A DNA stretch of 37,698 nucleotides from a virus. Below the pieces are notes generated by a model that saw nothing but the letters and a program-made list of their open reading frames with translations, made no database searches and was not told where the DNA came from. The stretch lies in the IMG/VR virus record IMGVR_UViG_3300045988_118522, positions 1 to 37,698 of that record. One strand, written 5' to 3'. This document shows positions 1-37,698 of the stretch, piece by piece. The translations under genes were made by a program, and so were the position numbers. Numbering within the stretch: position 1 is the stretch's first letter; each line of letters starts with the position of its first letter.

Positions 1-99
1 ATTTTTTTTTTGATTCCTTCTTCTCTTTCTCGGCTTCCGCGAGCTCGACCAGGCTCTTGCCTGAAAGCAGCTTGATTGCCTTTGCGACTATGCGCCCGA
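1..99. repeat. Terminal direct overlap, copy 1 (circular closure artefact)
   Basis: Reads identically to 37600..37698 (a + T10 + gattccttcttctc...gcgcccga). Confidence 0.95.
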
Positions 100-361
100 A
101 TTCCTCCTGATGCTCTGTCGCCCAGGCGTGGAAGTCGATTCGCTTGTATTCGAAGTCGTCAGCATCCTTGCCGGACAACTCCCACCAGTTCAGTGCTCCG
201 CAAAAGAGCACATCCGCGTAGAGCGCCATGACGGCGGGGATGCTCTCCCCGTCAGCCTCGAGTGTGACACCCTCACGCCCTTTGTATATGAAAAGGCGCG
301 GCGTAATCAAGATGTTCACCGCCACGCCTTCCCTGATTTCAATTTTGAACTCCGCCGTCAT
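1..361 (-). CDS. Tail assembly chaperone, gpG-like (N-terminal part; the ORF crosses the circular junction and stops at 37511, 149 aa in total)
   Basis: ATG at 361, 4 nt after the major tail stop. Hand translation gives MTAEFKIEIREGV...KEKKESKKKFRFGS... It lies between the major tail protein and the tape measure. Confidence 0.75.
   Translation of the reverse strand, partial: MTAEFKIEIREGVAVNILITPRLFIYKGREGVTLEADGESIPAVMALYADVLFCGALNWWELSGKDADDFEYKRIDFHAWATEHQEEFGRIVAKAIKLLSGKSLVELAEAEKEKKESKKK
2..11 (-). promoter_or_regulatory. A10 slippery tract for a -1 programmed ribosomal frameshift (G to G-T fusion); duplicated at 37601..37610
   Basis: The zero frame reads GAA TCA AAA AAA AAA TTT. The -1 frame stays open from this tract to the stop at 37254. 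Confidence 0.65.
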
Positions 362-364
362 TCG

Positions 365-811
365 CTATTCTTTTGTAATTGTTGGATAATGAGTTGGTTC
401 TCCTGTGACCGTCAGGTCTATTGAGCGAGACGCGACAGATCCATAGTCGCTGGTGTCGGAGATTCCGGTAATGATAGCCTCAAACATATCCCCCTCGGTA
501 GGTGTCTTGCTGCCGGTATCTCCTGAAAGTTCGCCTATGAATGCGTAAATAGATTGGCCATTGTGAAGCGAACTGATAATTTCATGTTGAGGCTCGCTTG
601 CCGTGTCATCAGTGAAGACAGTCACCGATGCGGTCGCGCCCTTTTTGCCTGAAATAAACTGTGCCCAGTCGTTTGACTTGTCGCTCACCTCGATAGCCTC
701 AGCTGATCGATTGAAGCCGTTGTTCTGCTCGCCCTTCAGCCAGGTGAAGGGTCCAGCAGCAGTTTTGCTTGTCGTGAGGTAGAACTTCCTCACATTACCT
801 AATTTTGGCAT
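365..811 (-). CDS. Major tail protein
   Basis: 148 aa with a TP901-1/phi13-like tail tube composition. It sits directly upstream of the chaperone pair and tape measure. Confidence 0.7.
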   Translation of the reverse strand: MPKLGNVRKFYLTTSKTAAGPFTWLKGEQNNGFNRSAEAIEVSDKSNDWAQFISGKKGATASVTVFTDDTASEPQHEIISSLHNGQSIYAFIGELSGDTGSKTPTEGDMFEAIITGISDTSDYGSVASRSIDLTVTGEPTHYPTITKE

Positions 812-812
812 G

Positions 813-1208
813 TTACTTTTTTGTTAGATAAAATGTTAAATTATTAGTCACCCTGTAGAAGACCACCTGCGTGTCAGACATGTCCTCTCTTGCCGTCGTA
901 TTGCCTTCCGTAACTCCCAGAATCTGATAACTCGAAGTAGAATCATCAGCGTCCTTAATCCTGTCAAGGTTGTTCTGATTAATCTCGAAGGCCTCGCCGA
1001 GCCCCTTGTTGGACATCGAGTCAATCGTCACGAGGACCTGCCGCACTTCGCCGCCCTTGTCAAGGACGCTCTGCTCGTTGACAGAGACGATTTCGGCACG
1101 TGGATAACCTGCCGAACCTCCGACGATGACGCCGGACCTTCGCATTGCTTGCATCAGATGCTGAAATAACTCGTCACATGCTTGTGTATGATTGTCAATC
1201 TCTATCAT
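813..1208 (-). CDS. Tail terminator / neck protein (called by position)
   Basis: 131 aa, located between the HK97 gp10-like protein and the major tail protein, which is the conserved siphovirus order. Confidence 0.5.
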   Translation of the reverse strand: MIEIDNHTQACDELFQHLMQAMRRSGVIVGGSAGYPRAEIVSVNEQSVLDKGGEVRQVLVTIDSMSNKGLGEAFEINQNNLDRIKDADDSTSSYQILGVTEGNTTAREDMSDTQVVFYRVTNNLTFYLTKK

Positions 1209-1732
1209 TTGCCTTTTTTGATTATACGTTTAGCCGCATTCTGCAGCTCATCGAGTATTGCCTTCTTTTGCGATTCGACCGCAGGTGCGAAATAAGGTTG
1301 TGCCTTTGTTCCTTTCTTCGCAATCTTCATCGCGATTGCGAAGGCAATCCGCTCAGCGTCTTTCTCCTTCCGCACCCGGAGCTTTTTCCGCACCCAGGCC
1401 GTCAGGATTTTCGGAGGAGGCATGCCGCCGCTCTTCCTGCCATATTCGACATACTCCGCGTAGCCCTTGCCTTCCTGAGCGAAGAACCCCGCCTCATACT
1501 CGCCGTCTGAGAGCTTCTCTGCCCTTCCGCTGTTGCTCAGCAGCCCCGTCGTGTTCGTGCCGTTGTCCCTCAGGTTCCTCTGAGCTTCCGCCACAATCTT
1601 CATCGAGCCTCTTGACAGCGCCTCGTCACATGCCTTCTGCATCATCCGGTTGTTCGCTTCAAACGCCCGCTTGAGTTCGTCGAAGTTCTCGACTATGAAG
1701 CCATCTACCTGCATACTTTCAAGGATTGTCAA
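1205..1732 (-). CDS. HK97 gp10-family head-tail joining / tail completion protein
   Basis: 175 aa with gp10-like motifs (TGLLSNSG..., AQPYFAPA). Its start overlaps the neighbouring gene's stop. Confidence 0.75.
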   Translation of the reverse strand: MTILESMQVDGFIVENFDELKRAFEANNRMMQKACDEALSRGSMKIVAEAQRNLRDNGTNTTGLLSNSGRAEKLSDGEYEAGFFAQEGKGYAEYVEYGRKSGGMPPPKILTAWVRKKLRVRKEKDAERIAFAIAMKIAKKGTKAQPYFAPAVESQKKAILDELQNAAKRIIKKGK

Positions 1733-2057
1733 TCTGATAATAACCTGAAATTCGCATGATCCTGTTGCGGTTGCCTACATTCTCCGGGCTTGCGAAAGCA
1801 ATGTCATGCCCTTGCCATCTGATGCAGTTGAACGCGGCTGGCGTCCAGCGCATCTCTATGTCGACTCCGACAATGTTTGCCTGCTGGAATGTCAGCATCG
1901 CCTTCGAGGAACTCATCTGCGTAACGGAAGCAAAAGCCTTCAGGACCACTTTCGGTTCTCCGAGGCTCGCATGTCCGTAGCCGTCAGTCTGAGGCTCCCT
2001 GAACATCAACTCTACAGGTTGCGAGTATCGCCTCGCATTGCGCGGTTCCCTCAGCAT
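1719..2057 (-). CDS. Head closure / head-tail adaptor protein
   Basis: 112 aa with the Phage_H_T_join-like pattern (short beta-rich protein ending ...RIMRISGYYQIDNP). Position agrees. Confidence 0.65.
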   Translation of the reverse strand: MLREPRNARRYSQPVELMFREPQTDGYGHASLGEPKVVLKAFASVTQMSSSKAMLTFQQANIVGVDIEMRWTPAAFNCIRWQGHDIAFASPENVGNRNRIMRISGYYQIDNP

Positions 2058-2506
2058 TGTGCAAGAACTTTGACGAGTTCATCCGTCTGCCCGTCATAGA
2101 GTGCCGTGGCATATTGGAACACAAGCGGCAAAAGCCGCCCATATTCGGCTTCTTTCGGCGCGGTGGCATAGTTTATCACCAGTGACGGGTAAACTCCCGC
2201 TGTGCGCACGTTCCGCCCGTCTATGGTGTAATCTACGTCTGTCCCGTCAGCAGCCTTCACGGACAACACCTCCGACGGCGTCTGGTACAATCTGACTTCG
2301 CTATCAGTGTTGTTCTCGATTCTAAGCTCGAATTGACACGGCAGGACGCTCACGTCCGCGTGCGCCTGGACCTCAAGCGCCGCAGTCGTAAGCATGTGCT
2401 GCAGGATAGCATCCTGCGAATCGTCAACTGCTCCCACGTATCGTTTGAGCACGGGGAGCAGATATGACCGCTTGTCGTCTATGATTCTGATGACAGATAA
2501 ACTCAT
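2051..2506 (-). CDS. Head-tail connector (gp6-like)
   Basis: 151 aa, the first gene after the capsid module. It overlaps the next gene by 7 nt. Confidence 0.55.
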   Translation of the reverse strand: MSLSVIRIIDDKRSYLLPVLKRYVGAVDDSQDAILQHMLTTAALEVQAHADVSVLPCQFELRIENNTDSEVRLYQTPSEVLSVKAADGTDVDYTIDGRNVRTAGVYPSLVINYATAPKEAEYGRLLPLVFQYATALYDGQTDELVKVLAQC

Positions 2507-2512
2507 GATTGC

Positions 2513-2692
2513 TTACTGAATGACTTTCCAAAATCCTTCCTTGAGCATGTATCTCACTGCCTCGCTCACGATCACCTTGCGCCTTTCCCCGGCGGGGATG
2601 CCGTCGTGCGGCTTCACCACCTCACACACGACGACTTCGCCGATTTTTGGCGCACGGGATGCACGCTCGGGCTTACGCATCTCAGCCGGCAT
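2513..2692 (-). CDS. Small hypothetical protein (59 aa) between capsid and connector genes
   Basis: Hand-translated as MPAEMRKPERASRAPKIGEVVVCEVV...FWKVIQ*. It is below the ORF-track cutoff and on the same strand as its neighbours. Confidence 0.45.
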   Translation of the reverse strand: MPAEMRKPERASRAPKIGEVVVCEVVKPHDGIPAGERRKVIVSEAVRYMLKEGFWKVIQ

Positions 2693-2695
2693 GGT

Positions 2696-3913
2696 TTACG
2701 CCGCCGGTGCAAGCGCTGCTATCGCGGTGGTTGTGTTAGCAACGTAGATGACGCCCTTCTTCTCTGAGGTAGGAACCTGAATCTGGAAGGACTTCCTTAG
2801 CCAAACTCTCCATCCGTCCTTTCCTGCCAGTCTCTCGAGCTCCATCTCGTATTCCCCCTTGTCGATGATTGCAACGCATGACGTATCAGCGACGACGATC
2901 TCGGTTGCTGAGAGCTGGTCGGTGAGGACAATCTTCACCTGTCCGAGCATTCCGGTAATCTGATTGAAGAGGTAGTTTCCGTTCTTGTCCTTCAGTCCTC
3001 TGATCTGAGCCTCGATGGCTGTCGGAACGATGGCAACATTCGGAGAGAAGCCGCTGGCCTTTGCCTGAGCGATGGCGTCGAGGATGACGTCCGCGATGTT
3101 CGCATTCTCGTACTTCGCGCCGGTAGCCGCGTATGCTGTGCTGCCGGAAGTCTTGAGGCCATAGACGTGATTCGGCTTCGTAGTGTCAGCGCCGTCACCG
3201 CTCCAGATGAGATTGTCCGCCTTGCGGAGAACACGAGCGATACCGCGAGTTCTTGCCCACTGGTAAACGGCATTGAACCAGTCCTCGATTTCCTGAGAGA
3301 CCTCGATGAATGTCGCAACTTTCGCGAAACGTCTTGTCTTGCCGGCGAGCTCATAAGTATTGCCCGTCTTCGGCTCCTCAAGTTCACCTACATAACCGGT
3401 GTTGTCGGTGTCTGAACCTTCAAGCCATTCTATTGAGTTTCCGGTCCTGGTGATGTGCGGGAATGTCGAAAGGAAGGCGTTTGCCGCGAGCCTCTCTGCA
3501 TAGATGTTCTGGTCCAGCTGCACGCCGAGCGAGCTGTTGGTGATGTTCGATGTCGCAAACTTGAATGACGCCGTGCCGTAGGTTTTGCTTTCGATGAACT
3601 TCACCATCGCGTCCTTGTTCTCCTCCATGAATTCGCGGAGAACGATGTCGAAGGACTTTCCATTCTTTTCTTTTAGTTTCTTGCTCAGTTCTTCGATAGC
3701 CTTCTGCTGCGCCTGGACAGTCTTGTCAAGGTTCTCCCCCTCTTTCTTCCTCTCCTCCAGCGCCTCTTCGGCCTTTGTCAGTTTAGAGGCGGCTGAAGAG
3801 GCCACCTCTTTCGCGGCCTTCGCCTCCTTTGCGGCCTCCTCGGCCTTCTTTTCTGCATCCTCCATTTTTTTCTGGAGATCAAGAGCCTTCTGCTCTAATG
3901 TTAATTCTGGCAT
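2696..3913 (-). CDS. Major capsid protein, HK97 family, with N-terminal coiled-coil delta/scaffold domain
   Basis: HK97-like core follows a Lys/Glu/Ala-rich N-terminus. The start is set at MPELTLEQ (3913) because the longer ORF would overlap the protease gene. Confidence 0.9.
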   Translation of the reverse strand: MPELTLEQKALDLQKKMEDAEKKAEEAAKEAKAAKEVASSAASKLTKAEEALEERKKEGENLDKTVQAQQKAIEELSKKLKEKNGKSFDIVLREFMEENKDAMVKFIESKTYGTASFKFATSNITNSSLGVQLDQNIYAERLAANAFLSTFPHITRTGNSIEWLEGSDTDNTGYVGELEEPKTGNTYELAGKTRRFAKVATFIEVSQEIEDWFNAVYQWARTRGIARVLRKADNLIWSGDGADTTKPNHVYGLKTSGSTAYAATGAKYENANIADVILDAIAQAKASGFSPNVAIVPTAIEAQIRGLKDKNGNYLFNQITGMLGQVKIVLTDQLSATEIVVADTSCVAIIDKGEYEMELERLAGKDGWRVWLRKSFQIQVPTSEKKGVIYVANTTTAIAALAPAA

Positions 3914-3918
3914 AGTAA

Positions 3919-4500
3919 TTAAAGTTTTGTGATGATCCTTTTTGCGATTTCTTCCTTGACGGCACACTGAAGGCTTACGAGCTGGGAGTCAGACATTGCA
4001 GACAGCTGCCCGGCCATATCCTCGGCCTTCATGTCGGTCAGGGTTGCGAGCGGGTTTGCCGCCCTGGTGACCGGCGAGACTTCGACGATGCTGATTTCCT
4101 CGAGATAGCGCACCTCGTTGCCGTCAACCTTGCCGTATGTCCAGGATTCGGCATAGTAGCCGATTGAGAACTCCTTTATTGCGCCTGCCTGCATCAGAAT
4201 CTGAACGTCCTTGCCCTGCTGGGTAGGAAGGATGTCGGCTTCTATCCAGAGCCCCTTGTCGTCAACGCCCTTTGCGGTGATTACGCCGATGACGTTGTGA
4301 ATGTCATGCTGATAGCAGAGTGCGCAGCGGCTACTGTCGTCAGAAAGCAGCCACTTGTCGCAAGCGCCCGTCTTGATTATGTCCCCGTAGCTGTCGATGT
4401 TTCCGAAGGCTAGGGCATAGGCGCGAATTGACAATGCGCCGTCGTCCTTCTCCTTCTTTACCTCGATGCTGCCGGAGTGGTTTTTGAATTGAATTTCCAT
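3919..4500 (-). CDS. Prohead maturation protease, HK97 family (S78/U35)
   Basis: Motifs YALAFGNIDSYGDII, H...SIGY and a C-terminal helix. It is immediately upstream of the capsid gene. Confidence 0.9.
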   Translation of the reverse strand: MEIQFKNHSGSIEVKKEKDDGALSIRAYALAFGNIDSYGDIIKTGACDKWLLSDDSSRCALCYQHDIHNVIGVITAKGVDDKGLWIEADILPTQQGKDVQILMQAGAIKEFSIGYYAESWTYGKVDGNEVRYLEEISIVEVSPVTRAANPLATLTDMKAEDMAGQLSAMSDSQLVSLQCAVKEEIAKRIITKL

Positions 4501-4581
4501 TTTGCGATAACGTTACGCGATGAAATTAATTCAATGAAAGGCAAAGACTTAAACAGGCATATATACACGTTTATGTTTAAC

Positions 4582-4618
4582 AAAAAGGGGAGCCCCGAGC
4601 TGTGAACTCGAGACTCCC
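4582..4618 (-). terminator. Rho-independent terminator between the MuF-like gene and the protease gene
   Basis: On the minus strand, GGGAGTCTCGAG-ttcacag-CTCGGGGCTCCC forms a stem of about 12 bp and is followed by TTTTT. Confidence 0.6.
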
Positions 4619-4661
4619 GCAACAAACAAAAAAAACACAAAAACTGATTATGGAAGTTGAA

Positions 4662-5435
4662 TTATGTAGGTCTTCTGATTGCGGTGCAGGCGCAGTTGAT
4701 TATCTCTCCAGCCTCTGCACCGAGGCTGATGTCATGCGGATATAGGAGATAGCTCCTTCCGACCTTGAAAGGCTCCTCCTGCCCGACTATCGTGCCGTCA
4801 ACCTCAATGTGCGTCTCGCGCGTGTTGCCCAGGCCGCTGATGCTCCACTGCTTCGTGAACTTCACATCCAGTGTCCGCGCAGCCATGTCGCCGGCCTTCC
4901 CGAGACCTATCATCGTTTCAGTCTGAATGATTCGCCGGACCTGCCACAGCTCAAGTTCCTTGTAGCCGGCGAACACGTCGAGCGTGAGCTTCTCGATTCC
5001 CGTCACCTCGTCAGCCATCTTTGCCTGAAGGATTTTCACGAGGTCATCCTTGAGCGTCCCGGTAACGGAGACAATCATGTCTCCTACCCTTTCATTCGCA
5101 TATTGTTCGATTCCGCTCAGCCACATGCTCTCCAGCACCTCGCTGACCTCTGCCTTCGCCTTGTTCATGTCGCGCACGACGCTCTTTGCGTGCGGTAGTC
5201 CTACCGCCTTGAGAAGGCCGCTCTCGATAGTCTGAAGGTAGGGTTCCGCAAGGCTGCTATCTATCACGCCCGCCCATTCAGCAGGATCGTAATCCCTGCA
5301 CAGGCTGAGGACCCTCCTCACCTCTGCACGGCGGAAGCGCCGCAACCGCGCCTCGTAAATCTTTGCGGCCTTCAGCGCCTTCAGACGGAGATAGTCCTGA
5401 TGTCTCCGTACCGCCGGATCTATCCGCCTACGCAT
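4662..5435 (-). CDS. Head morphogenesis protein, SPP1 gp7 / Mu F-like
   Basis: Motifs RIIQTET and NTRETHIEVDG. It overlaps the portal gene stop. Confidence 0.85.
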   Translation of the reverse strand: MRRRIDPAVRRHQDYLRLKALKAAKIYEARLRRFRRAEVRRVLSLCRDYDPAEWAGVIDSSLAEPYLQTIESGLLKAVGLPHAKSVVRDMNKAKAEVSEVLESMWLSGIEQYANERVGDMIVSVTGTLKDDLVKILQAKMADEVTGIEKLTLDVFAGYKELELWQVRRIIQTETMIGLGKAGDMAARTLDVKFTKQWSISGLGNTRETHIEVDGTIVGQEEPFKVGRSYLLYPHDISLGAEAGEIINCACTAIRRPT

Positions 5436-6705
5436 TGCCGAGCTCGTTTATGTCAATGCCGCTCTCGTTGCCGAACTGGACCCCGAGCGGAATCATGGGC
5501 TGGTCCGCCCAGGCTTCCGCGATTGGCTCGTAGCCCATCACCTCGCGCTTCTCGTTCACCGAGGCGTTCATCTTGTCGAGCGCGTCAAGCGCATCCGCCG
5601 GCTTCTCCTGCAGCACGTCTATCCTCTGAGTGTCCACCTCGAGCGAGAACTCCTGCGACAGGCCGCAGTAATTGAGCAGGTCTTCTGCAAACTCATTCGC
5701 CATCGGTACGGCATTCATCTCGAAGATGGTCTTCTTTGCCTCTTTCGCATTCTCATACTTGCTCTGTCCGTAGTAGAGGTCAACCGGCAGATTGTACGCG
5801 AAACAGACCGCCGTCACGGCTTCCTTGTGGCTTTCGAGGATGTTCAAGTCCACAGGCGCATTTCCGAGCGTCTTCACGTCGATAGGGAAGCGGAGGACCT
5901 TTGTCTTGCCGATGTTCTTCTGAGCGTTGAACTCCCGCTCGAGCTCGTCACCCTCTGCAGGGCGCGTGATGCCCGTGAGCTTGTCCTGCGGAGGTGTCAC
6001 TATGTTGGTCACACCTCCGTTCTTGAGAGCCGTGTCTTCACGCAGAATGCCGCTCTGCATCATCGAAAGATACATGGCAGCAGAGGCAAGCCTCGACGTT
6101 CCGAAGGCGCTCTGGTCGTCAAGGTTGTAGTCGAAACTCTCGAACACGTCAGAGAAGCGGATGGTCGTGTCGCCGGCCAGCCCCTGGAGCCTCACGCCTT
6201 CCAGAACCGAGCCTTCACCCCATTGTGCGCCTATGCGCCACGAAGGGATGACGTACATTTCCTTGATCTCGCCGAGGTTGCGGCCTACAGCCTTCGGGGC
6301 ATACACCCATGCGTCGCCGTACAGCAGTTTGTTCACCGCCCACGCCGTGCCGAATTTGCGAAGCGTGAAGCGGTCGTTAGGCCGCGCCAGCAGGTCCACG
6401 AGCCAATGTTTCTGCACCGGCGTGTCGTCGGATTTGCGAGTCAGAAGCAGATACTGCATGACCTCTCCGACATTGCGCGCTATGTAGTTCACAACTCCCT
6501 GAACCGGGGCGCTCTGCCTGTAGTATCGCTGAATCTCCATCCGGTCCAGCTCCTTGAACGGAGGCAGCTCGAGCCCTTTCGTGCAGCCCGCTATCGCTGA
6601 CAGATACACGTTGCCGGAGTTGTTGCTCCTGTCGTCATAGAAGCCTTTTATTTCGCTTCTGAGCGCTTGAATTTCCTTTGTTGATATGAGACTGAGACCG
6701 AACAT
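5428..6705 (-). CDS. Portal protein (HK97-family type)
   Basis: 425 aa, portal-like, positioned between the terminase and MuF/protease genes. Confidence 0.85.
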   Translation of the reverse strand: MFGLSLISTKEIQALRSEIKGFYDDRSNNSGNVYLSAIAGCTKGLELPPFKELDRMEIQRYYRQSAPVQGVVNYIARNVGEVMQYLLLTRKSDDTPVQKHWLVDLLARPNDRFTLRKFGTAWAVNKLLYGDAWVYAPKAVGRNLGEIKEMYVIPSWRIGAQWGEGSVLEGVRLQGLAGDTTIRFSDVFESFDYNLDDQSAFGTSRLASAAMYLSMMQSGILREDTALKNGGVTNIVTPPQDKLTGITRPAEGDELEREFNAQKNIGKTKVLRFPIDVKTLGNAPVDLNILESHKEAVTAVCFAYNLPVDLYYGQSKYENAKEAKKTIFEMNAVPMANEFAEDLLNYCGLSQEFSLEVDTQRIDVLQEKPADALDALDKMNASVNEKREVMGYEPIAEAWADQPMIPLGVQFGNESGIDINELGNA

Positions 6706-6726
6706 ATAATTTCAATTTTGCCCCAA

Positions 6727-6745
6727 AATAGCCCCGGTGGGGCTA
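6727..6745 (-). other. Perfect 8-bp hairpin followed by a T-run about 20 nt upstream of the portal start
   Basis: ATAGCCCC-ggt-GGGGCTAT; on the minus strand it is followed by TTTGGGG. Its role (terminator or RNA-stability element) is unknown. Confidence 0.4.
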
Positions 6746-6860
6746 TTGTCATATTTTTGCATATATTCATCTTTGTGCTCCTTGCTTTTAATGGAACGGA
6801 ATCAGTTGCATTTTTTCTTGAATATTTTTCTTTTTTTCTTGCATAATAAACATAAGTTTA

Positions 6861-6868
6861 TTATCTTT
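6861..6868 (+). promoter_or_regulatory. Candidate Bacteroidota-type -7 promoter box for the plus-strand island
   Basis: TATCTTTG matches TAnnTTTG and lies 22 nt upstream of the ATG at 6890. Confidence 0.45.
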
Positions 6869-6889
6869 GTATTGTTAAAAAGAAAAGGC

Positions 6890-7045
6890 AATGAAAAGAA
6901 AAACAAAAGAAAGAATCAAACTCGAGAAAGAGTTGCTCTTTTACTTAGAGCTCTACGGAGAGATCCGAGGTCGCAATGAAACACAAAGGTTTTTGGCTGA
7001 GTTGGATTTCAAAATTGACGAACTGGTAGAAGTGCTGAAACATTA
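6890..7045 (+). CDS. Small hypothetical protein (51 aa)
   Basis: Hand-translated as MKRKTKERIKLEKELLFYLELYGEIRGRNETQRFLAELDFKIDELVEVLKH*. It is followed by a CCCCACC-gcaa-GGTGGGG hairpin at 7051..7068. Confidence 0.5.
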
Positions 7046-7085
7046 ACAAATCCCCACCGCAAGGTGGGGGACAAAACTTAAATAT

Positions 7086-7475
7086 ATGATAGATAAAACT
7101 TATATGGACGACCTGAAGAACAGGTTTGTCAATGCTAAGACTGAGAGCGAACGGGAGCGTGTCAGAGCAGAGATGAGCGCGGCCTGCGCAGAGGACCCGA
7201 AAGCAGTAGGCGAAGTCATGTCTGTGCAACTTGATGAGACTATTGCAGAGGCGAAGGACATGACCATCCGCGAGAAACTCGCAAACGTGCTCCCCGCTGT
7301 TTCGATGTCTTATGTTGCAAAGAAATACTTTGGCAAGTCTCGTTCGTGGCTTTGTCAGAGAATTAACGGGCTTGCAGTCAACGGAAAGAAAGCGATGTTT
7401 ACGGAGTCTGAGAAAGATACGCTTAAATACGCTCTGAAAGATATAGCAGGCTCACTATTGAACGTCCGCCTGTAA
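7086..7475 (+). CDS. DUF5053-like protein (Bacteroides-associated HTH-like C-terminal domain)
   Basis: The C-terminal stretch MSYVAKKYFGKSRSWLCQRINGLAVNGKKAMFTESEKDTLKYALKDIA resembles the DUF5053 pattern as I recall it. Confidence 0.55.
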   Translation: MIDKTYMDDLKNRFVNAKTESERERVRAEMSAACAEDPKAVGEVMSVQLDETIAEAKDMTIREKLANVLPAVSMSYVAKKYFGKSRSWLCQRINGLAVNGKKAMFTESEKDTLKYALKDIAGSLLNVRL

Positions 7476-7516
7476 GGCTGGGTGGGCGCCTTTTCTTTTT
7501 AACAGCTTAGCCTTGT

Positions 7517-7543
7517 GCCCTGCTCCTCGGAGTGGGGCTTTTA
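7517..7543 (+). terminator. Hairpin plus T-run between the convergent DUF5053-like and terL genes
   Basis: GCCCTGCTC-ctcg-GAGTGGGGC (9 bp, two of them G-U pairs), followed by TTTTATT. Confidence 0.5.
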
Positions 7544-8785
7544 TTATCTTTCCCCGATGAGGTTTGTCTGCCCCAGATAACGGAGCTTTGTGACGCATGC
7601 GTAGTTGATTGCATCCATGAGGTGGTCGTTGCCGTCCTGCGGTATGTTTAGATAGCGGCTCCGGTCTTTCGGGTCCGGCTTCCAGGAGTAGCGGTCGGCC
7701 TCCGATTTTATGTGCTCGCCGGCATATCTGACCGCGAAATACTGAAGGTAGGCGATTCTCCCTTCCTTGTTGCGGTTGTCAGCCGGCATGGCGCACAGGT
7801 TGTTCATCCGCAGCTCTCCGATGTGCTCAGGGCGTGCAGGGTCGCAGTATATGTCCGCCTCTTTGCTCACTCCCCACGCCTCCATGTCCTCGTAAATTAT
7901 GCGCGAAATGTGCCCGGCGAGAAGCCCCTTCTGATAGCACACCTCGCGCAGGTAGATAGTCTTTGTTTCGATGTCGTAGGCGCAGCAGACGACGGCCGTT
8001 GGGTTGTTAGAATAGCCCCAGTCAATGCCGTAGAAGCAGGGGAGATGCCGGGGAAAGTCTGACAGGCTGATTTGCTTCCAGTCCTTGTAGATGATACCCT
8101 CCGACAATGTCGCCCATTCTCCGAGCCAGATGTTGCTGTACTTGGCATAATCAGCGAGGCGCATCTTCTCCGCCTGTCGGAGCAGTGACGGGTCGAGATT
8201 TTGCTTGTTGCCGAGGTATGTTGTGGATATGTAGCGGACATCGTCAATTACGCCATTAAAGCCTTCAGGCACATTCTTGTAAAACCGCTCGTATATCCAT
8301 GAATGGACATCCGTAGGATTGAAGGACAAAATAATTTGGTTAGGTGCTTCGCGAGTTCGGACGGAGAAGTCAATAGCGTCGAAAAGACTAGAGTCGGTCA
8401 GTTCCTGAGCCTCGTCTAGCACCCATGTCTTTACGCCATGCAGTGATTTCAGTTTTGCGACCTGATTGCCGGATGATGCCATCAGACCTCGGAAGATGAT
8501 TTTTGCGCCGGTTGACAAATTGACGATGTCTGTCGCCCTTGTCCTGAAGTGCTCCTCTATTTGCAGCGCTGTAACCTTGTCTCTGAATTCAGGGATGATA
8601 GAATCTTCCGCCGATGTCATTGTGTAGCGCGTGAACAGGATGTTCAACGGGTCGCGATATGTGCTCAGGCAAAGAGCAGTATTGACAGCATACGACTTGC
8701 CGGAACCTCGGCCACCCTTCACGAGTGTATAGCGAGTGTCCGGCATTGCGCGAAACAATGGTTTGTATTTTGGCGAGAACAGCAT
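7544..8785 (-). CDS. terL: Terminase large subunit (PBSX/Terminase_3-like)
   Basis: Walker A motif GGRGSGKS near the N-terminus, 413 aa, nuclease-like C-terminal half, upstream of the portal gene. Confidence 0.9.
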   Translation of the reverse strand: MLFSPKYKPLFRAMPDTRYTLVKGGRGSGKSYAVNTALCLSTYRDPLNILFTRYTMTSAEDSIIPEFRDKVTALQIEEHFRTRATDIVNLSTGAKIIFRGLMASSGNQVAKLKSLHGVKTWVLDEAQELTDSSLFDAIDFSVRTREAPNQIILSFNPTDVHSWIYERFYKNVPEGFNGVIDDVRYISTTYLGNKQNLDPSLLRQAEKMRLADYAKYSNIWLGEWATLSEGIIYKDWKQISLSDFPRHLPCFYGIDWGYSNNPTAVVCCAYDIETKTIYLREVCYQKGLLAGHISRIIYEDMEAWGVSKEADIYCDPARPEHIGELRMNNLCAMPADNRNKEGRIAYLQYFAVRYAGEHIKSEADRYSWKPDPKDRSRYLNIPQDGNDHLMDAINYACVTKLRYLGQTNLIGER

Positions 8786-9189
8786 TATTCCTCCTGCTCT
8801 ATCTCATCATCTTCTTCGCCGAAGTAGATGGCCGGCGGCTGCGCGTCTCGGAGCGTAGTCTCAGCCTGCACCTTCTGCGTGGCCTTTCCATCGAGCCGGT
8901 CGATGATTGCCTCGATGGTGAGGCTCTTTCCGGCTTGTATTTCCTTAATCAGAGCAGAGAGGTATCCGACGGCCATTATCGGAAGTTCCGGGTTCTTCAG
9001 CATCTCCTGTGCCTCCTGCTTGTTCGCCATGATGATGTTTTCGAGCAGTCCGGTTATGTCCTCGTGGCTCAGCCCGATTGCCTTCAGTTTCTTCAGGATG
9101 CTCGGCTTCCTGCCTTTCTTCCGAGGCTGGTTCGTGCTGCTGAACTGAGTTGCTATCCCTTTCTTGTAGAGTTCCTTGTCGCCTGCCAT
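8785..9189 (-). CDS. Putative terminase small subunit
   Basis: 134 aa with a basic N-terminus and acidic tail. Its stop overlaps the terL start (TAATG). Confidence 0.5.
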   Translation of the reverse strand: MAGDKELYKKGIATQFSSTNQPRKKGRKPSILKKLKAIGLSHEDITGLLENIIMANKQEAQEMLKNPELPIMAVGYLSALIKEIQAGKSLTIEAIIDRLDGKATQKVQAETTLRDAQPPAIYFGEEDDEIEQEE

Positions 9190-9201
9190 AAGCCCCTCCG
9201 T

Positions 9202-9447
9202 TTAACCACCGATTGCGGTGGTGTGACTGATTTCGATTGCGAATCTGATTCTCTCGATAGTGTCGTAGCGCACGGGAATCTCGTTTGCGACCTTCCTGAT
9301 GGTCCTCCAGTCGAGGCCCGTGAGCTTCGCTATCTCATAGTATGACATGCCGCACCCCCGGACCTCGTCCGCGAGTTGCCGCAACCGCTCGTCGCAATGC
9401 GCGATGAACTGGTCTTCCGTAATGTTCAGTCTTTGATTCATAATCAC
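9202..9447 (-). CDS. Small HTH DNA-binding protein
   Basis: 81 aa; the segment MSYYEIAKLTGLDWRTIRKV looks like a helix-turn-helix. Confidence 0.5.
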   Translation of the reverse strand: MIMNQRLNITEDQFIAHCDERLRQLADEVRGCGMSYYEIAKLTGLDWRTIRKVANEIPVRYDTIERIRFAIEISHTTAIGG

Positions 9448-9492
9448 CCCTTTGCTATTGTCCTAATTCCGTCAAAGTATTATACTTTTCTT

Positions 9493-10803
9493 TTATTCAA
9501 TTTTTTCTGCTTTCATGCCTGTAAACTTCTCCCATCGTGCTATTATGACGTCGCAATAGTGCGGGTCAAACTCCATCGTATAATTCTTCCGCCCGAGCTG
9601 CTCGCAAGCCATCATCGTGCTTCCGGAACCGCCGAACAAGTCAAGGACTATCTGACCTGGTCGAGAACTGTTGTGGATGAGTTGCCCGCAAAGCTCCAGC
9701 GGCTTCATCGTCGGATGCAGGTCATTCCTTAGCGGCTTGTCGGCATCTATGACATCTGTCGGCACCGGTGATGCAAGCATGTTCTTCAGCATCTCCTTCA
9801 GTTCATCCTTCTTCAGTTTGTCGACGTCAACATTGTCTTCAATGACTGTCGGATGGTTGAATTCGTCTCTGAACCAATGTCCTGCTCCTTGTTTCCACCC
9901 ATACAGGCAAGGCTCGTGCTTCCACTTGTAGTCCTGCCTGCCGAAAGTAAAACCATTCTTGTTCCAGATCAGCGTTTGCTTGACTTCGAGACTTCCTGTC
10001 TTGGCGACCGCCTCCCTGAAGTTAAGTTCTTCGCTATGCGAATACCAGATGTAGAAGGCTCCACCTGGCTTGAGAGCATTGGCGGCATTATTCATTGCGC
10101 CTGAAAGGAATTTCCTGAAGTCCTCCTTGGCCATGTTGTCATTCTGAATGGTCATTCCCTGCGAGTTGGAAACGTTGACATTATACGGCGGGTCAGTGAG
10201 CATCAGGTCAGCCTTTATTCCACCCCCCCCCATCAACTTTCTTACATCCTCTTCTGAGGTAGAATCCCCACACATGAGCGTATGCTCGCCGAGCTGCCAA
10301 AGGTCGCATTTCGCACAGCGTGCCGGAATTTCCTCTTTCTCCTCATCAAAGTCATCTTCCTTTGCCTTTTCTTCAGCCTCCTTGATGCTGTCCTGCCACT
10401 CCGGAGGTATCGGCACACCCCAGCCTTCCAAGTCCATGTCGCTCCATTCATTCGCCAGCGCGTCAAAATCCCAGTCACCCATCGAGACGTTATCCTTCGC
10501 CACGATCTGCTTCTTCTTCAGGATGGAGGTTCCCTCCGGCACGACATAGCACGGCAGCTCGGACATGCCCAGAGCCTTGCACGCCGCATAGCGCATGTTT
10601 CCGCCGAGGCAGACATACTTGCCCTCGTGGTAGTCGACGATGCAGCCGCGCGCCTCCAGCAGCTCCGGAGTCTCCTCGATGGATGCCTTCAGATTGTCGA
10701 GCTGCGCCTTGGTCCACTGCCTAGGGTTGGACGGCAGTCCGGCAATCTGTCCAGTATTCATCTCTATCAGATCAATGGCTATTCTTTGGTGTCCTGTTTT
10801 CAT
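9493..10803 (-). CDS. ParB-like nuclease domain fused to a DNA methyltransferase (N6-adenine or N4-cytosine, beta class)
   Basis: ParB-N-like N-terminus, DPPY motif (LMLTDPPYNV), and a C-terminal FGGSGST SAM-binding motif. Confidence 0.85.
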   Translation of the reverse strand: MKTGHQRIAIDLIEMNTGQIAGLPSNPRQWTKAQLDNLKASIEETPELLEARGCIVDYHEGKYVCLGGNMRYAACKALGMSELPCYVVPEGTSILKKKQIVAKDNVSMGDWDFDALANEWSDMDLEGWGVPIPPEWQDSIKEAEEKAKEDDFDEEKEEIPARCAKCDLWQLGEHTLMCGDSTSEEDVRKLMGGGGIKADLMLTDPPYNVNVSNSQGMTIQNDNMAKEDFRKFLSGAMNNAANALKPGGAFYIWYSHSEELNFREAVAKTGSLEVKQTLIWNKNGFTFGRQDYKWKHEPCLYGWKQGAGHWFRDEFNHPTVIEDNVDVDKLKKDELKEMLKNMLASPVPTDVIDADKPLRNDLHPTMKPLELCGQLIHNSSRPGQIVLDLFGGSGSTMMACEQLGRKNYTMEFDPHYCDVIIARWEKFTGMKAEKIE

Positions 10804-10832
10804 TTTTTGGTCGATTTCTTGGTTAATAATTA

Positions 10833-10840
10833 CAAAGTTA
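10833..10840 (-). promoter_or_regulatory. Candidate -7 promoter box upstream of the methylase/packaging genes
   Basis: The minus strand reads TAACTTTG (TAnnTTTG) about 30 nt upstream of the ATG at 10803. Two GTAAGT copies lie at 10848 and 10857. Confidence 0.35.
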
Positions 10841-10872
10841 ACAAAAAGTAAGTAAAGTAAGTTAATTGAAGC

Positions 10873-11328
10873 TTAACCGTTTACGATAAGATAGTCCTTT
10901 ATTGTCTCGCGGAACTGGTCGAAAGAACGAATGACCACATACCTGTACCCTTGTTCTTCGACGCGCTTCTGGTAGTCCTTCTGACTGTCCTGCTGCCGCC
11001 CCGTGCGCGTCTTCAGCTCGAGCATGAGCGCATGGTAGCCTTTCGCCGCAACCAGCAGTATCAGGTCCGGAAAGCCTGCCTGTGTCCCCATCTGCTTGAA
11101 CCTGGCGCCTTCGCGTGCGTCACGCCGTCCGCCGTTGGGGGAGTGGTGCAGGAGCCTTGCGAGCTTCGGGAACTGAAGACGGAACCATCGCACGCACTGC
11201 ATCTGAAGGTCATCCTCGTCATGCCCCTGGCGCTTCCGCGTTTTGCCGGTGACACCTTGCTGCCACGCAGCAAGAGCTTTCAATGCCTCGTCATAGCCCA
11301 TCCTTCTACCTCTTGTTTCTCTTTTCAT
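10873..11328 (-). CDS. VRR-NUC domain nuclease
   Basis: Pattern HSPNGG...GFPDLILL...LELK...Q..Y is characteristic of VRR-NUC. Confidence 0.85.
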   Translation of the reverse strand: MKRETRGRRMGYDEALKALAAWQQGVTGKTRKRQGHDEDDLQMQCVRWFRLQFPKLARLLHHSPNGGRRDAREGARFKQMGTQAGFPDLILLVAAKGYHALMLELKTRTGRQQDSQKDYQKRVEEQGYRYVVIRSFDQFRETIKDYLIVNG

Positions 11329-11338
11329 GATATTTCAA

Positions 11339-11548
11339 TTATTCTTTTAATAATTCGACAATCAGGCACATGGCAACCAGCATCACCATGCAGATAATGA
11401 CGGACGCCGCCATGCCGCGTGCAGATTTTCTTATACAATCCTTTGTTTTAGGATCATCATCCATCGTGCAGCCCACGACAACGACAATTGCGACGAATCC
11501 GGCGCATACTGACACGATTTTCATCAAGTCCTCACAAAGCTGAATCAT
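11339..11548 (-). CDS. Small membrane protein
   Basis: 69 aa with two hydrophobic segments. Confidence 0.5.
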   Translation of the reverse strand: MIQLCEDLMKIVSVCAGFVAIVVVVGCTMDDDPKTKDCIRKSARGMAASVIICMVMLVAMCLIVELLKE

Positions 11549-11554
11549 AGTGCC

Positions 11555-11743
11555 TCAAATTTCAAAAATGTTTCCAATGATTTTGGCGGGAGCATTCAAC
11601 CGAAGAAAGAATATTGCGCTGTCCTTGTCGTGGTATGTGCGATTTCCGCTGAAATTTAGCCACCAAAACAACACTCTGTATTGTGGGATATAGATTGTCT
11701 CACCAAGGCTGTTTTCTGCCTTTATAACTCTATATTTCATCAT
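11555..11743 (-). CDS. Hypothetical protein
   Basis: 62-aa ORF on the same strand, tightly packed with its neighbours. Confidence 0.45.
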   Translation of the reverse strand: MMKYRVIKAENSLGETIYIPQYRVLFWWLNFSGNRTYHDKDSAIFFLRLNAPAKIIGNIFEI

Positions 11744-11891
11744 GATAATTGTCTGATTCGTATTTAAGTATTAGGCACCATGATGATGCTAGTGCCACAT
11801 TGTTAAAAACATTCGTCCAGTCCTTGCTTATCACACAAGTTACGGCGGATATTACATTCATTACAATTACAAGAATGCAAATTGTTTTCAT
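11730..11891 (-). CDS. Small membrane protein
   Basis: Start set at MKTICILVIV (11891), just after the upstream stop. One transmembrane segment. Confidence 0.45.
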   Translation of the reverse strand: MKTICILVIVMNVISAVTCVISKDWTNVFNNVALASSWCLILKYESDNYHDEI

Positions 11892-11898
11892 TTGAGTT

Positions 11899-12186
11899 TT
11901 ATTTATCATCTTCCAACGCTTTTTTGAAGGCGGCAAGACTGCCGCTTACTGATATTATCTCTCCGCCAGTCTTGTCGCTCGACACTTCGTTTAGCAAACG
12001 CTTAAACTGCCTCAGTTTTCGCTCGTAGAGAGCAAGCGCCCGTTCATTGGCCTTTCTCCTGCCTTGCTCGAAACATTTAACCCTGAAGCAGGCGTTTTTG
12101 TCCAATTTGTGCACTTCATATCCGCACCAGTCGATGTTGCAAAAATCACAAGCTGTCATGATATTTTCGATTTTAAGGCAGGGCAA
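11899..12186 (-). CDS. Hypothetical protein with Cys-rich N-terminus
   Basis: 95-aa ORF; an alternative start is at 12159 (MTACDFCNIDWCG). Confidence 0.5.
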   Translation of the reverse strand: MPCLKIENIMTACDFCNIDWCGYEVHKLDKNACFRVKCFEQGRRKANERALALYERKLRQFKRLLNEVSSDKTGGEIISVSGSLAAFKKALEDDK

Positions 12187-12200
12187 GCGCCCCGCCGTTG

Positions 12201-12728
12201 TTAGTAAAGGTAAAGAATGACCGGAACGGTCAAACTCGTCTCGTCAAAGCTGCTGCCGTAGGCAAAACCACCGCAGCCACCCGCAACCCAACTGCCGCTC
12301 TCGCTGATTCGGGAACAAGACCAAATGATGCCGGGGATGTCTCGGAGCAGGTCCGCTCCCTCGATTGTCTCCGCCAGTTTGTCGATGTCGTTCTTCTGGT
12401 TTTGGATTTCCAGAGCTGCCAGCAAGGTCGGCAATCCAAAGATGCTGTGTTTGTCAGAGCGGAAATTGCTGACATATTCAGCCGCAGGACTTCCGCACTT
12501 CAAGAGCGCTCCGGTTGCCCATTGATTGTCTTTCTTCTTCAGAGCCTCAATCTCGCTGGTTGCCTTTGCATCCCAAGACTTTATCTTATCATCAGGAAGC
12601 ATCACCTCTTCCGCGTACTTCGGATAGATGAGCGCCTTCTGCCCGTTCAACATGTCGATTTCAATGCCCTCGATACATTCGAGGCGGTTCTGGCCTTCAA
12701 GGCCCTTCTTGTAAATGATTCTTGCCAT
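12201..12728 (-). CDS. Hypothetical protein (C-terminus possibly DUF1566-like)
   Basis: 175 aa. The stretches FGLPTLLAALEI and IIWSCSRISESGSW weakly recall DUF1566. Confidence 0.55.
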   Translation of the reverse strand: MARIIYKKGLEGQNRLECIEGIEIDMLNGQKALIYPKYAEEVMLPDDKIKSWDAKATSEIEALKKKDNQWATGALLKCGSPAAEYVSNFRSDKHSIFGLPTLLAALEIQNQKNDIDKLAETIEGADLLRDIPGIIWSCSRISESGSWVAGGCGGFAYGSSFDETSLTVPVILYLY

Positions 12729-12733
12729 AATGA

Positions 12734-13126
12734 TTATAATTCTACGTTGTTTGCCAATTCCGTATATCCCCCAAGCCGCAAGAGCTGCTGCAGCTCGTGC
12801 ACATAGTGAACGTTTGCGCTTGGACCAGTTGGTGGATTAAATATCCTGATTGCGATGATGTAGCCATCTTCTCCGTCCTCATCGAGGATGCTGTTTCTTT
12901 CAGTCCAGTAGAGGATGTCTTCGTCAAAGTCGTTTTTCTTGAAGAACTCATCCGTCAGGAGAATAGGGCACGGACTACACTCCTTGTCTTCAAACTCCAT
13001 CCAGTCGTAGTCGTTTTCATCGTTTTTTTCGGCATAGGCGTAGGTATAGCCGACGGATATGACCTGCATAGGGAATCCGTTCTCATCGGCAATCCAGTCG
13101 CCGACCATTAGTTCATTGCATTTCAT
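12734..13126 (-). CDS. Hypothetical protein
   Basis: 130-aa acidic ORF on the same strand. Confidence 0.6.
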   Translation of the reverse strand: MKCNELMVGDWIADENGFPMQVISVGYTYAYAEKNDENDYDWMEFEDKECSPCPILLTDEFFKKNDFDEDILYWTERNSILDEDGEDGYIIAIRIFNPPTGPSANVHYVHELQQLLRLGGYTELANNVEL

Positions 13127-13494
13127 AATTTTTCAAAATAAAATTTACCATCCCATTTTTGCTCCGTCAGAATCCCGAACTTGAGCGCCAGCCGTGCTGC
13201 AAATGTTCGCTTGTAGTCAAGTTCCTTTGCAAGTCTCTTCCGGAATTGCTCGATCGTTGACATCCCCTTATAGAAGTTGCACATGCGGCAGGACGGGTTG
13301 TAATTCTCGATGCTGTCCTCTCCCACACCACCCAAGTGCCTTTCCGCCGTTGTCTCGTTGTTTCGGCACTTGGGCTTGATGTGGTCAACCTGCATATCCT
13401 TGTAGTCAATCTCGCAGCCACAATATGCGCAATGCCCGTTGTACTTCGCATAGACCGCTTGGCGGATAAAACCATTACTAACTTTCTTCGTCAT
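13123..13494 (-). CDS. HNH endonuclease
   Basis: CAYCG...DHIKP...N..PSCRMCN forms an HNH/zinc-finger motif. Confidence 0.85.
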   Translation of the reverse strand: MTKKVSNGFIRQAVYAKYNGHCAYCGCEIDYKDMQVDHIKPKCRNNETTAERHLGGVGEDSIENYNPSCRMCNFYKGMSTIEQFRKRLAKELDYKRTFAARLALKFGILTEQKWDGKFYFEKL

Positions 13495-14345
13495 TAGTCA
13501 AACAATGTATATTTTCCTAAGTTTTGCGGTACGCCCAAAATAAAGTCATATATAAAGTTCCTTGCGTAATCGCTTGAAATCATCGACCTTTCTTCTGAAC
13601 ATATCCCCGCCTTTATTCCGCTTTTCGCTGAATAGATGGTCTTTGGGTCTTTATCATCTTGCAATGTAAAGCCGTGTTTCGGTTCAAAGTTCACGAACCA
13701 AAATCCGGTAGGCTTCACGAAATAATCTCCACGTAATAGCCTGTTCTTGTCAATAATGGTCGGATTCTCGACAAAATTATTCGGCAGATAAGTAAGACCG
13801 CTCATTGGATTCTCAAATACCATCCTTATCCCTCTTTCCTTGACAACCGCAAATAACTTGATTGCAAGTCTATAAAAATGCTCTCTATTCGCAGAACGTT
13901 CAAGAATCTTATCCGTTTTTTCGTGGATGCTTAATTTTTGATAATTTTTATTGTTCCACGAAAACAAAATCATGCTATTCTGACAAAAGTAAATACAAGG
14001 GAAAAACGCCTTACAATATCTCCATCTTGCCCCCCCCAGGCTGTCCTAAAAGTCCTCGCGAGACTAAAATGCTCCGTACCTCTATACAAGGCCAAAGCGG
14101 ATTTTCGATTCTCACTGGGGAATGTTTGACTTTTCAGACAGTCTCCCCCTAATTTTGTCGAAAATGCTCGGTTCATAATTATATGCCTTTTCAATCTCGG
14201 CGAAAATGTCAATAACATTATCCGTTTGTCCGAAATTGTTTTGGATGTCATAGTCCTCGGCAGGAATACCAAGTTTAATAAACTCGTTCTTGAAAGTTCC
14301 GCTTTGCTCGAATAGGCAATGCGCGCGATTTATTCGAACTGCCAT
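13494..14345 (-). pseudogene. Disrupted C5-cytosine-methyltransferase-like gene (frame pattern A/B/A)
   Basis: The N-terminal part has CLFEQSGTF (motif I-like). The C-terminal part has AFFPCIYF and VFENP. Between about 14020 and 14150 the middle is open only in another frame, and frame A there has 4 stops (1 TGA, 3 TAG). Confidence 0.55.
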
Positions 14346-14347
14346 GG

Positions 14348-14737
14348 CTATTCCTCCCATCTGATTTGAATTGTGTCCACGACATAATCCGGACGCTCTG
14401 TCAACGCCTGCTCACGTGTCGGGTGGATAACACCACCCACGAGAGAGAAATGTTTGTCGTCTCCATACTTGCAGACGTTCATCCAGCCTACTTTTTTAAC
14501 TTTCGGTTCCGGCGCGAAGAATAAATCACATGGGCACGGCCCCTCATCCATCCAAAAGTATTCGCCATTTTCACTGAACTTCATTACTGCTTCACCTTCT
14601 TCATTCCGCACAAGAGCAACAATTGGTTCATCCTCATCGTCTCTATCCGTGCAAATAATCCTTACACTGTTGCCGTCTCTCGTGACAATCGGTCTGGTGG
14701 GGTTCTTGAGATATTCTGCCAAACTGAATTGTTCCAT
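14348..14737 (-). CDS. Hypothetical protein, paralog family A (copy 2)
   Basis: Shares EYLKNP..IVT.DG.S.RIICTDR..PIVALV...DLFFAPE..GW.NV...DTI.I.WEE with the gene at 15214..15588. Confidence 0.7.
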   Translation of the reverse strand: MEQFSLAEYLKNPTRPIVTRDGNSVRIICTDRDDEDEPIVALVRNEEGEAVMKFSENGEYFWMDEGPCPCDLFFAPEPKVKKVGWMNVCKYGDDKHFSLVGGVIHPTREQALTERPDYVVDTIQIRWEE

Positions 14738-14739
14738 AA

Positions 14740-14976
14740 CTATTCCTCCATTGCTTTTTGGAAATCTTCTATCATCTGTTCATCATCATACCAACAATTG
14801 TCATGCATTGAACTATCCTCATAGTAGTTCTGGGCATTCTCCTTTAACCACTTTACTGCCTTTTCAATCATCCATTTTGCTCCCTGAACAAAACCACTTT
14901 CATACAATCCATAACCTTCTTGCCATTCATGCGGTTCAAAAGGGCTAGAGGTGTTTGCTTTTTCTTCTATTGTCAT
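14740..14976 (-). CDS. Hypothetical protein, paralog family B (copy 2)
   Basis: Start at MTIEEK (14976), after the upstream stop. Shares GA.WM..IEKAV.W.K...F.KAMEE with the gene at 14978..15211. Confidence 0.6.
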   Translation of the reverse strand: MTIEEKANTSSPFEPHEWQEGYGLYESGFVQGAKWMIEKAVKWLKENAQNYYEDSSMHDNCWYDDEQMIEDFQKAMEE

Positions 14977-14977
14977 A

Positions 14978-15211
14978 TTATTCCTCCATTGCTTTTCTAA
15001 ACCTATTCTCGTAATCTTCAAACCAAGATATTCCTATCTCTTCCTTTTGACGCTTGAACCACTCGACAGCTTTTTCTATCAATTCTGATTTCATCCACTG
15101 TGCACCATCAATAAAAGCATCTTCGAGGTCACCTTCATCGACATCTCGATAGACTCCGAAGTATATTGACCTTTCATTCCTGTAATCTTTTGCTTTTGCA
15201 CTGATTTTCAT
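14978..15211 (-). CDS. Hypothetical protein, paralog family B (copy 1)
   Basis: Start at MKISAK (15211), 2 nt after the upstream TAA. Confidence 0.6.
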   Translation of the reverse strand: MKISAKAKDYRNERSIYFGVYRDVDEGDLEDAFIDGAQWMKSELIEKAVEWFKRQKEEIGISWFEDYENRFRKAMEE

Positions 15212-15213
15212 AA

Positions 15214-15588
15214 TTATTCCTCCCATTCTATCTTGATCGTGTCAAGAAGCCCTACGCCGCTGTAACCCGCAATCGCTTCTTCCTTTGTCGGATAGACCGC
15301 GCCCGTGTAGGTGATTTCCCCAGCGTTGCCTTGTGCTATCCGGCTGACATTAATCCAGCCTGTTTTCTTCTCCGGAGCAAAGAACAAATCCCTTGAGGAT
15401 GGGGCATCGTCGCCAAAATATTGGCCTTCTTTTGTATAACAGTTCACAGCAGCTGCTTCCCCTACGAGTGCCACTATGGGGTAATCAGGATTTCTGTCAG
15501 TGCAAATTATTCGTGCGCTTTCCCCGTCACTTGTTACAATCTTTTTTTGGGGATTCTTAAGATATTCTTGTAAGTCAAATTGTTTCAT
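15214..15588 (-). CDS. Hypothetical protein, paralog family A (copy 1)
   Basis: 124 aa; see the gene at 14348..14737. Confidence 0.7.
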   Translation of the reverse strand: MKQFDLQEYLKNPQKKIVTSDGESARIICTDRNPDYPIVALVGEAAAVNCYTKEGQYFGDDAPSSRDLFFAPEKKTGWINVSRIAQGNAGEITYTGAVYPTKEEAIAGYSGVGLLDTIKIEWEE

Positions 15589-15593
15589 AATCT

Positions 15594-15746
15594 CTATTCT
15601 TCAGGTTCAACTAATAAAATGTCGTCGTGACTGACGCGATAGTAATGTCTGACTGCATCGGCAGCATCTTCCGCAGACTCCGCCTCGACATAAGTTGTCG
15701 TTACATTGTCAAATCCGCTCTTTCTGAATGTTACTTTGTAGTTCAT
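15594..15746 (-). CDS. Small hypothetical protein (50 aa)
   Basis: Hand-translated as MNYKVTFRKSGFDNVTTTYVEAESAEDAADAVRHYYRVSHDDILLVEPEE*. An ATGA overlap links it to the upstream HTH gene. Confidence 0.4.
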   Translation of the reverse strand: MNYKVTFRKSGFDNVTTTYVEAESAEDAADAVRHYYRVSHDDILLVEPEE

Positions 15747-15979
15747 TTTTCTTTAGATTTTTCGATTATTTCGATTGTTTGCCACGTCATCCAGACGAGC
15801 GTCGGAATGCCGAACACCTTTTCAAGCTGCGCTGCGTATGCGGGAGTTATTTCCCTTTTGCCCGTGCACAGCGCATTGAACGTCGGAGGACATATCTTCG
15901 CCTCATTAGCTGCCTGCACCTGTGTCTTCCCGCTGAAGATGATGGCTTTCTGCAGAAAATCATTTAGTTTCATTGCCAT
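15743..15979 (-). CDS. XRE-family HTH protein (HigA/VapI-like)
   Basis: 78 aa; GKTQVQAANEAKICPPTFNALCTGKREITPAYAAQLEKVFG is an HTH_3-like segment. Confidence 0.7.
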   Translation of the reverse strand: MAMKLNDFLQKAIIFSGKTQVQAANEAKICPPTFNALCTGKREITPAYAAQLEKVFGIPTLVWMTWQTIEIIEKSKEK

Positions 15980-15982
15980 AAT

Positions 15983-16645
15983 CTATTCCTCCTCCTTGTA
16001 TTCGTCCGTCGTGCCTAAGAGTTTCCACGTGTGCTCGTTGAGTGGAACGCACTGGCTATATACTGCGGAAAAGCAAACATACGGATAGATTTCCCCTTCG
16101 TTGTAGAAACAAAACTTGTCGAAGAGCCAAAACTTACCCTCGTCTCTCACCAGCACCTTGTCACCCTTCTTGAACGGGCATTTCTCCTTTTCCTGCTCAG
16201 CGAGTAATTGCTGCTCGTAGTCCGTGAGGATGAGTTTGAAATCATCTACAAGTGTGTCGATTGGCAACGTTAAAACTTGGAAGTTTTTTAATAGAAACAC
16301 TACCTCACCCAGTTTCGCGGCAATCACGTAAACAAGTTCTGGGTCAAGCGCACAGCAGACGCGGTCACCCACCTTCCAGTCGGTGTAAGTCTCTGGATTG
16401 CGAGGAACTATTTCCAGATCGTGCTTCTCCGCCCATACGCTAAAATCTTCTATGGTTCCGCAACGCTCGTAGCTTCTTGTTACAATTTGGAGACTGCTAT
16501 TAAAAGATTCATTTTCATCAGTGAAGACATACACCACACATCCTTCTCCTTCTTTCGCAACTTTTAGATAGCCTGTCATTACTTCGCCCTCGTCACCTTT
16601 CGCCTTGAATTGCAAGTTGTTGCATTTTGAAAAATCGTATTTCAT
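15983..16645 (-). CDS. Hypothetical protein with two K.GD.V SH3/Tudor-like segments
   Basis: 220-aa ORF ending in KEEE. Confidence 0.65.
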   Translation of the reverse strand: MKYDFSKCNNLQFKAKGDEGEVMTGYLKVAKEGEGCVVYVFTDENESFNSSLQIVTRSYERCGTIEDFSVWAEKHDLEIVPRNPETYTDWKVGDRVCCALDPELVYVIAAKLGEVVFLLKNFQVLTLPIDTLVDDFKLILTDYEQQLLAEQEKEKCPFKKGDKVLVRDEGKFWLFDKFCFYNEGEIYPYVCFSAVYSQCVPLNEHTWKLLGTTDEYKEEE

Positions 16646-16651
16646 AATTTT

Positions 16652-16807
16652 CTAATCTTTTTCGTTGATTTGTTTAATTCTGAACCAGTCAATGTCGTGT
16701 TCGCGCAACCCGAACCATTCAATCACGTCCTCTTTGGTTGCGTCCGGCTTGTCGTAGGTTCTGGTCATAACCCTGCCGTGCTCCGAGAATGTCGCTTCAA
16801 ACTTCAT
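16652..16807 (-). CDS. Small hypothetical protein (51 aa), possible paralog of the gene at 15594..15746
   Basis: Hand-translated as MKFEATFSEHGRVMTRTYDKPDATKEDVIEWFGLREHDIDWFRIKQINEKD*. Residues TF..G..T.TY...ED...HD.I are shared with the other copy. Confidence 0.4.
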   Translation of the reverse strand: MKFEATFSEHGRVMTRTYDKPDATKEDVIEWFGLREHDIDWFRIKQINEKD

Positions 16808-16927
16808 GTACCTTCTTAAATTTTACTAACATTTTTGTTACTTTCTATTGTCGTTGTTGCTGTCAAGCGGAAGCGAATACAACGTCAGCGCTACCGCTAT
16901 GAGCACAATTATAATTGCAGTATTCAT

Positions 16928-17461
16928 TTACTCTCTAAAATCAAATTTTGATATGTCCTCGTCACTGAACCGAGTTCCTTTCTTGAGCCTCTTCAGGCCT
17001 CTGAAGACCTTCTCCATGCCGCCTTCCACCTCGCCCCTGTCAACGCAGAGCATGAGCATCTGGATGATTTCGGCGGAGCTGTGGTTGAAGTCGTCAGAAG
17101 CCTTGACTCCATAGCTCTCAAGCGTGCAGTCTGTGATGAACTTCTGAAGGTCGCGCTCAAACCAGTACATCGCCGCCTTGACCTTCTCGCTGTAGTTCTT
17201 CATGCCCCTGATGATGTCCCCGTCGGCATTCGTCGTGGAGCACTTGAGGCCCATCGAGCGAATCTCCGCACGGATGTCCCTGTCGATATGCTCTATCAGA
17301 ATCTCGAGGGCATTCGCCGTGACCATCCCGAGTTTCACGAGGTCGGGAATCTTGGAGCCCGACACCTTCTGCCAGGCCTTCTTGCGGAGGTCCTTTCGGA
17401 ACTCCTCCACGTTCTTCTTCGCCTGCTCCTTTGTGATTGATTTTTTTTGCAACATTTCCAT
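16928..17461 (-). CDS. Hypothetical protein
   Basis: 177-aa ORF on the same strand. Confidence 0.65.
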   Translation of the reverse strand: MEMLQKKSITKEQAKKNVEEFRKDLRKKAWQKVSGSKIPDLVKLGMVTANALEILIEHIDRDIRAEIRSMGLKCSTTNADGDIIRGMKNYSEKVKAAMYWFERDLQKFITDCTLESYGVKASDDFNHSSAEIIQMLMLCVDRGEVEGGMEKVFRGLKRLKKGTRFSDEDISKFDFRE

Positions 17462-17468
17462 TTTGCTT

Positions 17469-17723
17469 TTATAGTCCCATATTCAGCGCATCTTTATCGA
17501 AGAGGGTAATTGTACCGGTCTCGGCGTTCCGTTCCCGTGTGGCGGACTTATGAGCCCTTCTCGCGCCTTTCTTGAGTGTCATGGACATCCGGTCTGTCAA
17601 ATTCGTCAGCCGGTTGTCCCTGAGCCCCAGCCTCCGGATCCTTTCGATGCAGCTTCTCATCTCTTCATGTTCGCGCGCTGTCAGCGTTATGCTAGAAAGG
17701 GAGGTCGTCTGACGGGTTGTCAT
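17469..17723 (-). CDS. Hypothetical basic protein
   Basis: Start set at MTTRQ; the longer ORF would overlap ssb extensively. An alternative start is at 17660. Confidence 0.4.
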   Translation of the reverse strand: MTTRQTTSLSSITLTAREHEEMRSCIERIRRLGLRDNRLTNLTDRMSMTLKKGARRAHKSATRERNAETGTITLFDKDALNMGL

Positions 17724-18126
17724 AAATCGAGTCTTGTTCTGTCCGCGCCGGCATTCCTGGCCGTGCCGTCTCCGGCCGCTGCCCTGAGGCTTCGGAGCGT
17801 CCGCCCAGCATCTGGATCCTGTCCACAAGGATTTCCGTCCTGTAGGCCTTCTGCCCGTTTACCTCCCAGGAGCGCGTCCTGAGCCTTCCTTCGACGTAGA
17901 GGGACGAGCCTTTCCTGATGTACTTCTCCGCGATGTCCGCAAGCCCCCTCCATGCAACGATGTTGTGCCACTCGGTCTGCTCTTGTACGCTTCCGTCCTT
18001 CGCTTTGTACCTCTCGCTTGTCGCTAGGGTGAACAGCGCGACCTTCGGGTGTTCCGGTGTCTCGAGGTACCGGATTTCCGGGTCCTTTCCCACGTTGCCA
18101 ATCAGCATTACTTTGTTCAATGCCAT
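17692..18126 (-). CDS. ssb: Single-stranded DNA-binding protein
   Basis: OB-fold pattern MALNKVMLIGNVGKDPEIRY...TEWHNIVAW and an acidic DDLPF tail. Confidence 0.9.
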   Translation of the reverse strand: MALNKVMLIGNVGKDPEIRYLETPEHPKVALFTLATSERYKAKDGSVQEQTEWHNIVAWRGLADIAEKYIRKGSSLYVEGRLRTRSWEVNGQKAYRTEILVDRIQMLGGRSEASGQRPETARPGMPARTEQDSIYDNPSDDLPF

Positions 18127-18149
18127 AATTTTTCCTGTTTTTTTGTTTG

Positions 18150-19010
18150 TCAATATTTTCTAAACTGAAGCGTCTGGCTGCCCTGCAGCCACTTCTTCAG
18201 CAGCGCCGCCTCAGCATCTGCGCGTCCTGCGCCCATCAGCCAGGCATGTGTCTCCTCGCCGATTTTCAGAGCAGGCACACTCCCGGATAGGTCTACTGCG
18301 ACCTTGTCGGAGAGCATCTGTGCTCTTACATCTGCCGGAGCCTTCTGCGCCAACTCCCACCAGGCCTCTGCGAACCGGTCCGGAAACCTCTTGCCAGGCT
18401 TCTCCGGCTTCCACTGCCTGGCTTTTGCCAGCCGCTTTGCGTCCGTGTCTAGAGCTGCGCCCTTTTCGAGTACCCAGCCGCTGGCCTCATAAAAGTCCAG
18501 GAACTTCCTCGTCTCCGCTTCTGCGCCGTTGACGTTGCGTTTCCAAAATGTCGGAAAGAAGAAATTAAAATCTGTGTGTGGTGCTGGTGGTGTGCTCGCG
18601 CGCGCCTGCGCGCTATTAACACACACACTATGTGTTACATAATCATAATCATTATCATAATCAGCTTGATTTGCTTCCTCTTGTTGCGTTTGCTTAGCAT
18701 CGTTAGCATTTGCTTGTTTTGCTTGGCGTTGCTTAGCATTGCTTGCATTTGCATTTCTAGCCGCCGCACCTTTCTTTCCGCTCTCGCTTCGACTTGCCAC
18801 CATGTCCTGATAGCGCTGGAAATCCCTGTCCATGTCTCTTTTCACAAACTCGAAGGCTACTTTTGCCAAAGGTTTCAGTTCAGGGGTGACCCCCGTGCGA
18901 GCATACCCAATAATGCCGCCGCGCACCTCCTCCCTGACCTCCTCTGGCAAGTTGTCCAATACTTCCTCCCAGTTGAGATGATAGACGAATGAATCTCTCT
19001 TGACGGGCAT
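18150..19010 (-). CDS. Putative replication organizer-like protein (DUF6291-like N-terminus)
   Basis: 286 aa with a low-complexity NAKQ/DYDND linker in the middle. It sits between the recombination genes and ssb. The function is tentative. Confidence 0.5.
   Translation of the reverse strand: MPVKRDSFVYHLNWEEVLDNLPEEVREEVRGGIIGYARTGVTPELKPLAKVAFEFVKRDMDRDFQRYQDMVASRSESGKKGAAARNANASNAKQRQAKQANANDAKQTQQEEANQADYDNDYDYVTHSVCVNSAQARASTPPAPHTDFNFFFPTFWKRNVNGAEAETRKFLDFYEASGWVLEKGAALDTDAKRLAKARQWKPEKPGKRFPDRFAEAWWELAQKAPADVRAQMLSDKVAVDLSGSVPALKIGEETHAWLMGAGRADAEAALLKKWLQGSQTLQFRKY
18671..18744. repeat. Six TTGCTT iteron-like repeats with spacings of 19, 20, 9, 10 and 10 bp
   Basis: TTGCTT occurs at 18671, 18690, 18710, 18719, 18729 and 18739. 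An AT-rich tract (18636..18662) is adjacent. Confidence 0.45.
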
Positions 19011-19013
19011 AGG

Positions 19014-19565
19014 CTAGCGAATAGTGAGCGTGTCGCTCGTTGTCCTCGTTACTCCAGCCGGCATGATGTCGTTGCCCTTCGTGAAATCCGAAATCCCTTT
19101 CTTGCTGATTTTCAGCTCGACGGAAATGTAGTCAGGCAAACCTTCCGAGAACTTCATCATCTTAGACCTGAACGGCTCAAGCACTTCTTCCTCGTTCACC
19201 TCTATGCCATCTTTCTTCGTGAGTGTCGCAGTATAGATGTCGCCTTTGATTTTCGTGAGCCCGAATGCCGACATGGTCGTCTTCACATATTCGCGGATGC
19301 GCTTGTTTGCATTCTCGACCGCCTTTTTCTTTGCCTGCAGCGATTTGATTGTCTGGTCGAGCTGGTCCTTCCTCGCATCGAGGAAGTCGAGATAGCCCTT
19401 GTATGCGTCAATCTTACGAGGTATCTCTGTCTCGGTCGTCGCGAGCGCCTGCTCGATTTCCGGAGTCAATTCTCCTCCGCTTTCCTCAAGTTCAAGCTCT
19501 GTCTGAAATGCAAGGGCCTGAAGGTCATACAGAGACATGCTCTTTGTTGTTGTGTCTTGTGTCAT
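19014..19565 (-). CDS. Siphovirus Gp157-like protein
   Basis: 183-aa coiled-coil protein located immediately after the ERF gene. Confidence 0.6.
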   Translation of the reverse strand: MTQDTTTKSMSLYDLQALAFQTELELEESGGELTPEIEQALATTETEIPRKIDAYKGYLDFLDARKDQLDQTIKSLQAKKKAVENANKRIREYVKTTMSAFGLTKIKGDIYTATLTKKDGIEVNEEEVLEPFRSKMMKFSEGLPDYISVELKISKKGISDFTKGNDIMPAGVTRTTSDTLTIR

Positions 19566-19573
19566 AATGCTTT

Positions 19574-20335
19574 TTATTTAGAATTTGGTTTATAGTCTCG
19601 TTGTGCCTGCTCCAGCATTGCCAGCGCCTCGCCGGAAAAGACCATACCGCTTTTGAGCGCCTTGTCGATAGTGTCGAGCTGCCCCTTGTTGATTCTTGCG
19701 ATCAGCTTCATGTAGGTGTCGTCGCCAGCTTGTATCACTCGCACTTGCATCGGTTGCTGTCTGCCTCGCGCCGGAGCCGGAACTGGTGCCTGTGGAATGA
19801 CCGGAGCCGGCTGCGGCTGCGGCCGTGGTGCCGGTGCTGGTGCCGGCGGCATCTGAACGTTCACCGGCATGGCTTCCGTGATAGGCAGCTCATCGACATC
19901 GTCCTCGTCCGTGGCGATGTGGAAGAACTTGAGCAGGAAGTATCTCTCGCCGTATGTCAGCGCGCTTCCCAGTCCTTTATCCCATCCGTTCTGTCCGAAT
20001 GCGATAAATTCGTTCTCGTCACGCTCGCCCGTGTCGACGTCTATCCAGGTGAAGCGCATCTTCAGCGCTGTGAACATCTCCGACCTGTGGCCGTAGGCGG
20101 TGGTGTAATCTATCCGCTCGTGCGACTCTTCCACAATCTCCTGCTTCAGGATGATTCCCAGCTGGTCCATTTTCGGGCGCAGATACCCCAGCAGTTTAGA
20201 TCCGGAAACGAACCTGTACGAGTTCTTGTCTCCTCCTCCGGCGGCATTGGGCATCAGTGCCCTGACTACCCTCTGAAGTTCCAGAATCTTCCGGTACACT
20301 CCAGTTTGCGTCTTTGTGTCTGTCTTGTTCTCCAT
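19574..20335 (-). CDS. ERF-family single-strand annealing recombinase
   Basis: GSALTYGERYFLLKFFHIATDEDD is an ERF-type core; the C-terminal tail is Pro/Ala-rich. Confidence 0.8.
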   Translation of the reverse strand: MENKTDTKTQTGVYRKILELQRVVRALMPNAAGGGDKNSYRFVSGSKLLGYLRPKMDQLGIILKQEIVEESHERIDYTTAYGHRSEMFTALKMRFTWIDVDTGERDENEFIAFGQNGWDKGLGSALTYGERYFLLKFFHIATDEDDVDELPITEAMPVNVQMPPAPAPAPRPQPQPAPVIPQAPVPAPARGRQQPMQVRVIQAGDDTYMKLIARINKGQLDTIDKALKSGMVFSGEALAMLEQAQRDYKPNSK

Positions 20336-20504
20336 ACACTTGTTTTTTTTGTTTGTTGTTGGAGCCCCTGAAAGGTATCACCCTCGCAAGGGCTTGTCGC
20401 AGAGCTTTGGAAACTTGTACAACAACATCACAGATTTATAGGTTGCCCTGCGCCGCGCATCGCTGCGCGTTATTATGTTAACATTGGTATTCCTCCGATG
20501 GCAG

Positions 20505-20687
20505 CTACGCCGGTCTTGCGCTATTCTCATGAACCAGCATCCGCCTGCCGTTTTCCAGCCTCGCTATCATGTAGCCTAAACCGAAGCTGTCGTATTCCAG
20601 GACCTCACCCCTGGCGGTGCCGTTGGCCGCTTCCCACTCGATTACGTCGCCCGGACTGAATCGAGGACCTTCCGCATTAGAATTCAT
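20505..20687 (-). CDS. Small hypothetical protein (Tudor/SH3-like)
   Basis: 60 aa, with the pattern GDVIEWEAANGTARGEV. Confidence 0.45.
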   Translation of the reverse strand: MNSNAEGPRFSPGDVIEWEAANGTARGEVLEYDSFGLGYMIARLENGRRMLVHENSARPA

Positions 20688-20844
20688 GACATCTCTCCCT
20701 TATTCTTTCGTCCTCAAACCTGTCGTCGTCATAGTCCGACATCCGACGCTCCTCCGCATCTTCATCCGTCTCCTCCCTCGCCGGATCTCCAGCAGCTCGC
20801 ACGGAGTTGCGAAACAGATAATTAAGTATTGCCTTGTTGCTCAT
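20677..20844 (-). CDS. Small acidic hypothetical protein
   Basis: Start at MSNKAIL (20844), with an ATGA overlap onto the upstream stop. Confidence 0.4.
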   Translation of the reverse strand: MSNKAILNYLFRNSVRAAGDPAREETDEDAEERRMSDYDDDRFEDERIRERCHEF

Positions 20845-21128
20845 GATTGACCTCCTTTTATGCTTTTCAAAATCAAACCTGCGTTTTCCTTTTCTGCCGC
20901 CTTCAGGCAGTCCAGCCGGTGTCGGCTGTAAATCTTTTTGTTCCCGCGTCTTACGAATTCCACGAGCCCCCTGTCGAGTTTGTCGTTCAGCCATCTTGTT
21001 CCGTAGGCCTTCCGGGCCTCGTTCTCGCTCATCTCGTCTGCAACCGGATTGGTCCTTCTGAGAATCGCGTCGGCAATGAGTTGACTCACCTGCTCGTAGT
21101 CGCGAGCGATAGAATCAATGCTACTCAT
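20841..21128 (-). CDS. Putative DNA-binding early protein (excisionase/HTH-like)
   Basis: 95 aa; ARKAYGTRWLNDKLDRGLVEFVRRGNKKIYSRHRLD resembles a winged-helix Xis-type fold. Tentative. Confidence 0.45.
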   Translation of the reverse strand: MSSIDSIARDYEQVSQLIADAILRRTNPVADEMSENEARKAYGTRWLNDKLDRGLVEFVRRGNKKIYSRHRLDCLKAAEKENAGLILKSIKGGQS

Positions 21129-21312
21129 GACGTGTCACCTTATACTGTCCAACTCCGATTTTATTCACAGAATAGACCTGTCCATATTCTTCCTTCAGTC
21201 GCGAGCAGAGTGTCGCGAGGTATGTCCGTCTGGATTCTGCCCTGCTGAAAACAAGTTCCTCTCCGACGTTCATGGCTTTCAAAGCCCCGCTAATGTTTCT
21301 TTTTACTTCCAT
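21121..21312 (-). CDS. Hypothetical protein
   Basis: 63-aa ORF on the same strand. Confidence 0.5.
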   Translation of the reverse strand: MEVKRNISGALKAMNVGEELVFSRAESRRTYLATLCSRLKEEYGQVYSVNKIGVGQYKVTRHE

Positions 21313-21328
21313 CTTTTTCCTCCTGTTT

Positions 21329-21418
21329 TGGAGGGGAAGAGGGGTCTCGAACCCTCTCTTGCCGCAGCACCATTTCCGATTTTGGTCGCCAGCATCGCGC
21401 CACCCGCGAAACTTCCCC
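21329..21418 (-). tRNA. tRNA-like gene 1 (90 nt) with encoded CCA; anticodon arm non-canonical, identity undetermined
   Basis: Acceptor stem GGGGAAG/CTTCCCC, U8, D arm TCGC-GGGTGGC-GCGA, T arm GAGGG-TTCGAGA-CCCCT, then T-CCA. The central 35 nt fold as a 5-bp stem, an internal loop, a 4-bp stem and a 10-nt loop (AAAUCGGAAA). Confidence 0.5.
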
Positions 21419-21459
21419 TGACACTAAAACTATGTTAAACACACAAACGCATCGCTGCG

Positions 21460-21572
21460 TGGCCGGAGGGGAGAGGAATCGAACCTCCCTGTGGACCTGG
21501 GCTTCTCTGAGCGAGACCTTTAATGCTTCTCCGAGAACCCTGTGCGGCACTCCATATCCGCACCTTCCTCCG
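21460..21572 (-). tRNA. tRNA-like gene 2 (about 113 nt) with encoded CCA; elongated central arm, identity undetermined
   Basis: 3' end GGGAGG-TTCGATT-CCTCTC-CCCTCCG-G-CCA. The 5' strand is CGGAGGA, the D stem is 6 bp (GTGCGG/CCGCAC), and the central arm GGGTTCTC...GAGAAGCCC encloses 25 nt. Confidence 0.35.
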
Positions 21573-21703
21573 TTGTGACCGCCAAGCGCCTATCCAGGTC
21601 CATCCTGGCGGTCTAGCGCCGCGCCTGCTTTCGCGGCATAATCAGATAATAATAAATATGTTAGTTGACGCCCTTGCCTTCACAGGTTCGTGCGGCATTG
21701 TCA

Positions 21704-21880
21704 TTAGTCGTCTTCAATGATTTTCAATCCTGCGCCAAGACAGACGCACATCGCCAGGAATCTGGCAGCGTCACAATGCTGGCTGCCGAAAAACAGGTAA
21801 GCCATGCCGGCGGCGATGATTATGCCGCCCAAGACTTTTGATATGACGTCCTTCGACGCCGCTTTAGTTTCCTTTCTCAT
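21704..21880 (-). CDS. Small membrane protein, first gene of the leftward early operon
   Basis: Start set at MRKETK (21880), because the longer ORF begins upstream of the candidate promoter. Two hydrophobic segments. Confidence 0.5.
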   Translation of the reverse strand: MRKETKAASKDVISKVLGGIIIAAGMAYLFFGSQHCDAARFLAMCVCLGAGLKIIEDD

Positions 21881-21906
21881 ATGTTTGTTTTTTGTCGCTA
21901 TTTGTA

Positions 21907-21930
21907 TAACTTTGTTGTTAACTAACTTTG
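21907..21930 (+). promoter_or_regulatory. Two candidate -7 boxes (TAACTTTG) directed toward the repressor gene
   Basis: TAACTTTG occurs at 21907..21914 and 21923..21930 and matches TAnnTTTG. Confidence 0.35.
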
Positions 21931-21937
21931 TTACATG

Positions 21938-21945
21938 CAAAGGTA
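21938..21945 (-). promoter_or_regulatory. Candidate -7 box of the leftward early promoter
   Basis: The minus strand reads TACCTTTG (TAnnTTTG) and overlaps operator-like repeat O1. Confidence 0.4.
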
Positions 21946-21980
21946 AGTAATGTAACTTACATTTGCAAGTAATGACTTAC
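21943..21980. promoter_or_regulatory. Two operator-like inverted repeats (O1 and O2)
   Basis: O1 is GTAAGTAATGTAACTTAC (21943..21960) and O2 is GCAAGTAATGACTTAC (21965..21980). They lie between the divergent repressor gene and early operon. Confidence 0.45.
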
Positions 21981-22013
21981 TTTTTTTGAAAAACCTTTTT
22001 ACTTTGTTTATAA

Positions 22014-22400
22014 ATGGTTGATTTACATGCTTTTAGAAAAGTAAATAAATTAAAACAAGAAGACTTGGCGAAGTATTTGAACACGACTCGCGCCTTTATT
22101 TCAATGGTTGAAACTGGCGCGAGTAAGTTACCCCCAGAAAAGTTAAGCTTACTTCTTAATAATACGCAGGGATGGGATACGAAGATGCTTGTCGATAACG
22201 GCGGCATTTACGCCGGAAATAACAACGCCGGCGATGTGAATGTACAGATAGGTCAGAACAGGGCGGGCAATCGCCCGAAAGATGGCGACGCAGTTACGCA
22301 GATGGCGGTGCTGGAGAAGGAGAACGAGATGCTGAGGGAACAGCTGAAGGACAAGGAGGCGCAGATAGATTTTCTCCGCGCGCTAGTGAAGAATAATTAA
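22014..22400 (+). CDS. CI-like repressor (XRE HTH N-terminus, coiled-coil C-terminus)
   Basis: KLKQEDLAKYLNTTRAFISMVETGASKLP is an HTH. The gene is divergent from the early operon. Confidence 0.8.
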   Translation: MVDLHAFRKVNKLKQEDLAKYLNTTRAFISMVETGASKLPPEKLSLLLNNTQGWDTKMLVDNGGIYAGNNNAGDVNVQIGQNRAGNRPKDGDAVTQMAVLEKENEMLREQLKDKEAQIDFLRALVKNN

Positions 22401-22422
22401 TAACCAATAAATACATATCTTT

Positions 22423-22716
22423 ATGGAAGAAACAACGAGCAAGGCTTCCGCAAGACAGGAAAGCGTAAATATCAACCTCTTTGCCGAGAAAACTCTGCAG
22501 AATGCGGCATCGGCCGTTCTGGTTCTCGGTATAAGTGTAGCCGTATTATGCCTCATCTTTGGAATCAGTGAAATTCTAAACGGAGATTCATTTTCCATGG
22601 TGCTTATATTGTGCGGCGTTTCTGTCCTGATACTGTCCCTGCTGATATATTCAGGGATTAAGGTGTTCGCGGATATGTCCGTCACACTCAAGGAGATTAA
22701 CGCGAAACTGAAGTAG
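22423..22716 (+). CDS. Membrane protein (2-3 TM) downstream of the repressor
   Basis: 97 aa with hydrophobic segments AVLVLGISVAVLCLIFGI and MVLILCGVSVLILSLLIY. Confidence 0.65.
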   Translation: MEETTSKASARQESVNINLFAEKTLQNAASAVLVLGISVAVLCLIFGISEILNGDSFSMVLILCGVSVLILSLLIYSGIKVFADMSVTLKEINAKLK

Positions 22717-22800
22717 GCGCGGATTCCGTGTTGTCAAGAATTGACAATAATAGTCGCCAAACGGCAATAATTTGGCGTAAACCTCTTATAACATAAAACT

Positions 22801-23286
22801 ATGGATGATTCAGATCATGACCATGACACGAAGTCTGGTATCAAGCGCGACGCGCGCGGTTACGAAAGTGGTGTAAAAATTTTTCTCGAAATGCTGGAGC
22901 GGTCGGAGGCTAGAATTGACAGAACCAGCCGAATTACCGAAGAACTGACAAGGGCGTGCAAATCGGTGGAGACCGCATACACCTCACACGTCAGCAGCCT
23001 GCAATTTTCCCGCGATACGTCGCAGAAGAACAACGCTAAACTCATTTCCCTGCTTGACAGGTTGACAAGTTCCTTCACGAAGGAAAGCGAGGACAAGCAG
23101 CGCAGAATCGAGATGCTGGAGGCGGACAAAAACGCGCTTCGGGCACAGCTTCACAGTGCGACCGACAGATATTGGAAGCTGCAGGAAGATTACAGAAGGC
23201 TGGCGGAAAGCCTAACTGGCAGCCGCAACACATACACTATCGGCTGCAACAACGGAGGCTCCGCGGACTCGAAATTGAAAGTATAA
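22801..23286 (+). CDS. Coiled-coil hypothetical protein
   Basis: 161 aa, rich in charged heptad-like sequence. Confidence 0.6.
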   Translation: MDDSDHDHDTKSGIKRDARGYESGVKIFLEMLERSEARIDRTSRITEELTRACKSVETAYTSHVSSLQFSRDTSQKNNAKLISLLDRLTSSFTKESEDKQRRIEMLEADKNALRAQLHSATDRYWKLQEDYRRLAESLTGSRNTYTIGCNNGGSADSKLKV

Positions 23287-23298
23287 AAGTATAATATT

Positions 23299-23877
23299 AT
23301 GCGAAAACTAATTATAACCCTATTCACTCTCCTTGCTTCACTTGCCTGCTTTGCGCAGAATGACAATGACTATAATTTTTCGGTTCATGAGGGCGAAATC
23401 ATTTGGCAGCGAGTATTCCAGGATTCCAGGCCTTTCGACGAACTCTGCGACGTTGCAAAAGCGTCAAAGGCGTTTGAAAACGTTGTCATAAACGGCAGTA
23501 AAATTGAAGGCTCGCTAACGCCTGAAAGGGCAGACATAAGAGGAGCAGGGTACAGCAATATGTCCGCGACCTTCCTCGTATCAAATTCGTACCTCGCTGC
23601 AAATTTTGTCTTGCAATGGAAGGAGGGCAGATACAGAGTGACGCTGATGGACATCAAATTTGTAGGCGCTGGCATGATGGGTATATCGATGAGTGGGATG
23701 TTTGCTTCAGGCATCGCGCCCGGAGAAAAAATAAACATCGAAACCTTCCTTCGCAAGAACGGCAAAATAAAGGAGACATTTTACTCTTCAGACACCGCCG
23801 AAATCCTTGATTACACCTTCACCTCGATTTTTATGCTGCAATCTAAAATGGATGTCGTGCTGGATTCGGATTTTTAG
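23299..23877 (+). CDS. Secreted protein or lipoprotein (possibly DUF4468-like)
   Basis: Signal peptide MRKLIITLFTLLASLACFAQ. The gene overlaps the convergent integrase stop by 4 nt. Confidence 0.65.
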   Translation: MRKLIITLFTLLASLACFAQNDNDYNFSVHEGEIIWQRVFQDSRPFDELCDVAKASKAFENVVINGSKIEGSLTPERADIRGAGYSNMSATFLVSNSYLAANFVLQWKEGRYRVTLMDIKFVGAGMMGISMSGMFASGIAPGEKINIETFLRKNGKIKETFYSSDTAEILDYTFTSIFMLQSKMDVVLDSDF

Positions 23878-25091
23878 ATGTTTGACCAGTCAAAGAGGCT
23901 CAGGACCTTCTCGTTTGCCTTCCACATGACCTCCCAGTCCTTTGCGATATAGATGTCAGTCACTCGCATGCTGCTGTCGACATGACAGAGACAGTCGTTA
24001 ATAACAGCCTTGTCTATGCCTGCCGAATATGCAAGCGTGGCCCAGGTGTGCCTTGCGCTGTAGAATGTCAGAGGCTCCGTAATCTTCATGATCTTACATG
24101 CCCTTCGTAAACCGGTCGAAAGTTCGGAGACGAAAATTGGCGATGTCGTCTTGAGGTGTATGCGGAGGGCTCGCTCGCCCGTCGGATCTCTCCATCTGTC
24201 AAAAAGCGGCTTGATTTCCTCTGGGATGCGCACGTGCATCTCTGCCTTGTCAGCCCTTGCCCGGCAGGTCTTGGTCCTGTTGTAGATGAGGATGCCATTT
24301 TGCGGCGGCAGACACGAGTGCAAGTCTATCGCGTTCATTCCCATCAGCGCAAATGAGAGCAGGAACATGTCTGCTGCCCTTATGTCAAGTTTCTTGACGA
24401 GCAGGCCGCGTCTGTCGATGAATGCCTGAATGGTCTCCCTGCTCACGTTCCTATGAGCCGCCTGGATTGTTCTTGCAGGGTGAAAATAGGCAAATGGATT
24501 TCTTATATAGATCTCGCCCGTCTCCTCGTTGTTGTATCTGAGCCGCGCCTGGGCATGGATGTGTCCGATACTTGCAGGGTAGGAACCGGTCGCGCGTGCA
24601 CCTCTGCCATGCTTGTTGACCAGCCAGGCCTCAAAGTTCCTCATCATTGAAGATGTTACTTCAGATATGTCCAGAGTGTCCCTTCCTACGAAGCTCTTTA
24701 GCGCATTGACCGCGTTGATATAATAGTTCTTCGTGTTTCTCGTAGTTTTTGAAGCAATTACCTCGTCTGCGAACTTGAAGAAGTCAAGTCTGAAGGACCC
24801 CTCCTGATTCGAGCTTATAAATCTGACGATGTCGTCGAGCGACATTTGCGTGACGGCAAAGGTGTCTATCCTCGCAGCTGCTGCCCTCATCTTTGCTATC
24901 AGCGCATCCGTCTTGTCGAGGACAGCCCTGTCACGTATATTTCCGGAGCGCGTGAGCTGTGACGAATCAACCGCAATGTTCGTCGAAATATACTTGACCT
25001 TCCGGTTCGCCGTGACGCGGATCCTGATAGTTTGAGTCCCGTCGCTCTTCCGGTATGGTGACAGAACAGCCTTGAAAGTGATTGTACCCAT
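23874..25091 (-). CDS. int: Tyrosine integrase (Bacteroides-type Arm-DNA-binding plus SAM-like N-terminal domains)
   Basis: C-terminal ARHTWAT...H...VTDIY catalytic pattern. The start is set at MGTITFKAV (25091). Confidence 0.9.
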   Translation of the reverse strand: MGTITFKAVLSPYRKSDGTQTIRIRVTANRKVKYISTNIAVDSSQLTRSGNIRDRAVLDKTDALIAKMRAAAARIDTFAVTQMSLDDIVRFISSNQEGSFRLDFFKFADEVIASKTTRNTKNYYINAVNALKSFVGRDTLDISEVTSSMMRNFEAWLVNKHGRGARATGSYPASIGHIHAQARLRYNNEETGEIYIRNPFAYFHPARTIQAAHRNVSRETIQAFIDRRGLLVKKLDIRAADMFLLSFALMGMNAIDLHSCLPPQNGILIYNRTKTCRARADKAEMHVRIPEEIKPLFDRWRDPTGERALRIHLKTTSPIFVSELSTGLRRACKIMKITEPLTFYSARHTWATLAYSAGIDKAVINDCLCHVDSSMRVTDIYIAKDWEVMWKANEKVLSLFDWSNI

Positions 25092-25099
25092 TTCCCTTT

Positions 25100-25118
25100 T
25101 TGTTAAACAATTTGTAAA
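25100..25118. repeat. 19-bp direct repeat, copy 1 (in the int 5' leader)
   Basis: TTGTTAAACAATTTGTAAA is identical to 25303..25321. Confidence 0.8.
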
Positions 25119-25129
25119 CAAATCAAGGG

Positions 25130-25137
25130 CAAATGTA
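25130..25137 (-). promoter_or_regulatory. Candidate -7 box of the integrase promoter
   Basis: The minus strand reads TACATTTG (TAnnTTTG), with TTTG about 25 nt upstream, 39 nt before the int ATG. Confidence 0.4.
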
Positions 25138-25150
25138 CACGAAAATCTCG

Positions 25151-25195
25151 TACAAACAAAAATAACTCCCTAGCGGACAAGCGCTGGAGAGTTAT
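25151..25195 (-). terminator. Strong rho-independent terminator ending the accessory gene cluster upstream of int
   Basis: The minus-strand hairpin ATAACTCTCCAGCG-cttgtc-CGCTAGGGAGTTAT (about 13 bp) is followed by TTTTGTTTG. Confidence 0.6.
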
Positions 25196-25260
25196 CTATG
25201 CGATATTTTTAAGAATCTACACTGCGTGTGGTGTGTTCATTATTTAATATATCTTGTAAG

Positions 25261-25277
25261 TTAGTGATATTCACTAA
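25261..25277. repeat. Perfect palindrome TTAGTGA-tat-TCACTAA in the non-coding region upstream of int
   Basis: 7-bp arms with a 3-bp spacer, read directly from the sequence. Confidence 0.8.
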
Positions 25278-25302
25278 TATATATTAATTCGAAATCTAGC
25301 GA

Positions 25303-25321
25303 TTGTTAAACAATTTGTAAA
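25303..25321. repeat. 19-bp direct repeat, copy 2
   Basis: Identical to 25100..25118. Confidence 0.8.
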
Positions 25322-25398
25322 TTTTAGCATCTAATCTATCTCCAACGCACAAAAGCTAGTCTCGTCAAGCGCTGCAAAGATATGCAATTTTCCTGAAT

Positions 25399-25611
25399 TT
25401 AATCACTATTGTTGCACAAGTCTGCAGGTGTTGCAAAAGCGAGGTCCAGGACCTTGCCCCTGGAGATGCCTAGCGTCGCAGCTTGCTCGTTGATGGCATT
25501 CAGCGTCTCTTGAGTTACCATCGCGCTGAATGGGACTCTTTTCTTTTCTGACGGCGGCCTTCCGGAGCCCGGTCGTGAACCGCCGTAATTTGGATTCCAA
25601 TTTTTGTTCAT
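25399..25611 (-). CDS. Small putative DNA-binding protein (RHH-like)
   Basis: Start set at MNKNWNPNYGGSRPGSGRPPSEKKRVPFSAMV, followed by helices. Assignment to the ribbon-helix-helix class is tentative. Confidence 0.45.
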   Translation of the reverse strand: MNKNWNPNYGGSRPGSGRPPSEKKRVPFSAMVTQETLNAINEQAATLGISRGKVLDLAFATPADLCNNSD

Positions 25612-25612
25612 A

Positions 25613-25780
25613 CTACAATTCTTCACAGAACTGGTCAAACTCTTCATCATACTCCCCAGCGCTGAAATCCGGCAGGGTGTCATCATCGAACAGCCAGCGG
25701 TAGAAGTTCGGGTCACTTTGAGCTTCGAGCTTCACCCACTCCGCGAACCCGCAGGTCTCGCCTTTTTTTCGTTTATGCAC
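25613..25780 (-). CDS. Possible small acidic protein with a GTG start (55 aa)
   Basis: Open frame VHKRKKGETCGFAEWVKLEAQSDPNFYRWLFDDDTLPDFSAGEYDEEFDQFCEEL*. No ATG is available. Confidence 0.3.
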   Translation of the reverse strand: MHKRKKGETCGFAEWVKLEAQSDPNFYRWLFDDDTLPDFSAGEYDEEFDQFCEEL

Positions 25781-25786
25781 GTCAGA

Positions 25787-26263
25787 TTACAGCCCGAAAT
25801 ACTTTCTCACCGAGAATACCTTGTCGCGGTCCTCCAGCCTCGCCTGTGCGAGTTCGGCGCAGACGCGCGGCTCCTGGTCCTGTGCGATGTAGTTGTGCAT
25901 GACACCCCATTCGTCCGACCAGACCATGTTCAGGACGGCGAAGAAAGCCCACCTGTTGTATTCCCCGTCCTCCTCGTATCTGATTCCGAGTGATTCCAGG
26001 ACCCTGAACGTCTCGTCCGGATCTTCCCAGTGCCCGCCTCTAGAGCCGTCGAAGTTGACGAAGTTCCTGACGATTTCCTGAGCCTCGTCTTCCGACAGGT
26101 ACTCCCTGAACCTCACGAGGTCCTCGCATTCGTCGGCAAGGGCCTTCGCGTTGTCCTCGCTCATCGACGCGACCATCTTGAGGACGATGGCGCGTCCGCT
26201 TTCACTCTCTATCCTATCGCGGAGAAGTCCGATGAACCTTTCCGCAGTCATATTCCTTTCCAT
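25787..26263 (-). CDS. Hypothetical protein
   Basis: 158-aa ORF on the same strand. Confidence 0.65.
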   Translation of the reverse strand: MERNMTAERFIGLLRDRIESESGRAIVLKMVASMSEDNAKALADECEDLVRFREYLSEDEAQEIVRNFVNFDGSRGGHWEDPDETFRVLESLGIRYEEDGEYNRWAFFAVLNMVWSDEWGVMHNYIAQDQEPRVCAELAQARLEDRDKVFSVRKYFGL

Positions 26264-26297
26264 GATTTCTGTTTTTAGAATTGTCAGAACATGACAA

Positions 26298-26774
26298 TTA
26301 ATTGCACTTATCGCCTGAAGAAATAAGCCGCGACAGCATCTGCTTGACTTCGTTCATAGACGATTCAATTTTGCTGAAGCGCTGTTCCGTCTCCTGCTTT
26401 TCCCGGAAGGCCGGATTCAGTTCCGCCAGGAGCCCCGTCGATTTCTCGACTATCCGTCTCTGGTGTTCGACTGACGCGAGCGCCTGCTCTGCAGATGTCT
26501 TCATAGATTCCACTTCTCCTGCAAGCCCCTGTCTATCGACCGAAAGCACGAGGTTGCCCGCGTAGGTAACGGAGAGGGTTTCAGGAATGACGTAGTTAGC
26601 CGTCTTGCCGTCAGCCTCTATCGAGACATCAACGACCATTCCGGACTTCCCTGCCGTAGGGTTCAATTCCATGCGCGGAAATCCTACTGAGACCACCTTT
26701 CCTTGCGTCAGTGTGAGATTCTGCTTGTCGAGAATGAAAACCGGATAGTTTTGTTTCAAATCCTTGAAATACAT
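26298..26774 (-). CDS. Hypothetical protein (beta-rich N-terminus, coiled-coil C-terminus)
   Basis: 158-aa ORF. Confidence 0.65.
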   Translation of the reverse strand: MYFKDLKQNYPVFILDKQNLTLTQGKVVSVGFPRMELNPTAGKSGMVVDVSIEADGKTANYVIPETLSVTYAGNLVLSVDRQGLAGEVESMKTSAEQALASVEHQRRIVEKSTGLLAELNPAFREKQETEQRFSKIESSMNEVKQMLSRLISSGDKCN

Positions 26775-26834
26775 ACGCTATTAAATTACGAGCGGAGGGC
26801 ATTGTCACCCTCCACTCTGTGAAACATCAGGCGT

Positions 26835-27656
26835 TTACGCCGTTGTCGCTGCAGGTTTGAGAGCTGCAATGAGTTCCGCATTCTGTTTCTGCTGTGAGAG
26901 TTCAAGACGTGCGTCATTGTACCTCTGCTGGAGGTCTGCCTGCCAGTGACTATTGAGAGTGTCAATAATGCGCTGAGTGTTGTCCTGACCAGCCCTCACG
27001 ATGTCGCACTTGTCCTGCTGCATCTGGAAGCCGATGCCGGAGAAGCCACGCTCCACGCTCCTGTTCACGAAGTCCAGTCCAGTCTGTATCTTGTACTCGA
27101 TGTCCTTCTGGCCGAGCTGGTTCTCGTAGCCCATCCGGAGGATGTTCTGCTGTGTGTTGCAGCAGCAGTCCTTGATTGCCTGGATGACGTTGCAGTCGCC
27201 CATGTTGACCGCGTTGATTACGCGCTCAGCTGAGAAACCGACCTGTCCGCCCACCTGCTCGATAGCCGAGCGCACGGCGCAGATTCCGCCCTGCAGCTGG
27301 TTGAAGTCGCAGTTAAGGTTCGCCGCGAGCGTCGTGATGGCGTCGTTGTTGCCCTTGATTGCTGACATCAGAAGGTCGCTGTTGTGGTTGTCTGCCATCT
27401 GGGTTCTGAGGGAGTCAATCTGACTCTGGATTTCAGTGCCCTGAAGGTTTCCGTTTCCGAGTCCGAATCTGTTTCCGCCGAAAAGGGCGAGAAAGATAAG
27501 GTACATCCAAGGATTGTTCATCCAGTTGTTCGCTCCGCCGTTCATTGCGGCCATCATCGCCATCGGGTCAGTGTCGCGCTTTCCGAGCATCGCAGCCGCG
27601 AGGATGTCATTGTTGCCCCTGTCGCAACAATAGATTTTGTCAACCATTTCGCTCAT
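26835..27656 (-). CDS. Cys-rich single-pass membrane protein of unknown function
   Basis: Start set at MSEMVDKIYCCD (27656). TM segment WMYLIFLALFGG, several Cys clusters (CCD, CCCN) and a C-terminal coiled coil. Confidence 0.65.
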   Translation of the reverse strand: MSEMVDKIYCCDRGNNDILAAAMLGKRDTDPMAMMAAMNGGANNWMNNPWMYLIFLALFGGNRFGLGNGNLQGTEIQSQIDSLRTQMADNHNSDLLMSAIKGNNDAITTLAANLNCDFNQLQGGICAVRSAIEQVGGQVGFSAERVINAVNMGDCNVIQAIKDCCCNTQQNILRMGYENQLGQKDIEYKIQTGLDFVNRSVERGFSGIGFQMQQDKCDIVRAGQDNTQRIIDTLNSHWQADLQQRYNDARLELSQQKQNAELIAALKPAATTA

Positions 27657-27762
27657 GATGAAATTTGTTGTTAGTGTTATCCGCCTCTTGCGCCTTCGGC
27701 GGTCTTGGCACGTTGCGCATCGCACTACAAACTTATCATTATGAATGTTGATTTTCAGATGG

Positions 27763-28086
27763 TTAGTTCCCGCCTGGTTCCCTTTCCGTTCCCTTTTGAT
27801 TCAGCCACGTCGCGGACAGCCTCAGGAACGAGAGCCGCAGCCCAGTGGAGCCTTCTAGACGCGCCTCGAAGCCCGCTTGCGCCTTCCTCACGGCACGTTG
27901 CGACATCCGCATCCTCTCCGCTATCATGCGAGGGTAGAAGCCGTTTCTATAAAGAAGATAGATGACAAGGTAGCGGGCGTCCACGACCTCCTCCAACTTG
28001 CTTTCAGACAATATCCGGTCGCTGCCGATTTCAGTCTCCGCGGAGACGTCAGCGAGCACTGAGGCAAAAATTTCTGACTTTTTCAT
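27763..28086 (-). CDS. DnaA C-terminal-domain-like HTH protein
   Basis: EEVVDARYLVIYLLYRNGFYPRMIAERMRMSQRAVRKAQ resembles the DnaA domain IV HTH pattern. Confidence 0.55.
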   Translation of the reverse strand: MKKSEIFASVLADVSAETEIGSDRILSESKLEEVVDARYLVIYLLYRNGFYPRMIAERMRMSQRAVRKAQAGFEARLEGSTGLRLSFLRLSATWLNQKGTEREPGGN

Positions 28087-28144
28087 TTCTTTTTCAGTTT
28101 TTATTAGTTATCTTCGCCTCAGCCAACAACGAAAGAAAAACCAC

Positions 28145-28194
28145 AACCCACAACATTAACTGAGGCAGTTAGCCCCCGTTTGCTGTTGTGGGTT
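28145..28194. terminator. Bidirectional terminator-like hairpin after the lysis cassette
   Basis: 11-bp arms AACCCACAACA/TGTTGTGGGTT with an inner hairpin TAACTG-agg-CAGTTA. An A-run lies upstream and a T-run downstream. Confidence 0.5.
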
Positions 28195-28265
28195 TTTTCT
28201 TTTTAGTTGGCGCTAAATATAAATCTTGCTCTGCAAGTCGGGGGCTTTTTATGCCCCTCTTTTTC

Positions 28266-28679
28266 TCACGAAATCAATTTTGCGAATAAACCGAGAATCG
28301 GTCTCCGAAATTTCAAGAATCCGATGGCGGCTACGATCGCTGCGAGAATCCAGAATACGTTAAGCCTGAAGCGCTGCCAGGCAGTCAGCTCCTTCTCCAC
28401 CTTTACTTCTTTCTCTCTATCAATATAGACAGAATCAATCTTGCTCCTGTAGAGCGTGTCCCTGACGATTCTGTATCTCTCGCGGATTTTTTCTTTGTAA
28501 ATATAGATAGTGTCGCCTTTCTCTTTGACAAAGACCGAATCGCGCTTGAATGTCGAATCGACGCGAGTATTCGTGATGTATGTCGTGTCGCGCTGATAGA
28601 CCGTCTGGATTTGTGTCCTGACAGCCCCGCACGACGCGAGCATTAGCACCGCACATATCATTGATAGCACGTGTCTCAT
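28266..28679 (-). CDS. Candidate unimolecular spanin (N-terminal lipoprotein signal plus C-terminal TM)
   Basis: Lipobox LASC at residues 14-17 and C-terminal TM VFWILAAIVAAIGFL. It overlaps the endolysin stop by 4 nt. Confidence 0.6.
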   Translation of the reverse strand: MRHVLSMICAVLMLASCGAVRTQIQTVYQRDTTYITNTRVDSTFKRDSVFVKEKGDTIYIYKEKIRERYRIVRDTLYRSKIDSVYIDREKEVKVEKELTAWQRFRLNVFWILAAIVAAIGFLKFRRPILGLFAKLIS

Positions 28680-29158
28680 AGCTTCTTTCCTTTTGCGTCG
28701 AGATACCTGTAATTGTAGAGTATCTGTCCTCTCTGAGCGCCCTCAAGCCTATGCGAGAAATGCACAAATGTCGGGTAGAGAATCATCTGATCGTAAGGAA
28801 GATTGAGTCTCTTTGCTAGCCTTGCAAGTTCCGTGACGACCTTAATATCTCCAGTGCCGTTGCGACCGAAAGGGCAGATGTCAGCGGCCTCTCCTTTGAG
28901 GTGCTGGCTTGTCTTCACTCCGCCTGCCGCGGCATTGACCGCCGGACACCTGTAGCCGCTGTTAATCGCAAGGGGCTTGCCCCACGCATCGCGTAGCGGC
29001 TGCAGGACATTCTCTGTTAAGGCAAGGATGCTATCGCGCACGTCGATTGACGTGATGACATTGCAGATGCCCTTCCTGTCTGCAATGTCGCTTTTTTCAA
29101 ATTCGCGGTAACTGAAATCTTTTGTTATTGTTCCCATTTTTTTACTCACTTTTCCCAA
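28676..29158 (-). CDS. Endolysin, peptidase M15 family (zinc D-Ala-D-Ala carboxypeptidase-like)
   Basis: SGYRCPAVNAAAGG..SQHLKGEAADI motif. An alternative start is at 29137. Confidence 0.85.
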   Translation of the reverse strand: MGKVSKKMGTITKDFSYREFEKSDIADRKGICNVITSIDVRDSILALTENVLQPLRDAWGKPLAINSGYRCPAVNAAAGGVKTSQHLKGEAADICPFGRNGTGDIKVVTELARLAKRLNLPYDQMILYPTFVHFSHRLEGAQRGQILYNYRYLDAKGKKL

Positions 29159-29609
29159 TGCCGTGCTTCGGCTGTTCTTTAATCATTGCTATAATCTTCT
29201 GCGCTGTCTCACTATCAACACAAGATATAATTTCCTCGACAGCATCTACCACTTTACCTGCCGCACTCTGTTTCTTCTTCGAGTTCTCAATAACAGAACG
29301 TCCCTCAATCAGCAGTACGCCTAAAGTCGCCAAAATGGCGCAATAAGGCAAATTATACCAGACGAATACCGCGCCCAAGATGTCTATTAGCAGAAAGAAA
29401 AACACGATGCGCAGGTAGTCTATAATCTTGCGGATAGTCTTCCGCAAGCCGTGGCTCATAATCTTCTCCTTGTTAGCGCGTGCCGCGTCAATGCCCGTCC
29501 ACATATCTATAAGCGCCGCTGCGCAGACGAGCACGCACAGAAGGAAGGCAATCATCGTCCCCCTTGCCAGACCTTCCGGAAGGTTGAATGTTGTTATAAT
29601 CTCCTGCAT
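29142..29609 (-). CDS. Holin (Phage_holin_4-like)
   Basis: 155 aa with three hydrophobic segments, D.WTG and EG.S..EN patterns and a charged C-terminus. It is upstream of the endolysin. Confidence 0.7.
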   Translation of the reverse strand: MQEIITTFNLPEGLARGTMIAFLLCVLVCAAALIDMWTGIDAARANKEKIMSHGLRKTIRKIIDYLRIVFFFLLIDILGAVFVWYNLPYCAILATLGVLLIEGRSVIENSKKKQSAAGKVVDAVEEIISCVDSETAQKIIAMIKEQPKHGIGKSE

Positions 29610-29613
29610 ATTC

Positions 29614-29889
29614 CTACCAGATTACGAGATAAGACCATATAGCAATCTGCATCGCAAGTGCTCCGGCCGTTGTCGCCGCGAAGTCAAGAACCTCGACGCT
29701 GCCGTTGCCCCTGCTGTCGAAGAACTCCTTGAGCATTCCGGCGACCACTCCGGCCACCCACGCATACGGCGCAAATCCCTTGATAAATGCGCACAATGCG
29801 ACGATGAGCGCACCCGCAATGAAGTGCAGCAACTTGTCCTGCGGAATGCTTCCCAAAGCGCCTGAAATCTTAGCGAGAATCCTATTCAT
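29614..29889 (-). CDS. Small membrane protein (second holin or antiholin candidate)
   Basis: 91 aa with 3 predicted TM segments. Confidence 0.55.
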   Translation of the reverse strand: MNRILAKISGALGSIPQDKLLHFIAGALIVALCAFIKGFAPYAWVAGVVAGMLKEFFDSRGNGSVEVLDFAATTAGALAMQIAIWSYLVIW

Positions 29890-30046
29890 GATGCACCTCC
29901 TCTTCTATCTCCTTGAACCACTTTGCGCTCTTTTCCTTGACGATGACTTCGGCGAAAGTGTCGCCGTTGCGCGTGTCGATTATTCCGTTAGGTGAGGAGA
30001 GCCTTACATAGCCCTCCCTCACTCCTTCAATGTTCATCCTGTTCAT
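29882..30046 (-). CDS. Small hypothetical protein (54 aa)
   Basis: Hand-translated as MNRMNIEGVREGYVRLSSPNGIIDTRNGDTFAEVIVKEKSAKWFKEIEEEVHHE*. Confidence 0.4.
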   Translation of the reverse strand: MNRMNIEGVREGYVRLSSPNGIIDTRNGDTFAEVIVKEKSAKWFKEIEEEVHHE

Positions 30047-30048
30047 AA

Positions 30049-32949
30049 TTATTCCGTTGTTTCGTTGGTTACTGATTCCGTTGCCTTCGCTTCAAGTGCT
30101 CCGACCTTGCCAGCCAGCTCGTTGATTGCTGAAACGAGGTCAGTCTTGCTTGCGGTGTTCAGGCTCGACAATGTGCCGATGTTCGTCTTGTTTGCCTTGA
30201 TCGTGTTGTAGGCATCGATAGGATAGACAATATCAGCACGCAGAGGAGTTGATGTCTTGCCTTCGGTGATTATCGCCTCCTCCGTTCCGCCTTCCGAAAC
30301 CTGTTCAGTGAGGTTCAGTTCGTCGTAGGCGAATTCTTCGCTTTCTTCTACCTCATAACATATCTCAATAGGGTTGTTCCCAAGCCATGTCCTAAGCTCT
30401 TGAACGTTAGCCGCTGTGCTCGCTTTGAGTCTAAAGTAACATACTTTAAATTTATTAGGGAAATACCCTTCAGAAGTAGTCTCTGATATAAGTGTAGTTT
30501 GTTTATTAAATTTGTCGCATATAAACCCCATGTTGTCACTTATGCCAGACAAATTAGGAAGGGATACATAGAAGTTGTTAATACCATAACTGTTTGTACT
30601 TTGAAAGCGCCAATCTTCAGTCGCTGCGCCCGTTAGGCGCATATGTCTAAGACGCCTCACCGCCTGCGTTGGCGTAATCTCGTCATATACTAAACCTGCA
30701 GACTTCAGTCCGTCAGGGAAGTATTTCTTCAGCGTCTCGCTCCACTTCCTCTCGGAGACCTTTCCCTCAGTGTCGGTTGTCTTGATTCCCTCCGCGAATG
30801 ACGACACGATTTCCCCCTCGTTGTAAGGAATGTAAGGCACATCGTCAATGCTTGAATAGCCGAGTCGCTTTGCGAAGTCGTCGGGTGTCGTTGGCTCGTT
30901 GCCGGAGCCGAACATCTGCGTGAGGTCGATTATTTGCACTTTTTCCAAAGAAATTATGCAATCGTTACAAGAAATATAGACTTTACTATTGTCTCCCCCT
31001 TTTGCGTGAGCTATCCCCGAGACTAAAATTGTGTCACCAAATGGCGCTTCGAAGCCTATCCTGTTCCCAAAAAAAGTTAGTGTTGGTTGAGATGGTTCAA
31101 ATTCCCCAACATCTAATCTCTTCGATATTCTCGTATATAATATTCTGTAATAATAAACATTTGTGTTCGCTTTTCGATTGCTTAGCGATACCCAGCCAGA
31201 ACTCCAATTGACAGACCCCGGAGAGCCGGGATTTTGAGTCGGCGTGTATGTGATTTTATCGCCTTCAACAACTTTATCAATTGTCTCGTCCTTAAAGTTG
31301 TAATTTTTATCAAAAATCTGATTCTTCACCACGCTGTACCCCTTTATCCTCTTGATGCTCGCGCTTCCGTCCTCTATCTGATTGTCTCCTCCTGCCCTGC
31401 GCGACATGATGACCTCCTCCGTAGCATCACCCTTTGACGTGAGGTTGTCAGCCGTGCCGACACGCATTGACTCGTAGTATCCGTCCGCGAATGACTTGAG
31501 GTCCACCTTCTTCCGCAGGTTGTTGATTTGGGTGGCGATTGAAGCCTTCGTTCCGTAGCGGCGCACAAGCAGCGTCGCAGCCTCCGGCACGTCGGCACGA
31601 TAGCAGACAAGCACATCCGAGTATGCCTCCATTGCCTCAAAGCAGACATATCCGCTCGTAGGAATGTCAGTGCTCATTGCCGAGAACAGCGGCACGTATT
31701 CAATCCTTTCCGTGCCGGATGTCGTCGTGGTCTTGATTCGTGCGACGAAGAGAGCCACGCCCAGCTTCATCTTGTCGGCGCTTGACATATACAGCTCGTA
31801 GGTGTTGCCTACCACCACCGCACCTATAGCAGCGATATTGAAGTCCGCATCTTTCACGAACTCCCCGTCAGCATTGATGTACTTGCCTGCGGTCTCCGCC
31901 GTCATTGCCACTGACGGAAGTTCCGCATACTGGCCGAGGTCGCGCTCAAGCGCCGCGACGCCGGAGGACACTTCTTTAGCCTCCTCTGCTGCATCTGTGG
32001 CGTTCTTTGTTGCAGTCTCTGATTCAGTCTTTAGGCGAGCGAACTCTGCCACACGTGCTGATTCGGCGGCTACTCTTCTTTTTTCCGCTTCCGCGCGGCC
32101 AGCCTCTGCCGATGTCCTTGCGCTCTCGTTCTTCTTCCGCTGCTCCTCGTTTGCAGCTCTGGTCGCTTCGGCATTGGCTCTTGCGCTTTCCGTCTTCACC
32201 CTTGCAGATTCCGCATTGACACGCCCAGTTTCGGCGGTCACACGAGACTGCTCGCCGGCGGCTCTCTGTGTCTCTGCTTCCGCCCTTTTGGCTTCTGAAC
32301 TGGCGCGGTTGCCCTCTGCTGAGGCTCTTGCCGCCTCGGCAGAGGAACGTGCCAGTTCAGCCTCTTTTCGTGCGTTTTCGGCATTGACTCGCTGTTCCTC
32401 TGCCTTTGCGATGCCAGTGTTCGTCGCTCCTGCCGCCTGTGCTGCCGCATTGGCCTTTTCCGCAGCATCTTTGGCTGCTTTTGCTTTCGCATCCGCATTG
32501 CCGGCTGACTTGTTAGCTGCCGCTGCCGCATCGGTGGCCGCTTTCGTTGCAGCCTCAATCTTGGCGATCGCTTCTGACAATGAATAGAAGCGCATTGTGC
32601 CGTCAATGTCCAGAACGACCGCGCCAGTATCCGCGTCAGCCTCTTCCGTCGTGCGCACTATCTCAAACGCGGGCACGTCCAGCGACGATGCGAATGATGT
32701 CCCGTCCGCAAACTCGATGATGAGGCGAAAGGCACCGATATAATTCTGGTCTTTCGCCGCGTAGGTGCAGCGCAGGCTCTTGCCCTCAGACCTGAAGGCC
32801 ATTTCCGCAACCGGCTGGCCCTGGACGTCGGAGAAGGCGAACACGTGCCTTATGTCCGTGTCGCTCCATGTCACCGGATTTCCGGAAATGTTGACGGATA
32901 GCATCGTGATGATGTCCGTGCCGATTCTGATTTTCCTAAGATTTCCCAT
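30049..32949 (-). CDS. Tail fibre / receptor-binding protein with a long Ala-rich coiled-coil shaft
   Basis: Start at MGNLRKIRIG (32949), 966 aa, last structural gene before the lysis cassette. Confidence 0.75.
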   Translation of the reverse strand: MGNLRKIRIGTDIITMLSVNISGNPVTWSDTDIRHVFAFSDVQGQPVAEMAFRSEGKSLRCTYAAKDQNYIGAFRLIIEFADGTSFASSLDVPAFEIVRTTEEADADTGAVVLDIDGTMRFYSLSEAIAKIEAATKAATDAAAAANKSAGNADAKAKAAKDAAEKANAAAQAAGATNTGIAKAEEQRVNAENARKEAELARSSAEAARASAEGNRASSEAKRAEAETQRAAGEQSRVTAETGRVNAESARVKTESARANAEATRAANEEQRKKNESARTSAEAGRAEAEKRRVAAESARVAEFARLKTESETATKNATDAAEEAKEVSSGVAALERDLGQYAELPSVAMTAETAGKYINADGEFVKDADFNIAAIGAVVVGNTYELYMSSADKMKLGVALFVARIKTTTTSGTERIEYVPLFSAMSTDIPTSGYVCFEAMEAYSDVLVCYRADVPEAATLLVRRYGTKASIATQINNLRKKVDLKSFADGYYESMRVGTADNLTSKGDATEEVIMSRRAGGDNQIEDGSASIKRIKGYSVVKNQIFDKNYNFKDETIDKVVEGDKITYTPTQNPGSPGSVNWSSGWVSLSNRKANTNVYYYRILYTRISKRLDVGEFEPSQPTLTFFGNRIGFEAPFGDTILVSGIAHAKGGDNSKVYISCNDCIISLEKVQIIDLTQMFGSGNEPTTPDDFAKRLGYSSIDDVPYIPYNEGEIVSSFAEGIKTTDTEGKVSERKWSETLKKYFPDGLKSAGLVYDEITPTQAVRRLRHMRLTGAATEDWRFQSTNSYGINNFYVSLPNLSGISDNMGFICDKFNKQTTLISETTSEGYFPNKFKVCYFRLKASTAANVQELRTWLGNNPIEICYEVEESEEFAYDELNLTEQVSEGGTEEAIITEGKTSTPLRADIVYPIDAYNTIKANKTNIGTLSSLNTASKTDLVSAINELAGKVGALEAKATESVTNETTE
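32014..32406 (-). repeat. About 19 consecutive heptads of the form x-A-E-x-x-R-x within the tail fibre gene
   Basis: KAEEQRV NAENARK EAELARS SAEAARA SAEGNRA ... AAESARV, read from the translation. Confidence 0.75.
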
Positions 32950-32960
32950 ATTTCTATATT

Positions 32961-35018
32961 TTAATTCTCTTGAGATTGAGCATCCCACAAGTCCTCATAA
33001 AACTGATACTGCCTCAGCCTTGCGCCTGTCATGATTCCTGAGACGAAGTCGTAAACGCCGCTCTGCAGAAGGAAAAATGTCCCCTTGTATATGATCGCGC
33101 GGTTGAAGTCCCAGGACTTCCTGCTTTCAGGCATGCAGTCACCCTCCAGCAGCTGCATAGGGAGGTGATGGTACATTAAGATCTGACGATGACGGAGGAG
33201 CGGCAAAGGCTCGCCGGCAGAGCCGTCATCCCAGGACATATTGTAGCCTACAGGGACCACAAGCCTGTCTTCATTCTCGTAATAGATAGCATTCGAATAG
33301 TTCTGAGGTGTATGCCATTCAACATTGCGGCTCAGAGCGCCGACGGAGCTCTCGATGTTGTCCGTGACATTGTAGCTCTCATCATTGATAGTTGTAACGA
33401 CGTCAGAGTCAAGTTTGGCATTCGGGTTCGATGCTTCGAGGGTTATGCCCTTGAGGCCAAGATAAACTCCTAAATAGTTGCTGTATTTTATCTCTGGTTG
33501 TTTGACGAATACGATGTCGTCAAAGAGCAATGACAATTCGCCGCCTTTCGGAATAGAGGATAAATTGTCGGGAAGCGAAAAGTCCACTTCTATGCTATCA
33601 GTCACAGCGACACTATTATATATTGTTTGTCCGCTAGGCAATGTACTGTATTTAAGAATTGCGATACTGCTTCCCCATTTTGAGCCATCCCAATAGTACG
33701 ATGTGCTGCCGACCTGGTACTTTAGAGCATAGTCGATTGACTTCAGAAAAGCGGGTAAAGGCCTGCAATCTATCGTCATTGTGCCTTTGATAATGTGAAG
33801 CGCCCACCGGCAAATGTCAAGCGTAAGTTTGCCGGCAGGGATGTTGACAATTCCTATCTTATAAATCTGCGTGATTTTAGTGTCGCTATTAGCGCACAAG
33901 AAGGCTGTATTTTTATTTGTTATGCCTAAGATTGACTCCGCGTCTGAACCAATTTTATATTCAGATGCGTCGTGAAATCCGGATGATATTTGCCAGCCTT
34001 CGCCGGAATTTTCGACGACGGTATATTTCGGCATAGAGCCTTTTTCCTGTAGCAGATCAGCGCCGGCGCTCGCATTGTCGAACCACCTCATCGAATGCAA
34101 AGTGTAATTATACGTGTCTATTGTGCTATCGAAATCAAGCCCTTTTGTTACATCATAAGCTATCTCGGAGTTGTAATCAAACTTGATAGTGTCTATGATC
34201 TTCTTGTATGCAGGCGCTAACGTCCTTGTGCCTCCGCCGATAAACTTGACCGTCTGATATGCAAGAGCCGCCACCCCCTGATTGTCAAGAAGCGGAAGGT
34301 AGCGCAGATATGTGAGCACAAACTTGCCGTCGCCTACGAAGCGAAGGCAGAGCCCCAGGGATGTCAGAATATCCTCGAGAGCGTCGTACCAAGACTTGCC
34401 TTCGAAGGCGCTCACGTTGAAGCGGAATGACGACAACGGAGCTTCGTCATAGACGATTGCCTTGTAATCAGAATTGCTCATTGTTGTAAGCCTCGAGTCC
34501 AGCGTCATTGGAAAGTCTATCTTTGCCATTGCCGCGTTGACTATTTCCATGAGCGTTGCCGTGCCCGACTGGCTTGCCGGCATGTCAAAATCGAAGTCCT
34601 GAAGGTGCCCGATATTGTCGCGTGCGGTGATTGTTATTTTTCCTCGATATTCGAGCGACTCCTGCCAGTTGTCCGGTGTGACATATCCGCTCCAGAACAC
34701 CTTGCCGTTGCGCGAAATGACCACCTTGTACATCGTGCTGTCAGGGGTGTAGAATTCCTGCCAATTCCCGAACTTATAGAAGAACGAATCTTTCATGTCT
34801 GAAGCGTCAACCATCGAGAAGGTCGCTATCGTTTTCTGGATAGGAGAGACAGGATCATCGTCCCCGTCAATTTCAAGCGTCAGCCCTTTCCAGGTCCCTA
34901 TCTCTTGAGGCGTAGCTCTCAGATAGCCTTTCTGATAAATTTCAAGCTTAAAACTTTCGCCGCCTGCTTCCTGCATGCTGCGAAAATTCTTGTAATATTT
35001 GAGTCCGTAAAGAGCCAT
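32961..35018 (-). CDS. Tail tip / baseplate protein (Dit/Tal-like by position)
   Basis: 685 aa, immediately downstream of the tape measure gene. Confidence 0.6.
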   Translation of the reverse strand: MALYGLKYYKNFRSMQEAGGESFKLEIYQKGYLRATPQEIGTWKGLTLEIDGDDDPVSPIQKTIATFSMVDASDMKDSFFYKFGNWQEFYTPDSTMYKVVISRNGKVFWSGYVTPDNWQESLEYRGKITITARDNIGHLQDFDFDMPASQSGTATLMEIVNAAMAKIDFPMTLDSRLTTMSNSDYKAIVYDEAPLSSFRFNVSAFEGKSWYDALEDILTSLGLCLRFVGDGKFVLTYLRYLPLLDNQGVAALAYQTVKFIGGGTRTLAPAYKKIIDTIKFDYNSEIAYDVTKGLDFDSTIDTYNYTLHSMRWFDNASAGADLLQEKGSMPKYTVVENSGEGWQISSGFHDASEYKIGSDAESILGITNKNTAFLCANSDTKITQIYKIGIVNIPAGKLTLDICRWALHIIKGTMTIDCRPLPAFLKSIDYALKYQVGSTSYYWDGSKWGSSIAILKYSTLPSGQTIYNSVAVTDSIEVDFSLPDNLSSIPKGGELSLLFDDIVFVKQPEIKYSNYLGVYLGLKGITLEASNPNAKLDSDVVTTINDESYNVTDNIESSVGALSRNVEWHTPQNYSNAIYYENEDRLVVPVGYNMSWDDGSAGEPLPLLRHRQILMYHHLPMQLLEGDCMPESRKSWDFNRAIIYKGTFFLLQSGVYDFVSGIMTGARLRQYQFYEDLWDAQSQEN

Positions 35019-35023
35019 TTTTT

Positions 35024-37252
35024 CTACCTTCCGTAATATTTCTTTGCGTTGTCTCCGGAAATGAGAATGTCCTTTCCGGAGATTTTTCCTTTCACGTAAA
35101 TCGTCATCTCCGTCGATATTGTCGTGTCGGAGTTGGCGTTTGATGTTGCGCTGCTTCCGCTAGACATCGCGCTTGAACCGCCCGAGGAGCCAAGGGCCTT
35201 GATTCCGCTAGACAGAGCAGCACCGAGTGCTACGAGTGCGACACCGGCGGCTATTGCAACGGGACCATCCAGCGACGCCATTGATTCCTTGAAGGCTTCA
35301 ATGCCCGATCCCTCTAAAATGAGCATTTCCCCGAGCTGCGTTAACGTGTTCGCAAACGGCTGCAGGAGCGCCCCAAGAACGTCTGAGGCGTCCGCATCGC
35401 TCAGTCCGAAAAGCATATCCGTAAACGCCTGCATGCTGTCAGATATACTGCTAGTGATAGCTTTTGCTAGCATGTTATTCAACTCGTCCGCCTTCTGGAT
35501 TCGCTCTTCCAAACTCTCCATTGCCGTGTCAGCCGCATCTTGTGCGATATCCATCGACTCCTGCTCCGATATCGCGTAATTATACGCAGCGAGAGCCGCC
35601 TGCGCGTATGATTCCTGAGCGAGTTCTGCGAATGTCCGCTGTTTGTCGTTCATTCTGTCGAGCACATCCGCGTGTGTCCGCTCGAATTCCTCCAGCGGAT
35701 CCGCCATGTGATGAAACTCCTCGTCAGCGGCTATCACTTCCGCTTCTTCTGCGACCTGAGCGCGAAAATCTGACATCGCGTCCTGCACCTTGTCATTGGA
35801 GAGCGCCTTCTTGAACGCCTCGAGAAGCGCATCCGCAGTCTCTGTGCCGCCATCCCCTGCAGTGTTGACGGCATCTGTGACAGCATCGTTTGCAATCTGG
35901 TCGGCAACGGCGGCATACGCTGCCTTCATTCCTTCCAGCTGTTCCTGCGCGTCCTTCAGCTTCCTTTTTGCAGCCCTCGCCGCGGCGGTCGGCGTCGATT
36001 CGAACGGGCTGACCGTCTCCTGGCTGAGAGCTTGCAGCTCTGCAACCTTGTCCTGCTTCGCTTTCAGCTGATTCTGCATGTAAGTCTCGGCCTCTTCTTT
36101 GCCTCCGCCCTTGTAGACGTTTGTAGCCGCATCGGCATACGTCTTCTGATAATTCTGCACGCGAGTGCCACGGAAAAGCCCAGCCGCCTTCTCTAGTGTC
36201 CTTGTCAATATGTCCAGAACGCTCTTGATGACGCCCTTGCTGTTCTTCATGCCTAATATAAGCCCTTCCCATGCAGACTTCAGCAGGGACACAGAGCCGC
36301 TGATGTTGTCTATCTGCGCCTGTGCCTTCGCATCCACGGCGCCATTCACATCGTCAAGCGCGGAGCGCAGCTCCCTCGCTGATGCAGTGCCGTCTATCAA
36401 TGTGTTGAACGCTGAAACGGCCCTCTTGTCCGTCAGCTCCAGGGCCTCGCCCACCGATATTCCCTGCGACTTCAGTTTGTCCAGTCCGTCCAGAAGGTCT
36501 GGAAGCGTCTTGACCGGCTTGCCTATCGCCTTCGACAGGTTGCTGGAGCTGTCCGCGAGGTAGAGGAATATGTTTCGCAGGGCGGTGGCCGCGCTGGATG
36601 CGTCGAAGCCGGAGTTCGCCAGTACGCCGAGCAGCGTGGACGTGTCGCGGAGCGAGAAGCCCAGGGACTTCGCCACAGGGCCGACGATTGGCATGGCTGT
36701 ACTAAGTGCCGAGAACCCGAGCGCGGACTTGTCTGCGGCCACTGCCAGGACATTCAGCGCGTCCTCCGCGTCGCTGGCCTTCAGCCCGAACGTGCGCAGC
36801 GTCGCACCGGTGAATGACGCCGCCTCCGAGAGGTCGACGCCCAGGGCTGTGGCAAAATTGAGGACAGCCTTCTGCATCGACATTATCTGCCCCTCGCCGA
36901 AGCCGAGCTTAGCAAGCTCCGTCTGCAGGCCTGTCACCTGGGTGGCGGAGAACGCCGTGGAGCGTCCGAGCATCTCCGCAGAATCCGACAGAGCCTTTAT
37001 TTCAGCGACAGTCTTGCCGAGGACTCCTGCAAGCACTGAGTTGGCTTTCTCAAAGTCCGCAATGATTGCGACTCCTTTTGAGAACGCCTTTATCGCCGCA
37101 GTCGCAGCCGCTATCCCTGCCGTGACCTTCAGCCAGTTTTTCTTCACCCATTCGCTGAAGCTGGCGGTGTCCTGCCTTGCCTGTTCGAGTCCCTTCTTGT
37201 ATTCGTCAGCCTTGAGTTTCAACTTCACCCAGAGGTCGCCTATCTTTCCCAT
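35024..37252 (-). CDS. Tail tape measure protein (TP901-family core)
   Basis: 742 aa, Ala/Leu/Ser-rich helical protein with a TP901-type core (AFSATQVTGLQTELAKLGF...ALRNIFLYL). Confidence 0.9.
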   Translation of the reverse strand: MGKIGDLWVKLKLKADEYKKGLEQARQDTASFSEWVKKNWLKVTAGIAAATAAIKAFSKGVAIIADFEKANSVLAGVLGKTVAEIKALSDSAEMLGRSTAFSATQVTGLQTELAKLGFGEGQIMSMQKAVLNFATALGVDLSEAASFTGATLRTFGLKASDAEDALNVLAVAADKSALGFSALSTAMPIVGPVAKSLGFSLRDTSTLLGVLANSGFDASSAATALRNIFLYLADSSSNLSKAIGKPVKTLPDLLDGLDKLKSQGISVGEALELTDKRAVSAFNTLIDGTASARELRSALDDVNGAVDAKAQAQIDNISGSVSLLKSAWEGLILGMKNSKGVIKSVLDILTRTLEKAAGLFRGTRVQNYQKTYADAATNVYKGGGKEEAETYMQNQLKAKQDKVAELQALSQETVSPFESTPTAAARAAKRKLKDAQEQLEGMKAAYAAVADQIANDAVTDAVNTAGDGGTETADALLEAFKKALSNDKVQDAMSDFRAQVAEEAEVIAADEEFHHMADPLEEFERTHADVLDRMNDKQRTFAELAQESYAQAALAAYNYAISEQESMDIAQDAADTAMESLEERIQKADELNNMLAKAITSSISDSMQAFTDMLFGLSDADASDVLGALLQPFANTLTQLGEMLILEGSGIEAFKESMASLDGPVAIAAGVALVALGAALSSGIKALGSSGGSSAMSSGSSATSNANSDTTISTEMTIYVKGKISGKDILISGDNAKKYYGR

Positions 37253-37253
37253 C

Positions 37254-37610
37254 TTATCTTGAATTTATAAAATCTTCGAGCATCTTGTTCAGTTCCTTGC
37301 TTTCGTCAGCCGTGACGCTCCAATCTCCGTCCTTTGCCCTTGCGGCCTCCGCTTCCTTCTCCCAGCCGAAAGGCACCCAGAGCGCGGGTGTCGAAGGCTT
37401 CTGTTTCACGTAAGGATTCATCCTCATAGAGAGGAACATCTGCCATCTCGCCCTCTCCCATCGCCTCCGTTCCTCGTTTTCCGCAGCCTCCCTGAGCAGG
37501 AGGAATTCCCTCATCGTTGTCCTTCCGGCTTCTTCTTCCGTCTTCCGGCAATGCCCGACCAGAAACGCCTCAATGCCGTCGTAATCGAGCCAAAGCGAAA
37601 TTTTTTTTTT
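37254..37610 (-). CDS. gpT-like -1 frame extension of the tail chaperone (expressed as a G-T fusion by frameshifting)
   Basis: The -1 frame is open from the A10 tract to the stop at 37254 (...ISLWLDYDGIEAFLVGHCRKTEEEAGRTTMREFLLL...). The stop lies 1 nt before the tape measure ATG. Confidence 0.65.
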   Translation of the reverse strand, partial: KKKISLWLDYDGIEAFLVGHCRKTEEEAGRTTMREFLLLREAAENEERRRWERARWQMFLSMRMNPYVKQKPSTPALWVPFGWEKEAEAARAKDGDWSVTADESKELNKMLEDFINSR

Positions 37611-37698
37611 GATTCCTTCTTCTCTTTCTCGGCTTCCGCGAGCTCGACCAGGCTCTTGCCTGAAAGCAGCTTGATTGCCTTTGCGACTATGCGCCCGA
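37511..37698 (-). CDS. C-terminal part of the gpG-like chaperone (continuation of 1..361 across the junction)
   Basis: The zero frame continues ...KKKFRFGSITTALRRFWSGIAGRRKKKPEGQR* and stops with TGA at 37511..37513. Confidence 0.7.
   Translation of the reverse strand, partial: GRIVAKAIKLLSGKSLVELAEAEKEKKESKKKFRFGSITTALRRFWSGIAGRRKKKPEGQR
37600..37698. repeat. Terminal direct overlap, copy 2
   Basis: Identical to 1..99. Confidence 0.95.

Follow-up and report, generated by a model that had tools for sequence, protein, structure and literature searches.

Known switches and mobile repeats

Several bacteria carry methyltransferase genes whose expression is phase-variable because of simple-sequence repeats. 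Examples are the phasevarion mod genes of Haemophilus, Neisseria, and Moraxella, and the restriction-modification genes of Helicobacter that contain poly-G/C tracts (PMC6902483, PMC4209511). Phages have comparable loci. Hypermutable poly-G tracts are described in receptor-binding genes of the Campylobacter Fletchervirus (Sorensen et al. 2021, Cell Rep 35:109214, as cited in PMC12823448), contingency loci are found in T2 and T4, and a methylase gene of a Bordetella phage contains a poly-G tract (preprint PMC12633550).

The locus described here lies on the minus strand of a 37,698-nt stretch of viral DNA (IMG/VR record IMGVR_UViG_3300045988_118522), which is called the window below. The window is a metagenomic assembly, and its first 99 nt are the same as its last 99 nt. 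The family to which the gene belongs resembles phasevarion mod in that a methyltransferase ORF contains a homopolymer, a single tract length keeps the frame, a change of one nucleotide in either direction truncates the product, and ON and OFF alleles occur in near-identical genomes. In contrast to mod, the gene is phage-encoded and orphan, its product of 241-252 aa is C5-like rather than a Type III Mod, and no effect on a regulon is implied. The switching is putative here, being read from differences between assemblies, and in the window the switch is dead. No cognate restriction gene is seen beside the methyltransferase-like gene.

With the phage contingency loci the family shares G7-G11 tracts in phage ORFs, giving frameshifted sub-populations, and one of the precedents is likewise a methylase gene. 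The differences are that these phages infect gut Bacteroidales, that the gene is methyltransferase-like rather than a tail or receptor-binding gene, and that several tract positions are used in one family.

Mobile repeats provide another comparison. The Correia elements of Neisseria and the 107-bp RUP of S. pneumoniae are classic MITEs. Prokaryotic MITEs are shared by hosts and phages (PMC11602168). The repeat that interrupts the window's gene is similar to them: it is about 107 nt long and non-coding, has inverted-repeat ends (TIRs) of about 17 nt, occupies many unrelated and mostly intergenic host sites, and occurs as filled and empty alleles. Unlike MITEs, it is flanked by a near-constant GGGGG and a G-rich run rather than by a variable short duplication, and it seems to home to G runs.

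Finally, gene 60 of phage T4 contains a coding gap edged by identical glycine codons (GGA...GGA), as does the gene in the window (GGG...GGG). The gap here is 112 nt as against 50 nt in T4, no stop stands right after the take-off codon, the intervening sequence belongs to a multicopy repeat of the host, and one third of the alleles examined have a further frameshift. Translational bypassing like that of gene 60 was considered and rejected as a working model.

A gene hit twice

The locus (13494..14345, minus strand) is very probably a twice-hit pseudogene. It derives from a small phage gene similar to C5-cytosine methyltransferases, of the contingency-locus kind, which received a MITE-like insertion in its G tract and later lost a single nucleotide. 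A reading of the window from sequence only had listed a pseudogene among three possibilities, and the comparative evidence bears this one out.

Intact homologs (246-252 aa) read ...SIFDKIRGGQDGDIVMAFFPC..., while the window's copy is divided. Its N-terminal part (14150..14345, minus strand, frame A) extends from MAVRINRAHCLFEQSGTF to SIFDKI(R) and contains the motif I-like FEQSGTF and an acidic EDYD segment. Its C-terminal part (13494..14009, minus strand), again in frame A and continuing to the stop, contains AFFPCIYF with a motif IV-like Pro-Cys, the motif VI-like VFENP, and RLLRGD. Much of this was described correctly in the sequence-only reading. The translations contain CLFEQSGTF in the N-terminal ORF and VFENP in the C-terminal ORF, with AFFPCIYF upstream of the first ATG of the latter. 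As that reading also stated, the halves share frame A and are separated by four frame-A stops (TGA, TAG, TAG, TAG), the gap is open in frame B as an ORF of 100 aa (13970..14272, minus strand), and on the plus strand a C5 run lies at 14145-14149 and a C8 run at 14030-14037.

Comparison with intact homologs, which the same reading proposed, finds them to lack the middle segment, and it resolves the disruption into two lesions. One is a 112-nt insertion consisting of G5 (14145..14149, minus strand) and a 107-nt core with inverted-repeat ends (14038-14144). The core is absent from intact relatives and from those with a G9 tract. The other is a 1-nt deletion (14010..14011, minus strand): the ATG (Met) codon that precedes AFFPC has lost its T, between 14011 and 14010, which changes GTAATGGCG to GTAAGGCG and brings reading back to frame A. 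The DNA of an intact relative (L002) has the structure A-G8-CAAGAT...ATAATGGCC, and that of the window A-G5-[107 nt]-G8-CAAGATGGAGATATTGTA-A-GGCG. If 14038-14149 are removed and one T is restored, a gapless ORF of 246 codons results. This repaired ORF, taken here as the ancestral one, aligns without gaps to its homologs P0152 (96%) and P0001 (94%).

The two junctions between frames had been placed at poly-G runs. The runs are indeed where they were said to be, but the shift from A to B is caused by the 112-nt insertion, of which the G5 run is the left edge, and the shift from B to A by the lost T, which intact and near-identical relatives place 19 nt downstream of the G8 run. The frame-B ORF is an artefact that strings together three parts: the N-terminus read out of frame, a translation of the repeat, and the genuine QDGDIV segment. 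The last of these is the coding continuation of the gene (14011..14029, minus strand, CAAGATGGAGATATTGTAA). It is stranded in frame B, which reads GGQDGDIV there as intact homologs do (...IRGGQDGDIVMAFFPC).

The insertion is common to at least 17 independent contigs (ENA, JGI, Logan, NCBI), a tally that, like the others given here, covers the listed subset of cluster members. Two predicted proteins, P0121 and P0122, are the N-terminal ORF ending inside the insert. Identity is 100% for the insert across 8 loci and for the N-terminal part across all insertion-bearing contigs; the lineage is clonal. The second lesion is less widespread. Of nine sequences examined, three lack the T (the window, L005, and L007); L004, L006, and L008-L011 keep it, as do all uninserted relatives. 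In the ATG-intact relatives, frame B continues through the whole C-terminal domain, and the result has been called as a chimeric protein of 252 aa (P0140, in ENA and NCBI records). The window is better annotated with one pseudogene than with three ORFs or with the chimeric 252-aa protein.

These states suggest an order of events. The natural form of the gene would have had 246 codons, with a G8 tract (AGG GGG GGG = R-G-G) a short way before the Pro-Cys motif. In the lineage of the window, a MITE-like repeat then very probably entered the tract at its 5' edge, shifting the frame by +1 and splitting the gene. Afterwards, in a sub-lineage that includes the window, one T would have been lost 19 nt downstream of the tract. 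This loss would restore the original frame, but only past the four stops within the insert.

The 107-nt repeat

The insert is a MITE-like repeat, of which uncultured gut Bacteroidales carry many copies. Its 107-nt core (14038..14144, minus strand) is non-coding and has the TIRs AGACTGTCTGAAAAGTC (14144-14128) and GACTTTTAGGACAGCCT (14054-14038). Over 17 positions, the first of these has 14 in common with the reverse complement of the second, AGGCTGTCCTAAAAGTC. Many host copies end in a perfect inverted repeat of eight bases, AGACTGTC...GACAGTCT.

Homologous copies with 77-96% identity are found in Bacteroides sp. CAG:545 and CAG:770, in Alistipes sp. UMGS648, and at more than 100 gut metagenome loci. 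A genome scan located five copies on five scaffolds in CAG:545 and three in tandem in CAG:770. Host copies are mostly intergenic, and no full-length genomic homolog in CAG:545, CAG:770, or the Alistipes lies near a methyltransferase homolog. Some copies form head-to-tail arrays in which they are parted by G5-G8 only. Identity between the phage copy and host copies reaches 93-96%, which ties the uncultured 37.6-kb phage to an uncultured Bacteroidales group, and uncultured Bacteroidales are likely the hosts of the phage.

Human-gut metagenomes and Bacteroidales genomes together yielded 88 full-length copies with 74 distinct flank pairs, and the arrangement is almost always GGGGG, element, G-rich sequence. 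The left flank is GGGGG at about 90% of 73 distinct sites, the run being exactly five long at 48 of 74, and the right G run varies from 0 to 9. In the phage gene the left run is G5 in the window and in L004-L011. This G5 may belong to the mobile element, as its head, or it may be a piece of the target tract that was duplicated. A left run of mostly exactly five beside a variable right run is compatible with an element that carries its own G5, or with slippage that has obscured a duplication of 3-5 bp.

Filled and empty states can be compared in the phage gene, where L002 has G8 alone and the window has G5, the 107 nt, and G8. A host locus is also polymorphic, with two or three copies, the extra one lying within a G7/G8 run; save for this tandem-array case, no empty host site was present among the fetched loci. 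In about 1 Mb of these loci there was no autonomous partner and no transposase with the same ends. Left ends that stand alone are truncated copies, and in five cases such an end is fused to a fragment of an IstB-like gene. The manner in which the repeat is mobilised is something that we infer.

Other searches with the insert gave little. The window contains no other copy, blastn against 50,697 phage records produced no match, and IMG/VR scans with a core 24-mer, the inverted-repeat pattern, and protein P0001 returned nothing. The literature on MITEs in Bacteroides yielded nothing specific to the 107-nt repeat. The inverted-repeat genome scan did pick out 28 loci in other phyla, which were set aside: they share the stem GGGGCTGTCCAAAAAGTC...GACTTTTTGGACAGCCCC only, their interiors are unrelated (nhmmer E>0.01), and they count as unrelated hairpins or perhaps as distant MITEs.

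As RNA, the insert is predicted to fold into a long hairpin (-34.5 kcal/mol). When 13400-14500 was scanned against Rfam (E<=10), the insert had no match and the hits outside it were chance ones. A covariation test with 83 copies kept the terminal stem and three short hairpins (alifold -7.2), and the ssDNA fold has z = -1.3, so that the hairpin is not unusually stable. By both the covariation and the z-score, a structured-RNA function of the repeat is unsupported.

Length variation of the G tract

The G8 tract (14030..14037, minus strand) forms part of R-G-G, has the in-frame (ON) length, and is the putative ancestral homopolymer switch. The uninserted and intact L002 also has G8. Relatives have frameshifted tracts of G7 (L166), G9 (L001 and L003), and G10 (L167-169) at the DNA level, and a G6 allele is deduced from protein P0179. 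The G7, G9, and G10 alleles have truncated products. Since L010 combines the insertion with G9, both G8 and G9 exist within the clonal insertion lineage. Of the cluster members listed, about 22 contigs keep the gene in frame, as against about 29 with a frameshift.

Three further homopolymer sites, each independent, occur in other lineages of the family, again with in-frame and frameshifted alleles. One has C8, C9, or C10 between identical flanks, with C9 intact. Another is a G9 upstream of SVFD. The third, a C-terminal tract, is found in cultured B. fragilis phages as G7 (in frame, BF10P2), G8 (BF766P1), and G10 (BF8P1, BF10P1, and BF10P3); the literature on cultured BF* phages yielded nothing specific to the methyltransferase-like gene. 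The intact state is still common, with P0228 present in 57 index blocks. This polymorphism, as seen in consensus assemblies, may reflect reversible slippage used as a contingency switch. In the relatives, the tract would act as a slipped-strand ON/OFF switch, with G8 in frame and G6, G7, G9, and G10 frameshifted.

Phase variation had been another of the three possibilities. It fits the gene family, in which the tract is length-variable, but not the G5 run, which is G5 in every insertion-bearing contig. Nor is a switch operative in the window, where G8 is already the in-frame length and the break consists of an insertion and a 1-nt deletion. A G/C run of at least 8 nt is not by itself improbable in 37.7 kb, and the significance of the tract comes from the comparative data rather than from its length. 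In the window genome just two G/C runs reach or exceed 7 nt, and both are inside its two methyltransferase genes.

The methyltransferase-like family

The joined protein matches phrog_757 (PHROG 757, 'DNA methyltransferase') with E=8.3e-15. The N-terminal part aligns to profile positions 16-63 and the C-terminal part to 79-216, so that the middle 37 aa have no place in the profile. Neither the repaired nor the intact proteins have a Pfam match at E<=1 (PF00145, DNA_methylase, included), three intact homologs have no NCBIfam match, and a PDB sequence search gave no meaningful match. The methyltransferase assignment, made in the sequence-only reading from motifs, therefore holds at the level of family and fold.

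In an alignment of 40 family sequences, F17-E18-Q19-S20-G21, P84, C85, E146, P148, R170, and R173 never vary, and N147 is conserved in at least 90%. The segments F-E-Q-S-G-T-F, F-F-P-C, E-N-P, and R..R-G-D follow one another in the order given, with little or no variation across the 40 homologs. They may correspond to the canonical C5 motifs I (FxGxG), IV (Pro-Cys), VI (ENV), and VIII (RxR).

An AF2 model of an intact homolog with 94% identity has a pLDDT of 83 and a pTM of 0.82. Among the predicted structures of BFVD it matches a SAM-dependent methyltransferase (4.6e-8, TM 0.54) and several phage C5-cytosine methylases (1e-6 to 7e-4). Solved structures match weakly (best E=6e-3, MET1 7.5e-3, DNMT3B about 2e-2) and are mixed with Rossmann oxidoreductases. 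The protein may methylate DNA. At 241-252 aa it lacks the length for a typical target recognition domain. The family has more than 7,700 hits, including B40-8-like phages, and a GC content of 39%.

Alternative explanations

The sequence-only reading had also suggested that the gene is still switchable, with slippage of G5 by -1 and of G8 by +1 giving a functional methyltransferase of 283 aa through the middle segment. Its arithmetic is right, as the two edits give 852 nt, or 283 codons and a stop, and the middle segment is open in frame B. Reading through the element is not absurd either, for a related phage has a 474-aa ORF (P0197) that does so. Such a protein is nevertheless very unlikely to be real: its middle 37 aa are a translation of the mobile repeat and are absent from intact homologs, and the G8 edit swaps the conserved QDGDIVM for ARWRYCK, so that the nearly invariant Asp before AFFPC (at least 90% conserved) is lost. 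Moreover, two slips would be required at once, five Gs are a poor slippage substrate and stay constant in every insertion contig, and the B-to-A shift is a plain 1-nt deletion that sister contigs do not have. The third possibility raised was a homopolymer error of sequencing or assembly in an otherwise intact gene. Both runs are homopolymers and the window is a metagenomic assembly, but the chance of such an error is close to nil, as an insertion plus a non-homopolymer deletion is not a change of run length and the identical structure recurs in the 17 or more contigs from different projects and assemblers. Alternately, the insert could be skipped at the level of RNA or translation, as a tiny intron or by a ribosomal hop from GGG to GGG like that of T4 gene 60, in which case the ATG-intact alleles would be wild type. 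In those alleles, removal of exactly 112 nt or such a hop would indeed restore IRGGQDGDIVMAFFPC, and the RNA hairpin of the insert adds to the appeal of the idea. It is hardly plausible, however, since no intron or ribozyme family matches the insert, the host copies are intergenic multicopy repeats rather than gene-embedded, and the consensus structure is weak, with a terminal stem only. The matching GGG codons are an automatic result of insertion into a G run, and the further frameshift in three of the nine sequences would defeat the rescue and fits relaxed selection.

A broader alternative concerns the whole family, in which the frameshifts could be the irreversible decay of a dispensable accessory gene at mutation-prone homopolymers, with no switch involved. 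OFF alleles are many, and the lineage of the window shows real decay. We regard general decay as unlikely, though as a serious candidate, in view of the long G/C runs (7-10 nt) at no fewer than four codon positions in separate lineages of a family with 39% GC. Where ON and OFF alleles were compared their flanks are identical, and both +1 and -1 states surround the in-frame length (C8/C9/C10 and G7/G8/G9/G10). The frequency of the intact P0228 and the placement of the only two long G/C runs of the window genome in its two methyltransferase genes also speak against simple decay.

Wider meaning and a second methyltransferase gene

The family is an accessory gene family that is very abundant in gut Bacteroidales phages, with ON/OFF homopolymer tracts at no fewer than four independent positions. 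Its culturable B40-8-like members offer a tractable test of hedging between hosts with different restriction or methylation-dependent defence. The strict association of the repeat with G runs suggests an uncharacterised target selection, and contingency tracts would then be open to invasion.

It is possible, although on balance somewhat doubtful, that the repeat is a homopolymer-homing element that recognises G runs, inserts at their edge with its own G5, and preferentially invades contingency tracts. Such an element would have struck the two methyltransferase genes of this phage group in separate events, either locking a switch OFF (as in the window) or adding an in-frame loop of 37-38 aa (P0197), and homopolymer switches would have arisen again and again in the family as a form of bet-hedging, with restriction or methylation-dependent defence of the host as the risk.

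The second of these genes encodes an N6/N4 methyltransferase. Its G9 tract shows no frameshift in relatives, the 15 listed members of a 27-member cluster being full length. In a related phage, another copy of the repeat lies inside the G tract of this gene, and the uninterrupted 474-aa ORF of P0197, encoded on a 35.8-kb ENA contig, reads through it. The resulting insert of 37 aa is identical at 37 of 37 positions to the translation of a host copy (L131:179-286).

Two lesions in the methyltransferase-like gene

The methyltransferase-like gene (14345..13494, minus strand) is disrupted. Three-frame translation reproduces the layout described in the sequence-only reading. The N-terminal ORF carries CLFEQSGTF in frame A, and the C-terminal ORF carries AFFPCIYF and VFENP in the same frame. 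Four frame-A stops (TGA, TAG, TAG, TAG) separate them, and a frame-B ORF (13970..14272, minus strand) is open across the gap. The two homopolymers, C5 (14145-14149) and C8 (14030-14037) in plus-strand letters, are where that reading placed them. Its proposed edit, one base removed from C5 and one added to C8, does yield 852 nt, or 283 codons and a stop.

Comparison with intact homologs, a check recommended earlier, leads to a different repair. The nearest ones read ...YEPSIFDKIRGGQDGDIVMAFFPCIYF... and lack the middle segment. In the window, frame A holds the IRG of this reading, whose end lies in the G5 run; frame B holds GGQDGDIV, immediately 3' of the G8 run; and AFFPC returns to frame A. 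The intact relative L002 has AAAATT-A-G8-CAAGATGGAGAC...ATAATGGCC at the DNA level, and the window has AAAATT-A-G5-(107 nt)-G8-CAAGATGGAGATATTGTA-A-GGCG. Relative to intact genes, the window has gained an insertion of 112 nt (107 nt and five Gs), a +1 frameshift, and has lost, between 14011 and 14010, the T from the ATG that precedes AFFPC, a -1 frameshift. Cutting out 14038-14149 and putting the T back gives a 246-codon ORF that aligns end to end and without gaps with intact homologs (96% to the homolog P0152, 94% to P0001). Thus, G8 is the wild-type, in-frame length.

Of the two junctions that had been assigned to poly-G tracts, one keeps its place, as G5 is the left edge of the insertion. 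The second is at the lost T and not at the G8 run. The 283-residue protein is most unlikely to be the real product: 37 of its residues are translated insert, and adding a G to G8 turns the conserved QDGDIVM into ARWRYCK. What survives for this copy is the pseudogene option, by way of the insertion and the 1-nt deletion. The window locus is a dead copy of a putatively switchable phage gene. It was inactivated first by a host MITE that seeks G runs, with the 1-nt deletion coming second.

Gene family

The joined halves retrieve about 7,800 homologs, mostly of 241-252 aa. Sequence searches of Pfam, NCBIfam and PDB with family proteins give no match, but phrog_757, annotated "DNA methyltransferase", is matched at 8e-15, with the two halves falling on adjacent parts of the profile; the HMM check suggested earlier was thus positive in one collection and negative in Pfam and NCBIfam. 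An AlphaFold model of P0001 (pLDDT 83) resembles predicted structures of phage SAM-dependent and C5-cytosine methyltransferases (E 5e-8 to 7e-4, TM up to 0.55). Its matches among solved structures are weak, with MET1 and DNMT3 among generic Rossmann matches. The family alignment shows little or no variation in FEQSG, FFPC, ENP and R..RGD. We read them, in this order, as motifs I, IV, VI and VIII of C5 methyltransferases, an equation of our own and not a model match. The protein is classed as methyltransferase-like, a putative enzyme that is probably of the C5 type.

The insert as a MITE-like repeat

On the gene strand, the insert starts with AGACTGTCTGAAAAGTC and finishes with GACTTTTAGGACAGCCT; these form inverted repeats of 17 nt that mismatch at three positions. 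It is single-copy within the window and has no match among GenBank phages, IMG/VR or Rfam families. An inverted-repeat pattern scan of 185,579 species genomes found full-length copies in Bacteroides sp. CAG:545 (five, on five scaffolds), Bacteroides sp. CAG:770 (three in tandem) and Alistipes sp. UMGS648 (one). Those of CAG:545 and CAG:770 are 77-93% identical to the window's copy over the full length, and no methyltransferase homolog was found near the genome-scan copies. A metagenome scan gave at least 119 loci, nearly all from human gut, in which nhmmer finds at least 128 copies, at least 88 of them full-length, with at least 74 distinct flank pairs. The best non-phage copy among the matches listed is 96% identical to the window's. 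Host copies look intergenic because they are located between short ORFs.

The flanks have an unusual make-up. Among the matches listed, about 90% of sites have GGGGG on the left, often after a T, and in 48 of 74 this run is five Gs long and no more; the right flank starts with G in 68 of 73 and is G-rich for 5-9 bases. Head-to-tail arrays are spaced by G5-G8 only. One host locus has, in two samples, two copies with G7 or G8 between them; the same locus in CAG:770 has three, the extra one sitting inside that run as G5 / copy / G6. This locus is another filled/empty pair, and its signature matches that of the phage gene. The insert is concluded to be a MITE-like repeat that seeks G runs, and the left G5 is either element-borne or a target duplication. 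The fetched loci yielded no transposase with ends matching the repeat, folding of the repeat consensus is weak, and the ssDNA fold has a z-score of -1.3. MITEs common to phages and their hosts have been described (PMC11602168).

At one host site (L048, L049, L083, L084, L104, L106, L119), the right-hand run is G4, G5 or G6 depending on the sample, so the runs adjoining the element are themselves length-polymorphic.

Elements of 90-113 nt occur at 28 loci within L012-L046 (Planctomycetota, Anaerolineae, Spirochaetes, Paenibacillus, Flavobacteriia and others). They share a bounding stem, (G/A)GGGCTGTC..AAAAGTC ... GACTTTT..GACAGCCC(C/T), around unrelated interiors, and some are multicopy per genome. 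Possible identities are distant MITE families with a common transposase-binding end, or convergent hairpins.

In five metagenome contigs (L058, L062, L067, L082, L093), the repeat's left 27 nt run, at an identical junction, into the 3' portion of a gene resembling IstB, the IS21 helper. This fusion is not evident as an autonomous partner and is a rearrangement or truncation.

Artefact, decay or switch

A homopolymer or assembly error, also proposed for the broken gene, is excluded by recurrence of the same structure: the N-terminal ORF ending inside the insert (proteins P0121/P0122) is found on 17 contigs recorded in ENA, JGI, Logan and NCBI. Eight fetched loci share an insert of 100% identity, each with G5 on its left. 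Of these, five have an intact ATG and G8, one (L010) an intact ATG and G9, and two (L005, L007) lack the T, as in the window. The N-terminal part is 100% identical across the lineage, and the C-terminal part differs by the T indel and one SNP only; the insertion lineage is evidently clonal. The nearest uninserted alleles among the fetched sequences are 94-97% identical to it. The sub-lineage's extra deletion is what is expected of an already inactivated gene. From T-intact insertion alleles, gene callers made a chimeric 252-aa protein, P0140 (L011 1501-2259; ENA and NCBI, Hadza metagenome), which follows frame B through the insert and combines an out-of-frame N-terminus, translated repeat and the true C-terminal domain. 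The window's initial 99 nt (1-99) exactly equal its final 99 nt (37600-37698), indicating a circular assembly with k-mer overlap and a genome of ~37.6 kb (about 37,599 bp). The sister contigs measure 37,676-37,756 nt.

Phase variation fares differently: it does not account for the window's break, but tract-length alleles argue for it in the family. Uninserted loci are intact at G8 (L002) and frameshifted at G7 (L166), G9 (L001, L003) and G10 (L167-L169, three samples). N-terminal fragments in protein clusters have C-terminal tails encoding the same tract classes, and one implies G6. The listed cluster members include about 22 contigs whose A-G8 keeps the frame and about 29 that are frameshifted. 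Another lineage has its run shortened through an AGG-to-ATG change.

More tellingly, other lineages of the family, 48-65% identical, carry homopolymers of their own at different codons. One lineage, on 40-100-kb contigs (L180-L190), has a poly-C tract coding APPQ whose flanks are identical. Alleles with C9 encode the intact 241-aa protein (P0228, in 57 index blocks); those with C10 (31 blocks) are truncated at 157 aa and those with C8 (21 contigs) at 155 aa. In 18 contigs, the gene is split by a G9 that lies upstream of SVFDNITKDD (L191-L194). In cultured B. fragilis phages (L170-L177), the tract precedes KAGICS. It is in frame in BF10P2 (G7) and in UZM3 and B40-8 (short or interrupted); the CDS is truncated in BF8P1, BF10P1 and BF10P3 (G10) and in BF766P1 (G8).

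One ~39%-GC gene family has four independent long G/C runs, each with alleles a base longer and a base shorter than the in-frame tract. This is the pattern of contingency loci, and the tracts may act as reversible switches. Precedents include phase-variable methyltransferases in bacteria (PMC6902483, PMC4209511) and poly-G tracts in Campylobacter phages (Sorensen 2021, as cited in PMC12823448). A recent preprint devoted to contingency loci in phages is a further precedent, and it also notes a poly-G tract in the methylase gene of a Bordetella phage (PMC12633550).

A second methyltransferase gene

The window's only other G/C run of at least 7 nt, C9 at 10223-10231, is inside the phage's other methyltransferase gene (9493..10803, minus strand). 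The 436-aa product has a DPPY motif, and a cluster relative carries the source name "adenine specific DNA methyltransferase". The tract codes MGGGGIK and is in frame in the window. In the 27-member cluster, all 15 listed members are full length, and P0185 has two Gly fewer. P0197, from the same 90% cluster, is 474 aa long, with an in-frame 37-aa insert precisely at the glycine run that is identical (37/37) to a translated host repeat copy of a different subfamily (L131:179-286). This is a second, independent hit by the repeat family, which has thus entered the G runs of both methyltransferase genes of the phage group.

Every component is of a known kind. What is combined here is a set of recurrent putative homopolymer switches within a single phage gene family and a repeat that invades such tracts in two different genes, and the combination is directly testable using cultured Bacteroides phages.

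Genomic neighbourhood

The broken gene's stop overlaps the ATG of a 123-aa ORF (13123-13494, minus strand) as TAATG, and translation of this ORF may once have been coupled to the upstream gene. Its orthologues in sister contigs show faint to weak Pfam HNH matches. The region 13000-17000 is a module at 42-44% GC inside a genome of ~51% GC. Besides the methyltransferase-like gene and the HNH-type gene downstream, it has several small ORFs; the module may represent a mosaic cassette of early genes.

Follow-up and report, generated by a model that had tools for sequence, protein, structure and literature searches.

Organization of the locus

The window analyzed here is a stretch of 37,698 nt of phage DNA (IMG/VR record IMGVR_UViG_3300045988_118522, positions 1 to 37,698). 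The phage encodes an integrase, an HTH repressor, Erf, DUF6291, terminase, portal and capsid, and the RNA described below is carried by a small clade of temperate siphophages. Next to one prophage copy lies a gene for an EngB that is identical to the EngB of Bacteroides sp. CAG:770 / Candidatus Cryptobacteroides, and on the basis of this neighbor the host is judged to be a gut Bacteroidales bacterium similar to Ca. Cryptobacteroides. Pfam scans of 30 ORFs of the window phage detected no tRNA-related enzymes, and neither a splicing endonuclease nor an RNA ligase was present among the approximately 30 ORFs scanned; a Ro60/Rsr gene was likewise not seen among the scanned ORFs.

A structured leader RNA lies at the start of the early lytic operon, upstream of a conserved gene for a 63-aa protein. 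Judging from the G.U pairs, the minus strand is the RNA strand. The RNA contains two tRNA-shaped modules, E2 (21572-21460) and E1 (21418-21329), both of which have acceptor, D and T arms and lack a 5-bp stem with a 7-nt anticodon loop. Besides these modules three or four more covarying hairpins are present, two of them with GNRA loops. The features are:

Structured leader RNA, about 360 nt, minus strand: order H0, H1, H2, E2, H3, spacer, E1
21677..21686, minus strand: H0, short hairpin (CCU-GUGA-AGG, GNRA loop), tentatively the 5' boundary of the RNA
21618..21637, minus strand: H1, hairpin GCCGCG-AAAGCAGG-CGCGGC, paired stem and kept loop motif
21577..21613, minus strand: H2, 10-bp hairpin, loop with conserved motif CUGGAUAGGCG
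21460..21572, minus strand: E2, tRNA-shaped module (covariation and graft test)
21572-21567 / 21469-21464, minus strand: E2 acceptor, CGGAGG/CCUCCG
21562-21543, minus strand: E2 D arm, (G)UGCGG-AUAUGGAGUG-CCGCA(C)
21490..21542, minus strand: E2 central region, 53 nt, length-variable expansion without a conserved arm
21489-21471, minus strand: E2 T arm, GGGAGG-UUCGAUU-CCUCUC
21463 and 21462-21460, minus strand: E2 discriminator G and CCA
21448..21459, minus strand: H3, hairpin CGCA-GCGA-UGCG with GNRA tetraloop, directly after E2
21329..21418, minus strand: E1, tRNA-shaped module (covariation and matches to covariance model R1)
21418-21412 / 21339-21333, minus strand: E1 acceptor, GGGGAAG/CUUCCCC, then UU
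21409-21395, minus strand: E1 D arm, UCGCG-GGUGG-CGCGA
21394-21360, minus strand: E1 central arm, 35 nt, outer stem UGCUG/CGGCA, internal loop, inner stem ACCA/UGGU, 10-nt loop AAAUCGGAAA
21356-21340, minus strand: E1 T arm, GAGGG-UUCGAGA-CCCCU, with one G.U and one A.C pair
21332 and 21331-21329, minus strand: E1 discriminator U and CCA
21121..21312, minus strand: conserved 63-aa gene, starting 16 nt after E1
20841..21128, minus strand: conserved 95-aa gene, after the 63-aa gene

An initial annotation made from the letters of the sequence had described two tRNA-like elements without a regular anticodon arm, and all the parts it named were found in the minus-strand sequence. The minimum-energy fold (RNAfold) of each module is a four-arm cloverleaf of unexceptional energy (z = -0.88 for E2 and -1.15 for E1). 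For the 401-nt region as a whole z is -3.04, and none of 100 shuffles folded as well.

Homologues and compensatory changes

Diverged copies of the RNA were reached solely through homologues of the neighboring proteins. Homologues of the 95-aa protein at 53-71% identity led to such copies, and a word-indexed profile search with the 63-aa protein found seven clusters, all of which adjoin the RNA. Searches of IMG/VR, JGI metagenomes and 185,579 species genomes with exact and gapped DNA patterns returned only near-identical relatives and chance matches (the pattern matches L038 and L039-L064 were inspected and discarded), and the INPHARED phage collection contained neither a DNA match nor a match to the 63-aa protein. 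Conservation in related phages, which the initial annotation had proposed as a check, was thereby found: RNA homologues are present in five diverged phage lineages (A to E), among which the adjacent 63-aa protein is only 33-54% identical. In the lineages that carry it, the RNA always follows the first early ORF and precedes the 63-aa gene, with 16-30 nt between the end of E1 and the start codon of this gene. Diversity inside the window clade is low everywhere (pi 0.00-0.05); since the flanking genes are as conserved as the RNA, conservation within this clade was rejected as evidence.

Pairing was compared across the lineages in a set of only about 10 distinct sequences, using alignments built by hand around the structure. 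The acceptor, D and T helices of E2 together with H3 are 100% paired in eight sequences of such an alignment, with 8 of 21 pairs changed on both sides and none of 500 shuffles as high. For the E1 core the hand-built alignment gave 94.6% of cells paired and 10 of 21 pairs changed on both sides, values that none of 500 shuffles reached; an unedited MAFFT alignment of lineages A-C gave 93.4% pairing for E1, with both sides changed in 11 of 26 pairs. The E1 acceptor cells are 100% paired and the T stem is paired save for one conserved non-Watson-Crick position, and the acceptor/T stack of E2 (6+6 bp, T loop UUCGAUU) is 100% paired. An eighth acceptor pair is possible for E1 in lineages A-C only. 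The 13-bp stack that had been noted for E2 holds for the window clade, which has one extra C, but relatives have 12 bp. Copies from lineages B, D and E were also folded independently, and their minimum-energy folds give the same cloverleaf.

The helices of the tRNA body are thus kept by compensatory changes in five lineages. Judged by this comparison, the tRNA body is under selection, namely the 12-bp acceptor/T stack, the T loop and the D arm. The covariation of the helices, at the divergence of the neighboring protein given above, agrees with the initial view that simple decay does not account for the elements. It is very unlikely that the elements are decaying tRNA pseudogenes, a tmRNA-like RNA or a leader peptide. 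Decay is at odds with compensatory changes in every helix across the five lineages. The G3.U70 pair of tmRNA is missing (position 3:70 is G-C in E2 and G-C or C-G in E1), the only tmRNA match in Rfam is a 15-nt T-arm stretch of 9.3 bits, and the ARAGORN tmRNA search found nothing. A peptide might be encoded by a 27-codon ORF ending at a UAA in the E2 loop, and five differences in E2 within the window clade are spaced exactly 3 nt apart, at third codon positions of this minus-strand ORF (MDLDRRLAVTTEEGADMECRTGFSEKH, then stop). However, the ORF is not conserved, with the arm absent in lineages B and E and indels of 1-2 nt in C and D, and in the window clade about 5 synonymous stand against 7 non-synonymous changes (counted by eye).

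The hairpins outside the modules were compared in the same lineages. The H1 stem is fully paired in six lineage representatives, with two to three pair types at each of four positions, and its loop motif is conserved (AAGCAGG / ACAGGCAA). The sequence of the H2 stem is wholly different among lineages (GACCGCCAGG, CCUCCCGGG, CCUCCGG, CCCCUCCCC, CCUCCG) while it is always paired and the loop motif is kept; in lineage C this hairpin is located between E2 and E1. A pairing of the H2 loop with E2 (CCUGG with CCAGG) is a candidate tertiary contact. The H3 loop is GCGA, GGGA, GAGA or GUGA across all lineages and its loop-proximal pair covaries (A-U / G-C). An intrinsic terminator at H3 was considered and rejected, since the U tract is restricted to the window clade and the GNRA loop is universal. 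The closing pair of H0 also covaries (U-A in the window, C-G in L093, U-A in L085, G-C in L089); its stem has just 3 bp, RNAfold gives an alternative local fold, and in lineages C and D the sequence falls within the end of the upstream ORF.

Two tRNA bodies with variable central regions

The central region distinguishes the two modules from each other and from tRNAs. The E1 arm is about 35 nt long and carries a 9-10-nt A-rich loop, the sequence of which depends on the lineage (AAAUCGGAAA, AAAUCAGAGA, AAAGCGAAGA, AAUCGGAAA, AAUUCGAAAC). Covariation in the extended arms, another check suggested initially, was found for E1: the inner stem shows A-U, G-C, G.U and C-G pairs, and pairing in the outer stem reaches 85.7%, both sides having changed in 3 of its 5 pairs. 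A 20-nt deletion has removed the inner stem-loop in one lineage-D contig (L087). For the E2 central region, however, RNAalifold found no covarying consensus fold, and the lineages have no more in common here than the sequence motifs UUAAAGG, CCUCGC and GAAGCCCRGG. The region measures 53-54 nt in lineage A, 14-15 nt in B, 90-92 nt in C except L099 (30 nt, also lineage C) and 57-58 nt in D; the arm is essentially absent in lineages B and E and the span reaches up to 92 nt elsewhere. In lineage E, E2 consists of the acceptor/T minihelix and a D arm cut to 2 bp, with no central arm, so that the minihelix is the only part of E2 found in every lineage. Several details described initially therefore belong to the window or its clade and not to the family: the same unusual architecture in two different sequences is seen in the window clade only, as the E2 arm is missing in B and E; the stretch of exactly 25 nt enclosed in both arms is a property of the window; and the long E2 arm is 14-92 nt or missing elsewhere. 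The encoded CCA likewise is present in the window but is CGA, CAA or CAG in other lineages, and the discriminator is not conserved either.

No ordinary cloverleaf was returned by a tRNA finder, in keeping with the fold proposed initially. ARAGORN gave nothing usable for the window in default, intron, tmRNA and mitochondrial modes and zero genes in all relatives. With Rfam the window had no match at gathering thresholds, and four relatives had none at E <= 1; the sole weak match of tRNA type was tRNA-Sec on E1, which at 18.6 bits (E = 0.57) falls well short of the threshold of 47. The features of tRNA-Sec (8/5 or 9/4 stack, 6-bp D stem, long variable arm, UCA, >47 bits) were not recovered as a set, and a UCA loop is missing. 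In a graft test the central arm was swapped for the tRNA-Phe anticodon arm and the constructs were submitted to default ARAGORN, with half-molecule shuffles as controls. Both E1 and E2 were then called as tRNAs; none of 300 controls was called when the 3' half or both halves were shuffled, and 19-38% were called when the 5' half only was shuffled, so the test chiefly probes the T arm and the 3' strand of the acceptor. The graft test fails for the copies of lineages D and E.

A covariance model built from E1 alone (R1) scored 91-108 bits against the copies of lineages A-C and 26-38 bits against those of D and E, and it matched genuine phage tRNAs at unrelated loci with 17-39 bits. In lineages D and E the E1 D loop (GAUUUG) and T loop (UUGAACC, UCGAACU, compared with UUCGAGA in the window) depart from the tRNA consensus. 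Compared with canonical tRNA (RF00005) and tRNA-Sec (RF01852), the modules thus share a 7-bp acceptor on a 5-6-bp T stem (12 bp in total), the T loop UUCGAxx, GG in the D loop, a discriminator and, in the window clade, an encoded CCA, as well as the cross-matching of the E1 model to real tRNAs. They differ from it in lacking the 5-bp anticodon stem with a 7-nt loop, in scoring far below the Rfam thresholds with ARAGORN silent, in their unconserved CCA and discriminator and in the deviating T and D loops of lineages D and E.

The initial suggestion of unusual decoding tRNAs did not hold. Both modules have an acceptor/T stack with a 7-nt T loop, but in no lineage does a 5-bp stem carry a 7-nt loop that has U33 and a defined anticodon, the E1 loop changes, and the E2 arm varies or is missing; no finder and no Rfam tRNA model recognized the modules at curated thresholds. 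Because the arm at the anticodon position is a variable insert, E1 and E2 are predicted to be unable to decode codons. The possibility that the modules are true decoding tRNAs whose anticodon arm is expanded or interrupted by an intron came from ARAGORN, which proposed E2 as tRNA-Glu(CUC) with a 29-nt intron at 37/38 when introns were allowed and the threshold was set to 80%, and the intron-like segment does pair with the putative anticodon loop, a feature known from pre-tRNAs of archaea and eukaryotes. Against this, no call was made at default thresholds, the proposed anticodon varies among near-identical phages (CUC vs GUC) and changes in the stem are uncompensated, lineages B and E lack the arm and C and D have it at other lengths, and the 9-10-nt loop of E1 has no fixed triplet. 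A bulge-helix-bulge pre-tRNA is similarly not indicated, as an intron appears only at the lowered ARAGORN threshold and only for E2, and the host is bacterial; the ORF scan gave neither the endonuclease nor the ligase for splicing. We therefore consider this explanation extremely improbable.

Possible functions of the leader RNA

In all lineages both modules have the properties of a pre-tRNA-like substrate, namely an acceptor/T minihelix (about 12 bp) with its T loop and with flanks that are single-stranded. The acceptor/T minihelix is the minimal unit recognized by RNase P, RNase Z and the CCA-adding enzyme. Among the ideas raised initially (unusual decoding tRNAs, mimics or decoys, processing substrates) we favor processing, since this minihelix is the only invariant part of E2. 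Our main reading, to which we give a probability of roughly 0.4, is that E1 and E2 are tRNA mimics processed by the tRNA-maturation enzymes of the host, which would punctuate the early transcript and yield stable, tRNA-scaffolded small RNAs. By mimicking pre-tRNAs the modules would draw RNase P to their 5' side and RNase Z, or exonucleases and the CCA-adding enzyme, to their 3' side, so that the early transcript would be cut at fixed points. The upstream ORF, with its 3' end capped by H1 and H2, would be separated from the downstream message, which would keep a short A-rich leader; short A-rich leaders are translated well in Bacteroidota. The cuts would also release nuclease-resistant small RNAs with a tRNA body, in which the replaced anticodon arm of E1 might act as a cargo hairpin displaying the semi-conserved A-rich loop, making E1 a natural counterpart of the engineered tRNA scaffold. 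Cleavage at the module ends is something we infer purely from the sequence. Against processing, the nucleotide at -1 is A, C or G and never U, whereas RNase P prefers U at this position; E1 of lineages D and E moreover has T and D loops off the tRNA consensus, and the graft test fails there.

There are precedents for the steps involved. Substrates of RNase P include the C4 RNA of phages P1 and P7, tmRNA and polycistronic mRNAs (PMC11143913). Escherichia coli processes and stabilizes tRNA bodies in which an insert replaces the anticodon stem-loop (PMC3753655); the layout of E1 is identical to that of this scaffold, with the acceptor, T and D arms kept and the anticodon stem-loop serving as hairpin insertion site, although the scaffold is man-made and E1 and E2 are natural, the cargo here is about 25 nt and E2 is cargo-free in some lineages. 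In herpesvirus TMERs tRNase Z separates tRNA-like elements from downstream hairpins (PMC4838037), and E2 followed by H3 has the same arrangement as these virus-encoded, non-decoding elements of MHV68; TMERs are, however, eukaryotic Pol III units yielding miRNAs and share no ancestry with the phage RNA. C4 is similarly a small structured RNA of a temperate-phage regulatory operon, and RNase P excision has been seen for C4 (PMC11143913) and is predicted here. In contrast to C4, which pairs with sites in its own operon and has no sequence relation to the modules, complements of the loops AAAUCGGAAA and AGCAUUAAAGG are about as frequent in the window as chance predicts (outside the elements, 3 and 11 matches with mismatches vs 4.2 and 10.1 expected).

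A mere processing signal would not need the D arm, the loop motifs of H1 and H2, the two GNRA hairpins and the semi-conserved E1 loop, which suggests an extra function or a compact tertiary fold. The leader may represent a so far undescribed class of phage RNA, with tRNA scaffolds of natural origin that cause the tRNA enzymes of the host to excise and stabilize small effector RNAs, the tRNA body serving for delivery and the arm at the anticodon position and the GNRA hairpins being the active parts (for example, blocking a tRNA-directed immune nuclease or a tRNA-binding host factor early in infection), or a compact ornate fold with a biochemical role of its own; we regard this as doubtful.

The early-operon position, directly upstream of a co-conserved small gene, would also suit a cis-acting regulatory leader. 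The whole RNA of about 360 nt would then be one domain acting in processive antitermination, like the HK022 put RNA, or as a translational operator to which the 63-aa protein or a host tRNA-binding protein binds, and the tRNA-like parts would be structural building blocks. The several covarying hairpins with conserved loops, the two GNRA tetraloops typical of tertiary packing, the folding of the 401-nt region compared with shuffles and the shift of H2 among lineages, as expected for modules of one larger fold, agree with this explanation. On the other hand, the terminator-like U tract after H3 is confined to the window clade, and the canonical 12-bp acceptor/T stack with its T loop would be left without a reason. 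Neither protein needs the RNA, as more distant homologues of the 63-aa protein (L100-L102) and a 53% identical homologue of the 95-aa protein (L090/L091) occur without it. The AF2 model of the 63-aa protein has a pLDDT of 88, and its fold matches to SepF and KH domains are weak (E at least 0.2 for KH) and not significant; together with the distant homologues lacking the RNA this weakened the candidate of an obligate RNA-protein pair. A cis-acting leader is therefore unlikely in our estimate.

Decoys, whether processed or not, are another explanation, which we hold to be quite improbable: E1 and E2 would bind and neutralize a tRNA-targeting factor of the host or a prophage, for example an anticodon nuclease or a toxin of the PIN/VapC type, and since they have no anticodon loop that could be cleaved they would inhibit it competitively at an early stage of infection. 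A full tRNA body without the anticodon loop, encoded at the early-operon position, is what such decoys would look like, and in relatives the neighboring immunity region encodes PIN (VapC-like) and HicA toxins, so that tRNA- or RNA-cleaving toxins circulate in this phage group. However, anticodon nucleases usually recognize the anticodon stem-loop, the very part that is missing or variable here, and the E2 central arm is wholly absent in two lineages; moreover, no defense or anti-defense gene is linked to the RNA, and the ORFs scanned in the window phage include neither a PIN nor a HicA gene.

Mimicry of tRNA is already well known from eukaryotic and plant viruses and a few bacterial RNAs. Plant viral tRNA-like structures (TYMV TLS) are located at genome 3' ends and have pseudoknotted acceptors, and neither they nor mascRNA, a further viral/cellular tRNA-like element, share ancestry with the phage RNA. 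GOLLD and ROOL are phage-borne RNAs of several hundred nucleotides with multiple hairpins, often beside or containing tRNAs, and in the bacterial Y RNA YrlA the RNA ends sit in the arm opposite the acceptor-like stem, whereas in E1 and E2 they form the acceptor stem. YrlA contains a tRNA-like domain (PMC4201824). No covariance match to large phage RNA families in Rfam (GOLLD, ROOL, YrlA and others) was obtained with the window at gathering thresholds, with 21200-21800 at E <= 10 (where the tRNA-Sec and tmRNA matches given above appeared) or with four relatives at E <= 1. Rfam 15 has no model for modules of the E1/E2 type, and tandem non-decoding tRNA-shaped modules in a phage early leader are not described in the literature searched.

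If the decoy explanation were true, it would add an RNA-based counter-defense for gut Bacteroidales phages. If the favored processing model is true, the phage harnesses the tRNA maturation of its host both to punctuate an mRNA and to obtain small RNAs that are stable, and the principle of the engineered tRNA scaffold would have been reached by evolution. Elements such as E1 and E2 are wholly missed by tRNA finders, so the apparent intergenic gaps of phages may conceal more of them.

Two tRNA-shaped modules in the early region of a temperate phage

The window, a temperate siphophage genome that looks complete, has its terminase, portal and capsid genes after a divergent early operon. A prophage copy of it (contig L004) adjoins EngB, and since the identical EngB is recorded under Bacteroides sp. 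CAG:770 / Candidatus Cryptobacteroides, the host is a gut Bacteroidales bacterium. The modules E2 and E1 are located within a gap of ~390 nt between the first early ORF (21940-21704) and the ORF of a 63-aa protein (21312-21121).

Modules and genes of the window
21572-21460, minus strand: E2, acceptor stem CGGAGG/CCUCCG
21418-21329, minus strand: E1, acceptor stem GGGGAAG/CUUCCCC
22014-22400, plus strand: HTH repressor
23874-25121, minus strand: integrase
minus strand: divergent early operon with Erf, DUF6291 replication protein, VRR-NUC, methylase and HNH

Both modules have a D arm with GG in the loop, a textbook T loop (GGUUCGAUUCC in E2, GGUUCGAGACC in E1) and, in the window, a discriminator base followed by CCA at the 3' end. 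At the position of the anticodon arm E1 carries a 35-nt two-stem arm with the cap loop AAAUCGGAAA, and E2 a region of 53 nt. RNAfold gave a four-arm cloverleaf for each, with energies that are unremarkable when taken alone (z about -1). The initial annotation, which had read acceptor, D and T arms and CCA on the minus strand, was accurate for both elements. Its view that they are not ordinary cloverleaves also held, since neither ARAGORN (default, intron and tmRNA modes) nor Rfam at curated thresholds made a call; the sole weak Rfam match was tRNA-Sec on E1, with 18.6 bits versus a threshold of 47 bits.

Diverged relatives and conservation of the fold

DNA searches retrieved near-identical phages (L001-L003 and L031 from IMG/VR, L068-L080 from JGI/ENA metagenomes) and chance matches only, and a DNA search of 185,579 species genomes yielded nothing beyond chance matches. 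Within the window clade pi is 0-0.004 for E1 and 0.00-0.05 for the entire early region; because the whole region is similarly conserved, the conservation of E1 is weak evidence by itself. Diverged relatives were reached via homologues of the neighboring 95-aa and 63-aa proteins, the latter being only 33-54% identical across lineages. The contigs found in this way contain a syntenic gap of 330-440 nt holding clearly diverged copies of E1 and E2, so that the comparison with related phages proposed in the initial annotation revealed both elements in lineages B to E. ARAGORN and Rfam made no call on any of these relatives. The family is rare, with about 25 contigs, all metagenomic and from gut-type samples.

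Lineages, their contigs and the length of the E2 central region
A, window clade: 53-54 nt
B, L081-L084 and L093/L094: 14-15 nt (no arm)
C, L085, L092 and L099: 90-92 nt (30 nt in the variant L099)
D, L086-L088: 57-58 nt
E, L089: none; E2 is an acceptor/T minihelix plus a 2-bp D hairpin

In related phages the repressor side of the immunity region contains a PIN (VapC-like) gene and a small gene partnered with it (L081 3904-4502, L082 3-601, L086 430-1010, L093 1445-2396 and 4166-4764), and in L093 also two HicA toxin genes; the corresponding place of the window (22801-23877) is occupied by an unrelated coiled-coil ORF of 161 aa and an ORF of 192 aa.

For E1, a manual parse of each lineage into the acceptor, D, inner-stem and T segments gave pairing in 94.6% of 168 cells and changes at both positions in 10 of the 21 pairs, values reached by none of 500 shuffles, and slid registers pair only to 48-55%. 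In E2 taken together with the following hairpin, 100% of 168 cells are paired and 8 of the 21 pairs are doubly changed; 0/500 shuffles matched this. The alignments behind these two percentages were constructed around the structure, and the number of distinct sequences is only about ten. When E1 of lineages A-C was aligned with MAFFT and left unedited, and the outer stem of its central arm was counted too, pairing was 93.4% and 11/26 pairs were doubly changed; the outer stem itself reaches 85.7% and 3/5. The cloverleaf also came out when copies from lineages B, D and E were each folded independently for minimum energy. The minus strand is the RNA strand, because G.U pairs would be A.C on the opposite one. 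This covariation argues that the structure of both modules is under selection, and their being decayed tRNAs is highly improbable. At the second position of the E1 T stem (window 21345-21356 / 21340-21344) a non-Watson-Crick pair is conserved, A.C in A and B and C.C in C; A-U occurs only in D and E, the lineages with altered T and D loops.

A covariance model built from E1 alone (R1) detects E1 in all lineages (91-108 bits in A-C, 37.6 in D, 26.5 in E). It also matches some E2 copies and, with 17-39 bits over its full length, dozens of genuine tRNAs from unrelated phage loci. When the central arm was swapped in silico for the anticodon arm of E. coli tRNA-Phe, default ARAGORN called a tRNA for E1 of lineages A-C and for E2 of lineages A, B and D. 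No call remained (0/300) once the body was shuffled in its 3' half or in both halves; the control with the 5' half alone shuffled is weaker, since 19-38% were still called. The cross-matches and the graft calls establish that E1 and E2 have tRNA bodies and that the central arm alone prevents their detection. The graft fails for E1 of lineages D and E, where the T loop (UUGAACC / UCGAACU) and the D loop (GAUUUG) have drifted.

In E2 the first three acceptor pairs (C1-G72, G2-C71, G3-C70; window 21570-21572 / 21464-21466) are invariant in all lineages and pairs 4 and 5 covary; most lineage-A copies have an A73 discriminator. The C1-G72 start, A73 and the GGAGGUUCGAUUCCUCU T arm resemble bacterial tRNA-Pro, a likeness that would hint at the origin of E2.

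Unrelated IMG/VR contigs also matched a gapped T-loop pattern (L011, L014, L015, L021, L024, L026, L028, L029, L032 and L034). Recurrent in these large phage contigs is an acceptor/T-arm end (..GGGGUUCGAUUCCCCUCUGCUCCA), preceded by an AU-rich stretch of tmRNA-like appearance and followed ~90 nt on by a regular tRNA; it is unrelated to E1/E2.

Variable central arms and 3' ends

The elongated anticodon arm described in the initial annotation is not a conserved feature: the E2 region measures 14-92 nt or is missing, and the E1 loop changes in sequence (AAAUCGGAAA, AAAUCAGAGA, AAAGCGAAGA, AAUCGGAAA, AAUUCGAAAC). The 25 nt reported as enclosed in both arms and the 13-bp stack of E2 are present in the window clade and peculiar to it. 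Covariation in the extended arm was found for E1, whose arm is steadier than that of E2, with a covarying inner 4-bp stem and a loop length kept at 9-10 nt; for E2, RNAalifold gave no covarying consensus and only sequence motifs are shared. In L087 (456-529, lineage D) 20 nt are deleted between two ACGGG repeats; the inner stem-loop of the E1 arm is lost with them and a short hairpin remains, which makes this a natural "cargo-less" E1. An encoded CCA is confined to both modules of lineage A and to E1 of L081; other tails are CGA, CAA or CAG. From these comparisons E1 and E2 are judged not to be decoders, and we regard a role as decoding tRNAs as very unlikely.

With introns allowed, and only at a lowered threshold, ARAGORN read E2 as tRNA-Glu(CUC) with a 29-nt intron. 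This reading was rejected because the putative anticodon differs among near-identical phages with uncompensated stem changes, and because the arm is absent in other lineages.

On the 5' side of the E2 central region two alleles occur (window 21529-21541, minus strand, compared with L001, L004, L031 and L069). Their five differences are exactly 3 nt apart (21541, 21538, 21535, 21532, 21529) and coincide with third codon positions in an ORF of 27 codons on the minus strand, whose stop is the loop UAA. The ORF is not kept in other lineages; that the RNA is a tmRNA or encodes a leader peptide has a very low probability.

A leader RNA and its possible processing

Four further hairpins accompany E1 and E2.

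Hairpins of the leader RNA in the window
21686-21677, minus strand: H0 (probable only), CCN-GUGA-NGG
21637-21618, minus strand: H1, conserved loop motif AAGCAGG
21613-21577, minus strand: H2, conserved loop motif CUGGAUAGGCG
21459-21448, minus strand: H3, always a GNRA tetraloop (GCGA, GGGA, GAGA or GUGA)

Over 401 nt the region has a better fold than shuffled versions of it (z = -3.04, 0/100). The H2 stem differs entirely in sequence per lineage and is always paired; in lineage C the hairpin lies between E2 and E1 instead of upstream of E2. A candidate long-range pairing connects the H2 loop (CCUGG, window ~21592-21596) with the E2 variable region (CCAGG, ~21495-21499): CCUGG/CCAGG in lineages A and D, CUGG/CCGG in L085 and CCGG/CCGG in L092. 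This pairing appears to covary (L085, L092, L086); lineage B is without the E2 partner. H3 was rejected as a terminator, the resemblance being confined to the window clade, where a U tract follows. Around H0 (..GCAAGCCUGUGAAGGUGAGC..) the nucleotide sequence itself is conserved (window 21650-21700, L085 1050-1090, L086 2620-2660); in lineages C and D the upstream ORF has its C-terminal codons here (..SKPVKVS*), and in A, B and E the stretch follows the stop codon. It may be left over from a gene that was replaced, or be an RNA element overlapping coding sequence.

The distance from the E1 end to the start codon of the 63-aa gene is always 16-30 nt, and in a word-indexed profile search the RNA adjoined this gene in 7/7 clusters. 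An exhaustive profile search gave about 90 representatives of the small-protein family; among three inspected, the closest (L099) has the RNA and L100 and L101/L102 do not. It is also absent beside a 53%-identical homologue of the 95-aa protein. Since distant homologues of both proteins occur without it, the RNA is an addition in one sub-clade and not an obligate protein partner. The 63-aa protein was modeled with confidence as an alpha-beta-alpha-beta-beta domain (pLDDT 88) with only weak SepF-like and KH-like fold matches (E >= 0.03). A cis-acting regulatory leader, working in antitermination or as a translational operator, is an unlikely explanation of the RNA. In the window clade a strong Shine-Dalgarno-like AGGAGG (window 21313-21334) precedes the 63-aa gene and can pair with CCUCC at the E1 3' end, as seen in the computed fold; lineages outside this clade have A-rich leaders only. 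The A-rich sequence ahead of the start codon agrees with translation initiation in Bacteroidota.

Selection keeps the acceptor/T minihelix and its T loop everywhere, usually accompanied by the elbow-forming D arm, and these are the features that RNase P, RNase Z and the CCA-adding enzyme recognize. For this reason we favor, tentatively and with a probability of about 0.42, a model in which E1 and E2 are pre-tRNA mimics through which the early transcript would be cut by host tRNA-maturation enzymes. Cutting would leave an upstream message with its 3' end capped by H1 and H2, free two stable tRNA-bodied small RNAs and leave a short A-rich leader on the downstream message. That the modules are decoys for tRNA-directed nucleases is improbable, because the anticodon region that such nucleases usually read is the missing part.

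By their defining tests E1 and E2 are not tRNA, tRNA-Sec, tmRNA, intron-bearing pre-tRNA or members of any Rfam family; by structure they match RNase P/Z substrates. The replaced anticodon arm of E1 would be, by its looks, a cargo hairpin, the same design as in the engineered tRNA scaffold that is processed and stabilized by bacterial enzymes (PMC3753655). Such processing has precedents: RNase P processes the C4 RNA of phages P1/P7 and polycistronic mRNAs (PMC11143913), and in the herpesvirus TMERs tRNase Z parts the tRNA-like portion from downstream hairpins (PMC4838037). In their working the pre-tRNA mimics would come closest to natural tRNA scaffolds or to tRNA-like elements of viruses, with no common ancestry with those described; the literature searched contained no description of elements of this type. 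The conserved loop motifs and GNRA hairpins suggest that the RNA is more than a processing signal. The wider theme, tRNA mimicry by viruses, is known.
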